From NCBI GenBank assembly GCA_964458565.1, contig CAYWJO010000021.1, positions 1 through 40,569 on the forward strand: a stretch of DNA of 40,569 nt. Direction: 5' to 3'. The DNA comes from an uncultured archaeon. Its GTDB lineage: Archaea > Asgardarchaeota > Thorarchaeia > Thorarchaeales > Thorarchaeaceae. Position 1 is the first letter of the stretch. Each line of letters opens with the position of its first letter. A model generated the notes under the pieces. It saw only the letters and a list, made by a program, of their open reading frames with translations, did no database searches and was not told the DNA's origin. The translations under genes and the position numbers were made by a program. This document shows, in pieces, positions 1 to 40,569 of the stretch.

Positions 1-2
1 TG

Positions 3-1835
3 TTTACAAATACGTCGTCATCGACCTACTACCGAATTGACTCCTTTGGTGATAACGGCGTGTGGCAACATGCACAGATTGACATATCCGAGTATGTCAT
101 TGATGCAAAGCTCAGAGATATGGCTCTGTTAGAGGTACAATTCTACGTCCTAGATTCTTGTGACAGGTCTCAACTTTTAATCGACAACTTTCAACTGATT
201 ACATATCCAACAGGAGACCCTGGATTCGAGAAGGAGTGGTTCTCCTCCTCAAGCTCACCTTTTGCTGGATGGCTGACATGGAATGGGGAAACTGGTGTAA
301 TCAGTAAAGCAATTGACCCTCTTGAAGGAGTCTGGGCATTGAATCTCACAGTTGTTGGAACTGATAGTGCAGGTGTCTATAGAAACACGTGGATTGATGT
401 TCATCCCCATGATTTCACGAATTTCTCGTGGCGCCTTGATGAGATGGGTTCAACGATTTCATATGTTGATATCGAACTGCGTTTTGAAGGAAATAACCAT
501 CTTAGTTACATACTTGGATCACACCCGGGTTATAGTCCGACTAACGTTTCTAATTACAAGTATGTATTCGCAGATGAATACAATATCCTAGACACTTGGA
601 ATCAGTTAATCGTAAATATCACAGCTGACTATGAGGAAGCATTTGGTGCTTCGCCTGATATCATCATTAATCGCATTGTAATTGACTCATACGCAGTTGC
701 TGGTAACAGGGTTTCAGTCCTTTTAGATGAGATCCACTTTGCAGATGGTGGTGTACCTATTGTTGATTCAGTTGGCTTTCTACCTGCAGTTCCAATGTAT
801 TACGAGTCAGTTGAAGTTACAATAAATGCTCATGATGATAGATCTGGAATTAGGCAAATTTACGTGGACTATTTTGATGGAACCAGTTGGTTTGGTGTCC
901 CTGCTAGTGATATGGGCGGATATTACATCGCAACGCTTCCTGCTCAACCATACAACACTCAAATAGAGTTCCAAATATCTGTCACCGATAATGGTGGTCA
1001 AAATACTATTGATGATAACGGTGGTCTCTTTTATTCATATATCGTTGATGATATCATTAATCCAACAATGAGCATCGACACACCCATAGATCTTGCTTAT
1101 GTTGAAGGACTTGTTCAGATCAATGTGACGGCTGAAGATGAAGGGGCTGGTGTTGATTTCGTTGATTTCAGAATCGATGGTTTCTCAGAGGATAACATAT
1201 CATCTTTACCGTATTTCTATGAATGGCAAACCGACGTAGTTGAGCTTGGTCTACATGAAATTGAGGTCATTGCGTATGATTTCGCTGGGAATATATTAAG
1301 TGATTCAATCAATGTCACAGTTGTTGATACAGTTGCACCTTCTATCAATTCACCCACTGATATTGAGTTCACTGAAGGTGAAATGGGCTATTATATTCTG
1401 TGGGAACCTCAAGATATACGACCCAGTAGTTATCAACTCTACGTGAATGATGTGCTGACTCACTCAGGTGGTTGGAACTCTTCCTCAGAGAAATTCAATA
1501 TATCTCTCGATGGGTTAACACAGATGGTATACAATTATACACTTGTAGTAATCGATGAAGGTATGAACAAAATTACTGACACTGTAATAGTTACAGTTAC
1601 TGAACCTGTGTATACAACTACTACCACAACGACGACATCCACCACAACAACAACTCCAGTGACGACGCCTACTTCACCAATTACAACTCCATCGTTAACT
1701 ACAACGACCACCACCACAACAACACCTTCTGGTATAGATCTGGATCTGATACTCCTCATTCTTATATTGGCAATATTCAGCATTGTCATTCTATCAGCTG
1801 CATTCATTGTTTCACGTGGTCGTGGTAGGTCTTGA
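3..1835 (+). CDS. Large membrane-anchored cell-surface protein with Ig-like/beta-sandwich domains, Thr-rich linker and C-terminal TM anchor (5'-partial)
   Basis: The frame is open from position 3 (FTNTSSSTYYRIDSFGDNGVW...), so the gene starts left of the window. It has acidic beta-rich domains (Ig-like VIAYDFAGN), a poly-Thr/Pro linker at about 1612-1727, a hydrophobic helix and a basic tail (RGRGRS). Confidence 0.85.
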   Translation, partial: FTNTSSSTYYRIDSFGDNGVWQHAQIDISEYVIDAKLRDMALLEVQFYVLDSCDRSQLLIDNFQLITYPTGDPGFEKEWFSSSSSPFAGWLTWNGETGVISKAIDPLEGVWALNLTVVGTDSAGVYRNTWIDVHPHDFTNFSWRLDEMGSTISYVDIELRFEGNNHLSYILGSHPGYSPTNVSNYKYVFADEYNILDTWNQLIVNITADYEEAFGASPDIIINRIVIDSYAVAGNRVSVLLDEIHFADGGVPIVDSVGFLPAVPMYYESVEVTINAHDDRSGIRQIYVDYFDGTSWFGVPASDMGGYYIATLPAQPYNTQIEFQISVTDNGGQNTIDDNGGLFYSYIVDDIINPTMSIDTPIDLAYVEGLVQINVTAEDEGAGVDFVDFRIDGFSEDNISSLPYFYEWQTDVVELGLHEIEVIAYDFAGNILSDSINVTVVDTVAPSINSPTDIEFTEGEMGYYILWEPQDIRPSSYQLYVNDVLTHSGGWNSSSEKFNISLDGLTQMVYNYTLVVIDEGMNKITDTVIVTVTEPVYTTTTTTTTSTTTTTPVTTPTSPITTPSLTTTTTTTTTPSGIDLDLILLILILAIFSIVILSAAFIVSRGRGRS

Positions 1836-1860
1836 GTTTACGGAGATGAAACCATAGGGA

Positions 1861-1900
1861 CACTCTCAGATTAAAACTGCGAGAGTGCACCCTTCTTTCT
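1861..1900 (+). terminator. Hairpin plus pyrimidine tract after the surface-protein gene (overlaps repeat copy 1)
   Basis: CACTCTC (1861-1867) pairs with GAGAGTG (1881-1887) and is followed by CACCCTTCTTTCT. Confidence 0.45.
1870..1900. repeat. 31-bp direct repeat, copy 1 (copy of the ABC permease 3' end)
   Basis: ATTAAAACTGCGAGAGTGCACCCTTCTTTCT is 30/31 identical to 3668-3698. On the minus strand it reads RKKGALSQF*. Confidence 0.9.
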
Positions 1901-1992
1901 GAAACATATTCAGTTCATTTGAAAAACAATTAATATTTGATTCTAACGAATATTAATAAGAGGAATTGAATATTAGGGTGAAGGGGATTGAT

Positions 1993-3300
1993 ATGAAGCG
2001 AAATAGAGCTATGATTCTCATTGGGATTATTGTTGTAGCCTCTATCTCTCTACTAGTGATAAATCAAGTAGCGAGATGGCGTCATGAAGCAATCATGATT
2101 GATGGCAATCAGGATTTTGTAGAACAAGGTTGGCCAGGGCGTGGAACTGTTGAAAACCCGTATGTTATCTCAGGATTATACATAACAGCAGGTTACATTG
2201 TTGTGGAAGATGGTAGAGAACATTCATATTTTCATGAAGCTGGTCTAATCATAAACAACACTGATGCACATTTCGTTATCCAATATTGTTTCATTTCAGG
2301 TCCAACATGCGTAATACTCGAAAATGTAGAAAATGGTGTTATCAGGTTTTGTGAAACCAGCACTCCAACACTTACAGGTTTTGATGATTATGCAATTAGG
2401 GGTTATAACATTCATAACTGTTCAATAGAGAATAATGTGTTTGGCAATAGCTTGGAGTATTCTATAATGTTAGTAGATGGCAGCAGCAATACGGTATCGA
2501 GTAATACCATTTTTTTCAATCCGCTTATTACATTCCCTAGGTCCAAGGCAGGTATATACATCTATAACCAATCTCTTGTTAATTGCAGATCTAACGTAAT
2601 TAGCAACTGTGACAAGGGTATTGCATTAGGAGGATGTTCTGGGAGTATAGATCATCATTGGATATCAGATAACATCATTGACACTTGTCGTACTGGAATT
2701 TCCCTCTATGGATGTTCGAACTTTATTGTATTGCAGAATCATATCCATAATAACACCGCATCTGGAATTTATATCATGGGAGGTCATTTTATTGGAGCTA
2801 GTAACAATACAATATCTTATTGCTCAGGAAATGGTATTACCGTTGATTATGAATCTGAAGACTGTATAATTTCATACAATCAGATTAGCGATAATGAGGG
2901 GAATGGTATTTCATTTAGTGATTTATCTGGTTGCTGGGCAATTAATAATACCATACTTAGAAACGGAGAATCAGGTATGTTTGTTGAGAATTCATATGTC
3001 TGCTGGATTGATGGAAATTTGATTGAGCATAATGATGGCTCAGGTGTAATCTTTGAAACAACTGCGTTCTGTAAAGCCACTAACAATGAGATTACGAACA
3101 ATGATGGCTGGGGAATCGTCATTAATGACTCACCTACGACAGCAGAGTCAAACAACACCTTTAATGGAAATGGACTTGGCAACGTTGGATATAATGTGAC
3201 AATCCCACCTTTAGCTGCAAACTCACACCAAATCTATAACGCCACTTCAAGTTCAGACCGCATATTCGTGGAATACATCGCAAAGATAGTTTCGCTATAA
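1993..3300 (+). CDS. Right-handed parallel beta-helix (NosD/CASH-like) protein with N-terminal signal/anchor
   Basis: The ATG at 1993 gives MKRNR followed by a hydrophobic segment. It has a GWPGRGTVENPYVI motif and many N-x-I-x-x-N...GI beta-helix repeats. Confidence 0.85.
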   Translation: MKRNRAMILIGIIVVASISLLVINQVARWRHEAIMIDGNQDFVEQGWPGRGTVENPYVISGLYITAGYIVVEDGREHSYFHEAGLIINNTDAHFVIQYCFISGPTCVILENVENGVIRFCETSTPTLTGFDDYAIRGYNIHNCSIENNVFGNSLEYSIMLVDGSSNTVSSNTIFFNPLITFPRSKAGIYIYNQSLVNCRSNVISNCDKGIALGGCSGSIDHHWISDNIIDTCRTGISLYGCSNFIVLQNHIHNNTASGIYIMGGHFIGASNNTISYCSGNGITVDYESEDCIISYNQISDNEGNGISFSDLSGCWAINNTILRNGESGMFVENSYVCWIDGNLIEHNDGSGVIFETTAFCKATNNEITNNDGWGIVINDSPTTAESNNTFNGNGLGNVGYNVTIPPLAANSHQIYNATSSSDRIFVEYIAKIVSL

Positions 3301-3326
3301 TAGAACTCATAATTGCGCTAAATTTC

Positions 3327-3617
3327 AGCAGTAACTCAGTATCCTGAAACTCGGATAGTGGAATATGGATGGGATCATCTTCCACCGATTGTATATTATC
3401 CTTCAATGATATCAACAACAATGGATGCTCTGGAATTACCCTTTATTGGTCTGACCCATGTGAAGTTCTCTCAAATAACATAAGGAATAATGATGGATGG
3501 GGATTGATTATCAAAGGAGAAAATAATGCCATACTGACTGACAACGCGTTTTCTGGAAATACGGAATGCAACATAGGATACAATATTTCTTCTACTCTCA
3601 GTTTTCCTCTGACATAG
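3327..3617 (+). pseudogene. C-terminal remnant of a second beta-helix paralog
   Basis: SSNSVS*NSDSGIWMG...DCILSFNDI...NNDGWGLII...NAFSGN...NIGYNI aligns by eye with SNNTISYCSGNGI...DCIISYNQI...NNDGWGIVI...NTFNGN...NVGYNV of the upstream gene. There is an in-frame TGA at 3345-3347 and no N-terminus. Confidence 0.7.
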
Positions 3618-3667
3618 CACATCATCCGAAGACGATGAAAACAAGATGAGGAAAGTTTCTCTCACAA

Positions 3668-3698
3668 ATTAAAACTGTGAGAGTGCACCCTTCTTTCT
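3668..3698. repeat. 31-bp direct repeat, copy 2 (3' end of the ABC permease remnant)
   Basis: ATTAAAACTGTGAGAGTGCACCCTTCTTTCT. It also forms a hairpin, CTCTCACA (3659-3666) with TGTGAGAG (3676-3683). Confidence 0.9.
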
Positions 3699-4007
3699 TA
3701 CATACCTTTCCGTCCTCTTGAATAGAACAATACCAAGGATCAGGAATATCACGTCGACGACTATCAGTGCAAAGACTGCATAGACTGCCCCTGAGAAGGC
3801 CATTCCGTTCATCAGGAATCCCCTGAATCCCTCAACGCTCCAAGTCAATGGTGAAGCAACTGATGCATATTGAAGATATATCGGGAGCGCTGCAATTGGA
3901 TAGGACATGGGAGCGATAAGGAACAATGTGCTCGAGACCATCTCCAGAATCATCCAACCCTGTTTTGCCAGAATGACAACACAGACCACACTCAACACTG
4001 CAAACAC
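3669..4007 (-). pseudogene. ABC-2 type permease, C-terminal fragment (N-terminally truncated)
   Basis: YPIAALPIYLQ...SPLTWSVEGFR is typical of ABC-2 permease C-termini. Only about 100 aa remain, the frame closes upstream at TGA 4044-4046, and no ATPase partner is present. Confidence 0.75.
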
Positions 4008-4146
4008 AACAACAAGCAGTACAACTCCAACTACATCAACAACTCAACCGCCAACTCCTGTAGATACAACGATGATTCTGATAATAGCAGGGGCAGGTGT
4101 TTTTGTCGTGGTTGTTCTTGTTGTAGTATTCTCCAGAAGAAAATGA
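3973..4146 (+). pseudogene. Orphan Thr-rich linker plus TM anchor (C-terminal remnant of a surface protein)
   Basis: TTQTTLNTANTTTSSTTPTTSTTQPPTP-VDTTMILIIAGAGVFVVVVLVVVF-SRRK* has the same architecture as the end of the first CDS but no ectodomain. Confidence 0.7.
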
Positions 4147-4161
4147 TTGATAAAAATCCAT

Positions 4162-4190
4162 AGAGCGGATTTTTCCGCTCTTCCTTTTTT
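4162..4190 (+). terminator. Hairpin plus U-tract terminator
   Basis: AGAGCGGA-TTTT-TCCGCTCT followed by TCCTTTTTT, just after the stop at 4146. Confidence 0.7.
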
Positions 4191-4235
4191 CTTAGGTTCA
4201 AATTCTATTTATTTTGATAATCCTACCTTCTTTCG

Positions 4236-5666
4236 TTACATATATGTCGGTATTGAAATTAGAAATGATGCTCCTTCACTTTTTGTTGAGTTTACTAACT
4301 TAATGGAACCACCAATTGCCTCGAGAATCTGTTTTGATAGATATAATCCATGGCCATGACCTTTCTCTCTTGAGGTAGTTCCTCGCTTGAACAAATTATC
4401 TCTGATTTTATCATCAATTCCTGGACCATCATCACTAATCTGGATTTCAATATTGTTTCCAATTCGGCGAATAGTAACATCGATCTTAACGGATTCACTG
4501 CCAAATACGATAGCGTTTCGGAAAATATTCTCGAAAACAGTTGGTAATAGCCGCCCTGCTTCTATCTCGATATCTTCAATGTTTTTCTCACTGTGAATTT
4601 CGATTGTCATTTTAGGATTCTCTTGTCGAAATTCTTGCGCGATTCGACTAAAAAGATCAACAATCTTTCGCTCGATGTCTTCCGGTGGTTTACTTATGGC
4701 CTTTAGCAAATTAGCCATCCGATTTGCAACTGTATATGCTGAATGAAGCGATTCTTTTGTTGCATCATCTCTTTCGTCACATGTTACCTGAAGACTTTCA
4801 ATTTGACCAAATAGTATCATCAAGTCATTAGCAAGGTCATGACGAATGATTGAAGAGTATATCTCTAATTCACTCTGATATTGCGCTCTAAGTCTCTCAG
4901 CTTCCATTTGAGTTGTGATGTCAAGATGGGTTCCTGATGCTCGGAGAGGTTTTCCTAAATCATCTCTCTCTACGATTCGTCCTCTATCCAATATCCAGCG
5001 ATATTCCCCATCTTTTGTTCTCATCCGAAATCTACTTTCATAAAGATCATTTTCCCCCCTGGCATGAGCTTCCCATTCACCATTCACTCTATCGTAATCA
5101 TTAGGGTGAATTAAGGATTGGAAGAATTCAGGAGTTTGCTCAATCTCTTCCATTGAATAACCCAACATTTCAGCCCAGCGGTTATTGTAAATCATTCTAT
5201 CACTCACGAGATTCCAATCCCAAAGTCCAAGGTCTGCGCCTTTTAACGCAAGATCTAACCGCCTCTCACTCTCTCTCAAAGCCGCCTCATTAAATTTCTC
5301 ATTAGTAATGTCAGTGACTACACCAATTGCGCCGATTATTTTACCCTCTGTATTCTGCCTTGGAGTTGCTGAGACCCTAACGATACGTACTGAGCCATTT
5401 TTGTGATAAATCTCAGTTTCGTAGACAGAGCTTTTTCCCGTTGCCCTTCTCCGCGTCTGTTCTATAACTCTCTTAATTTGATCTTCTCCCATGAAATCTT
5501 TGAGATTCGATCCAATCAATTCAGCAGCATTATATCCAATAATGTCTGCAAAAGCTTGATTGGCGAGTTCGACGGTTTCATCAAGATTTACTAAAGTGAT
5601 TCCAGCAGGCAAAGCCATGAGTGCATCACGGATATCTGCATATTCATCTTGCCCTTCTGGATTCAA
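4236..5666 (-). CDS. Cytoplasmic PAS-PAS sensor histidine kinase
   Basis: Two PAS/PAC domains (GLWDWN; YRWILDRG), H-box RHDLANDL, N-box ENIFRNA, G1 DDGPG and G2 GHGLY. TTG start with a GGTGA RBS. Confidence 0.9.
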   Translation of the reverse strand: MNPEGQDEYADIRDALMALPAGITLVNLDETVELANQAFADIIGYNAAELIGSNLKDFMGEDQIKRVIEQTRRRATGKSSVYETEIYHKNGSVRIVRVSATPRQNTEGKIIGAIGVVTDITNEKFNEAALRESERRLDLALKGADLGLWDWNLVSDRMIYNNRWAEMLGYSMEEIEQTPEFFQSLIHPNDYDRVNGEWEAHARGENDLYESRFRMRTKDGEYRWILDRGRIVERDDLGKPLRASGTHLDITTQMEAERLRAQYQSELEIYSSIIRHDLANDLMILFGQIESLQVTCDERDDATKESLHSAYTVANRMANLLKAISKPPEDIERKIVDLFSRIAQEFRQENPKMTIEIHSEKNIEDIEIEAGRLLPTVFENIFRNAIVFGSESVKIDVTIRRIGNNIEIQISDDGPGIDDKIRDNLFKRGTTSREKGHGHGLYLSKQILEAIGGSIKLVNSTKSEGASFLISIPTYM

Positions 5667-5809
5667 TACTTATCACCAATACTTAACATATACTCGAACG
5701 CACTTGGAAAGTTACCCCTATATAGACTTACCACTTTTGAGAATCCTCATTTCCATAAAATTGTTCGATACCCACAATATATTAAGTGATAGAAAATCGA
5801 TGAACTGCT

Positions 5810-6715
5810 ATGCAAATAACCCCTGACTTTCTTCTCGGTATTGGCAGTGGATTAATAGGAGCCGCATTCTACGGCGTTTCAGTAGTTGTTTATAAATCAC
5901 AAAGCGAAGAAATCAGGCCACTTGCTATTAGTTCGATAAAAATGTGGATCGCATTACCTCTAATGGCTTTGTTAATTTTGCTATCTCTTGGAGCTAATCC
6001 CTTTGGTCTAACACTAACGACAATTTTCCTATTATCTTCATCCATTATTCTTGGTGCAGTAATAGGAGACACAATCTATCTCATCAGTCAAGAGAGAATT
6101 GGGGTGTCCTATGCATTTCCAATTGCAATGTCATTTCCAATTCTTACTTACTTCTTCACGGTGTTTTTGTTGAATGAGCCACTCTCAATAATTCGTTTAG
6201 CAGGAGCATTTATTGCGGTCTTTGGTGTTATTCTCATTTCTCGAGAACAACAGAATGAACAAGATGATAAAGGAGTTCTTCGAAAGTTAGATATCTTTGG
6301 TATTTTCTTAGCTATCATGACATCAGTTCTATATGCGTCCGGTACGACCATTCTACAGGTTGGAGTGCAAGACATTGACCCAGTTACGGGAAATTTTGTG
6401 AGGGTGCTCTTTGGTTCTATAGCATTTGTACCTATAGTAGGACTCGCTAGATATCAAGGAATGCCACTACCTTCTCGTCATGCTACCAAGGTTATAGGAG
6501 TTGCTGCGTTCTTTGGAATGGGAATTGGTTCTCTTCTTTATGTATCAGCAGTCAAACTCGCTGGCGCTGCAGTAATGTCTGTCATATCTTCAACTGCTCC
6601 ACTATTCGCAGTTCCCATCTCAATATTTTCTCTGAAAGAACGACTCACTTCAATTGCTGGAGTTGGAATCCTTCTTACTCTGTGTGGAATTGTGCTAGTA
6701 GTACTAGGGTTTTAG
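5810..6715 (+). CDS. DMT/EamA family transporter
   Basis: About 10 TM segments in two EamA repeats (P..T..F...LLNEPL; PLFA....LKERL). Confidence 0.9.
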   Translation: MQITPDFLLGIGSGLIGAAFYGVSVVVYKSQSEEIRPLAISSIKMWIALPLMALLILLSLGANPFGLTLTTIFLLSSSIILGAVIGDTIYLISQERIGVSYAFPIAMSFPILTYFFTVFLLNEPLSIIRLAGAFIAVFGVILISREQQNEQDDKGVLRKLDIFGIFLAIMTSVLYASGTTILQVGVQDIDPVTGNFVRVLFGSIAFVPIVGLARYQGMPLPSRHATKVIGVAAFFGMGIGSLLYVSAVKLAGAAVMSVISSTAPLFAVPISIFSLKERLTSIAGVGILLTLCGIVLVVLGF

Positions 6716-6717
6716 AT

Positions 6718-7647
6718 TCACTCTGGAGCAGGTTTTAATTCAACATATGTTTCAAAGATATCTGAATTCCTATGTAATTTCACCTTCAGTTTTTCACCGA
6801 CTCTCTTTCTCATTATTTTCTTACGAAGGTCTTCCATTCCCCCAATCTCCGTATCATCAATAGCGACAATAACATCACCCGATTCAATTCCTGCTTTTGA
6901 TGAAGGTCCTCTTGGAACTTCAACTATGAACGCACCCCGATCGACAGATAATCTATAGTGCTGTGCAACGCCTTTATTCAGTGTCACTCCAACAACTCCC
7001 ATCCACGGAGTACTCACAGTTCCAGTTTCTATTAATTCATCGAAGACACTCTTGATTCCGTCTACAGCTAGCGCAAAACCAATACCTTGTGACCATGGTA
7101 TCATTGCTGTAGGGACTCCAATAAGCTTACCTTGAGTATCAACCAAAGCTCCACCAGAATTTCCCGGATTGATTTGAGCTGAGGTTTGTATTAAACCCTC
7201 AAGAAAAGTGTTCCTGCCTTGTATTGTTCGATCAACAGCACTGACCATTCCAAATGTGACAGTAGTTCCAAGCCCAAGAGGATTACCAATAGCGATGGTA
7301 AATTGTCCTACCTTCAATTCCTCGGAATTTCCTAGCTCAATAGGATTGAGGTTCTCAGCTTCAATTTTCAGTATCGCGAGGTCTCTAATCTTAGATATCC
7401 CCACTACCACCGCTTTGAATGTCTTTCCGTCATGGAGGGCAACATCCACATCCCTAGCACCTTCAATCACATGTGCATTAGTTACTATATAACCCGATTC
7501 AGTCAGAATTACGCCTGAGCCTTGACCTTGCACCGGAACGACTCTTGAAAGCTGAGTTCGAGCTAATCTAGTTGTTGATACACTGACTACTGATGGTACC
7601 ACATCTTCTACAACTTTTACGAATGTTTCCTCAAGTTTCTGTGACAA
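6718..7647 (-). CDS. htrA: HtrA/DegP-like trypsin serine protease with one PDZ domain
   Basis: TNAHV (His), DLAILK (Asp) and INPGNSGGAL (Ser), plus a C-terminal PDZ (GIESGDVIVAID). No signal peptide or TM segment. Confidence 0.9.
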   Translation of the reverse strand: MSQKLEETFVKVVEDVVPSVVSVSTTRLARTQLSRVVPVQGQGSGVILTESGYIVTNAHVIEGARDVDVALHDGKTFKAVVVGISKIRDLAILKIEAENLNPIELGNSEELKVGQFTIAIGNPLGLGTTVTFGMVSAVDRTIQGRNTFLEGLIQTSAQINPGNSGGALVDTQGKLIGVPTAMIPWSQGIGFALAVDGIKSVFDELIETGTVSTPWMGVVGVTLNKGVAQHYRLSVDRGAFIVEVPRGPSSKAGIESGDVIVAIDDTEIGGMEDLRKKIMRKRVGEKLKVKLHRNSDIFETYVELKPAPE

Positions 7648-7709
7648 TTAATCTCACTATTAATTAACAATAGTTATACGTTTTTGAATGTACTGAAAGG
7701 GACCTGTAT

Positions 7710-10658
7710 TCATTCGAATTTTTGAAATACTATACGAAATTCTGCACCATCTTCTGGTTTTCCTGGTACACGATCAACAACATCAATACGTCCCAGGTAT
7801 TTGTCAACAATTTGTTTGCTCTGATGTAATCCAAGACCTCCGAATCTTCTGGACATTTCAAATAGGTCAGCCTTCAATGAATCTGTAATTCCCGGACCAT
7901 TATCAGCAATACTTACAAGATAACCATCTGGTTCCTCTGAGATTGTGACCCAAATTTGTTTAGATTCAGACTTATTGTGTTCGATTGCGTTCATCAGTAT
8001 ATTTGAGAGTAATAATTCTAAATAGTTGTCTGCTTCAATTATTGCTTCTGGAATTCTGTAGTTTCTATGAAATTCTACTCCTTCGACACGTGCTGCAATC
8101 GCTTCAATGCATGACTCTACGGATTTTACTAATGGGCGATCTATCAGTGGGACTGCCATTAGGTGTTCTGTTTCCTTGACTTCTTCAATCATTCTGGAGC
8201 AACGTTGGACTGATTTCTTGATAACCTCAAGAAATGATTCTTTTACTGCCTCTTCAGTGGCATTACGGAGTAATGCAGCACTCCCCATAATGACCTGTAA
8301 TTGATTTCTTATGTCGTGACCCATCAAGTCCATATAGAGTAGCGCTCTGTCTTTTGCACTTCTTAGTTCTCTTTCCGCTACTTTACGATCAGTGACATCC
8401 ACTAATACCGTTTGAATTGCAGGATGCCCTGCGTACTCAATAGTACTCGCAAAGGTTTCAACCCAACGAGTTTCTCCATTACTCCGGATTATTCTATACT
8501 CAGATCGTGCAGGTGATTCTCTTCCGGCTAACCTATCAAGAATTCTCTGTCGAAAATCTTTGCGATCATCTGGATGAAACATATTGTAAATATCTGTAAG
8601 TGACATTTCCATTAATTCATCAGGTCGCTTACCTACAATCCTGGCAAATGCGCGATTAGTGTATACAAGTCCGTCATCCTGTAGGATTGTCAATCCTTGA
8701 AGTGATTGTTCTGCTAAAGTACGGTACTTAATCTCTGAATTGAGAATAGCTTCTTGGGCACCTCGTCGGTCAGTAATATCGACTAATACAGTCTGCATAG
8801 CTGGTTGACCAGAGTATTCAATGATACTGACATAAGACTCAACCCATCTTACATGTCCGTCCTTTCTCACAATTCGATACTCAGTTCTATCTTGAACCTC
8901 TTTAGTCGCCATATATTCTCTGAATCGTTCTCTCAATCTCTCACGATCATCCTCATGGATCATGCCCCATACTTGAGTAGATGTAAAATCTAAAATTTCA
9001 TCTACTGAAAATCCAACAATATCTGAATATGCTTGATTTGCATAGACAACTGCTTCATCCTGCATGATTGATATCCCTTGCAGTGATTGTTCTGCAAGTG
9101 CACGATATTTACTCTCTTCCTCACGTAATGCATTCTCTGCAGTTTTCCTATCAGTAATATCCACAAGCATTACTTGTAACGCATTTTTACCTCCGTATTC
9201 TATTACGTTGGAAAATGCTGCTACCCATCTAGTTTTGTCATCTTTGGTCAGCAATCGATATTCATAGGGCATAGGTATTGGTTTTCCTGACTTTCTATCA
9301 TCGGCAAGTTGCAGCAGATATGATTTGTCTTCCGGATGAATCAGGTCCCATTGGTCTCTTGGTGCCATTTCCATGATCTCATGAACTTGACACCCAACCA
9401 TTGAAGCGAAAGCATTATTGACGTATACATATTTATCATCCTGAATCACAGTGACACCTTGTAGTGAGTTTTCAGCCAAGGTCCTGTATTTTTCTTCTGA
9501 CTCTCTCCTAGCCTTTTCAGCTTCCTTCATAGGAGTAATATCACGAATGAGACTTTGATATCCTACTGGTTTTTCATCTTCAGTCAAGATTGTGTTTGTT
9601 ATATGATAATAGAAAATTGAACCATCCTTTCGCATTCCTCTAGCTTCAATACCCGCCCGCAATGTCTTTTGAGTATCAAGTCCGTTTTTGAATGCATGAA
9701 TGAGTTCGTCCTTATCCTCAGGATGAACAAGTTCATAGAATTTCAGCCCGACTACCTCATTTTCAGTCATTCCAAACAGACGTGCTGCTGTTGGGCTACT
9801 CATGATGATTGTCCCTGTCATATCGGTTTGAAATAGACCATCAGAAAGATTCTCGAATAATACTCGATATCTTTCTTCACTAATTCGTAATTCTTCCTGA
9901 TGTAACTTTCTATAAGTTATATCCCTGATGATACCAGAGAAGGCGAATGGTTTTCCATCTGAGTCATAAATTACGGAAGCACTGACTTCTGCAGGATAAG
10001 TTGATCCATCAACACGAAGAAGTTCATATTCGAGACCCTGATTTGTCCCATTTTCCAATGTCATTTGTAGATTCTTGATTGCACGTTCTCTCTGTTCAGG
10101 TACAATGAGATCCAAAGAGCTCATACCCACCATGTCTTCATCTCTCTGACAACCGTACATTTCCAATGTTCGTTTATTTACCATGAGGATTTTTCCTTCA
10201 AGATCTGTGAGTGTTATCGAAAATGGTGCCGCATCTACTAGACTTCTATATTTCTCTTCACTCTCTGCTATTGCCTTCTCAAAATTGCGCAGTTCAGTGA
10301 TATCTGTTATAACAGCAAAGGAACCCCTATGATTTCCATCCTCATCTATTAATGGTGCTCCTGACACAATGGTTGGTAGCAACTCTCCTGTCTTTTTAGT
10401 CCATTCGAGTTCATATTGCGAGGCTATACCCTTAGTCCTTTTTTCCACATTTTCTATCAGAATCTTCTTATTATTATCATCAAGAAACTCTCCAAGTCCC
10501 CTCCCAATCATTTCTTCAGATGAATATCCAAGCATCGATGCAAACCTCTTATTAACATAGGTCAATTTACTTGTTTCATCTACGACTCCAAAACCATCAT
10601 TCATCGAGTCAACAAGGGCTCGATATCTAAGAATATCATCGGATGTTTCATTATTCAT
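7710..10658 (-). CDS. Sensor histidine kinase with six PAS domains
   Basis: Six YRxLx(D/E) PAS starts ending in D(I/V)T, H-box GHDIRNQL, N-box NILMNA, DNGPG and GLGL. Confidence 0.92.
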   Translation of the reverse strand: MNNETSDDILRYRALVDSMNDGFGVVDETSKLTYVNKRFASMLGYSSEEMIGRGLGEFLDDNNKKILIENVEKRTKGIASQYELEWTKKTGELLPTIVSGAPLIDEDGNHRGSFAVITDITELRNFEKAIAESEEKYRSLVDAAPFSITLTDLEGKILMVNKRTLEMYGCQRDEDMVGMSSLDLIVPEQRERAIKNLQMTLENGTNQGLEYELLRVDGSTYPAEVSASVIYDSDGKPFAFSGIIRDITYRKLHQEELRISEERYRVLFENLSDGLFQTDMTGTIIMSSPTAARLFGMTENEVVGLKFYELVHPEDKDELIHAFKNGLDTQKTLRAGIEARGMRKDGSIFYYHITNTILTEDEKPVGYQSLIRDITPMKEAEKARRESEEKYRTLAENSLQGVTVIQDDKYVYVNNAFASMVGCQVHEIMEMAPRDQWDLIHPEDKSYLLQLADDRKSGKPIPMPYEYRLLTKDDKTRWVAAFSNVIEYGGKNALQVMLVDITDRKTAENALREEESKYRALAEQSLQGISIMQDEAVVYANQAYSDIVGFSVDEILDFTSTQVWGMIHEDDRERLRERFREYMATKEVQDRTEYRIVRKDGHVRWVESYVSIIEYSGQPAMQTVLVDITDRRGAQEAILNSEIKYRTLAEQSLQGLTILQDDGLVYTNRAFARIVGKRPDELMEMSLTDIYNMFHPDDRKDFRQRILDRLAGRESPARSEYRIIRSNGETRWVETFASTIEYAGHPAIQTVLVDVTDRKVAERELRSAKDRALLYMDLMGHDIRNQLQVIMGSAALLRNATEEAVKESFLEVIKKSVQRCSRMIEEVKETEHLMAVPLIDRPLVKSVESCIEAIAARVEGVEFHRNYRIPEAIIEADNYLELLLSNILMNAIEHNKSESKQIWVTISEEPDGYLVSIADNGPGITDSLKADLFEMSRRFGGLGLHQSKQIVDKYLGRIDVVDRVPGKPEDGAEFRIVFQKFE

Positions 10659-10878
10659 TATTGGAGTTTCCTTCCTAAAGATTTCCTGTGTTGGAAAAAG
10701 GGGCTAATACCTCTTATCCCTTTGTCTTGTGTGTTTTTGAATAAATTTAGGACGTCAGTATATTGGTATTTTCCTGACTCATTTTCAAAGGTTGCATGTT
10801 GGTTATCCTAGATTCAATTTTATGCAAGAAATCCTTTTCACTGCTTGTAGAAGTTGAATTCTCGGAGAGCTTTCTTAG

Positions 10879-13149
10879 ATGACTACTGAGCGAAGGATGC
10901 ACCTAAGAATCGTGATTCTTGTCCCTTTAGCTGTAGTCTTTACTATTTTAGTTATTGGTGGTGCGGAATTAATTTCTACAACAACCACTACTCGTGTTGG
11001 ATTGCATGCACTTTTTGCCTATTGGATCTCAATTCCTACAGCATTAGGTTTCCTCACATTGAGGAAGCATGTCACGCTATCACATTCCTTGTTAAACACC
11101 ACATTCGTAACAGCAATTCTAATCCATATTGGAAGCGCGATGAAAAATCTGTTCTATCTCAATGAGCAAGTAATAGTTCGTGTGGCTCTAGATGATGCAA
11201 TAGATATTTTCGAGATGACATTGTTCAGTATTCTACTTGCATCTTCTGTTATTGTGAAACACTTTGGTGGGTCATTTGACGAATTCTCCCCCAATATATT
11301 TTATCGATTTGTAATGATTGTGTCTGCAATAGGTTTGTATGGTTATGCTGCCTTAATCTTTTTACCAACACTGTCCCCATCCTACCTCAGTGTCTTCAAC
11401 ATTGTTTTCGGTTTAATTTCCATTCTCTTCTTCATCGTTGCTGCCATCTTGTTCAGAAAAACAAATTTCAGAACCCTGGAGATTGATTGGGGTTATCTCT
11501 CATCTGCATTGATTATATTAGCTTTATCAGTAATCACCCTATTACTTGGTTTTTCAGATGTCGCTTGGATTTATTGTGAAAATCTTCAGATAGCGGCGTT
11601 TCTTTTATTCGGTTTTGCTCTAAGTATTCCTTTCTTGAAGAATGTAGGTTTTAGAAGACGAACTTCATACATCATCTCCATTGGGTTCGTTGCCATCGCT
11701 TACATCCCCTTAGTGATAACAACAACTCTTGAATCGATGAATCTTGTTAATGAGCTGCCTCCTAATAATCTCGCGTTCTCTATCATACATATTGGAGCTG
11801 TTTCACTTTCTGCAATGATGACATACCTTCTATATGAGTACTCTAAGAAGCGTAAATTGTGGTCATCATTTCCCCTAGTCTTGATATTCTTGGTATGGAC
11901 TCTGGTCGAAATCTCAGCTATTTTCATAATTTTGTTTCCATTTCTTTCACCTTCAGGTACACCAATTGTATCCTATATAGTCGGTAGTCTCTTAACGTTG
12001 ATTCTTATTGTAATGGTCCTAAAATGGACCATATCACCAACTTCTTGGACTTTGTCTAAAAAATCTCACATTGTGCTAGGATTCGGATTTATGCTGATAG
12101 CGGTATGTCTTTTTCTTGGAGAATTCATCAATGCACTATTTTTGATGCAAAACCCTGAATTCATTTCAAGTCCATTATCTAACGTTCTACTCTTAGGTTC
12201 GAATTTAACCGTGATGCTGGTGTTTACTTATTTAGCATTTCTATTAACCAAGAAAGCTTCTGGTAACTTCTCGATAGAACTTTACACACTCAGTTTTCTA
12301 TCTGTGTGGATTCTTCACAGTATTTTAAAAAGCTATTATGCTGTCTGGACACCTGGTTGGTGGGTATCCGAATACATTCTATTCATTGGTCTGTTAGTTG
12401 GACCTACCATATTGGCATTGCTATACATTGGAGCTATGGGAGAAATCGAAGAGTCCCATCAACGAGCTGGGCTTTATGCTGATCTTCTCATGCACGATGT
12501 AACCAATTATAATCAGATTGCAATGACTTCTCTTGAACTCCTAAAGGCTGATTGTCAGGATGAAGAGAAATTGCTTGAATATGTTGGCCAAGCAATTCAA
12601 GCAGTACTACTCTCTGATCGATTGATCAGCAATGTTCGCTCGTTGTCAGAAACCGAGCAAATTAACCATTCTGATTTGAAATCTGTAGAGCTAGTTTCCT
12701 CGATTGTTGAAGCGTTAGATCTTGTATCTCAAAGTATTGGAAAAGAAAGAGTTAGAACCCAGTTTATAACTGACTACAGTCGCGTTCATGTTAAGGCAAA
12801 TGAACTACTCGTAACCGCCTTTTTCAATATTCTATACAGTTCTGTCTATCATTCAGAAGCTGGAGAGTCCGTGTTATTGGATATTGCTCCCTCTTTAGAA
12901 GACGGTCAGCAATGGTGGAATGTCCGTTTACTTGTTCAAGGTTCTTATATGAATACCAAAGATGGCTCTTTTCTTGAGCGAAGGCCAGGAGGGTTCAGTG
13001 GGGGTTCGCTTGGATTATTTGTGGCGAGATTGCTCTTTGAATCATTTGGAGGCTGCATAACTATTGACCAAGAATCCCAAGAGAATCTCATCATACGAAC
13101 AGTGATTACAGTCCGTCTTATCGGTGTCTACCCAGTTTCCACTTCTTGA
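10879..13149 (+). CDS. Polytopic membrane sensor histidine kinase-like protein (about 16 TM) with degenerate HATPase domain
   Basis: A hydrophobic region of about 520 aa is followed by H-box LMHDVTNYNQ. The N-box reads NILYSS, there is no DxGxG G1 box, and G2 is GSLGL. Confidence 0.8.
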   Translation: MTTERRMHLRIVILVPLAVVFTILVIGGAELISTTTTTRVGLHALFAYWISIPTALGFLTLRKHVTLSHSLLNTTFVTAILIHIGSAMKNLFYLNEQVIVRVALDDAIDIFEMTLFSILLASSVIVKHFGGSFDEFSPNIFYRFVMIVSAIGLYGYAALIFLPTLSPSYLSVFNIVFGLISILFFIVAAILFRKTNFRTLEIDWGYLSSALIILALSVITLLLGFSDVAWIYCENLQIAAFLLFGFALSIPFLKNVGFRRRTSYIISIGFVAIAYIPLVITTTLESMNLVNELPPNNLAFSIIHIGAVSLSAMMTYLLYEYSKKRKLWSSFPLVLIFLVWTLVEISAIFIILFPFLSPSGTPIVSYIVGSLLTLILIVMVLKWTISPTSWTLSKKSHIVLGFGFMLIAVCLFLGEFINALFLMQNPEFISSPLSNVLLLGSNLTVMLVFTYLAFLLTKKASGNFSIELYTLSFLSVWILHSILKSYYAVWTPGWWVSEYILFIGLLVGPTILALLYIGAMGEIEESHQRAGLYADLLMHDVTNYNQIAMTSLELLKADCQDEEKLLEYVGQAIQAVLLSDRLISNVRSLSETEQINHSDLKSVELVSSIVEALDLVSQSIGKERVRTQFITDYSRVHVKANELLVTAFFNILYSSVYHSEAGESVLLDIAPSLEDGQQWWNVRLLVQGSYMNTKDGSFLERRPGGFSGGSLGLFVARLLFESFGGCITIDQESQENLIIRTVITVRLIGVYPVSTS

Positions 13150-13169
13150 AAACTGATAGAATCTCGATA

Positions 13170-15020
13170 TTATTTCTCTATCACAGCAGGAATCCGAATC
13201 ACTACTCTTGTGCCTCTTTCAGGATTACCTTCTATTCTATCATTGACCATCACTTGGGCTCCATATCTCTCGGCAATTCTCTGAACAAGGGTCAATCCTA
13301 ATCCACTCCCTTGCTTTCTACCCTCTGAGAGTCTTGAGAGAATTCTCTTCTTCAATTTGTCTTGAATACCCGGACCAAAATCATCAAAAATAATATCTAG
13401 ATATTCTGCTTTTTTATCTAATATAGCTGAAATCTCAATTCTGATATTTTCTTTCCCATCATGTTTTGCAGAATTATGGAGGATATTATAAAACGCGTCT
13501 GTGAGAAATTCATCTGCAAGTACCGTATACTGCTCTCTGGATACATGTATTTTGAGATCAATAATTTTCTTTGGATAAGAGTTTTTGACCATCTCAGCTG
13601 CACCTACAAGAGCGGGATAAATGTCTAAAGGTGTCAAATCCGACGGTTCTCTATCTATCTTTGAGAATCTTCTTACATTTGAAATCAAAGTAACTCCTCT
13701 TTTCACCTGTTCTAATGCTGCTTCTAATGGCTCTTTGATTGGAAGAGGAATATCTTCCTGAAGTAGAGTAAGTTCAAGACTAGCCATTATTCCCTGATTG
13801 ATATTATTAAGGTCATGAGCCATAAGGTCATTGAAAAGCTCTGCTCTTGCTCTAGCTTCTCTAGTTTCTTCAGATGCTTGCTTCTGCGCAGTTATTTCTC
13901 GTGTTACTTCGACTACTCCCGAGACATTTCCTTGTTCATCCTTAACGGGAAATCCTTTGATATACCAAATTCTTCCATCTGGTGTATGAATCTCGTTTTC
14001 TTCGGCTAAACCTGTTTTTTGTGCAAGAACGACAGGACATTTATCACACGGTTTTTCTACACCATGCCAAAGCTGATAGCAATACTGTCCCACAATATCT
14101 TCAGGAGTAAGATCCAATGATTGTGCGGCAGCAGAATTAGTCCATACTATTTTCATATCTTTTGAATCATAGTAATTAACATGATCCGACATACTATCGA
14201 GTATTGCGGATTTCTCTCGTTCACTTTTTCTAAGATATTCATCACTCATAGCTTTCTCTGTTATGTCTCTCGTTATGCTAATATAACAGACCACATCATC
14301 TTTTTCATCTCGAATAGAAAAAGCGGATATGTCTTGGATGATTTCTTTCCCTGTTCTGGTTTTACTTCTCAATTCGCCTCTAAATGTCCCGCTCATTTTG
14401 AGATCATTAAACATATTTCGAAATACTTCTTCACCTAGGTGAGCTGCAGGAGTTCTTCCTCTAAGATAGGAATCCGAATATCCAAACAGTTGTTTATGAA
14501 AATCATTTTGTTCAATGTACTGTCCTTCTGAGTCAATAATAGCAATTGCATCATTGGATCTTTCAAAAATTTCCCTATACAATGTCAATTGATCCCGACT
14601 TTTACGTAAATCCTCCATGGCATCTACGCTATCTGTTACATCTGAGATGATTCCAACGTAATCTATTTCTTTCTCAAATTCTACAACATTTGGTATAATC
14701 TCTACATACCTAATTCCTTTAGTGCGATGGATGTATCTGAAACGTTGTATATCCTTGCTCGGTGATCCTGCTTTTCCAATAGCATAGACTGCTTCCGCCA
14801 GTTTTCTATCTTCATCAAGAAGCAATTTCAGAAGATCTTCCACAGTCCATCCAAGTAACCTGTTTATGGGCATTCCGATTAACTTAGACATTGCCAAGTT
14901 TGTATAGATAATTTCATTATTTCTGATTACTACTACTCCCTGAGGTAATTCATTAAAGATTTTGAAATAAAACTCACTTCTTTGTATAACGATGTCGGTT
15001 TTCTCTGGTACATCTGACAT
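13170..15020 (-). CDS. Sensor histidine kinase with three PAS domains
   Basis: Three PAS domains, the third with CYQLWHGVEKPCDKC. H-box AHDLNNIN, N-box NILHNS, DFGPG and GSGLGL. Confidence 0.9.
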   Translation of the reverse strand: MSDVPEKTDIVIQRSEFYFKIFNELPQGVVVIRNNEIIYTNLAMSKLIGMPINRLLGWTVEDLLKLLLDEDRKLAEAVYAIGKAGSPSKDIQRFRYIHRTKGIRYVEIIPNVVEFEKEIDYVGIISDVTDSVDAMEDLRKSRDQLTLYREIFERSNDAIAIIDSEGQYIEQNDFHKQLFGYSDSYLRGRTPAAHLGEEVFRNMFNDLKMSGTFRGELRSKTRTGKEIIQDISAFSIRDEKDDVVCYISITRDITEKAMSDEYLRKSEREKSAILDSMSDHVNYYDSKDMKIVWTNSAAAQSLDLTPEDIVGQYCYQLWHGVEKPCDKCPVVLAQKTGLAEENEIHTPDGRIWYIKGFPVKDEQGNVSGVVEVTREITAQKQASEETREARARAELFNDLMAHDLNNINQGIMASLELTLLQEDIPLPIKEPLEAALEQVKRGVTLISNVRRFSKIDREPSDLTPLDIYPALVGAAEMVKNSYPKKIIDLKIHVSREQYTVLADEFLTDAFYNILHNSAKHDGKENIRIEISAILDKKAEYLDIIFDDFGPGIQDKLKKRILSRLSEGRKQGSGLGLTLVQRIAERYGAQVMVNDRIEGNPERGTRVVIRIPAVIEK

Positions 15021-15065
15021 GAATTATATCGACCTCAGTGTTATCAACTACTTCTCGCTTGCGGT

Positions 15066-15079
15066 TAATGATATCATTA
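15066..15079. promoter_or_regulatory. Perfect 14-bp palindrome in a divergent intergenic region
   Basis: TAATGATATCATTA lies between the kinase start (15020, minus) and the SRPBCC gene (15192, plus). Confidence 0.4.
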
Positions 15080-15191
15080 CACTGTCAATAAAGATATGTG
15101 GTGCAGAGCATCCAATGATGTATGAATTTTTTCATGTTCCGTCATACACATAAGCAATAATACAAATATTCTATACACCGAGGTTCAAGTA

Positions 15192-16130
15192 GTGGATATG
15201 GATACAGTGGAGGAGGTTCTCCCAGTCGTTAGGCTAACGGTGACCTTTACTATGCCAGTTGAAGAACTATGGGAGAAATTCCTCGACCCAATCATGATGA
15301 TACAATGGCTCGGAACCGAGATTCACACTGATTTACGTGAAGGTGGATTCATTCGATTCATGGGACATTATGCACCTACTACTCCTGAGATTGAGGATTA
15401 TTGGAGCATTAGACGAATTAGGAAGGGACGAGCTTTGCTTTGTAGCTGGGGTATTATGGGTGTTGACTCATTGTTCCTATTGCGTTTTGTTGAGAAGGGA
15501 ACGCATTCTATGTTAGAAGTACGACATGGAGCGATTCCAGAATCTGCAACAGATCTTCACATATCAGAGCATTGGAATGTACTCCTTGCAAATTTCAAGG
15601 CTGTCGTCCTTCTAGGCGAGCCTGCGATTAGATTCGATTATTCTAAGTATAATCCATTGCGGATTACTCGTTATGATCCTAAAGAAACGAAGATCAGTCT
15701 ACTTTGTCATGTTCCTCCTCAGATTGCATTTGATGTTTGGACCAATCCTGAGAAACTCACTCATTTTTTGGGTATAGAGAAACCAAAAGTCGATAGAAGA
15801 TATGCAGGTATCTATACCTGGTGGGCAGAGGGAATGGGGCCTGTTCTATTCACTAAAATGGAAGAGGATCGAGAGATCGAATTCACTTGGAGTTACATGG
15901 ATGAACCTGAAACGCGTGTAAATATTCGCTTTGATGAAGTTAAAGGTGATACTCTTGTTACACTACATCACTATGCTTTCAAAAAACCAGAGGATGTGGT
16001 TGGATATGATATTGGTTGGTCGAGTATTCTGGCCGAGTTAAAACTGGTCTGTGAACTTGGTGCATCAGGTATCGAACGAATTCGTGATTGGGAACAGACT
16101 CTAGAGCCAGATTCATTTTTTGAGGATTAG
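15192..16130 (+). CDS. Tandem SRPBCC/AHSA1-like domain protein
   Basis: Two repeats of P.E.(L/V)W...(D/N)P....W/F ending in W...LA.LK. Confidence 0.8.
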   Translation: MDMDTVEEVLPVVRLTVTFTMPVEELWEKFLDPIMMIQWLGTEIHTDLREGGFIRFMGHYAPTTPEIEDYWSIRRIRKGRALLCSWGIMGVDSLFLLRFVEKGTHSMLEVRHGAIPESATDLHISEHWNVLLANFKAVVLLGEPAIRFDYSKYNPLRITRYDPKETKISLLCHVPPQIAFDVWTNPEKLTHFLGIEKPKVDRRYAGIYTWWAEGMGPVLFTKMEEDREIEFTWSYMDEPETRVNIRFDEVKGDTLVTLHHYAFKKPEDVVGYDIGWSSILAELKLVCELGASGIERIRDWEQTLEPDSFFED

Positions 16131-16855
16131 CCAGTGATTAATACCATTGTTGGATAGAGAAGTAACCACATCATTAACGCTGTTGTGAAAGGAATGAAGA
16201 AATTATCCGTCCAACCTATCGATATCAATTCGATAATAGCCACGACCACACCTATGATTGCTAGAGCGGGTAGTTCTAGAAATGGAGATGTATCACTTGA
16301 ATAAACCAGCATCGCTACAATCAGACCTAGGAAGGTGAAGAAGAAAACCCCAAAAGTTCCTTCAACTGTTTTTCTACCTATCTGATGTTTTCCATAAGTT
16401 CGGCCCACTACTTCTCCAGCAGCATCACCCCATGCTACAGCAAGGATAGATGAAACAAAGATTTCCGGTCGTGGTTGAAAGAATATGAAAACTAAAGCAA
16501 ATGCTAGCAATCCCATAAATCCAGATGCGAATGTATTCAGGCGACTCTCGTTCTCTCGACTTCCAGCTATGAGTAATTCAAATACAAGATCACTCTTGTG
16601 TGCCCATGTATATAATAGAACTGTCAGAAATAGACCGGTAGCTAATGCGGGTCCGCTGAGGTTAGAATATCCTAGCACAGTAATCCCTATTGCAGAACTC
16701 AATGCAATATGCACAAACTTTCTAGATTTCCAGTGCGGTGTTCCCTTTGTTGACATTCGATATGCAATTGCTAGTACAATAGAAGCTAAGAATCCAGTAG
16801 CAGCTGCCATAACAATATCCAATGTTGTCAAATCACCGAATACCAGCTCTACCAT
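16127..16855 (-). CDS. Phytol/dolichol (polyprenol) kinase-like membrane protein, CTP_transf_1 clan
   Basis: SRKFVHI, WGDAAGEVVG..YG, KTVEGT and DNFFIP motifs. Confidence 0.85.
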   Translation of the reverse strand: MVELVFGDLTTLDIVMAAATGFLASIVLAIAYRMSTKGTPHWKSRKFVHIALSSAIGITVLGYSNLSGPALATGLFLTVLLYTWAHKSDLVFELLIAGSRENESRLNTFASGFMGLLAFALVFIFFQPRPEIFVSSILAVAWGDAAGEVVGRTYGKHQIGRKTVEGTFGVFFFTFLGLIVAMLVYSSDTSPFLELPALAIIGVVVAIIELISIGWTDNFFIPFTTALMMWLLLYPTMVLITG

Positions 16856-16908
16856 CTTGCTCTGAAAAGGTGCTTATTTTCCCCTTTTTGACTCTATTTA
16901 TCAGGTAT

Positions 16909-17481
16909 TCATTCAATGAATGACAGAGTATTCCACTCATCAACACTTTTGATTACACCCTGAGTCAACTCATCTATCTGGCCATAGATTTTCTTAGCTG
17001 TGGTTGTCTGCAGACTTATTCGAACTAATTCTTGAAGTTCCTTTGCTTGCTCAAAAGCTTCCATAAATGTAATATCTTTGTGCCTTGTTCGGTAGACGAC
17101 TTCTCTGATGAAACCGTAAGGTCCAAGTGTTTGTAGCTTATCAGCATCAAAAACTATCTTAGCTTCAATTGTCTCAGCTTCATGAATGGTATCCAACTCA
17201 ACACATTTTACACAATGAACTAAACTCTCACGAAGCGAATCCTCAACTCCAATGCCCTTCAAAAATAAATCAACCTCTCCAGCTCTATTCGGGTGGTATT
17301 GATGTAAAAGAGCTCCAAGTCTACAGATTTGAACATCGGCACCTTCCAACGATGCTAGATACATCGCTAATTTCTCAGTCTTACGTGCATGATCCAAATC
17401 ATGTGTGTCGTCTAATGAGAGATAAATTTCTCGAGAAAACGATTCGATTTCTTCAACTTGCTTCTCAATAAGATTCGTCAT
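16909..17481 (-). CDS. HD-superfamily protein with variant HQ motif
   Basis: HDLDH...ALLHQ...VFDADKLQTLG. Confidence 0.75.
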   Translation of the reverse strand: MTNLIEKQVEEIESFSREIYLSLDDTHDLDHARKTEKLAMYLASLEGADVQICRLGALLHQYHPNRAGEVDLFLKGIGVEDSLRESLVHCVKCVELDTIHEAETIEAKIVFDADKLQTLGPYGFIREVVYRTRHKDITFMEAFEQAKELQELVRISLQTTTAKKIYGQIDELTQGVIKSVDEWNTLSFIE

Positions 17482-17577
17482 ACACCAACTCTCAAATATT
17501 TGAGGGGTGATTGCAGATTTTTAACCCTGTGGTTGATGACTTTGAATGAAATACCACTCCCTGTGAATGAAGAATAT

Positions 17578-18615
17578 TTAGAATCGTTTTCTTCTCTTTG
17601 GATAGGAGCTATATTTTCTTCTAATCTCACTTGTCGCCCAATCACCGGTTACATCAATTGTTTCTAGAGACCTTAGAATATCAAACGTAATCCATCGTGA
17701 TGCTTCTGGATGCGGTTGATACTCCCAAATACCATATTCATTCCTCGAGTTCTCAATCCATTCAATTAAATCAATAACACGTTCATCTTCCTTGCTAGCT
17801 CCAATCCTCCCGCAGAGATCTAGTATAAGCGCCGGGTCAAATCTTGCATGATATGTTAGATGCCCTCGATGTTCTTCCACACCTACTAATCTAGCAATAT
17901 TGTATCCAAGATTTTTCCTATCTTTTGTTTCACGAGCTAAGAGTAAATCCAAAGCACGTTGAGCTGGTTTTGAAGTTCTTCTCTTTGGGTGAAATGCAAG
18001 ACAGGTAAGTGCCAAGGTCGTATTTGTTCTGCATCCCCACTTGGAGTGCGGCATTTTTCGATAACCCGCTTGATATCCGAAGACTTCACCAATCTTTCCA
18101 GTTGGCCATGCACCATCCTCAAGCCTCTGTTCTAAAAGCCAATCATACCCTCGTTCAGCTCTCTGGTCCTCTCCATGTCCAGCTGCTGCAATTCCCAGCA
18201 GAGGAATCGAAGTCTGTAATGGGGTCATCGTGTAACCGTTTCTCCTGTCTGAGATTCCATCATATGCCGAAGGCATTGCCCATGACCCATCCGGTGCCTG
18301 TTGAGAAAATAGATAATTGACACCTCTCTCTATACTTGGATGATGCTTCTCTAATCCCATATACGATAATCTCTGAAGTGCGAATGACGTAGTTCTAGTT
18401 GTGGGTCCCTGCGTTATTCCAGCTCTATCGATTTCCGTCCATGAGCCATCTTTATTCTGTGATGTTAATAATCCTGTAAGTAATCTATCTTCATCTTTTA
18501 GATTCTTAAGTTCGATAAGTTCTTCATCTTTTGATTTGCGCTTGAGAAGGTCCCTCAATACAAGATATCTGAGAGCTGGTGATCTATCAGCCAGTAATAG
18601 GGGTATCCATGTCAT
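17578..18615 (-). CDS. Prenyltransferase/squalene-cyclase-like alpha/alpha-barrel (QW-repeat) protein
   Basis: Repeats SQNKDGSW, QQAPDGSW, QRLEDGAW and SRNEYGIW; no DxDD motif. Its start overlaps the upstream stop (ATGA, 18612-18615). Confidence 0.75.
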   Translation of the reverse strand: MTWIPLLLADRSPALRYLVLRDLLKRKSKDEELIELKNLKDEDRLLTGLLTSQNKDGSWTEIDRAGITQGPTTRTTSFALQRLSYMGLEKHHPSIERGVNYLFSQQAPDGSWAMPSAYDGISDRRNGYTMTPLQTSIPLLGIAAAGHGEDQRAERGYDWLLEQRLEDGAWPTGKIGEVFGYQAGYRKMPHSKWGCRTNTTLALTCLAFHPKRRTSKPAQRALDLLLARETKDRKNLGYNIARLVGVEEHRGHLTYHARFDPALILDLCGRIGASKEDERVIDLIEWIENSRNEYGIWEYQPHPEASRWITFDILRSLETIDVTGDWATSEIRRKYSSYPKRRKRF

Positions 18616-21600
18616 TTATTCACCTCCAAGACTTCTCTGATGTAACTCGAAGTTGGCGAATTTGATTTTGCTATATCCTCTGGCGTTCCTGATGCGACTA
18701 ACTCTCCTCCTTCCGGACCTCCGCGTGGACCTAATTCAATGAGCCAATCGCAGGCAGCCAATATGTTTGTATGGTGTTCAATTACAACCACGCTATTACC
18801 AGCAGCGACTAGTTCGTGAAGTACACCAATCAATCTCTCTACATCTTCCAGATGTTGACCAACAGTAGGTTCGTCGAGAATATACAATGTTCCAGCGTCT
18901 GTTTTCTTCATGAGTTCTTGGGCTATCTTGAGTCGTTGAATCTCACCCCCAGATAGACTCACGCTGGGTTGTTTTAAAACAAGATAACCAAGTCCTACAT
19001 CAATAGCTGGCTTCAACCGTCTCGCAATTTCATCATCATATCCAAAGGTAGAGAATAGCTCTTCGAGAGTTAACTCATTCAATCTTGGGAAGGGTATTCC
19101 ATGGAGCTGAACCTCCCAGGATTCCTCTTTCCTCCCACTACCTTTACAAACCTCACATTCCGAATAGACATCAGGTAGAAATCCAAGCTCAGTTCTTGTT
19201 TGACCTGCTCCATTACAAACGTCACAGCTAGCCAGTAATTCTTTATCATTAATTTCGAGAGCATTAGCATCCTCTCCTTCAGCATAGAGTCTTGCAAGAG
19301 GTTTAAAGAGATCAAGAGCATTTCCAGGGTTTCTGATGCCTTTTCGACCTTGATCAAGAAGTACGACTCGGGTTGGAGCTCCCTTTATTGATTCATATTC
19401 ACCTGGGTCTACGGGGACATATGACACACTAGTAGAGAATTTAACAGGTGCTAGAGCTCTTCCTATAGTATCAAGCATGAGTGTACTCTTACCTGACCCA
19501 GATTTACCGCATATACCCACCAAGAGACCTAGAGGTATCTCAACAGTGATATCTTTGAGATTATTTTCTCGAGCTCCCTCAATAGTCATCCAGGCAATCG
19601 GTGTTCTTCGAGTTCTTGAAATCTCTGTGGTTCTCTTCCCACTGAGCCAATAACCAGTTATCGTTTCTGCTTTTTCAATCTCTTCAAGAGTTCCTTCTGC
19701 AACAATATGCCCTCCTTTGACTCCATGCAATGGTCCCATATCAACAATATAATCTGCTTTTTTGATTATGGATGGGTCGTGTTCCACAATAACAACGGTG
19801 TGTCCTTCGTTTCGTAATTCCTTAATTGCATCTACAAGATTATCAATCTCAGAAGGATGCATTCCACGACTTGGTTCATCGAGCAAGACTGTTAAAGCTG
19901 TAAGTCCACTTCCTAATAAAGATGCAAGAATTACCCTTTGAGCCTCTCCTGCTGAAAGCGTTGTAGATTGTCGTGCAAGATTCAAGTAGTTCAAACCGAC
20001 GTTGTTTAGAAATCTCAGCTTCTGCAAGAGAACCCTATAACTCTGTTCTGCCATACTATCTTGGAAATCTTTCTTTTTGTCTGAGAGTATATGTTCCAGT
20101 TTTTCTAAACCATACTGTTTTAATTCATGAATGGAGTGACCTACTAGTTTGATAGTTAATAGATGTGGTTTTAACCCTGAGCCATTGCATTCTGAACATA
20201 GTACTCTCTTGGTATAGGTACCACCGACATCCCAGTCCTTAACCCAATAATAGAATCCCGCCCACCTTCCTTTGCCTGTGACCTCTACACGTTCTCCTCG
20301 ACGCGTACCTAGGTAGGTAATTTCTAATGGGTCAGGATTTGGGTCTCCATAGAGGAATGCAGATTTCGCGTCTTCAGTTATATCATTCCAAATTGTAGTT
20401 CTTGAATCGAATCCATACCTTTCTCCAAGAGCATCTAGTGCTCCTGCAGCCCAGCTTGTTGGTTGGCAGAAATAGCCTTTTGGGAAATAGCCTGGTGAAA
20501 ACATGGCACCTCCACAAATAGGCTTCTCACCGTCTATAATCAGTTTACTTGGAACAGGCTCTTGAAAATGCCCTACTCCACTGCATCTATTGCAGGCAGA
20601 TGTATAGGTTCTCGGAGAGAAGTCTCTTGGACGCAGTGGAGGATATCTCGTTTCACAGTTGGAGCAGACCCATCCATTGTTATTCTGCATCAGAGTTCCG
20701 CAATTGTCACACTCTCTTTCTCCAATTCTAGAGAAGAGAATAGAAAGATGATTGTCTATTTCCGTTGCAGTTCCGACGGTTGATCTTGTTGCATATACAG
20801 CCCACCAACCACTTCCGGGATGGCGGCGAGACGAAATTGCGATTGCTACTCCTAATCCAGTTACTGAATCAACTGGAGCTTCAGGTCCTTCACTTGTCCC
20901 TTGTCTTTCATAGAGTGAAAGTGACTCGTAATACCTTCGTTCTGCCTCTGCTTGGAGAACATCCCTTACTAACGAACTCTTTCCGCTCCCACTTAGACCT
21001 GTGACCACCGTGATTTTCCTTTTCGGTATGTCAACAGTAACTCCCCGTAGATTATTTGCTCGTGCATTTTTAATCGATATCGATTCAGATGCTATTCGGC
21101 TGAGACTTTTGCTTTCATTGGGGTTCAACTTCTCCTCTGCTAGAAGTGCTTTCGATGTTAACGAGGGGTTCTCTTTCAAGAGTCCATTCAAAGGACCTTG
21201 ATAGATTGCTTCGCCCCCTTCAGGCCCACCTCCTGGACCAAGATCGACGATCCAATGGGCACTTCTAATCATATCGGAATTATGTTCAACTATTACTATT
21301 GTTGCATTAGAGTCTACAAGGTTATGGAGTACTGATAGCAAACCATCCAGATCTGCAGGATGCAAACCTGTACTTGGCTCATCTAAAATCAATAGACTGC
21401 TCTGGAGGTTTCTCTTGCCAAGGTATTTTGCTAGTTTAACTCGTTGGCTTTCACCTCCAGATAGACTTGGGGAAGGTTGACCAAGTTTGACATAACCCAA
21501 GCCAATTGTTACAAGTGCATCAAGTATCATTGTCGCTGATTTCTTCTTAGTTCCATTTAGCCTGCTTTCATTGTTAATCAATCTATTTACATCTTCGATG

Positions 21601-23501
21601 GATTGGTCATAGATATCTGCGATTGAAAATTCCTTACTACCAAACCTGATTCTTGCTTCTAGGACTTCTTCATTGAATCGTTTTCCATCACATTCATCAC
21701 ATTTTATCCAGAGGGATGGAAGATATTTCATCTTGACCTCTACAGCCCCCATTCCATTGCATTTCTTGCACGCGCCTTCAGGTCGGTTGAAAGAAAAGTG
21801 TGACCCAGAAAGTCCCGTTTCACTTGCGTAGAGGTCTCTGATGATGTCTGACAGCTTTGTGTATGTTGCTGGATTGGATCTAGGATTTTTACCAATTGGA
21901 CGTTGGTCAACAAGCACTGGTTTGATATTCTGTGTTATTAACTTAGTACAACCTATTGGTTTCCCATCCTTTAGACTTGGCACTAGGATATGTTCTACAA
22001 GAGTACTCTTCCCTGAACCTGATGGACCTGTTATTACTGTCATTCGTCCTTTTGGGATCTTGATATCGATATCTCTTAGATTGTGTTTTTTGGCTCCAAT
22101 TATTTCGATAAAGTCTCTTGGTTCCTCTCTCTCAGGTTTAGATCTAACTCTCTCTTGCAGACTAAAATACTGGCCTGTAATCGTATCAGATTTCCAGAGT
22201 TCTGCTGGAGTCCCTGAAAATGTTATTTCTCCCCCTTTCTCGCCTGCTCCTGGTCCGATGTCTAGAACAGTGTCAGCATATGCAGCTGCAACCCGATCAT
22301 GCTCTACATAAATAACAGGTCCTTGAAGCTGCTTGAATGCAGGTAGGAATTTTTCAACGTCTGAAGGATGTTGGCCAATAGTTGGTTCATCTAATATGTG
22401 GACAATATCTTCAAGCTTACTCGTGAGTGAAATGGCAATTCTAACCCTCTGCGCTTCACCGCGTGACAAAGTAGGGGCGGATCGATTGAGCTGTAGATAA
22501 CCTAGACCAACTGAACTAAGTGCATCAAGTCGAATCATGATTTCTTTGCGTAAGCGTTCTGCAGTTTTAGGGAGCCTCTCATCTTTGAATAGTATTGGTA
22601 ACTCACTCACACTTAATTCTAGGAGTTGATCTATTCTATGATTTGCCCAATGAACACTTGAAGCGAGTGGATGCATTCCGGAATTATCACATTTGTCACA
22701 TCCCTTCCCCTTACAATCCTTACACTTCATTTGGAAGTACTTGGGTTCGAGTTCTTTTATCCAGATTCCACAATGTGGGCAAATATTGGTTCTTGAAATC
22801 TTCTGTGTGATATCTGTTCCTATTATTGAGTAAGTAGAACATCCCAAAGATGCACCAAATTCTATGGCCTCTCTAATCTCTCTGACCTTTGGCTTAAGGT
22901 AACTCCCTAATACGATTTCGATATCATGTGATTCTTTTTGATTAAGCTGAATTTTGGAACTTTCCATTCCATCTATGATGATTGATTTCTCACCAAATTC
23001 TTGTTTTAGTAGATCAATCAAAGTGCGGTGACTTCCCTTAGCACCATGTACCAAAGTAGCTGTTAGTTTGGTCTGTTTTGTTCTTGACGATTTCTTTACT
23101 AGATCAACAATCTCATCGTCCTGGAGGATCGTGATTCCTTCTCCACAATCAGGGCAATGTCTTATTCCAAATCTCGCGAAGAGTAATCTGAGAAAGGGAT
23201 GGATACCTGAAGATGATGCTAGAGTGGAGTTGGGATTTCTATTCAATAGATTCTGGTCCACTCCGATAGTGGGACCAATCCCTGTTACCGACCCAACGTT
23301 TGCTGGAATCATTCTGGAACTTGTTCGACCCGATCTAAACAGCTCGAGAAACTTTCGTCGTGCTTCATGATATAGTGTGTCAAAAACGAGGGAGGATTTA
23401 CCAGAACCTGAAATTCCTGTGATTACAGTTAGACCGTCTCCTATATCACAGTCTATTGACTTGAGATTGTTCTCACTGGCTCCACGTATCTTGATATTCA
23501 T
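18612..23501 (-). CDS. uvrA: Double-length UvrA-family ABC ATPase (four nucleotide-binding domains)
   Basis: Four Walker A motifs (GISGSGKS, GPSGSGKS, GLSGSGKS, GKSGSGKS), four signatures (LSRGE, LSGGE, LSAGE, LSGGE), four LDEP Walker B motifs, (N/H)NL starts and multiple CxxC pairs. Confidence 0.9.
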   Translation of the reverse strand: MNIKIRGASENNLKSIDCDIGDGLTVITGISGSGKSSLVFDTLYHEARRKFLELFRSGRTSSRMIPANVGSVTGIGPTIGVDQNLLNRNPNSTLASSSGIHPFLRLLFARFGIRHCPDCGEGITILQDDEIVDLVKKSSRTKQTKLTATLVHGAKGSHRTLIDLLKQEFGEKSIIIDGMESSKIQLNQKESHDIEIVLGSYLKPKVREIREAIEFGASLGCSTYSIIGTDITQKISRTNICPHCGIWIKELEPKYFQMKCKDCKGKGCDKCDNSGMHPLASSVHWANHRIDQLLELSVSELPILFKDERLPKTAERLRKEIMIRLDALSSVGLGYLQLNRSAPTLSRGEAQRVRIAISLTSKLEDIVHILDEPTIGQHPSDVEKFLPAFKQLQGPVIYVEHDRVAAAYADTVLDIGPGAGEKGGEITFSGTPAELWKSDTITGQYFSLQERVRSKPEREEPRDFIEIIGAKKHNLRDIDIKIPKGRMTVITGPSGSGKSTLVEHILVPSLKDGKPIGCTKLITQNIKPVLVDQRPIGKNPRSNPATYTKLSDIIRDLYASETGLSGSHFSFNRPEGACKKCNGMGAVEVKMKYLPSLWIKCDECDGKRFNEEVLEARIRFGSKEFSIADIYDQSIEDVNRLINNESRLNGTKKKSATMILDALVTIGLGYVKLGQPSPSLSGGESQRVKLAKYLGKRNLQSSLLILDEPSTGLHPADLDGLLSVLHNLVDSNATIVIVEHNSDMIRSAHWIVDLGPGGGPEGGEAIYQGPLNGLLKENPSLTSKALLAEEKLNPNESKSLSRIASESISIKNARANNLRGVTVDIPKRKITVVTGLSGSGKSSLVRDVLQAEAERRYYESLSLYERQGTSEGPEAPVDSVTGLGVAIAISSRRHPGSGWWAVYATRSTVGTATEIDNHLSILFSRIGERECDNCGTLMQNNNGWVCSNCETRYPPLRPRDFSPRTYTSACNRCSGVGHFQEPVPSKLIIDGEKPICGGAMFSPGYFPKGYFCQPTSWAAGALDALGERYGFDSRTTIWNDITEDAKSAFLYGDPNPDPLEITYLGTRRGERVEVTGKGRWAGFYYWVKDWDVGGTYTKRVLCSECNGSGLKPHLLTIKLVGHSIHELKQYGLEKLEHILSDKKKDFQDSMAEQSYRVLLQKLRFLNNVGLNYLNLARQSTTLSAGEAQRVILASLLGSGLTALTVLLDEPSRGMHPSEIDNLVDAIKELRNEGHTVVIVEHDPSIIKKADYIVDMGPLHGVKGGHIVAEGTLEEIEKAETITGYWLSGKRTTEISRTRRTPIAWMTIEGARENNLKDITVEIPLGLLVGICGKSGSGKSTLMLDTIGRALAPVKFSTSVSYVPVDPGEYESIKGAPTRVVLLDQGRKGIRNPGNALDLFKPLARLYAEGEDANALEINDKELLASCDVCNGAGQTRTELGFLPDVYSECEVCKGSGRKEESWEVQLHGIPFPRLNELTLEELFSTFGYDDEIARRLKPAIDVGLGYLVLKQPSVSLSGGEIQRLKIAQELMKKTDAGTLYILDEPTVGQHLEDVERLIGVLHELVAAGNSVVVIEHHTNILAACDWLIELGPRGGPEGGELVASGTPEDIAKSNSPTSSYIREVLEVNK

Positions 23502-23703
23502 ACCTACTCGACAACACCTCGATTGAATGTCCCGAGAGATATATCAGTTTCTCATCAAATCCGAGTATAGCATTATCAGCCTTCAGGTATTATTTTGGTA
23601 TAGGGCTTTTTTTTGTAATATAGTATTTTGAAAGGAAAGCAGACCTGAGCATTGAAAGTTCCAAATAAGTAGAATGATATAGGCGCCTCCGAACTAATTA
23701 GGT

Positions 23704-24300
23704 ATGGATTCTGAAAGGTTCTTAAAACAGATTGCATTCATCACAGAGATTGATAGACTCAAGAAGGTTATACGTCAGACCTCTCTTACGGATGCATCAC
23801 GACGGGAAAATGTAGCTGAACACTCATGGCATATCGCTCTCATGGCAATACTTCTTGCTGAGTATGCAAACGAATCATCTATCAAAATAGGTATAGTTGT
23901 GAAGATGCTTCTTATTCATGACATCGTTGAGATTGACGCTGGGGACACTTTTCTCTACGACGATGAAAATACTGAACTAAAATCTGAGAAGGAACTAAAG
24001 GCAGCAAAACGGATTTTTAGCTTACTACCTCACGACCAAGCTGAAATCTATCTTGCACTGTGGGAGGAATTCGAAGCAGCCATATCTCCTGAGGCTAAAT
24101 TCGCGAAATCCATTGACGCCTTACAGCCAATACTACTTGCCTATCAGAATGAGGGTTGGTCATGGAAGAAACATAAGCTTGAGAAACAACGAGTATTAGA
24201 AAAGAAGGAGTCCATGAAGCATGGATCCCAAGAGCTATGGAAATATACTCAACAACTGCTGGACAAAGCTGAACAACTTGGATTTTTTGAACATGAATGA
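23704..24300 (+). CDS. HD domain phosphohydrolase (YfbR/HDDC2-like 5'-deoxynucleotidase family)
   Basis: ENVAEHSW, LIHDIVEIDAGD, LWEEFE and EAKFAKSID. Confidence 0.88.
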   Translation: MDSERFLKQIAFITEIDRLKKVIRQTSLTDASRRENVAEHSWHIALMAILLAEYANESSIKIGIVVKMLLIHDIVEIDAGDTFLYDDENTELKSEKELKAAKRIFSLLPHDQAEIYLALWEEFEAAISPEAKFAKSIDALQPILLAYQNEGWSWKKHKLEKQRVLEKKESMKHGSQELWKYTQQLLDKAEQLGFFEHE

Positions 24301-24421
24301 ATTATAGTCCCTTAATACCTCGAACATGGACATAATTCAAAATTGGTGATTGATATTGACATACGGTAGGTAGCTGTTACAATATTATGCGGATTGTGTT
24401 TCGAGCCCATTATTCTTTCAT

Positions 24422-24718
24422 TTATGTTCTTGCTTGTTCAGTGGATATATAATTCTGGGGGAAATGACGTATGCGATGCTCTACGTCTATTATATCTCTC
24501 ATCTCAGAATTTGAAAGTGGGGGATGCAATGTGAATGGTGTGGTGCCACGAGCCTTTAGTTCATGGTCTATTCTTGATAGATGAACATTGGCTGCGACTA
24601 TTGCATTCAAGAGAGAGATCCGCATAAGATTCAGCTCTGTTTCTGAATGGATCTTTAACCGCTGTGGTAAGATTACACTGAACGAATGCTTCCTTCCTAA
24701 TACCGTTCTTTGTGTCAT
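24422..24718 (-). CDS. Hypothetical protein (98 aa)
   Basis: ATG at 24718 preceded by an AGGTGA RBS, a TTTATAT TATA-like box at 24753-24759 and an adjacent palindrome. No family recognised. Confidence 0.55.
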   Translation of the reverse strand: MTQRTVLGRKHSFSVILPQRLKIHSETELNLMRISLLNAIVAANVHLSRIDHELKARGTTPFTLHPPLSNSEMRDIIDVEHRIRHFPQNYISTEQART

Positions 24719-24760
24719 ATCAATCACCTAAGCTATATATGCACACAAAGCAATATAAAG

Positions 24761-24780
24761 ATGTTGCATTTATGCAACAT
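24761..24780. promoter_or_regulatory. Perfect palindromic operator ATGTTGCAT-TT-ATGCAACAT
   Basis: 9-2-9 inverted repeat immediately upstream of the TATA-like box of the 98-aa ORF. Confidence 0.7.
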
Positions 24781-24815
24781 TTGTTTAAATATAAAATCAA
24801 ACGTTTCCAAGTTGT

Positions 24816-25313
24816 TCAGATTGGTTCAAATACGAACGTACAGTTTTTGTCTCCCTTTGCTTGACAATAAATCTCTTCACACGATAAGCGTGTACCACAA
24901 GATTCCCAGAATACGCCAACAAAGAATCCTGCAAGGAAATGACATACAGGATTCTCTGATTTCCCATATGTTTCTGCAATGAACGATCTAGTGATTGTAA
25001 GATTTGCTACACATACACCATGACTCCTTACTGAATCTAAATCGAACCATCCCACACCTTGAGGTCCATAGAACTCTCCCCATTTAGTGATGAACTTCAT
25101 TTCTCTTTCTTCCCACTCACTTAGAAGTGCTTGAGTCGAACTTTTACCTGCTTCTATCCCTGCCTCGTAGATTAGAGCATCAGAACCTTCACCAACATCA
25201 GATTCTATAGTTTTCTGAATATTGGCAAAAGTTTCTGCACGAATTATTATCATGCGATGATTTTTCATGGCCCATAACGAATGCTCCAGAAATTTCTCAT
25301 TCTTCTCTGACAT
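24816..25313 (-). CDS. V4R domain protein
   Basis: YEAG..AG, G.GWF, PVCHFLAGFFVG and EEIYCQAKGDKNCTF. Confidence 0.88.
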   Translation of the reverse strand: MSEKNEKFLEHSLWAMKNHRMIIIRAETFANIQKTIESDVGEGSDALIYEAGIEAGKSSTQALLSEWEEREMKFITKWGEFYGPQGVGWFDLDSVRSHGVCVANLTITRSFIAETYGKSENPVCHFLAGFFVGVFWESCGTRLSCEEIYCQAKGDKNCTFVFEPI

Positions 25314-25318
25314 TGCTC

Positions 25319-25618
25319 CTATCTCCTCTTTCTTTTCCTCGTTTTCATGTTCAATGATGTAAGTTTCCCATAAAACTCTAGCAAGAGCTTGACTAAATCA
25401 TTATCAGTATTCAGACTATACACATGTGTAACTTTTCCAATCTTATCTTGAGTCACCAGATTCATACCAACCAGAGTTGGAATTGTACGTGTTACACTTC
25501 CTGGGTTTTTGTCGATTCGTCTAGCAATCTCTCTAAGGTTCAAAAGGGTGTCCGGATTCTCCATGAAGAGGTCCAGCACTAAAAGTTGTATTGATGGACC
25601 AAATAGCTCATTAAACAT
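25319..25618 (-). CDS. Winged helix-turn-helix transcriptional regulator
   Basis: LNLREIARRIDKNPGSVTRTIPTLV...IGK...YSLN; ends 5 nt before the V4R gene. Confidence 0.85.
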   Translation of the reverse strand: MFNELFGPSIQLLVLDLFMENPDTLLNLREIARRIDKNPGSVTRTIPTLVGMNLVTQDKIGKVTHVYSLNTDNDLVKLLLEFYGKLTSLNMKTRKRKRR

Positions 25619-25652
25619 TGAGATTCTAAATTATCCTCCCTATATGAATCAT

Positions 25653-25672
25653 TTGTTGCAAATACGAAACAA
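25653..25672. promoter_or_regulatory. Imperfect second copy of the palindromic operator upstream of the wHTH gene
   Basis: TTGTTGCAAATACGAAACAA is 14/20 identical to 24761-24780 with the same spacing. Confidence 0.55.
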
Positions 25673-25898
25673 GCACTATCTAATTATTCTGCTTTCAATG
25701 AATTTTATGATTGTGCATTTTTTTTCATCTTCTATTGAAGGAGATGAATCTACCGATTTTAATTGTCTTCTGCTTTTATTAGTACAAAACCCAATAATAA
25801 TAAGTAGAAATGACTCTAAAACTTTAGATTTGCTCGTAAGGCATAATCTTTTGAGTTCGAAAACGATTCCATAGATACATTCGTGGGAGAATTTGTAA

Positions 25899-26489
25899 AT
25901 GCGTGACCAAGATGATGGTAGCAAAATCATGAAAGCCGTGCTCATTGGAGACGGTGCCGTTGGTAAAACAAGTATGCGCCGTAACTACTTGGGAGAGGAA
26001 TTCATAGAGGGTCATCTTGCAACTATTGGTGTAGATTTAGCAACAAAGAGAATCGTTTTTGGTGAGGACATCGTTAAATTTGTGCTCTGGGATCTAGCTG
26101 GCCAGCCCTCTTTCAAACAAGTACGAGGTCATTATTACCATGGATCCAATGGGATTATCTTGGTCTATTCTGTCATTGACCGTGATTCATTCGACAATGC
26201 ATCCAAATGGCTTGTTGAAGCGTTCAATAATCTCAAGAAACTTCCTCCAACGATTATTGTAGCTAACAAAATAGACCTTCGTGGAAGTCCGCTTTACACA
26301 CAGCAGGTAAGCCGAGAGGAAGGAGAGGAGTTTGCTACTATCTTCACAGAGCGACTTAATGTTCCTGCCATCTTTATGGAAACCTCAGCGAAGACGGGAG
26401 AAAATATACGGGATGCATTTTCAGCATTGCTCAAGATGATGGAAGAGGAGGACGCAAATCAGGACGAACCAGATATCTATCGTCCCTAA
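25899..26489 (+). CDS. Rab-like small GTPase (Ras superfamily)
   Basis: G1 GDGAVGKTS, G2 TIGVD, G3 WDLAGQ, G4 NKID and G5 ETSAK. RabF-like segments IGVDL, KFVLW, YYHGS and LVYSV. No C-terminal Cys motif. Confidence 0.92.
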   Translation: MRDQDDGSKIMKAVLIGDGAVGKTSMRRNYLGEEFIEGHLATIGVDLATKRIVFGEDIVKFVLWDLAGQPSFKQVRGHYYHGSNGIILVYSVIDRDSFDNASKWLVEAFNNLKKLPPTIIVANKIDLRGSPLYTQQVSREEGEEFATIFTERLNVPAIFMETSAKTGENIRDAFSALLKMMEEEDANQDEPDIYRP

Positions 26490-26561
26490 ATCCGCGTCAA
26501 CTTCATCTCGATTATTGTTACCATGTCAAATACCTTTTAAAGATAAATTTCACTATAGTTA

Positions 26562-29222
26562 ATGCAGGTTGTATTCCAAATGTCCGATACCACAACAAAA
26601 ACAGATTCTTCGCAGAAGAAAAGAATGACAATAGGTGTAGAAGGAATGCATTGCGCATCATGTGTTGCAACTATTGAAAAATCGCTTCGTGGACAGGATG
26701 GAGTTATCGGTGTGTCTGTAAGTCTGTTACAGGAAAAAGCAGTCGTGGAATATGATCCAACAAAAGTAGACCGCCTTCTTCTGGAAAAGGCTGTTGAATC
26801 CACAGGGTATCGGTCAAAGAGAAAACGAATGACTCTCACATTCGAGGAGCCTCTCGATAAGAATTCATGGTCTGAAGTCAAACAACTTCTTCTTAAACTC
26901 GAAGGCATCATTTCAGTGAATGATTTCTCATCCACAGGGAAGCTAATCTTGGAGTATGATGAAGACCTTACGACATTCAAGATAGTGCGAAAGACTCTGA
27001 AGAATGTAGGTTTCAGCGTTTCTGAGAGTGGAGCTGGTGATTCTGACCGAGAGAGCCTAGCGCGGGAAAAGGAAATCCGATTCTATTCTCGTCTTCTAGC
27101 TTTATCTGTTATTCTGACAATTCCAGTCACACTGATTATGTTTGATGTGGTCATGCTTTCTGGTGTCGATCCTAAGATATTGATGTTTATCCTAACAACT
27201 CCAGTTCAATTCATAGCGGGATACCCATTCTACAAGGCAAGTTTAGCAGGTCTTAGACATGGTAAAACCAATATGGACACACTTATCATGCTTGGAACAA
27301 GTGTTGCATATTTCTATTCAGTCACAACTACTTTCGTTCTCACTAGTTTCCCATCCTTCTATGATACATCCGCTATGTTAATTTCCTTCATCCTTCTCGG
27401 TAGAACTCTTGAGGCAATGGCGAAGGGTCGTACATCCAGAGCTATTCGGTCATTAATGGATCTCCAAGCTAAGGTCGCTACTGTTTTTCGTGACGGACAA
27501 GAAATTACTGTCCCTATTGAAGACGTTGAGGTTGACGACATACTTCTCGTTAGACCCGGGGAAAAAGTACCAGTTGATGGAATTGTTATTGATGGGAGTT
27601 CATCAGTAGATGAATCAATGATAACTGGTGAGTCGATACCTGCTTCAAAGGGTGTAGGTGACTCTGTGGTAGGTTCTACAATTAACAAGAATGGAGTTTT
27701 ATACATCAGAACTGAAAAAGTTGGCAAAGATACTGTTTTGTCACAGATTGTTCAGATGGTTGAAGATGCCCAGGTGAATAAACCTCCAATTCAGAGAAAA
27801 GCTGATCAAATTGCAGAAGTTTTTGTACCGTTTGTGTTGGCAGTTGCGGCAATTACATTCGTGGCATGGATATCAATTGGATTGGTGGATTGGACCCGAG
27901 CGCTTAGTTTCACCATAGCAGTACTTGTTGCAGCATGTCCATGTGCACTAGGTCTTGCTACGCCCACTGCGATAATGGTGGGAATTGGAAAGGGGGCACA
28001 GCATGGAATTTTAATCAAGACTGGTGAGAGCCTCGAGCAGATTCCTAATGTTGATACAATCATTTTTGACAAAACTGGCACGCTAACCGAAGGACGTCCA
28101 CGAGTTACAGACTTGATTTCTGGTGGAAACTGGTCCTATAATGATGCGCTGGGTTTGATAGCATCAGTTGAGAACAAGAGCGAACATCCCCTTGCTGAAG
28201 CAATAGTTGAACATGCAAAAGAGAAGCATTTACAACTATCTGAATCAACTGAATTTCTTAATGAATCTGGGAGAGGTGTAAGAGCAGAGGTCAATGGTCA
28301 GGTAATTCTTGTAGGCAGTGATAGGTATCTAAGAGAAAACAATGTGGATATTGATGAAATATCTATTCATAGTGAACTCTTGCAACAATCTGGCAAAACT
28401 ACAATCTATGCCGCGGTTGATAGTTCTCCACTAGCAATTATTGCCATTGCCGACCCTGTGAAACCTACATCTATGCAAGCAATTCGTGAGTTATCAAAAA
28501 TGGGACTTGATGTCTGGATGATTACAGGGGATAAGAAAATCACTGCTGATGCTATTGCGAAGAGTATTGGAATAAACAATGTTATGGCTGAAGTCTTACC
28601 GGCTGAAAAAGCCGAGAAGGTGAAAGAACTACAGGATGATGGTCGCATTGTTGCTATGGCTGGAGATGGAATCAATGATGCTCCTGCACTTGCACAGGCA
28701 AACGTTGGTATTGCTCTTGGTAGCGGAACAGATGTTTCAGTAGACGCAGGTGATATTGTTCTGGTCAATGATGATCTCTTGGATGTTGTATCGGGTATTC
28801 AACTAGGAAAACAAACAATGTCAAAAATAAGACAGGGTTTCTTCTGGGCGCTTATTTACAACATGATTCTTCTTCCAATCGCTGCAGGTGTTTTGTTTCC
28901 TTTAACTGGACTGGCTCTTCGTCCTGAAATTGCTGGACTTGCGATGGCTCTATCGAGTGTGAGTGTAGTAACAAATGCTCTTCTTCTAAATCGATTCAAT
29001 CCGACTCAAGCACGTATTAATACAGAGAGCCCTTCTAATACGAATGAAGTGAAAACCACTGTGGCAGTTGATCCCATTTGTAAGATGGATGTTGAGATCG
29101 AAACTGCAGAGCTAGTAAGTGAATACAAAGGAAAGATGTATTATTTCTGTAATCCATATTGCAAGACAACATTTGACGAAAATCCAGAGCAATACAAAGA
29201 TCAAGACTATAGAGGCAATTAA
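26562..29222 (+). CDS. copA: Copper-translocating P1B-type ATPase with N-terminal HMA and C-terminal YHS/TRASH domain
   Basis: [33 protein letters not shown] and MALSS motifs, plus DPICKM...YYFCNPYC. The true start may be the ATG at 26580. Confidence 0.93.
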
Positions 29223-29256
29223 CTCTTCTAAGATGATTGTAGATTGTCTGATACAC

Positions 29257-29277
29257 GATTCTAGCTCAGCTAGAATC
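29257..29277. repeat. Perfect 10-1-10 inverted repeat downstream of copA
   Basis: GATTCTAGCT-C-AGCTAGAATC. Confidence 0.6.
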
Positions 29278-29444
29278 ATTGCATCTTGTTTGGCTAAATC
29301 CTTCATCTGTTTCCAACAGTCTAATCATATCCCTATTTTTGATATTTAATTTCAATGTGCCCTATTTTTCTGGTATTACCTTATCTGGAGATGGTATTGC
29401 CATTTGTGAAAACGCTAACAACTAATGTAGATCAATAGGAAATG

Positions 29445-29485
29445 AAAATAAAAAAAAGGGACTCCGGTTGCTTTAGCAAGCAACC
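29445..29485 (-). terminator. Hairpin plus U-tract terminator of the SSB gene
   Basis: Minus strand: GGTTGCTT-GCTA-AAGCAACC, then GGAGTCCC and T8. Confidence 0.7.
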
Positions 29486-29515
29486 AGCGCTTAAATCAGG
29501 TATATTGTATTTTTC

Positions 29516-30052
29516 TTAGTAACGTCTTCCGCGATCTCTGTCGCGACCGCCGTAGCCGCCGCTACCACCGCCACGTCTGTCTCTGCCGCCGCCACCGTAG
29601 CCACCGCCACCGCCGCCACCATAACCGCCACCGCCACGACCACCGCCGCGACCGCCGCCACCATAACGTCGACGTTCATCTTCATGCTCAGCTGCAGACA
29701 TATCATTGTCTTCATCAACTTGCTCAATTGCAGCTTCAGCATCAGCGAGTTGACCATATTTACCAATGTTCAAACGCAGATTTCCTCGGAATAGTCCTGT
29801 ATAACCATTTGTCAATGTATAGGATTTTCCTTCTTCGATTGAATCAATTGAATCATCCCACAATGGAACTTGAACAGTTCCACTTGAATCTCCAACTCGT
29901 GCATCTGCTACTCGGTGGGTTGTGTTATCATTTCGTGATTCAACTTCACGCTCTTCTCCAACTTCTAAAACTCTGAAGCTGATAGTAAGATTCTTCATTC
30001 GTGGCTTTAGCTCCGCCACTGTAGCCTCTACTGGCTCTCTATCGTAACTCAT
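29516..30052 (-). CDS. ssb: Single-OB-fold ssDNA-binding protein (crenarchaeal SSB/RPA-like) with Gly/Arg/Tyr-rich tail
   Basis: VAELKP...HRVADARVGDSSGTV...LWD...NGYTGLFRGNLRLNIGKYG. The ATG at 30052 lies about 24 nt after a TTTAATA box, suggesting a leaderless transcript. Confidence 0.88.
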   Translation of the reverse strand: MSYDREPVEATVAELKPRMKNLTISFRVLEVGEEREVESRNDNTTHRVADARVGDSSGTVQVPLWDDSIDSIEEGKSYTLTNGYTGLFRGNLRLNIGKYGQLADAEAAIEQVDEDNDMSAAEHEDERRRYGGGGRGGGRGGGGYGGGGGGGYGGGGRDRRGGGSGGYGGRDRDRGRRY

Positions 30053-30110
30053 AGTACTAACACTCGTAGTATTAAACAGGTCTTTCAAAAGTAGCGTGTT
30101 CTTGTCGTGA

Positions 30111-30181
30111 TCCGCGCATGGGATATTCCCGTACTCTACCCACTGTGGGAAAGCGCTTCTTGGTAGTAACCTGCATGCGGA
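30111..30181. ncRNA. Candidate structured RNA (unassigned)
   Basis: GC-rich island in an AT-rich intergenic region with nested complementarity: TCCGC/GCGGA, GCATG/CATGC, GGGA/TCCC, CTACC/GGTAG and CCCAC/GTGGG. Confidence 0.3.
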
Positions 30182-30244
30182 ATGCCGAAATAGATGCTTA
30201 TTACATTATGCATTGAGCTGAAATAAAATCATGCATCTCCAGTT

Positions 30245-30988
30245 TCATTTCTCTAGCAGTTTCGTCCTGACTTCTCTTTCAATTCTTCTTTCTCGATTAA
30301 AATGCGCCATTTCTCCACGACTATGCTTTACGGTTCCTGTGCTAATCACGTAGATGTAAAATATAATGAGGATACTTCCAAAAACAAAACCTAGAATATC
30401 TCCTGCCATAATAAAACCAATAATACCTGCAGTGAAAGCTGTGAGCATTGTCCATAGTCCAGAGAAGAAGAAGAGCCATTTTCGCTTGGAAGGTAATGTT
30501 AGGAGAAATGTTTCATAATCAATCTTCAATGTTGGTTCATGATACTCATCAAAACACATAGCATCCATCTTGATTCCCAGAATCTTTCCTGCTATTAGTC
30601 GTCCGTAAGGATAGAAGAGGGCTATGATCAAGAACAATCCGATGAATCGAATAATGACTGCACCAATTTCCATTATTCCCCACGAAAATATCGCAAACCA
30701 ATTCACTGGAATTGTCAAGCCAAAGATGAAAATAGGTACTGAGAGAAGTCCGAATAAGGTCTGCATGCCTAAGAATGGAGTAATTCTATACACTCTACCT
30801 CTGTCATGTTCAAAGAGAATATTCCTAATTTGTGTAGCTTTCTGGACTTCGGATATATCTGGATTTGATTCACGTTTTATTTCACGCACAAGCTTCCAAA
30901 ACGATTTCTTCGTTTCTTTTGGTACATGTTCAGGATTTTCATTCACAATTGTAAGAATAGTTTCAAGTTCTCCTAACCTGTTTGACAT
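30245..30988 (-). CDS. Hypothetical membrane protein (about 4 TM)
   Basis: Soluble N-terminus followed by hydrophobic segments; GGTGA RBS upstream. Confidence 0.8.
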   Translation of the reverse strand: MSNRLGELETILTIVNENPEHVPKETKKSFWKLVREIKRESNPDISEVQKATQIRNILFEHDRGRVYRITPFLGMQTLFGLLSVPIFIFGLTIPVNWFAIFSWGIMEIGAVIIRFIGLFLIIALFYPYGRLIAGKILGIKMDAMCFDEYHEPTLKIDYETFLLTLPSKRKWLFFFSGLWTMLTAFTAGIIGFIMAGDILGFVFGSILIIFYIYVISTGTVKHSRGEMAHFNRERRIEREVRTKLLEK

Positions 30989-31194
30989 TCTTAATTCACC
31001 TAATTTTCAGACCAACTGTGTCTCAGAGATTTTAACTCACTGGAGTAAAAACAAATCCTACTAGCAATTCTTTCATATCATAGTTAAATGTTATCGATAC
31101 ATTTGCCATGACCTCACCAGCATCAAAACATCAGATCGTACATTCAATGTCTTACTAATGTTCAACAAAACTCATCGCCCTGATATCGGTATAA

Positions 31195-32430
31195 CTAATA
31201 ATGCTCAATAGAGAAATCTAAGAATGTGTTATCTATTTGCTTTTCCTCCTCATTTATTGCTAGTAGTGGTGGAGGTTGTTCAACATCAAGACCTGGTCTG
31301 TAATCGAACAAAGTACTGAGTTTTTTATGCAATAATGTATATAATTTTGATAATGGTAGTTCCATTGGGCATGCATCTTGACATTGACCACAATTAACAC
31401 AAGAATCAGCAACATGTGAGAGTCTTGTAAGAGGAAATACAATATTTGGTGGAATTGATCCCTTTTCTAGATATTCTCTATTTGCTTCAAGTAAACAATT
31501 CTCACAATAGCAAATAGGACATGCATCTCTACATCCAAAGCACTTTATACATTTATTAAATTCTGACAGCCAGAATTCCAATCTTTCTTTTGTATTTAAT
31601 TCCTGTAGAGGCTTAAGGTCTCTATCTATCCAATCTCTAGCAAGTTCTATTTCTGTTTGATTCTTTTTCTCGCGAGCTTGAATACTCATTTCATTAGGAG
31701 TTTCAACTTCAATGAATTCTTTCTCTATAGCTTTCTCTATCAGAGCTCTCCCCTTCTCTGAACATATTTCAATGAAAGTTCCTCCAATCTCTAATTCCTC
31801 TGTACCCCATTTACCACATGCAAGATCTGCCATGGTTGGAATATTCGTTTCACATCTTCTGCAGTTCTCCCTTCGACCATAACCCTTTTTTTCAAGGACT
31901 GCAAGATTCTTCGATTTTCGAGTACCATCTTCTAGAAAAATAATTAGCTCACCATCATCTATATCCTCCCTTTTGACAGAAAGCGGATCAACCTCAAATT
32001 CTTCTATGAACATCTTCTTAGCTGCTATTGGCGATAGTGTTCCTGTGCAATTTAATCCTATGAGAAGTAAATTCTCTGCATTGATTTGATTTCTCTTCTG
32101 AAGTTCGATAACAGCTTTGATATCACATGGTTTGCCTACTATTGCTAATTTCATATTAGACGCACCGTTAAGGTGCAATTTCACAAATCGAGCAATGTTA
32201 GGCGTTGCAGTATGAAGTGATCCTGTGGTTTTAATCAACTCCTCTGCTTTCGTAATCAGAACCGGGATACCTGAATATCTATCTCCGTCTTTCGCTTGGG
32301 TTGCCACTACACCATCAACCATTCCTGATTCTAGAGCATATTTCAGAATTGACGTGACTGAACCACCACATTCTCCCCTTTCAAAAATGGCTTTATCTTT
32401 CGAGCGAACTATGTACATATCTCCACTCAT
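31195..32430 (-). CDS. fdhB: F420-reducing formate dehydrogenase beta subunit (FrhB/FdhB family)
   Basis: GECGGSVT, GKPCD, GLNCTG, RRENCRRC, ADLACGKWG and two ferredoxin motifs (CIKCFGCRDACP, CVNCGQCQDACP). Confidence 0.92.
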   Translation of the reverse strand: MSGDMYIVRSKDKAIFERGECGGSVTSILKYALESGMVDGVVATQAKDGDRYSGIPVLITKAEELIKTTGSLHTATPNIARFVKLHLNGASNMKLAIVGKPCDIKAVIELQKRNQINAENLLLIGLNCTGTLSPIAAKKMFIEEFEVDPLSVKREDIDDGELIIFLEDGTRKSKNLAVLEKKGYGRRENCRRCETNIPTMADLACGKWGTEELEIGGTFIEICSEKGRALIEKAIEKEFIEVETPNEMSIQAREKKNQTEIELARDWIDRDLKPLQELNTKERLEFWLSEFNKCIKCFGCRDACPICYCENCLLEANREYLEKGSIPPNIVFPLTRLSHVADSCVNCGQCQDACPMELPLSKLYTLLHKKLSTLFDYRPGLDVEQPPPLLAINEEEKQIDNTFLDFSIEHY

Positions 32431-34454
32431 CTTACCACCTCCATTTTAGCCGCACATACCTTGTATTCTGGCATGCCGCATGTAGGGTCAAGAACCGGAT
32501 TTGTTAGAACGTTAGCACAGGATTCACCAAAATGAAATGGGACGAACAACATACCCTCCGGAACTTCGTCAGTAACCCGTGCTCTTGCTTCAATCTCTCC
32601 TCGTCGGGTTTTCAGCATTACAATGCTGCCATCTCTGAGCTTCTCAGCTTTTGCATCTTTGGGATTAATTTGGCAGAAGCAGTGCGGAACTTCACCATTA
32701 AGCTTTGGTGTTCTTCTTGTCATGGTGCCTGTGTGATAATGGAAAATACTCCTTCCCGTAGTTAGAGTGTATGGATACGATTCATCGATTTCTTCGTCCG
32801 CTGGTTTATAGTTCACCATCTGAAGATGTCCAAGACCATCCGGTGTATTGAATTTCTCTGTAAAGAAAGTTGATACTCCCTCATGATCTTCTGTTGGACA
32901 TGGCCACTGAATACCTCCAACAGTTTTCTCTAGTCTTTCATATGTAATTCCCTTGTATGCAGGAACGCAATTTCTAATCTCCTCGAAGATATCTTGTGAA
33001 GACGTAAATGCAAATTTTTCTCCATATCCCATCCTTTGTGCAATTTGGCAGACAATCCACCAATCTGGTTTTGCCTTACCTGGCGGATCAATCAACTTGT
33101 TAATTTTTTGAACTCGGCGGTCAATGTAGGCATGGACTCCTTCACGTTCAACCCAGGTGGCGGCAGGTAGTACCACATCTGCGAGGCGCGCGGTTTCAGT
33201 AAGATAGATATCTTGAACAATTAACAGATCCTTTTCTTGAAGCATCTTCTGAACATTGTTTGAGTCAGGAGCTGCCATAACCGGATTCGTTCCGACAATC
33301 CACAGGTTTTTGGTTTGCTCCAGCATTTTAGTATATGGTAGACCAGGAGTAGATGGTAAGTTTTCTACATCCCAAAGTTTCTCAAAAATCTCATGAGCTC
33401 CTGTTCCGACTTTTTTGAAACCCGGATAGAACACGTTGAGACAACCCATATCACCAGTGCCTTCTCCATTTATTTGCCCTCGACATGGACTTGGTCCAGT
33501 ACCTGGTTTACCGTACTGACCCGTAATCAATGCAAGGGTGGCTAGAGCTTTTACATTATCCGTACCTTTGGAGTGTTGGTTGAGTCCTTGATTAAACAAA
33601 ATACAACAAGTATCTGCGTTCGCAATCAATCGAGCTGCTTTTTTGATATCACCTAGATTTACCCCTGAAGTTTTTATCATCTCTTTATAGTCTAACGAGC
33701 TAAGATGTTCTCGAAGGGCTTCTATGCCTTCTGTTCTAGTATCAACGAATTCCTTATTTTCCAAGTCTTCTTCAAGAATGAATTTCATCATAGCATTGAG
33801 GACTTCAATATCTGTTCCCGATTTTAATTGGAGGTGAATGTTTCCGATGTCTCTGGCTGTCAACGTGTTTCTGGGGTCAAGAACAATCACCTTTGCTCCA
33901 TTCTTCTTAGCTCTCAATATTCTTTTTGTCATCATAGGAAATGTTTCTTTGGGATTGATTCCAACTAGAAAAATACAATCCGCTTTTTCTATATCAAGCT
34001 GTGAAATAGGCATGACACCAGATCCGACAGTTGGACCCAGCCCTGCAGCAGTGGGTGAATGGCATAGTCTACCACAGTACTCGACATTATTTGTCCCCAT
34101 AATTACTCGAACGAATTTTTGTAACACATACGCATCCTCATTCGTGTTCTTTCCAGAGGTAAGCATTCCGAATTCTTTGCGATCGCTCTCCAGTAATTTT
34201 GTGGCAATAAGGTTCAGAGCATCATCCCAAGTGCATTTTACAAGTTTTCCTTTTTTTCTGACGAGTGGCGTTGTCAACCTATCCTCGGAGTATAAGAACT
34301 GGTATGCATTCATTCCCTTCGGACAATGAGTCCCTTGATTGATAGGGTGTTCTTTCCATGGTTCTTGACCAATAATCTTACCGTCCTCTATTACCAGGTA
34401 CAATCCACAGCCACAACTGCAATAGGGACAAATTGTTTTTTCGAAACTGATCAT
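32427..34454 (-). CDS. fdhA: Formate dehydrogenase alpha subunit (Mo/W-bis-PGD), Cys form
   Basis: CPYCSCGC...CPKG 4Fe-4S motif, CGRLCHSP active site, RGQIN, TTGR...YHTGTMTRR and PEYKVCA. Confidence 0.93.
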   Translation of the reverse strand: MISFEKTICPYCSCGCGLYLVIEDGKIIGQEPWKEHPINQGTHCPKGMNAYQFLYSEDRLTTPLVRKKGKLVKCTWDDALNLIATKLLESDRKEFGMLTSGKNTNEDAYVLQKFVRVIMGTNNVEYCGRLCHSPTAAGLGPTVGSGVMPISQLDIEKADCIFLVGINPKETFPMMTKRILRAKKNGAKVIVLDPRNTLTARDIGNIHLQLKSGTDIEVLNAMMKFILEEDLENKEFVDTRTEGIEALREHLSSLDYKEMIKTSGVNLGDIKKAARLIANADTCCILFNQGLNQHSKGTDNVKALATLALITGQYGKPGTGPSPCRGQINGEGTGDMGCLNVFYPGFKKVGTGAHEIFEKLWDVENLPSTPGLPYTKMLEQTKNLWIVGTNPVMAAPDSNNVQKMLQEKDLLIVQDIYLTETARLADVVLPAATWVEREGVHAYIDRRVQKINKLIDPPGKAKPDWWIVCQIAQRMGYGEKFAFTSSQDIFEEIRNCVPAYKGITYERLEKTVGGIQWPCPTEDHEGVSTFFTEKFNTPDGLGHLQMVNYKPADEEIDESYPYTLTTGRSIFHYHTGTMTRRTPKLNGEVPHCFCQINPKDAKAEKLRDGSIVMLKTRRGEIEARARVTDEVPEGMLFVPFHFGESCANVLTNPVLDPTCGMPEYKVCAAKMEVVR

Positions 34455-34879
34455 CTGGAACTCCCCCTTAGCGGATTCGGACCAAGCTCGCGAACCTGAT
34501 TGACAAAATCATCAACAACAGCACCAAATTTGTTAGCCTCAGATGCTGATACCCATTCTAGTCTGATTCTACCAGGTTCTATCCCGACTGTTTGAAGGAC
34601 TTCCTTCAATACCATCACTCTCCTTCTCGTGTAGAGATTTCCAATTTTGTAGTGGCAATCGCCTGGATGGCATCCTGCAATAAGGACTCCATCTGCTCCC
34701 TTCATAATCGCTTGAATCACGAACATAGGATCTACTCGACCTGAGCAGTTGACTCTAATGTTGTGAACATTCGGTGAATATTGCACACGACTCGTTCCTG
34801 CTAAATCTGCCCCTGCGTATGAACACCAGTTGCAGAGAAAAGCTACAATTCTTGGTTCAAATGCAACTTGCTGCATCAT
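34451..34879 (-). CDS. mvhD: Methyl-viologen-reducing hydrogenase delta subunit (MvhD/FlpD, 2Fe-2S)
   Basis: CNWCSYAGADLAG, CSGRVD, GCHPGDCHY and WVSASE. A GGAGG RBS at 34887-34891 supports a start at 34879. Confidence 0.93.
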   Translation of the reverse strand: MMQQVAFEPRIVAFLCNWCSYAGADLAGTSRVQYSPNVHNIRVNCSGRVDPMFVIQAIMKGADGVLIAGCHPGDCHYKIGNLYTRRRVMVLKEVLQTVGIEPGRIRLEWVSASEANKFGAVVDDFVNQVRELGPNPLRGSSR

Positions 34880-35053
34880 CAAGACTCCTCCAATTACTGC
34901 AAACACCATGTCTGCAAAACCATGCGAATAGAAACTCTGCGTATTGTTATTTTTGGGACATAGCCCTGTATTAAGATTTTTGGAATATAGCTCGAAATCA
35001 ATACAGTATTAATATAGAGGAATGAATAAGTTTCATACTCCTCGTTATCTTCC

Positions 35054-36262
35054 TTACTGATTACTCATTCCACTTTCTTTACATACCTTTTTCCATTGAT
35101 TATCGGTTGCAGTGAAATTGATTGCTTCAGCTTCTAGATAATCACAAAATTTTCTTAATTCTTCTGCGATCTTCTCGCGCAATTCTTGAGTAGGTTTAAT
35201 CTTCCTCTCCCAATAGCCTTTCTTTAATTGCAGGATTTTCCTTTCTCTATCATATTTCAAATCAATTCTTCCTAGGAATTCATTTTGATAAAATACAGGA
35301 ATGAGATAATATCCCCAAATACGGTCTTTCGGAGGTTTGTAGACCTCCCAGACATAATCGAAATTAAATGCTTCCAGTGTCATTTTTCTTTCCCAAATCA
35401 GCGGATCTAAGGGACCGATGAATCGTGTTCTATCATCGTAAGCATCATCAATGGACTCGGTTTCTTCTAATATATCACTTGTAGTGAGGTAGATTTGCTT
35501 GCCTCCACTAATCTTTACTTCTCTGAGTTGTCCTGATCTTATCAGTTCTTTCACATAAGGACGCGAGCATTTTGGTTGCCAAGGTTTTGATGCAAGACCG
35601 ATTTGATTCACTCTTCTAGTTAATAATGATTTGCAGAATTCCTCTATAGTATCCGGTCCATTTGCATCAAGATATTTCTGTGCTATCCGTTTTTCAGGAA
35701 GTGAGTAATATCTTCTATAAGATTCTCTATGGTGAATGAAGGCTTTCCCTCTATTCCAAAGACAATCTAGAACCCCCGCACCGACTTTCCCAGCTTTCCA
35801 ACCATTGTATTCAGTATTAGAGACTGAATCTGTTTCAATTTCTTTAGACGAAATTGATTCGTTTTCCATTAAGAGATGGAGGATTTCATCAAATGCCTTT
35901 GGATATTTCTCTCTTAGCTTTTTCTCTCGTCGTTGATAGTAATGGTCTCCACCCAACTTCATCCAAGCATGAGTTAGAGGAAAAAATTTCATGGATATCA
36001 TTGCGAGATTCTTATCGAAGTGCTCGAAACCCCATCTTTTCTCATGTACTAAATCTAGAAAATCATCCACTCTATAACCTTTCATCCTTGCTTGGTAAAT
36101 CAAATCATGGTTTCTACCTACAATTGGTAGTGTGTCGAGCTGAATTGAGCCCATCGAATCGAGGAGTAGTTTGATACCCTCCTTTCCTGACAAATTGGAG
36201 TATATCCTAGCTGAACGAGTCAGAATATTCTTTGCAAGTTCTGTACTTATCTCCTGCATCAA
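35054..36262 (-). CDS. ycaQ: YcaQ/AlkZ family (HTH_42) crosslink-repair DNA glycosylase
   Basis: IQLDT..VGRNHDL...R (QxD motif), PLDPLIWER...F.FDY.WEVY.P...R.WGYY..P and GRIDLK. Confidence 0.88.
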   Translation of the reverse strand: MMQEISTELAKNILTRSARIYSNLSGKEGIKLLLDSMGSIQLDTLPIVGRNHDLIYQARMKGYRVDDFLDLVHEKRWGFEHFDKNLAMISMKFFPLTHAWMKLGGDHYYQRREKKLREKYPKAFDEILHLLMENESISSKEIETDSVSNTEYNGWKAGKVGAGVLDCLWNRGKAFIHHRESYRRYYSLPEKRIAQKYLDANGPDTIEEFCKSLLTRRVNQIGLASKPWQPKCSRPYVKELIRSGQLREVKISGGKQIYLTTSDILEETESIDDAYDDRTRFIGPLDPLIWERKMTLEAFNFDYVWEVYKPPKDRIWGYYLIPVFYQNEFLGRIDLKYDRERKILQLKKGYWERKIKPTQELREKIAEELRKFCDYLEAEAINFTATDNQWKKVCKESGMSNQ

Positions 36263-36394
36263 TCTACCCCTTTTAATCTGATGATATTCTCAATCCTATA
36301 TTAGTGCTACTCGGTGAACGCGAGTTTACAGGAGATGACTTTTCCTAGAGTTTTAATATCGCCTTGTTCCTTAGATATGTGCAGAGAGATAGAA

Positions 36395-37756
36395 ATGGTG
36401 CTTACTGGATTTCAGAAAATATACTTCGGTATGGCTCGACTTGGTCCAAGCATGATGCTAGATATGTTGGACCTATCAACTGCATTGTTCTATTTCTCGA
36501 TACAAGAACTACCCGGTATTTTTACGGGTGTATCGATTGCAATTAGCTATCTGGTAATTGCCGCCTCTCAATTCTCCTTTGGTTATCTCAGTGATAGATT
36601 GAAATCTGGCAAATGGGGTAGAAGAAAACCTTTCGTGATGATTGGAGCACCACTAATGGCTCTATCTTTCATGTTCATCTGGATTCCTCATCTTTTCATT
36701 GGTGCATCTGACACCATAGGTCTCTTCATCTATGCTGCTACCACCCTCAGTATATTCAAGCTATTCTATGGACTTGTGACTACTCCCTTCCAATCTTGGA
36801 TGCCTGAACTCACTGAACCTGAAGAAAGACCATCCGTTTCCTCATGGCAGAATGTTGCGAATTTTCTAGCCTTTGTTTTAGGCACTGTGGGCGCAACGCT
36901 CCTTGCTGAGTTTGCCATAAGCTGGGGTCTCCCTCTGGTTCTCGTGATTTTCATTCTTGCCATTATGTACATTGAAATCATTGGTTTTATACCCTCGATG
37001 GTTGGTCTTCATAAAGAAGGAAAATTCATTCCCCAACCTGATATCAAGAAAGATCTAGGTTATGCATTGAAGAATCGTAATTTTCTTGGTTGGTTAGGTG
37101 CTCGTGGTCTTCTCTCTGTAGGAATTGCAATGGTAACTGCTACTGCATTTCCATTTGTTAATGATTATCTCCAATTTGGTTTGATTGACCTTCTGATGTT
37201 TGGACTAGAACTTCTAGGAGTGGTCTTTGGATTTTTCCTAGTTTGGCGTTGGATGATTACAAACGTTGGAAAACGAAAAACACTACAGGTTTCAATTCTT
37301 GTTGGTGTTCTTGCACTTCCTCTCACCCTCTTCGTCGCAGATAAGATAGTTGCATACTTTTTGATTGCCTTGATTGCTGCGTCTGTATCTGGATACTATC
37401 TGTTCCCCTATATCATTGAAGCTGACTTTGCTCATGTTGATGAGGTCAAGACTGGTGAAGGAAGGGCTGGTATATATACAGGGTTCCCATCAATTCCTCT
37501 GAACATATTCCAAGCATTTTCTGCTATTCTTTGGGGTATTATATTCAGTTTACCAAGTCTCGCTTTGGTTCCTGGTACAACTGACACCTATCTGAGTCTT
37601 GGATACGTGTATTGGGGTCCTGTGGCGGCTTTCTTTATGTTTCTCTCAATCATTGTCCTTTTCAAAGTAGATTTGGATCCTGATTTTCAGTCATTGAAAC
37701 AAGAATATTCTGCTGTTGAGTCTGAATCTATCTCACATGACGAATTACCTAGTTAG
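36395..37756 (+). CDS. MFS transporter, GPH/MelB-like family
   Basis: GYLSDR...WGRRKPF, PELT...ER, ADFAHVDE..TG..RAG.Y.G and about 12 TM segments. The ATG at 36395 is preferred over the GTG at 36314. Confidence 0.9.
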   Translation: MVLTGFQKIYFGMARLGPSMMLDMLDLSTALFYFSIQELPGIFTGVSIAISYLVIAASQFSFGYLSDRLKSGKWGRRKPFVMIGAPLMALSFMFIWIPHLFIGASDTIGLFIYAATTLSIFKLFYGLVTTPFQSWMPELTEPEERPSVSSWQNVANFLAFVLGTVGATLLAEFAISWGLPLVLVIFILAIMYIEIIGFIPSMVGLHKEGKFIPQPDIKKDLGYALKNRNFLGWLGARGLLSVGIAMVTATAFPFVNDYLQFGLIDLLMFGLELLGVVFGFFLVWRWMITNVGKRKTLQVSILVGVLALPLTLFVADKIVAYFLIALIAASVSGYYLFPYIIEADFAHVDEVKTGEGRAGIYTGFPSIPLNIFQAFSAILWGIIFSLPSLALVPGTTDTYLSLGYVYWGPVAAFFMFLSIIVLFKVDLDPDFQSLKQEYSAVESESISHDELPS

Positions 37757-38648
37757 GCAACAGGAATTGACCTTCTGCAGTCTTTCTGACTTCACCTGAT
37801 ACCAACACAAACTCCAATGATGAAGGAACCTCTACTTCAAGAAGACTTGGTCTATTCATCTCAAATCCTTGTTCTATAGTGAATCTCTCTTGGTCATCAC
37901 CAAGCACATCATAATTATACAAATACGCTCCAAGTGGACCTGCTGCGCTTCCTGTGGCAGGATCTTCTGGAACTCCAGCTTCTGGTGCGAACATACGAGC
38001 ATGGACACTCGAATCTGAATGAGTACATTGTGTTGTAAAGATGAGGATATCTCTACTTGGATGATTCTTGAGTATTTTATTGAGGCGAATTGGATTCGGA
38101 TATGCTCGTTGAACTGCTTCGATTGAATTTAATTTTATAATTAAGAATGAGAAACCTGTTGAAACATATTGCATTGGTGAAGCTGTTGAAATATCATTAC
38201 TCCCAATTCCTAACATCGTTGCGATTTCTTCCTGCGATTCGAACACCTGGAGAAATTCTGGTTTTGGTTGAGTCATTTGAACTTTGGAATCCGAAAGAAA
38301 TTCAACAGGAATCCTTCCTATCTGAAGTTCAAGAGCGGACTTATTACTGCTAGGATCGAGTATTGATTTTTCCTTTAGAACAAATGCAGTGCCTAACGTA
38401 GGATGCCCTGCAAATGGAATCTCCATTCCAGGTGTGAATATACGCACTTTCGCAGCAACATTATCCATAGTTGGATTGAGAGCGAATGTGGTTTCCGAGA
38501 AATTCATCTCACGTGTGATACCCTGCATTTCTTCACTCTTTAGCTCTGCACATTCAAGGAAGTTCCAAAATGTAGCTAGTTGATTCCCACTAAATGCATA
38601 CCTCTTATCCATGAATACACTTGTTTGAATGAATTGAAATTTCCGCAT
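37749..38648 (-). CDS. PhzF family isomerase
   Basis: GNQLA, NFSETTF, RIFTP..EIPFAGHPT and EDPATGSA. The likely start is the ATG at 38648. Confidence 0.9.
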   Translation of the reverse strand: MRKFQFIQTSVFMDKRYAFSGNQLATFWNFLECAELKSEEMQGITREMNFSETTFALNPTMDNVAAKVRIFTPGMEIPFAGHPTLGTAFVLKEKSILDPSSNKSALELQIGRIPVEFLSDSKVQMTQPKPEFLQVFESQEEIATMLGIGSNDISTASPMQYVSTGFSFLIIKLNSIEAVQRAYPNPIRLNKILKNHPSRDILIFTTQCTHSDSSVHARMFAPEAGVPEDPATGSAAGPLGAYLYNYDVLGDDQERFTIEQGFEMNRPSLLEVEVPSSLEFVLVSGEVRKTAEGQFLLPN

Positions 38649-38698
38649 GATATTAGTAAGTGATTCGTAGTATTTCAGTGAAGTTATTTTGGCTTGTA

Positions 38699-39187
38699 TC
38701 AGCATTTAACCTTGTCAAGTTCACCTTGGCATATCTTCTTGTCTTCTGGATCGGATATGCTATCAATCAATTTCTGTGCTTTCTCCTTAAAGGACGCACA
38801 TTCAGACATATTACCCGCAACACTGTGAGCCTTAGCGAGTGCCTCTAAAACAAAGGGCATATCCCAATCCTTGAAGTTTTCATCTGACTTCTCAGCTGTT
38901 TTCGCTAAATCAAGTCCTCTGTTTGCATGATATAATGAGGGTTCTGCTCGCCTCATTGCGCTATAGACACGAGAAATCATGTATTCAGCACGAACAAGAT
39001 TGACAGTCGTTCCAACTTTACTCCAATGGTAACGTGATGTATGTGCCATATGCAAAGCTGTTTCAAGTTCCTCCTGAGTTGGATTTTCATTGTCTAGGAC
39101 TGGCCATATTCCATTGTTTGTTTCTCTAGCAATTTTCTTATGAAATTCCATCTCAGTCATTTTTTTGTCTTCAGTCACATTAATCAC
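38699..39187 (-). CDS. Hypothetical all-helical protein
   Basis: Long ORF with an AH.SRYHW...RAEY.ISRVY pattern; the start codon is uncertain. Confidence 0.75.
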   Translation of the reverse strand: MINVTEDKKMTEMEFHKKIARETNNGIWPVLDNENPTQEELETALHMAHTSRYHWSKVGTTVNLVRAEYMISRVYSAMRRAEPSLYHANRGLDLAKTAEKSDENFKDWDMPFVLEALAKAHSVAGNMSECASFKEKAQKLIDSISDPEDKKICQGELDKVKC

Positions 39188-39231
39188 CGCTGAATAGAGG
39201 AAGGTGACGCTCTAATTTAACTATTGTTATC

Positions 39232-39248
39232 AGTCACAAATTGTGACT
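39232..39248. promoter_or_regulatory. Perfect 8-1-8 palindrome in a divergent promoter region
   Basis: AGTCACAA-A-TTGTGACT, 5 nt upstream of TTATAA (39254-39259). Confidence 0.55.
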
Positions 39249-39294
39249 CACCATTATAAGGGATTTTTCTAACATTTAGATAGTTCCCGATAAC

Positions 39295-40188
39295 GTGGTG
39301 AATATTTTGCGATCGGACGAAGATACAAATGATGGAATTGAAGACGAGGAAATGAGCGCCGTGGATGCTGCTGAATGGGATGACGATTTCACGTCATCGA
39401 GATTTCAAGGTGGCAAATACAAAGCCAAAGGCTATTCTACGCTGATAGTCTTTCTCCTTTGGGTTGCTTTTGTGATAGTGTGGTTATTCTTCTTTGCTGA
39501 ACCTTTTGGTCCTTTTGAGAATCTTGGTATAGTCATTGCTTCATTCTTCCTTCTCGGAGGATTTGTTGGAGCTGCGTGGATACCTAAAGGTGCAGGACCT
39601 GGTGGTAGATGGCGTATTTGGATATCTATCTTTACAGCCACTGGATGGATTGCATTCATAGTATTATGGCTACCTTTCTTCATGGAGAGCTACACAGTTG
39701 CTCAGAATACATCTGTGTTCTTAGCTTCTTTGTTGATATTGATCGGCTCTAATGTTGGAGCTTGGTTAACCGTAGTTCCAAGCTCTGCATGGAATGTGGG
39801 GAAGCGGCCCGGTGCAACAATGGCTGTATTCGTCATCTGGTGGATTTTCCTAATCTATTGGTACTGGTTCCAAGCTGACCTTTATACACTGAATATGAAT
39901 GTTGTAGTCCTTGACCTGGCAACAATGATCTTCTTTGCAATAATTATAGGATTATGGATTAGCTTTGCTGGAACAATCAATGCGGGACCTGGGTATCTTG
40001 GAATTGGATTGCTATACACATGGATGATTTTCATTCTTGTGTGGTTCTGGTTCCTTGCTGACATGTTTATGCTAACAGGTTATCAGAATCTCGCTGTCCT
40101 TCTTCTGTCATTTGTTGTACTAGCAATTATTGGCGCTGGAGTCGGATGGAGACGGTCTGGAATAGCGGCATTTGATTTCACAGACTAG
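39295..40188 (+). CDS. Membrane protein with four tandem two-TM repeats and an acidic N-terminus
   Basis: The pattern W..F...W..F.(A/M)(E/D).(F/Y)...(E/Q/M)N.......(S/A) occurs four times. Confidence 0.82.
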   Translation: MVNILRSDEDTNDGIEDEEMSAVDAAEWDDDFTSSRFQGGKYKAKGYSTLIVFLLWVAFVIVWLFFFAEPFGPFENLGIVIASFFLLGGFVGAAWIPKGAGPGGRWRIWISIFTATGWIAFIVLWLPFFMESYTVAQNTSVFLASLLILIGSNVGAWLTVVPSSAWNVGKRPGATMAVFVIWWIFLIYWYWFQADLYTLNMNVVVLDLATMIFFAIIIGLWISFAGTINAGPGYLGIGLLYTWMIFILVWFWFLADMFMLTGYQNLAVLLLSFVVLAIIGAGVGWRRSGIAAFDFTD

Positions 40189-40198
40189 TGAATACATT

Positions 40199-40236
40199 GT
40201 CTGAGCTAGATGCTCAGACTCCCCCTTTTTCTTTTT
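40199..40236 (+). terminator. Hairpin plus U-tract terminator
   Basis: GTCTGAGC-TAGAT-GCTCAGAC followed by TCCCCCTTTTTCTTTTT. Confidence 0.72.
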
Positions 40237-40391
40237 GTCATTTGGATAATCTCTTTAATGTGTGAGTAATTTCTAGGCGTTTAGTGGACCATGTCAGAGT
40301 CATTTTCGATGGGCAATCGTATTAAAGAAACAGAGAACTCCATTCTCATCATCTTTACAGTAGCGTTCTTTCTTTCCAGTTGGCTTGTTGC

Positions 40392-40569
40392 CACATTCTC
40401 GAAACGCTCGACAAAAGAGTTTTACCAGGTCTTGTCGATAATCTTGGTCCCGTTGAGGTGTTCACACCAAAAGACTATCATGAAGAGTTCTTATCTCCGA
40501 AGGGTGCCTCATTCTCTTTGCAGCCCCTTCTTTTGCAATCTGGTTTCTTCAGGCTTCATAATAGGTCTC
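40392..40569 (+). pseudogene. crtI: Phytoene desaturase (CrtI family) C-terminal fragment, running off the window
   Basis: HILETLDKRVLPGLVDNL...VFTPKDYHEEFLSPKGASFSLQPLLLQSGFFRLHNRS resembles the CrtI TP.D...G.AFS..P.L.QS..FRPHN region. An upstream in-frame TAA lies at 40323-40325, with no ATG between it and the fragment. Confidence 0.65.

Follow-up and report, generated by a model that had tools for sequence, protein, structure and literature searches.

A fused UvrA with complementary domain loss is coupled to the gene of an alpha/alpha-toroid protein in archaea and bacteria

UvrA is the textbook symmetric dimer that loads UvrB, and its class I form is the canonical damage sensor of nucleotide excision repair (NER); the origin of asymmetry while damage is being recognized and handed over remains a matter of debate. 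In the UvrA-UvrB interface, UvrA's UvrB-binding domain contacts domain 2 of UvrB and signature II of the second protomer contacts domain 1b (PMC12796330, PMC3025350), with R216 and E222 of the Escherichia coli protein defining the UvrB interface (PMC3025350). The class II UvrAs, including Deinococcus radiodurans UvrA2 (2vf7), DrrC, and Ecm16 (7sh1), work without UvrB or UvrC and reportedly lack the first Zn motif (PMC9328131). A further group, which includes the chlamydial type (NF001885/PRK00635), combines tandem UvrA units in a single chain. Here we describe a fused UvrA that shares features with each of these groups and is accompanied by a dedicated partner gene.

The window analyzed, a stretch of 40,569 nucleotides from an uncultured archaeon of the Thorarchaeaceae, encodes on its minus strand, on which all parts of the two-gene module described below lie, a fused double UvrA of 1629 aa in one open frame (P0001; positions 18612 to 23501, stop codon included). 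Half 1 (residues 1 to 785; 21147 to 23501) and half 2 (residues 807 to 1629; 18615 to 21083) are joined by a linker at about residues 786 to 806 (21084 to 21146); the stretch spanning residues 783 to 807 measures 25 to 26 residues in 110 of 117 family members. The initial annotation had read this frame as containing four complete ABC modules, and the motifs were indeed located in both halves: Walker A at residues 29, 492, 835, and 1332, the signatures at residues 345, 680, 1182, and 1516, and Walker B at about residues 369, 703, 1205, and 1539. Each half accordingly has the two modules, each with Walker A, signature, Walker B, and H-loop, of a class I unit, and the chain as a whole combines four intact ABC modules with six Zn modules. 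Signature I deviates throughout the family: half 1 invariably reads LSRGE at this motif, and half 2 reads LSAGE. In half 1, NBD-I carries a UvrB-binding-type domain (residues 120 to 240; 22782 to 23144) bracketed by Zn module 1 (C116, C119, C241, C244), whose CxxC pairs are about 121 aa apart; Zn module 2 (C260, C263, C268, C271; 22689 to 22724) is collapsed, with its pairs back to back and the insertion domain absent, and NBD-II with Zn finger 3 (C578/C601) follows. Half 2 shows the reverse arrangement: 11 aa separate the pairs of its collapsed Zn module 1 (C931, C934, C946, C949; 20655 to 20711), leaving NBD-I without a UvrB-binding domain, and about 128 aa separate C970 from C1102 in Zn module 2, which with the insertion (DNA-binding) domain occupies residues 970 to 1105 (20187 to 20594), ahead of NBD-II and Zn finger 3 (C1426/C1449). 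The mapped cysteines (C116 at 23156, C241 at 22781, C260 at 22724, C931 at 20711, C970 at 20594, and C1102 at 20198) agree with the spacings and coordinates first reported for this gene.

The complementary domain loss that had been proposed from these spacings is borne out by alignment to solved UvrAs. Half 1 matches chain residues 24 to 302 and then 407 to 939 of 2r6f, thereby skipping the insertion domain, and half 2 matches residues 3 to 128 and then 249 to 915 of 3pih, thereby skipping the UvrB-binding domain; the same gaps appear in both halves in TIGR00630 profile coordinates. The AlphaFold2 model of half 1 (pLDDT 89.4) has 3uwx_A as its best PDB match (TM 0.80). Both retained accessory domains have diverged: the UvrB-binding-type domain scores 29.3 bits against PF17760 (cut-off 23.3) versus 119.2 bits for the genome's own canonical UvrA, and the insertion domain scores 22.1 bits against PF17755, slightly below the cut-off, versus 87.4. 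The suggestion that the insertion domain is unusually rich in aromatic residues does not hold, its W/Y/F content (20 of 128 residues) being no higher than the 10.7 to 15.6% of the canonical UvrAs of the same genome.

This architecture is a stable family trait. We found 117 full-length relatives (54 to 63% identity) in Asgard archaea, Bathyarchaeia, and Chloroflexota, and the layout is unchanged in all 117. The 24 Zn cysteines, four Walker A lysines, four Walker B Asp-Glu pairs, and four H-loop histidines show little or no variation, and the lengths of the diagnostic segments are tightly constrained: 119 to 134 aa for the UvrB-binding-type domain and 4 to 5 residues for the Zn module 2 spacer of half 1 (117/117 each), and, across all members, about 11 to 22 residues for the Zn module 1 spacer of half 2 and 122 to 141 aa for the insertion domain. 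A tree of individual units, which is midpoint rooted, has weakly supported deep branches and places unit 1 of P0369 wrongly, on a long branch. In it the sequences of each half group together as a clade (support 1.0), and the congruent inner topologies of the two clades point to a single ancient fusion. A search for split forms returned mostly fragments at contig ends; in the sole adjacent gene pair that was read, the two genes lie in different frames and share 47 nt, more suggestive of a frameshift than of genuine splitting. In the literature searched on class III, fused, or tandem UvrAs and on Asgard UvrAs, no account of this layout was found; an earlier one may nonetheless exist.

Immediately downstream lies the gene of a 345-aa alpha/alpha-toroid protein (P0241; 17578 to 18615), translationally coupled to the fused UvrA gene through an ATGA overlap. 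The same 4-bp overlap recurs in loci of Bathyarchaeota, Chloroflexi, and Loki archaea, where the other neighbors are unrelated, and half 1 of the family was found in 26 of 29 toroid-bearing genomes, in most of them on the contig of the toroid gene and just upstream of it. By contrast, none of the one representative each of four other fused UvrA types, which are defined below (-I+-I, BI+-I, B-+B-, and BI+B-), has a toroid gene downstream; a 315-aa gene following the B-+B- representative was rejected as a relative (hhalign probability 0.2%). In fold the toroid resembles squalene-hopene cyclase, a class II terpene cyclase, and the complement thioester domain, with QW-like motifs, a Pfam match to PF13243 (58 bits), and Foldseek matches to 1sqc, 7xru, and C3d at a TM of about 0.45 to 0.5. 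It differs from these proteins, with which it shares about 14% identity, in consisting of just one barrel of 345 aa, in having a conserved basic C-terminal tail, and in its constant pairing with the fused UvrA. P0241 contains neither DxDD, the catalytic motif of class II terpene cyclases, nor DDxxD; lacking a recognizable active site, the toroid allows no effector chemistry to be named. The protein atlas matches it only to unnamed clusters labeled "squalene-hopene cyclase C-terminal domain." Around the module, HD-domain genes flank the locus in the present window (16909 to 17481 and 23704 to 24300), a feature that the three other loci do not share. A large DNA methyltransferase gene lies near the module in one locus (L013). 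The four loci read have no adjoining biosynthetic or efflux genes, and no nuclease, other effector, or conserved defense neighbors.

Structure prediction suggests a physical counterpart to this gene coupling. When residues 1 to 455 of the ATPase were modeled with the toroid, the complex reached an ipSAE of 0.72 (0.74, 0.71, and 0.72 in individual runs), versus 0.00 for the best of three controls; among solved complexes 58 of 80 score this high, as do 2 of 110 mismatched pairs, a calibration that is rough here as our own alignments were used. At least 78% of the contacts are common to the runs, with a partner pLDDT of at least 77. The predicted interface comprises residues 150 to 161, 164 to 165, 168, 188, 194, 218 to 220, 238 to 239, and 245 to 247 of half 1 and residues 3 to 42, 293 to 304, and 329 to 331 of the toroid, and in both proteins it is these positions that show the strongest conservation. 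At its core lie residues 150 to 168 (22998 to 23054), the most conserved stretch of the UvrB-binding-type domain, with the pattern G156 S157 H158 x T160 L161 L162 x L164 L165. The toroid is thus predicted to dock on the most conserved face of this domain. As in the UvrA-UvrB interface, the platform for the partner would be a globular domain on the Zn-module stalk of NBD-I, but the protein predicted to bind there is all-alpha, a toroid instead of the UvrB helicase, and the predicted contacts center on strand 150 to 155 and helix 159 to 169 rather than on the helix with the R216/E222 equivalents. By analogy with that interface, a second contact in the pseudo-dimer would be expected at half 2's signature II, the region of an acidic segment specific to the family.

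We put at about even the chance that the two genes constitute a conserved module in which the asymmetric fused ATPase and its docked toroid act as a DNA-surveillance pair independent of UvrB and UvrC. The first gene would supply a single-chain, hard-wired asymmetric UvrA-family ATPase with one docking-type domain and one insertion, or DNA-clamp, domain, its two halves probably folding back on each other as an intramolecular, head-to-head pseudo-dimer. The second would supply a putatively noncatalytic toroid, translationally coupled to it, whose conserved N-terminal helices are predicted to dock on the UvrB-binding-type domain of half 1; that domain would then have been turned to a new use, carrying a different partner. 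The ATPase may scan or sense DNA, its presumed substrate, in the manner of UvrA and the class II UvrAs, probably binding it on one side only, and would position the toroid at the recognized site, where the latter could serve as an adaptor or provide a cavity to accommodate a lesion or a ligand bound to DNA. We hold more tentatively, at somewhat under even chances, a fuller version of this reading, in which the pair surveys or clears DNA without UvrB and UvrC and has been transferred among Asgard archaea, Bathyarchaeia, and Chloroflexota, with the toroid held by the re-used domain and with a DNA side (insertion domain of half 2 and signature II of half 1) opposite a partner side (docking domain of half 1 and acidic signature II of half 2).

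One alternative is that the fused protein is a single-chain NER sensor that loads one UvrB, a hard-wired A2B1 complex feeding UvrBC incision. In its favor, the domain kept in half 1 shares homology with the UvrB-binding domain (PF17760), the half 1 model best matches the UvrA of a UvrA-UvrB crystal structure (3uwx_A), and uvrB accompanies the module in each of the 21 sampled Asgard genomes that carry it, so that the fused UvrA may cooperate with UvrB in these archaea; the last point carries little weight because uvrB is present in 96 of the 121 sampled Asgard genomes anyway. Against it, the present genome already possesses a dedicated uvrB-uvrA-uvrA-uvrC cluster as well as a third uvrA, giving it the separate uvrABC whose presence the initial annotation had proposed to check, and the fused protein is not the NER UvrA of this cell. 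Among 151 genomes of Bathyarchaeia, 26 have uvrB, yet neither uvrB nor uvrC occurs in any of the 9 that carry the module (0/9 for each), one of which (G121) is a single 1.68-Mb contig; the co-occurrence with uvrB and uvrC characteristic of class I is thus absent here. The match to PF17760 falls from 119 bits in the canonical UvrA of the genome to 29, and the equivalents of R216 and E222 are not conserved in the family, being a gap or variable residue and Q/E, respectively. The proposal of a UvrB-type docking domain therefore stands as a statement of homology; its residue-level hallmarks are missing, toroid docking is predicted in its stead, and occurrence of the module without uvrB or uvrC argues against UvrB docking as its function. 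We regard the sensor for UvrBC as unlikely.

We judge to be just as unlikely a class II-like ATPase of the DrrC/Ecm16 type that clears DNA-bound drugs, with the toroid either merely co-expressed or acting as a sink for hydrophobic ligands. Terpene cyclases, which share the toroid's fold, bind polycyclic hydrophobic molecules, and the patchy, transfer-like distribution of the module is what would be expected of resistance genes. Half 2 has the class II layout, and UvrB and UvrC are dispensable for the action of class II proteins (PMC9328131). However, half 1 retains a conserved UvrB-binding-type domain, which class II has lost, no biosynthetic or efflux genes adjoin the module in the four loci, mere co-expression is at odds with the docking prediction and its clean controls, and the basic DNA-binding patch is eroded.

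This erosion raises the question of whether the substrate is duplex DNA in the canonical groove at all, or instead another nucleic acid structure or a protein complex, since a basic patch required by canonical UvrA has been lost from the family; with all four Arg residues changed to Ala, E. coli UvrA shows no NER activity (PMC3025350). Of these four, on which DNA binding by the E. coli protein depends, three are missing from half 1: the equivalent of R722 is deleted, that of R724 is T, and that of R730 is H. Half 2 has lost essentially the whole set, the equivalents being mostly L/V, K/Q, L, and Q/gap in an alignment that contains indels and is uncertain; these positions fall inside the conserved acidic segment (residues 1405 to 1425; 19227 to 19289), which takes the place of the basic patch before Zn finger 3. 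R or K is kept at the patch in the other fused classes and in class I. The loss makes canonical duplex-DNA binding less safe to assume. Nevertheless, R555, the equivalent of R712, is kept in 123 of 126 half 1 units, and both C-terminal Zn-finger hairpins and the one insertion (DNA-clamp) domain are strictly conserved, making a noncanonical substrate, in our estimate, quite improbable. Least probable of all is a defense or anti-mobile-element module in which the UvrA-like ABC ATPase senses foreign DNA, because, despite the patchy spread across archaea and bacteria, the methyltransferase of one locus, and PADLOC matches of mad3 (E = 8e-57 to 1e-67) and mad8 to NBD-II of each half, those matches span a single ABC domain per half, the toroid has no PADLOC match, and the four loci have no defense neighbors or effectors, so that assignment to the MADS system was rejected.

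The family offers a natural, hard-wired asymmetric UvrA that may reveal for which tasks a single insertion domain and a single docking domain suffice, that a docking domain can accept a partner other than UvrB or Mfd, and what role a UvrA-type ATPase has in organisms without UvrB and UvrC; it also gives a first functional handle on a conserved, unannotated family of toroid proteins. It further shows that annotation pipelines lump distinct fused UvrA architectures under the label "excinuclease ABC subunit A" or the label "ABC domain protein." Compared with the class I UvrAs (TIGR00630/NF001503; 2r6f, 3uwx, 3pih, 3zqj, and 9gxk), each half has the same core, two ABC modules, and Zn modules 1 to 3, and is 35 to 37% identical to the class I UvrAs of its own genome. 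Taken alone, each half nonetheless falls below the curated cut-offs (659.5 and 645.5 bits versus 729.8 for TIGR00630; 662 and 648 versus 1147 for NF001503), which only the sum of both halves passes. Whereas every class I protomer has a UvrB-binding domain in Zn module 1 and an insertion domain in Zn module 2, half 2 lacks the former and half 1 the latter, and the family is further set apart by its two units in one chain, its coupling to the toroid, its occurrence without uvrB or uvrC, and its eroded basic patch. The class II proteins are homodimers of about 750 to 850 aa without a UvrB-binding domain; half 2, with its insertion domain, fits this layout, but half 1, with its docking-type domain, does not, and the 1629-aa fusion retains all Zn module 1 cysteines in both halves and has a dedicated partner gene. 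With the other double-length UvrAs the family shares tandem units in a single chain, but membership in the chlamydial type, which had been considered, is contradicted by a score of 825 bits against an NF001885 cut-off of 3054. Fused UvrAs are in fact several distinct architectures: writing B for the UvrB-binding-type and I for the insertion domain of each unit, the best 150 representative clusters include 40 of BI+B-, 28 of BI+BI, and 22 of -I+-I, with BI+-I (4), B-+BI (3), B-+B- (1), and -I+BI (1) being rarer. The present family is of the type B-+-I, set apart from all of these by carrying each accessory domain just once, with the two on different halves.

The fused UvrA (P0001) is encoded at 18612..23501 on the reverse strand by a single open frame of 1629 aa, in which a motif scan located the Walker A motif at residues 29, 492, 835, and 1332 and, likewise four times each, the signature, Walker B, and H-loop. 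The scan also placed the CxxC pairs at the positions reported in the initial annotation, with the wide and collapsed spacings claimed there. In half 1 (residues 1-785), about 121 residues lie between C116 and C241 of Zn module 1, and C260/C268 of Zn module 2 are back to back; in half 2 (residues 807-1629), C931 and C946 of module 1 are separated by 11 residues, and about 128 lie between C970 and C1102 of module 2. Both halves carry a C-terminal Zn finger. The proposal that the halves lost complementary domains is borne out by the structure alignments: half 1 aligns with chain residues 24-302 and then 407-939 of Geobacillus UvrA (2r6f), keeping the UvrB-binding domain and skipping the insertion domain, and half 2 shows the reverse pattern against Thermotoga UvrA (3pih; 3-128 and then 249-915). 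Both gaps recur in the coordinates of the TIGR00630 profile matches. The AF2 model of half 1 (pLDDT 89.4) superposes best on 3uwx_A, the UvrA of the UvrA-UvrB crystal structure (TM 0.80). Profile scores indicate that the accessory domains are strongly diverged homologs of the canonical ones: the UvrB-binding-type domain of half 1 reaches 29.3 bits with PF17760 versus 119.2 for the genome's own UvrA, and the insertion domain of half 2 reaches 22.1 bits with PF17755 versus 87.4. The latter domain had been described as aromatic-rich, a description that does not hold, as its 15.6% W/Y/F falls inside the 10.7-15.6% range of the canonical UvrAs of this genome. Separately, the PADLOC models mad3 and mad8 of the MADS defense system have strong hits to the second ABC module in both halves (residues 470-759 and 1311-1613; E down to 1e-67); these MADS components appear to be relatives of the UvrA NBD.

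A search of 5.8 billion proteins recovered more than 120 full-length relatives (1613-1660 aa, 54-63% identity), whose source names are Thorarchaeota (the closest), Lokiarchaeota, Bathyarchaeota, and Chloroflexi/Anaerolineae. The family alignment of 117 of these shows little or no variation in any of the 24 Zn cysteines, the lysines of the four Walker A motifs, the Asp-Glu pairs of the four Walker B motifs, or the four H-loop histidines. The domain spacings are likewise fixed: the Zn inserts span 119-134 aa (Zn1) and always 5 (Zn2) in half 1, and 12-22 and 122-141 aa, respectively, in half 2. A recent internal duplication is ruled out because the halves are less alike (32.5% identity) than either is to the class I (canonical NER) UvrAs of the genome (35-37%). 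In a tree of single UvrA units built on 665 core columns, read only above its weak deeper branches, all first halves of this family form one clade and all second halves another (support 1.0 each). The inner topologies of the two clades are congruent, which indicates that a single old fusion gave rise to the family. At one locus of a metagenome-assembled genome (L022:214-6117), the halves are annotated as two ORFs (800 and 838 aa) that share 47 nt in different frames, with the gene for the partner described below coming next; a frameshift or an error in sequencing is probably the cause, not a natural split.

That partner is a 345-aa protein (P0241) with a squalene-hopene-cyclase C-terminal repeat, encoded at 17578-18615 on the reverse strand, its start overlapping the stop codon of the fused UvrA gene as ATGA. 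The identical 4-bp overlap, with the partner gene 3' of the fused UvrA gene, recurs on a Bathyarchaeota chromosome and on one contig each from Chloroflexi and Lokiarchaeota, and all other neighbors differ among these three loci. In the window, an HD_3 (YfbR-like) gene (23704-24300) lies divergently between the fused UvrA gene and a pair of genes on the strand of the latter, about 1.3 kb upstream, coding for a small winged-helix (IclR/MarR-like) protein and a V4R-domain protein (24816-25618); V4R domains bind small hydrophobic ligands. Beyond these lie a Ras-family small GTPase gene (25899-26489, forward strand; PF00071, E = 7e-42), unusual in prokaryotes, and the adjoining gene for a copper-type P-type ATPase (26562-29222). 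The partner family is of uniform length (343-346 aa) and, at 52-74% identity, as well conserved as the ATPase. Half 1 is present in 26 of the 29 genomes bearing the partner gene, and in most cases a comparison of coordinates puts half 1 on the contig of the partner gene, immediately upstream of it; in at least one of the three genomes that lack it, the partner gene lies at a contig end. The partner gene was absent beside one representative each of four other fused architectures. In one Bathyarchaeia genome (G262:C1:1154854-1157486), it adjoins only a 616-aa open frame matching the C-terminal part of UvrA, which may be a decayed copy. The partner is modeled by AF2 as an alpha/alpha toroid (pLDDT 84.6, pTM 0.87) resembling terpene cyclases and complement thioester domains (TM 0.45-0.5, about 14% identity); its sequence has neither a DxDD nor a DDxxD motif, and its C-terminal tail is basic and conserved.

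The toroid is predicted to dock on the ATPase. Controlled complex prediction with residues 1-455 of the ATPase (NBD-I and the docking-type domain), each protein with its own family alignment, gave an ipSAE of 0.72 (runs of 0.74, 0.71, and 0.72) as against 0.00 for the best of three controls. The mark applied is attained by 58 of 80 solved complexes, compared with 2 of 110 mismatched pairs, a calibration that is rough only, as our own alignments were used. The runs shared at least 78% of contacts, with a partner pLDDT of at least 77, and since we know of no solved UvrA-toroid complex, the pass is unlikely to reproduce a structure on which the predictor was trained. The predicted interface lies in the UvrB-binding-type domain on the ATPase side (150-161, 164-165, 168, 188, 194, 218-220, 238-239, and 245-247) and in the N-terminal helices (3-42), plus 293-304 and 329-331, on the toroid side. 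Both surfaces coincide with the best-conserved stretches of their proteins (G156, S157, H158, T160, L161, L162, L165, L219, and G220 of the ATPase; L7, L8, S12, L15, R16, L18, L23, E32, E35, and L36 of the toroid). The retained UvrB-binding-type domain is predicted to hold the toroid. In E. coli UvrA, substitution of R216 and E222 disrupts the UvrB/Mfd interface (PMC3025350). Unlike the predicted toroid interface, the helix with the equivalents of these residues is variable in the family: at the position of R216 the members have a gap or a residue that varies, and at that of E222, 53% have Q and 15% have E.

The possibility that the fused UvrA is an NER sensor loading a single UvrB, to which its one docking-type domain could be fitted, appears unlikely in light of the gene content of the genomes concerned. 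The genome itself has separate uvrABC genes, a point raised in the initial annotation, namely a uvrB-uvrA-uvrA-uvrC cluster (contig C15:264-11887, with uvrB at 264-2210) and a third full-length uvrA on contig C50; the fused UvrA is not the NER UvrA of the cell. Among the 121 genomes sampled from its phylum, all 21 with the toroid gene have uvrB, which is found in 96 of the 121 anyway. More informative is the class to which the Bathyarchaeota genome belongs, represented by 151 genomes, each at least 80% complete. The module, i.e., the fused UvrA and toroid genes, occurs in 9 of these and uvrB in 26, and the two sets are disjoint: neither uvrB nor uvrC was found in any of the nine, one of which is a single 1.68-Mb contig, and only one has a full class I uvrA. 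UvrB is dispensable for the module. The open frames in these genomes run to about 1610-1630 aa wherever the contig permits, and the UvrB-binding-type domain is kept in all aligned full-length members, including those named Bathyarchaeota. Its retention without uvrB means that it must have a use besides holding UvrB.

The DNA-binding residues of canonical UvrA point to a further asymmetry. The E. coli R712A R722A R724A R730A protein, listed as the DNA-binding mutant in PMC3025350, gives neither global NER nor transcription-coupled repair at a detectable level. R or K occupies these positions in class I and the other fused classes. Of the four, half 1 retains the equivalent of R712 alone (R555, in 123 of 126 units): that of R722 is deleted, that of R724 is T, and that of R730 is H. 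In half 2 the four positions read L/V, K/Q, L, and Q/gap and lie within a conserved acidic segment, where the alignment contains indels and is uncertain in detail, although the change of charge is plain. The "distal" ATP site is completed by signature I, which is always LSRGE in half 1 and always LSAGE in half 2, with LSGGE predominating elsewhere. If the halves pair head to head as in the canonical dimer, a partner bound to half 1 would sit beside signature II of half 2. With the loss of the DNA-binding residues there, this suggests that labor is divided between a DNA side and a partner side. The best reading, which we hold with about even confidence, is a UvrB/UvrC-independent pair in which a single-chain asymmetric UvrA-type ATPase would sense DNA and present or position the docked toroid. 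A class II-like drug-clearing ATPase, with the toroid at most a ligand sink, is improbable, to much the same degree as the loading of UvrB. We give still less credence to a substrate other than canonical duplex DNA, a reading that touches the same altered residues, and slightly less again to a defense module.

In public annotation, the fused UvrA is an "excinuclease ABC subunit A" or an "ATP-binding cassette domain-containing protein" and the toroid is "hypothetical." The literature describes class I and class II (IIa/IIb) UvrAs; we found neither this layout nor a toroid partner there, though prior mention is possible, and no experimental study of any family member. In an exhaustive HMMER search of 1.84 billion cluster representatives with half 1 as the query, we mapped the accessory domains on every match with a profile of the genome's class I UvrAs (representatives P0361-P0510). 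Writing B for the UvrB-binding-type domain, I for the insertion domain, and a hyphen for absence, the 150 best clusters include 40 of BI+B-, 28 of BI+BI, 22 of -I+-I, 9 plus fragments of B-+-I (the present form), 4 of BI+-I, 3 of B-+BI, and 1 each of B-+B- and -I+BI; double-length UvrAs comprise at least eight domain architectures. Unfused forms were also encountered. Single-unit UvrAs of about 838 aa (P0240, P0231, P0232, and L023:4001-6517; one named Aminicenantes), about 100 aa shorter than class I, keep the UvrB-binding domain; precomputed Pfam lists give them PF17760 and no PF17755, which suggests that the insertion domain is absent and would make them an unfused "B-" type. In the unit tree they are placed away from half 1 of the B-+-I family. 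The two tandem class I paralogs of the NER cluster, a layout matched in another genome (G122, contig C94:7746-17254), are 47% identical, and in the unit tree the first groups with the first units and the second with the second units of BI+BI proteins. This grouping suggests that in archaea with such a cluster UvrA may be a heterodimer, the unfused equivalent of a double-length protein. None of the five fused-UvrA representatives tested reaches the chlamydial NF001885, the one curated model for double UvrAs. The fused UvrA itself differs from class I UvrA, as each half alone scores below the curated UvrA equivalog cut-offs, and from the chlamydial double UvrA, a grouping that the initial annotation had considered, as the whole protein scores 825 bits against a model cut-off of 3054.

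Follow-up and report, generated by a model that had tools for sequence, protein, structure and literature searches.

The locus analysed here raises the question of whether a small winged helix-turn-helix (wHTH) protein and a stand-alone V4R protein, encoded side by side in an Asgard-type archaeon, act together as one regulator with an operator and targets of its own. We judge it fairly likely that they do, as a two-protein switch that amounts to a split, MsvR-like autoregulated sensor-regulator; in kind, it is an ordinary autoregulated repressor-operator switch. The preliminary description of the window (the whole stretch of DNA analysed, 40,569 nt) had placed the two genes 5 nt apart, a perfect palindrome against the TATA box of a downstream 98-aa ORF with a good ribosome-binding site, and a 14/20 copy of that palindrome in front of the wHTH gene. 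Direct reading, the ORF listing and our own count of identities bear this layout out, and a third site on another contig (C28), a protein family with a 4Fe-4S link for the 98-aa ORF and a cysteine triad in the V4R protein are newly found. The features are as follows:

24422-24718, minus strand: 98-aa gene, with its ATG at 24718 and the Shine-Dalgarno sequence AGGTGA at 24729-24724, 5 nt before the ATG
24759-24752, minus strand: TATA box TTTATATT belonging to the 98-aa gene; the O1 core ends 2 nt upstream of it
24761-24780, no strand assigned: candidate operator O1, a perfect 9+2+9 palindrome (ATGTTGCAT-TT-ATGCAACAT) within the promoter of the 98-aa gene
24786-24799, minus strand: T-rich run GATTTTATATTT (minus-strand letters), between the V4R stop and O1
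24816-25313, minus strand: stand-alone V4R gene, 165 aa (ORF listing; Pfam PF02830)
25314-25318, minus strand: 5-nt spacer from the wHTH stop to the V4R start, read from the sequence
25319-25618, minus strand: wHTH gene, 99 aa (ORF listing), starting MFNELFGPS and ending in a basic C-terminal tail; presumed DNA-binding subunit
25641-25648, minus strand: TATA-like box TTCATATA for the wHTH-V4R operon; O2 is 5 nt upstream of it, and it stands 30 nt ahead of the ATG
25653-25672, no strand assigned: candidate operator O2 in the wHTH-V4R promoter, 14/20 identical to O1

Just 5' of the V4R ATG lies a Shine-Dalgarno-like GAGGAG/AGGAG which, together with the 5-nt spacer, makes translational coupling of the two genes probable; by their ORF coordinates, the orthologous pairs on the metagenomic contigs L042, L043, L045 and L046 overlap or are 3 nt apart. 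Since the TATA-like box is only 30 nt before the wHTH ATG, the shared mRNA is probably leaderless, and the T-rich run at 24786-24799 may serve as its oligo-T terminator (T-runs stand at the aligned place in L044, GATTTTTTATT, and in C28, GATTTTAAATT). The wHTH protein matches HTH_IclR in Pfam with 30.7 bits (cut-off 22), with weaker matches to MarR and HTH_24; unlike IclR-type regulators, the 99-aa protein has no C-terminal IclR effector-binding domain by Pfam. Its own genome holds no paralogue at E<=0.01.

The V4R protein is matched by PF02830 over residues 106-164 (57.4 bits against a gathering cut-off of 31, E 1.5e-15) and by XylR_N at E 0.1 only, and it aligns over residues 19-165 with sensor residues 41-196 of MopR (5kbe, E 2.3e-4); to judge from these alignments, the 165-aa protein is the equivalent of the whole XylR_N+V4R sensor domain. 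Its best NCBIfam match is MsvR (NF053755; 40 bits, profile positions 123-235 of 236). A fold search with its low-confidence model (pLDDT 54.6) placed MopR, PoxR and DmpR first (TMq 0.62-0.66) and TRAPP subunits second (TMq 0.47-0.57). Three cysteines, Cys124, Cys150 and Cys158, are invariant in 6/6 subfamily members and align with the zinc ligands C155, C181 and C189 of MopR (positions as given in PMC9556785); their 26/8 spacing, compared as spacing and not by a residue-level alignment, equals that of C206, C232 and C240 of MaMsvR, which are reported to affect redox-dependent DNA binding (PMC3729527). By this sequence comparison, the Zn/redox cysteines that form a triad in MopR and MsvR are retained in the V4R protein, and its signal is no less likely to be redox or Zn-thiol chemistry, as for MsvR, than a hydrophobic ligand.

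The genome scan proposed in the preliminary description returned a single exact copy of the core TGTTGCA-N4-TGCAACA in the 3.73-Mb genome (O1), with 0.016 expected from composition. Cores with one mismatch numbered 2 (0.67 expected) and those with two mismatches 22 (13.1 expected), most of the latter inside long ORFs; the intergenic two-mismatch matches at C8:29621, C11:76295, C29:3395 and C29:7155 lack the TATA-abutting layout and were therefore not counted as sites. Within the window, matches with up to three mismatches were not enriched (4 versus 2.44 expected, a count reached by 26/100 shuffles), so the signal consists of the exact copy, the positions of the sites and their conservation. 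The O2 core, TGTTGCA-AATA-CGAAACA at 25654-25671, has one degenerate half-site and departs from the consensus at 2 of 14 core positions; from the genome frequencies, the chance that the 100 nt preceding the wHTH gene contain a core with two or fewer mismatches is about 4e-4.

Orthologues of the V4R protein occur on metagenomic contigs at 36-84% identity, and wHTH orthologues (54-78% identical) lie directly upstream of it in L042, L043, L045, L046 and L059. Counting distinct loci with a V4R protein at least 36% identical and the upstream side present on the contig, the wHTH-V4R order is kept in 4/4 and in the window. Conservation of the motif upstream of orthologues, which the preliminary description had made a test, was found in three of these four loci, where the core stands at the wHTH-V4R promoter with one mismatch (L043), two (L042) or none (L045/L059); the fourth (L046/L047) has a core with four mismatches and an extra, distant half-site. 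The 5-nt spacing from motif to TATA-like box recurs in L042, L045 and L046, and in L043, the closest relative, the TATA-like string AATGATTCATATAG of this promoter is identical. L044, which comes from the same metagenome as L043, has the core in exact form, separated by 2 nt from the TATA box TTTAAATT of a 98-aa orthologue (61% identical), followed by the same convergent HD gene. These comparative data, in particular the three loci and the exact site in L044, support the earlier proposal of a putatively autoregulated wHTH that has a stand-alone V4R as its partner and whose operator occurs in two promoters, its own and that of the 98-aa gene. As controls, an exact core was absent from all 60 further genomes scanned in the same family or phylum, and 24 stand-alone wHTH homologues (about 30% identity) with no V4R neighbour, drawn from 399 other genomes of the phylum, had upstream matches with 4-7 mismatches at best. 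One-mismatch cores occur at about the chance rate in genomes lacking the wHTH-V4R pair, so the motif alone is not diagnostic.

The regulon had been described as having two sites; at least three are now apparent, the third being a one-mismatch core at C28:40924-40941. It lies inside a 117-nt copy of the 98-aa promoter (78% identical, blastn E 1.4e-19), 1 nt from a TATA box (TTTAAATT) and 126 nt before two Pyr_redox_2+Fer4 (HdrA-like) genes. This site may have been carried along passively in the 117-nt duplication and not be a selected target.

The 98-aa ORF had been called an orphan, and this did not hold: 37 representative clusters match it, 31 of them at E<=1e-10, and 5/6 homologues in relatives are either encoded ahead of a 4Fe-4S dicluster protein or fused to one. 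The protein thus appears to belong to a small unnamed family that is usually linked to 4Fe-4S proteins. Profile searches, as had been suggested for it, and sequence searches yielded this family and no relative in Pfam (searched with the 98/101-aa ORF) or the PDB (best E 0.16, not meaningful); there was also nothing meaningful in NCBIfam, and a word-index search recovered only the protein itself. Its AF2 model (mean pLDDT 64.5) has one long helix, residues 26-56, and a disordered tail, and does not support a ribbon-helix-helix fold, which we had considered. Transcription of the ORF had been named as a further test. Among the contigs of one RNA run, placed on a 1651-nt stretch, a single metatranscriptome contig covers 24415-24693, the body of the gene; it is strandless and could reflect DNA carry-over, and is a weak hint that the gene is expressed. 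Neither stretches with no RNA cover nor run shares below 0.2 (X7-X9) were taken as evidence.

In the switch that we propose, the wHTH protein, presumably as a homodimer, would recognise the 18-bp inverted repeat TGTTGCA-N4-TGCAACA, and V4R, translated from the same mRNA, would be the signal-sensing subunit that acts on it in trans, a role suggested by the conserved gene order and tight coupling. The repeat lies right beside the TATA box, at the place where the BRE is read by TFB, in three promoters: that of its own operon (gap to the TATA box 5 nt), that of the 98-aa gene (2 nt) and that of the HdrA-like genes on C28 (1 nt). Its likeliest action would be repression by blocking TFB/TBP, relieved once V4R changes state through thiol/Zn redox chemistry or the binding of a small hydrophobic ligand. 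We infer the wHTH as the binder of these sites, its contact with V4R, the sign of the regulation and the signal.

This arrangement most resembles MsvR (MTH1349 of Methanothermobacter, MA1458 of Methanosarcina; NF053755) in its HTH + V4R logic, its boxes in its own promoter and its control of a neighbouring gene. MsvR is reported to autoregulate via boxes at the BRE/TATA of its own promoter (PMC3729527), and here the own-promoter site is separated from a TATA-like box by 5 nt, both in the window and in three of the four loci, although the operator sequence differs from the MsvR boxes; the three V4R cysteines share the 26/8 spacing. The differences are nonetheless clear: MsvR carries its HTH (N-terminal) and its V4R (C-terminal) on one chain, whereas here and in the orthologues there are two ORFs; the MsvR match covers the V4R half only, at 40 bits against a cut-off of 220; and the IclR/MarR-like wHTH (Pfam) shows no match to the MsvR HTH. 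Further, MsvR has been described as confined to methanogens, whereas in the host genome here (93% complete) we found neither McrA nor an MsvR above cut-off. With MopR, PoxR, DmpR and XylR, the V4R protein has in common the sensor (A) domain of these NtrC-type activators, the Cys3 zinc site and the best fold matches. It differs in that its 165 aa hold no AAA+ sigma-54 domain and no fused HTH (Pfam); transcription here is of the archaeal TBP/TFB type, and any influence of the sensor on the wHTH, a different protein, would need to be exerted in trans.

The position of the operator could also suit an activator, with the same wHTH+V4R regulator bound just upstream of the TATA box and recruiting TFB/TBP to promoters with a poor BRE. 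The operator does lie wholly upstream of the TATA box, centred about 14-18 nt before it, and the RNA contig covers the 98-aa gene and not the regulator genes, a weak point in the same direction. Comparable positions are used by archaeal activators, among them Ptr2 and, when bound upstream, TrmBL1 or SurR. However, no more than 1-5 nt separate the core from the TATA box, so that the BRE itself is covered, and MsvR boxes at the BRE position are read as repressive (PMC3729527); we regard activation as a doubtful reading. Unlikely, in our view, is that the wHTH regulates alone and that V4R is cargo on the shared transcript; it would then bind or carry ligands, and its level would be a regulated output like that of the 98-aa gene. 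Such a role would fit the V4R proteins of 30-33% identity that have no wHTH, some beside DUF72-like genes (L049-L058, L070-L071) and others in an operon with a KaiC-type ATPase (L017/L018), as well as the existence of stand-alone wHTH homologues with no V4R. That no fused wHTH-V4R form turned up among the longer proteins searched is weak evidence on the same side, and Tran et al. (2024; PMC10933270) have speculated on ligand binding or transport by the V4R/TRAPPC3 proteins of Asgard archaea. The cargo role sits poorly with the wHTH-then-V4R order, with a small gap or overlap, in all four distinct loci and the window, and with the fact that the nearest characterised V4R relatives (MsvR, MopR, PoxR, DmpR) are sensor modules of transcription factors.

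Two further explanations would detach the palindromes from the gene pair. The one at 24761-24780 begins 35 nt after the V4R stop and could be drawn as an RNA hairpin (8-bp stem, 4-nt loop, then CUUUAUAUU) that terminates or stabilises the wHTH-V4R transcript; alternatively, the matches could be due to chance or the palindrome could be the operator of an unlinked factor. The hairpin folds unremarkably (z -1.79; 10/200 shuffles fold equally well), a T-run able to terminate already precedes it, and the motif also occurs upstream of the wHTH gene between divergent genes, where there is nothing to terminate (L043, L059), and on C28 it follows a TrmO-like gene at a distance of 130 nt. With the exact core expected at 0.016 per genome speaking against chance, we consider this whole group of explanations very improbable. 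Still more remote is a role for V4R as a TRAPPC3/Bet3-like partner, in a GEF complex, of the Rab-like GTPase at 25899-26489, with the palindromes unrelated. The GTPase matches Ras (PF00071, E 6.8e-42) and its gene runs divergently from the operon both here and in L043, V4R and TRAPPC3 share a fold (PMC10933270, PMC2253512), and TRAPP subunits are on the fold-search list. However, adjacency to the GTPase is lost in L042, L045/L059 and L046 while adjacency to the wHTH is kept, Pfam TRAPP (PF04051) gives no match to the V4R protein at E<=1, MopR, PoxR and DmpR outscore the TRAPP subunits, and a separate PF04051 gene is present on contig C2 (E 3.3e-8). Ras-like GTPase and TRAPP genes such as these are among the grounds for calling the genome Asgard-type. 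As to Thor-TRAPPC3 itself (PDB 7YH2; Tran et al., 2024, PMC10933270), the likeness extends to the fold superfamily, the zinc site and the setting of Asgard-type genomes rich in small GTPases, but it is absent among the 20 PDB sequence matches of V4R at E<=1, TRAPP subunits rank below the bacterial sensor domains and the PF04051 gene of this genome is elsewhere; the available text of PMC10933270 gave no DNA-binding link for Asgard TRAPPC3-like/V4R proteins.

A defence system was considered and rejected: the only similarities that PADLOC listed were generic ones of the wHTH (PDC-M05A, 32 bits; wHTH parts of CARF/Csa3), and the V4R and 98-aa proteins had none. No ParA or effector gene was found near the locus in the ORF listing, and for these reasons the ParA-wHTH-V4R systems outlined in a preprint (bioRxiv 10.64898/2026.10.19.760177) do not seem applicable.

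Our literature search, within the texts available to it, found no account of a split wHTH + V4R operon or of a TGTTGCA-N4-TGCAACA operator, and no Asgard-type transcription factor paired with its binding site and target genes; the supplementary V4R/TRAPPC3 tables of PMC10933270 may bear on which Asgard V4R proteins have already been examined. Going beyond the switch itself, we suggest, as a tentative and rather speculative extension, that a stand-alone V4R serves in trans as the redox or metabolite sensor of a small wHTH repressor in a non-methanogenic Asgard-type archaeon, that the pair controls HdrA-like electron-bifurcation genes together with a small helical 4Fe-4S-associated family, and that the regulon grew by copying of the 117-nt operator-bearing promoter. 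If true, Asgard-type archaea would have their first defined circuit of sensor, operator and target in energy metabolism, and there would be evidence for V4R signalling in trans. Signalling in trans from V4R domains to effectors was conjectured by Podar et al. (2008; PMC2253512), and this locus offers a test of that conjecture. It also sets a regulatory V4R apart from the TRAPPC3-like ones discussed as forerunners of eukaryotic trafficking, and it presents a short, defined candidate operator, two small, soluble and easily expressed proteins, and three candidate promoters, one of them before HdrA-like redox genes.

The window probably carries a split switch of the kind represented by MsvR, the V4R-domain regulator of methanogens: a 99-aa winged-helix protein (wHTH), presumed to bind DNA, and a 165-aa stand-alone V4R sensor are encoded one after the other, followed by the gene for a presumed target of 98 aa.

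Genes and candidate operator sites of the proposed switch (window coordinates unless stated; the wHTH, V4R and 98-aa genes are from the ORF listing)
23704-24300, convergent: HD_3 phosphohydrolase gene (Pfam)
24718 (ATG) to 24422 (stop), minus strand: 98-aa gene, 88 nt beyond the V4R gene
24761-24780: first site, palindrome ATGTTGCAT-TT-ATGCAACAT (direct reading)
24816-25313, minus strand: V4R gene, 165 aa (PF02830, 57.4 bits, E 1.5e-15)
25319-25618, minus strand: wHTH gene, 99 aa (Pfam HTH_IclR, 30.7 bits, cut-off 22)
25653-25672: second site
25899-26489, plus strand: Ras/Rab-like small GTPase gene, divergent from the wHTH-V4R operon (PF00071, E 6.8e-42)
C28:40924-40941, on another contig of the genome, intergenic: third site, TGTTTCATATATGCAACA, one mismatch

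Besides HTH_IclR, the wHTH protein has weaker Pfam matches to MarR and HTH_24. Direct reading and the ORF coordinates agree with the preliminary description that the wHTH and V4R genes are 5 nt apart (the spacer is preceded by GAGGAG/AGGAG); the 98-aa gene has an alternative GTG start at 24727, giving 101 aa. From the V4R stop toward the 98-aa gene come a T-rich run (GATTTTATATTT), the palindrome, 2 nt, TTTATATT, about 22 nt, AGGTGA, 5 nt and the ATG. Together these elements make up a full archaeal promoter and a leader with a Shine-Dalgarno sequence; both the palindrome beside a TATA box (with a 2-nt gap) and the good ribosome-binding site initially proposed are there. The 14/20 copy noted in front of the wHTH gene likewise held on reading, matching the first site at 14/20 letters and 12/14 core letters; AATGA and then TTCATATA follow it, and since the wHTH ATG lies 30 nt from the start of this TATA-like box, the operon mRNA is probably leaderless. 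A 340-nt DNA contig from a salt-marsh run (X4) carries window positions 24752-24785 (34 nt, operator plus TATA, one difference) between flanks unlike those of the window, and may represent a further site of the same motif, elsewhere or in a related organism.

Across the 3.73-Mb genome, the core (TGTTGCA-N4-TGCAACA) occurs once exactly, twice with one mismatch and 22 times with two, against 0.016, 0.67 and 13.1 expected from base composition; a set of 60 further genomes from this family or phylum contains no exact core, and one-mismatch cores occur there about as often as chance predicts. At three or fewer mismatches the window shows no enrichment (4 matches vs 2.44 expected), so the case rests on the exact copy, its position and its conservation. 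Judged from how often such cores occur in this genome, one with 0-2 mismatches would fall in a given 100-nt region with a probability of about 4e-4.

The V4R protein has few close relatives: a 5.8-billion-protein index holds 6 clusters including the query (39-72% identity to it), and none above 35% identity was found among the species-representative genomes of 60 relatives. Scanning JGI metagenome contigs gave 27 loci, which were read by tblastn with the three window proteins, by ORF reading and by reading of the upstream DNA. L045 and L059, with near-identical upstream DNA and wHTH, were counted as one locus; L047 and L048 are partial copies of L046.

Orthologous metagenome loci (percentages are protein identities)
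L043: V4R 69% (N-terminal part); GTPase divergent, then wHTH (78%) and V4R; site with 1 core mismatch (TGTTGCAAATGCGCAACA), then identical AATGATTCATATAG
L044 (same metagenome as L043): V4R 84% (C-terminal part); V4R end, T-run, site, 98-aa orthologue (61%), convergent HD gene; 0 core mismatches (TGTTGCACAAATGCAACA), 2 nt, TTTAAATT, then GGGTG
L042: V4R 49%; wHTH (55%) and V4R; 2 core mismatches, 5 nt before TTCAAATATG; extra TGTTGCA half-site 14 nt upstream
L045 and L059: V4R 36-42%; wHTH (54%) and V4R; 0 core mismatches (ATGTTGCATATATGCAACAT), 5 nt before TTTTTATATG
L046: V4R 36%; wHTH (56%) and V4R; 4 core mismatches, correct spacing, 5 nt before TTCATATATAGG; extra GTTGCA half-site 13 nt upstream

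The motif is thus conserved upstream of orthologues: a core with 0-2 mismatches stands at a fixed distance from the TATA box in three of four distinct operons, and a degenerate one in the fourth. Intergenic DNA evolving neutrally would not be expected to retain such a match between loci whose proteins are 36-55% identical. As a control, a wHTH protein search of 399 other genomes of the phylum returned 24 same-sized homologues (~30% identity), none with a V4R gene within its 3-kb locus and with best upstream core matches at 4-7 mismatches; V4R proteins at 30-33% identity, in turn, had no wHTH neighbour. Pair and motif therefore occur jointly, within a single small subfamily.

The divergent GTPase is kept in L043, the closest relative, and not in the more distant orthologous loci. 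On L046, the most distant, no core with two or fewer mismatches occurs anywhere, and the gene after V4R (L046:1659-2513; also L047, L048) encodes a protein of the metallo-beta-lactamase fold (PF00753, E 8.3e-15) and is no homologue of the 98-aa gene. The nearest V4R relatives in species-representative genomes (L017 in G048, L018 in G058; 32-35% identity) overlap a KaiC-type ATPase gene (PF06745, E 9.4e-35, from a Pfam scan of L017 alone) and have no preceding wHTH gene.

A TrmO-like gene ends 130 nt before the third site, and two HdrA-type genes in a row (Pyr_redox_2 + 4Fe-4S) begin 126 nt after it. Its flanks match the 98-aa promoter over 117 nt (78% identity, blastn E 1.4e-19, whole genome), and C28:40897-41012 (L085:2898-3013) is the sole other copy of that promoter in the genome. 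Since the alignment spans T-run, palindrome, TATA box and leader to about the eighth codon (ATG having become AGG), a promoter duplication has carried the operator in front of the redox genes, where the copy is a candidate promoter. Both sites of the regulon first described are real, but the regulon is probably not confined to two.

The 98-aa protein, previously called an orphan, indeed has no relative in Pfam or PDB searches, but a profile built from 8 homologues matched 37 representative clusters in a set of 1.84 billion proteins (31 at E<=1e-10). They share a core of ~55 residues in which an extended stretch, closed by L/I-P, leads into one long helix. Five of six homologues in related genomes are directly upstream of, or fused to, 4Fe-4S dicluster proteins (L008, L009, L010, L012, L013; L010 is the fusion, of 239 aa, and the L009 neighbour was assigned by eye, being nearly identical to that of L008); the sixth stands before a gene for an SCP2 protein. 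These small proteins form an unnamed family that travels with Fe-S proteins. A strandless 279-nt salt-marsh metatranscriptome contig matches 24415-24693 exactly, covering the 98-aa gene body and nothing else of the 1651-nt stretch, and is only a hint of transcription.

Among solved structures, the one closest in sequence to the V4R protein is that of the MopR phenol-sensor domain (E 2.3e-4, residues 19-165); a fold search with a low-confidence model (pLDDT 54.6, pTM 0.60) placed the bacterial activators MopR, PoxR and DmpR first (TMq 0.62-0.66) and TRAPP subunits second (0.47-0.57). The fourth zinc ligand of MopR is a glutamate, and E147 aligns with a MopR Glu. Cys124, Cys150 and Cys158, invariant in the subfamily, align with C155, C181 and C189 of MopR, its zinc cysteines (PMC9556785). 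Three conserved V4R cysteines of MaMsvR have the same spacing, and mutating them changes DNA binding that depends on redox state (PMC3729527). Both this triad and the link of the targets with Fe-S/HdrA proteins suggest a redox signal; the fold also allows a hydrophobic ligand.

Inverted repeats of this kind are known to fit winged-helix dimers, and the 18-bp repeat, with half-site centres 11 bp apart, would suit one. The operator stops 1-5 nt short of the TATA box, which places it over the BRE position; because MsvR boxes at the BRE/TATA position are read as blocking TFB/TBP (PMC3729527), we favor a model in which the bound regulator would repress all three promoters until a change of state in the V4R subunit relieves the block. 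The main alternative is activation from this operator position. The preliminary interpretation of an autoregulated wHTH modulated by a V4R sensor is supported and extended, and corrected in detail.

The pair is predicted to work like MsvR without being a member: MsvR is one polypeptide rather than two, its HTH is of another type, no McrA was found in this genome, and although MsvR is the best NCBIfam match of the V4R protein, it matches by the V4R half alone, at 40 bits against a cut-off of 220. With MopR, PoxR and DmpR only the sensor domain is shared. According to Podar et al. (2008, PMC2253512), V4R domains are believed to act on effectors either in cis or in trans; our literature searches found no description of trans signaling that involves a wHTH and has a defined operator. 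Switches of this kind are ordinary, but this one lends itself unusually well to testing, in a group where hardly any regulators have been characterized.

We rejected the window V4R as the TRAPPC3-like protein of Asgard archaea; the genome encodes one elsewhere, in a four-gene row on contig C2 (~109684-112072; L015:160-2548) of an HTH protein (137 aa, weak TrmB match), a TRAPP-family protein (157 aa; PF04051, E 3.3e-8), a V4R protein (181 aa; PF02830) and an HVO_0163-type HTH protein (253 aa). It is surprising to find a supposed trafficking component flanked by genes for proteins that bind DNA.
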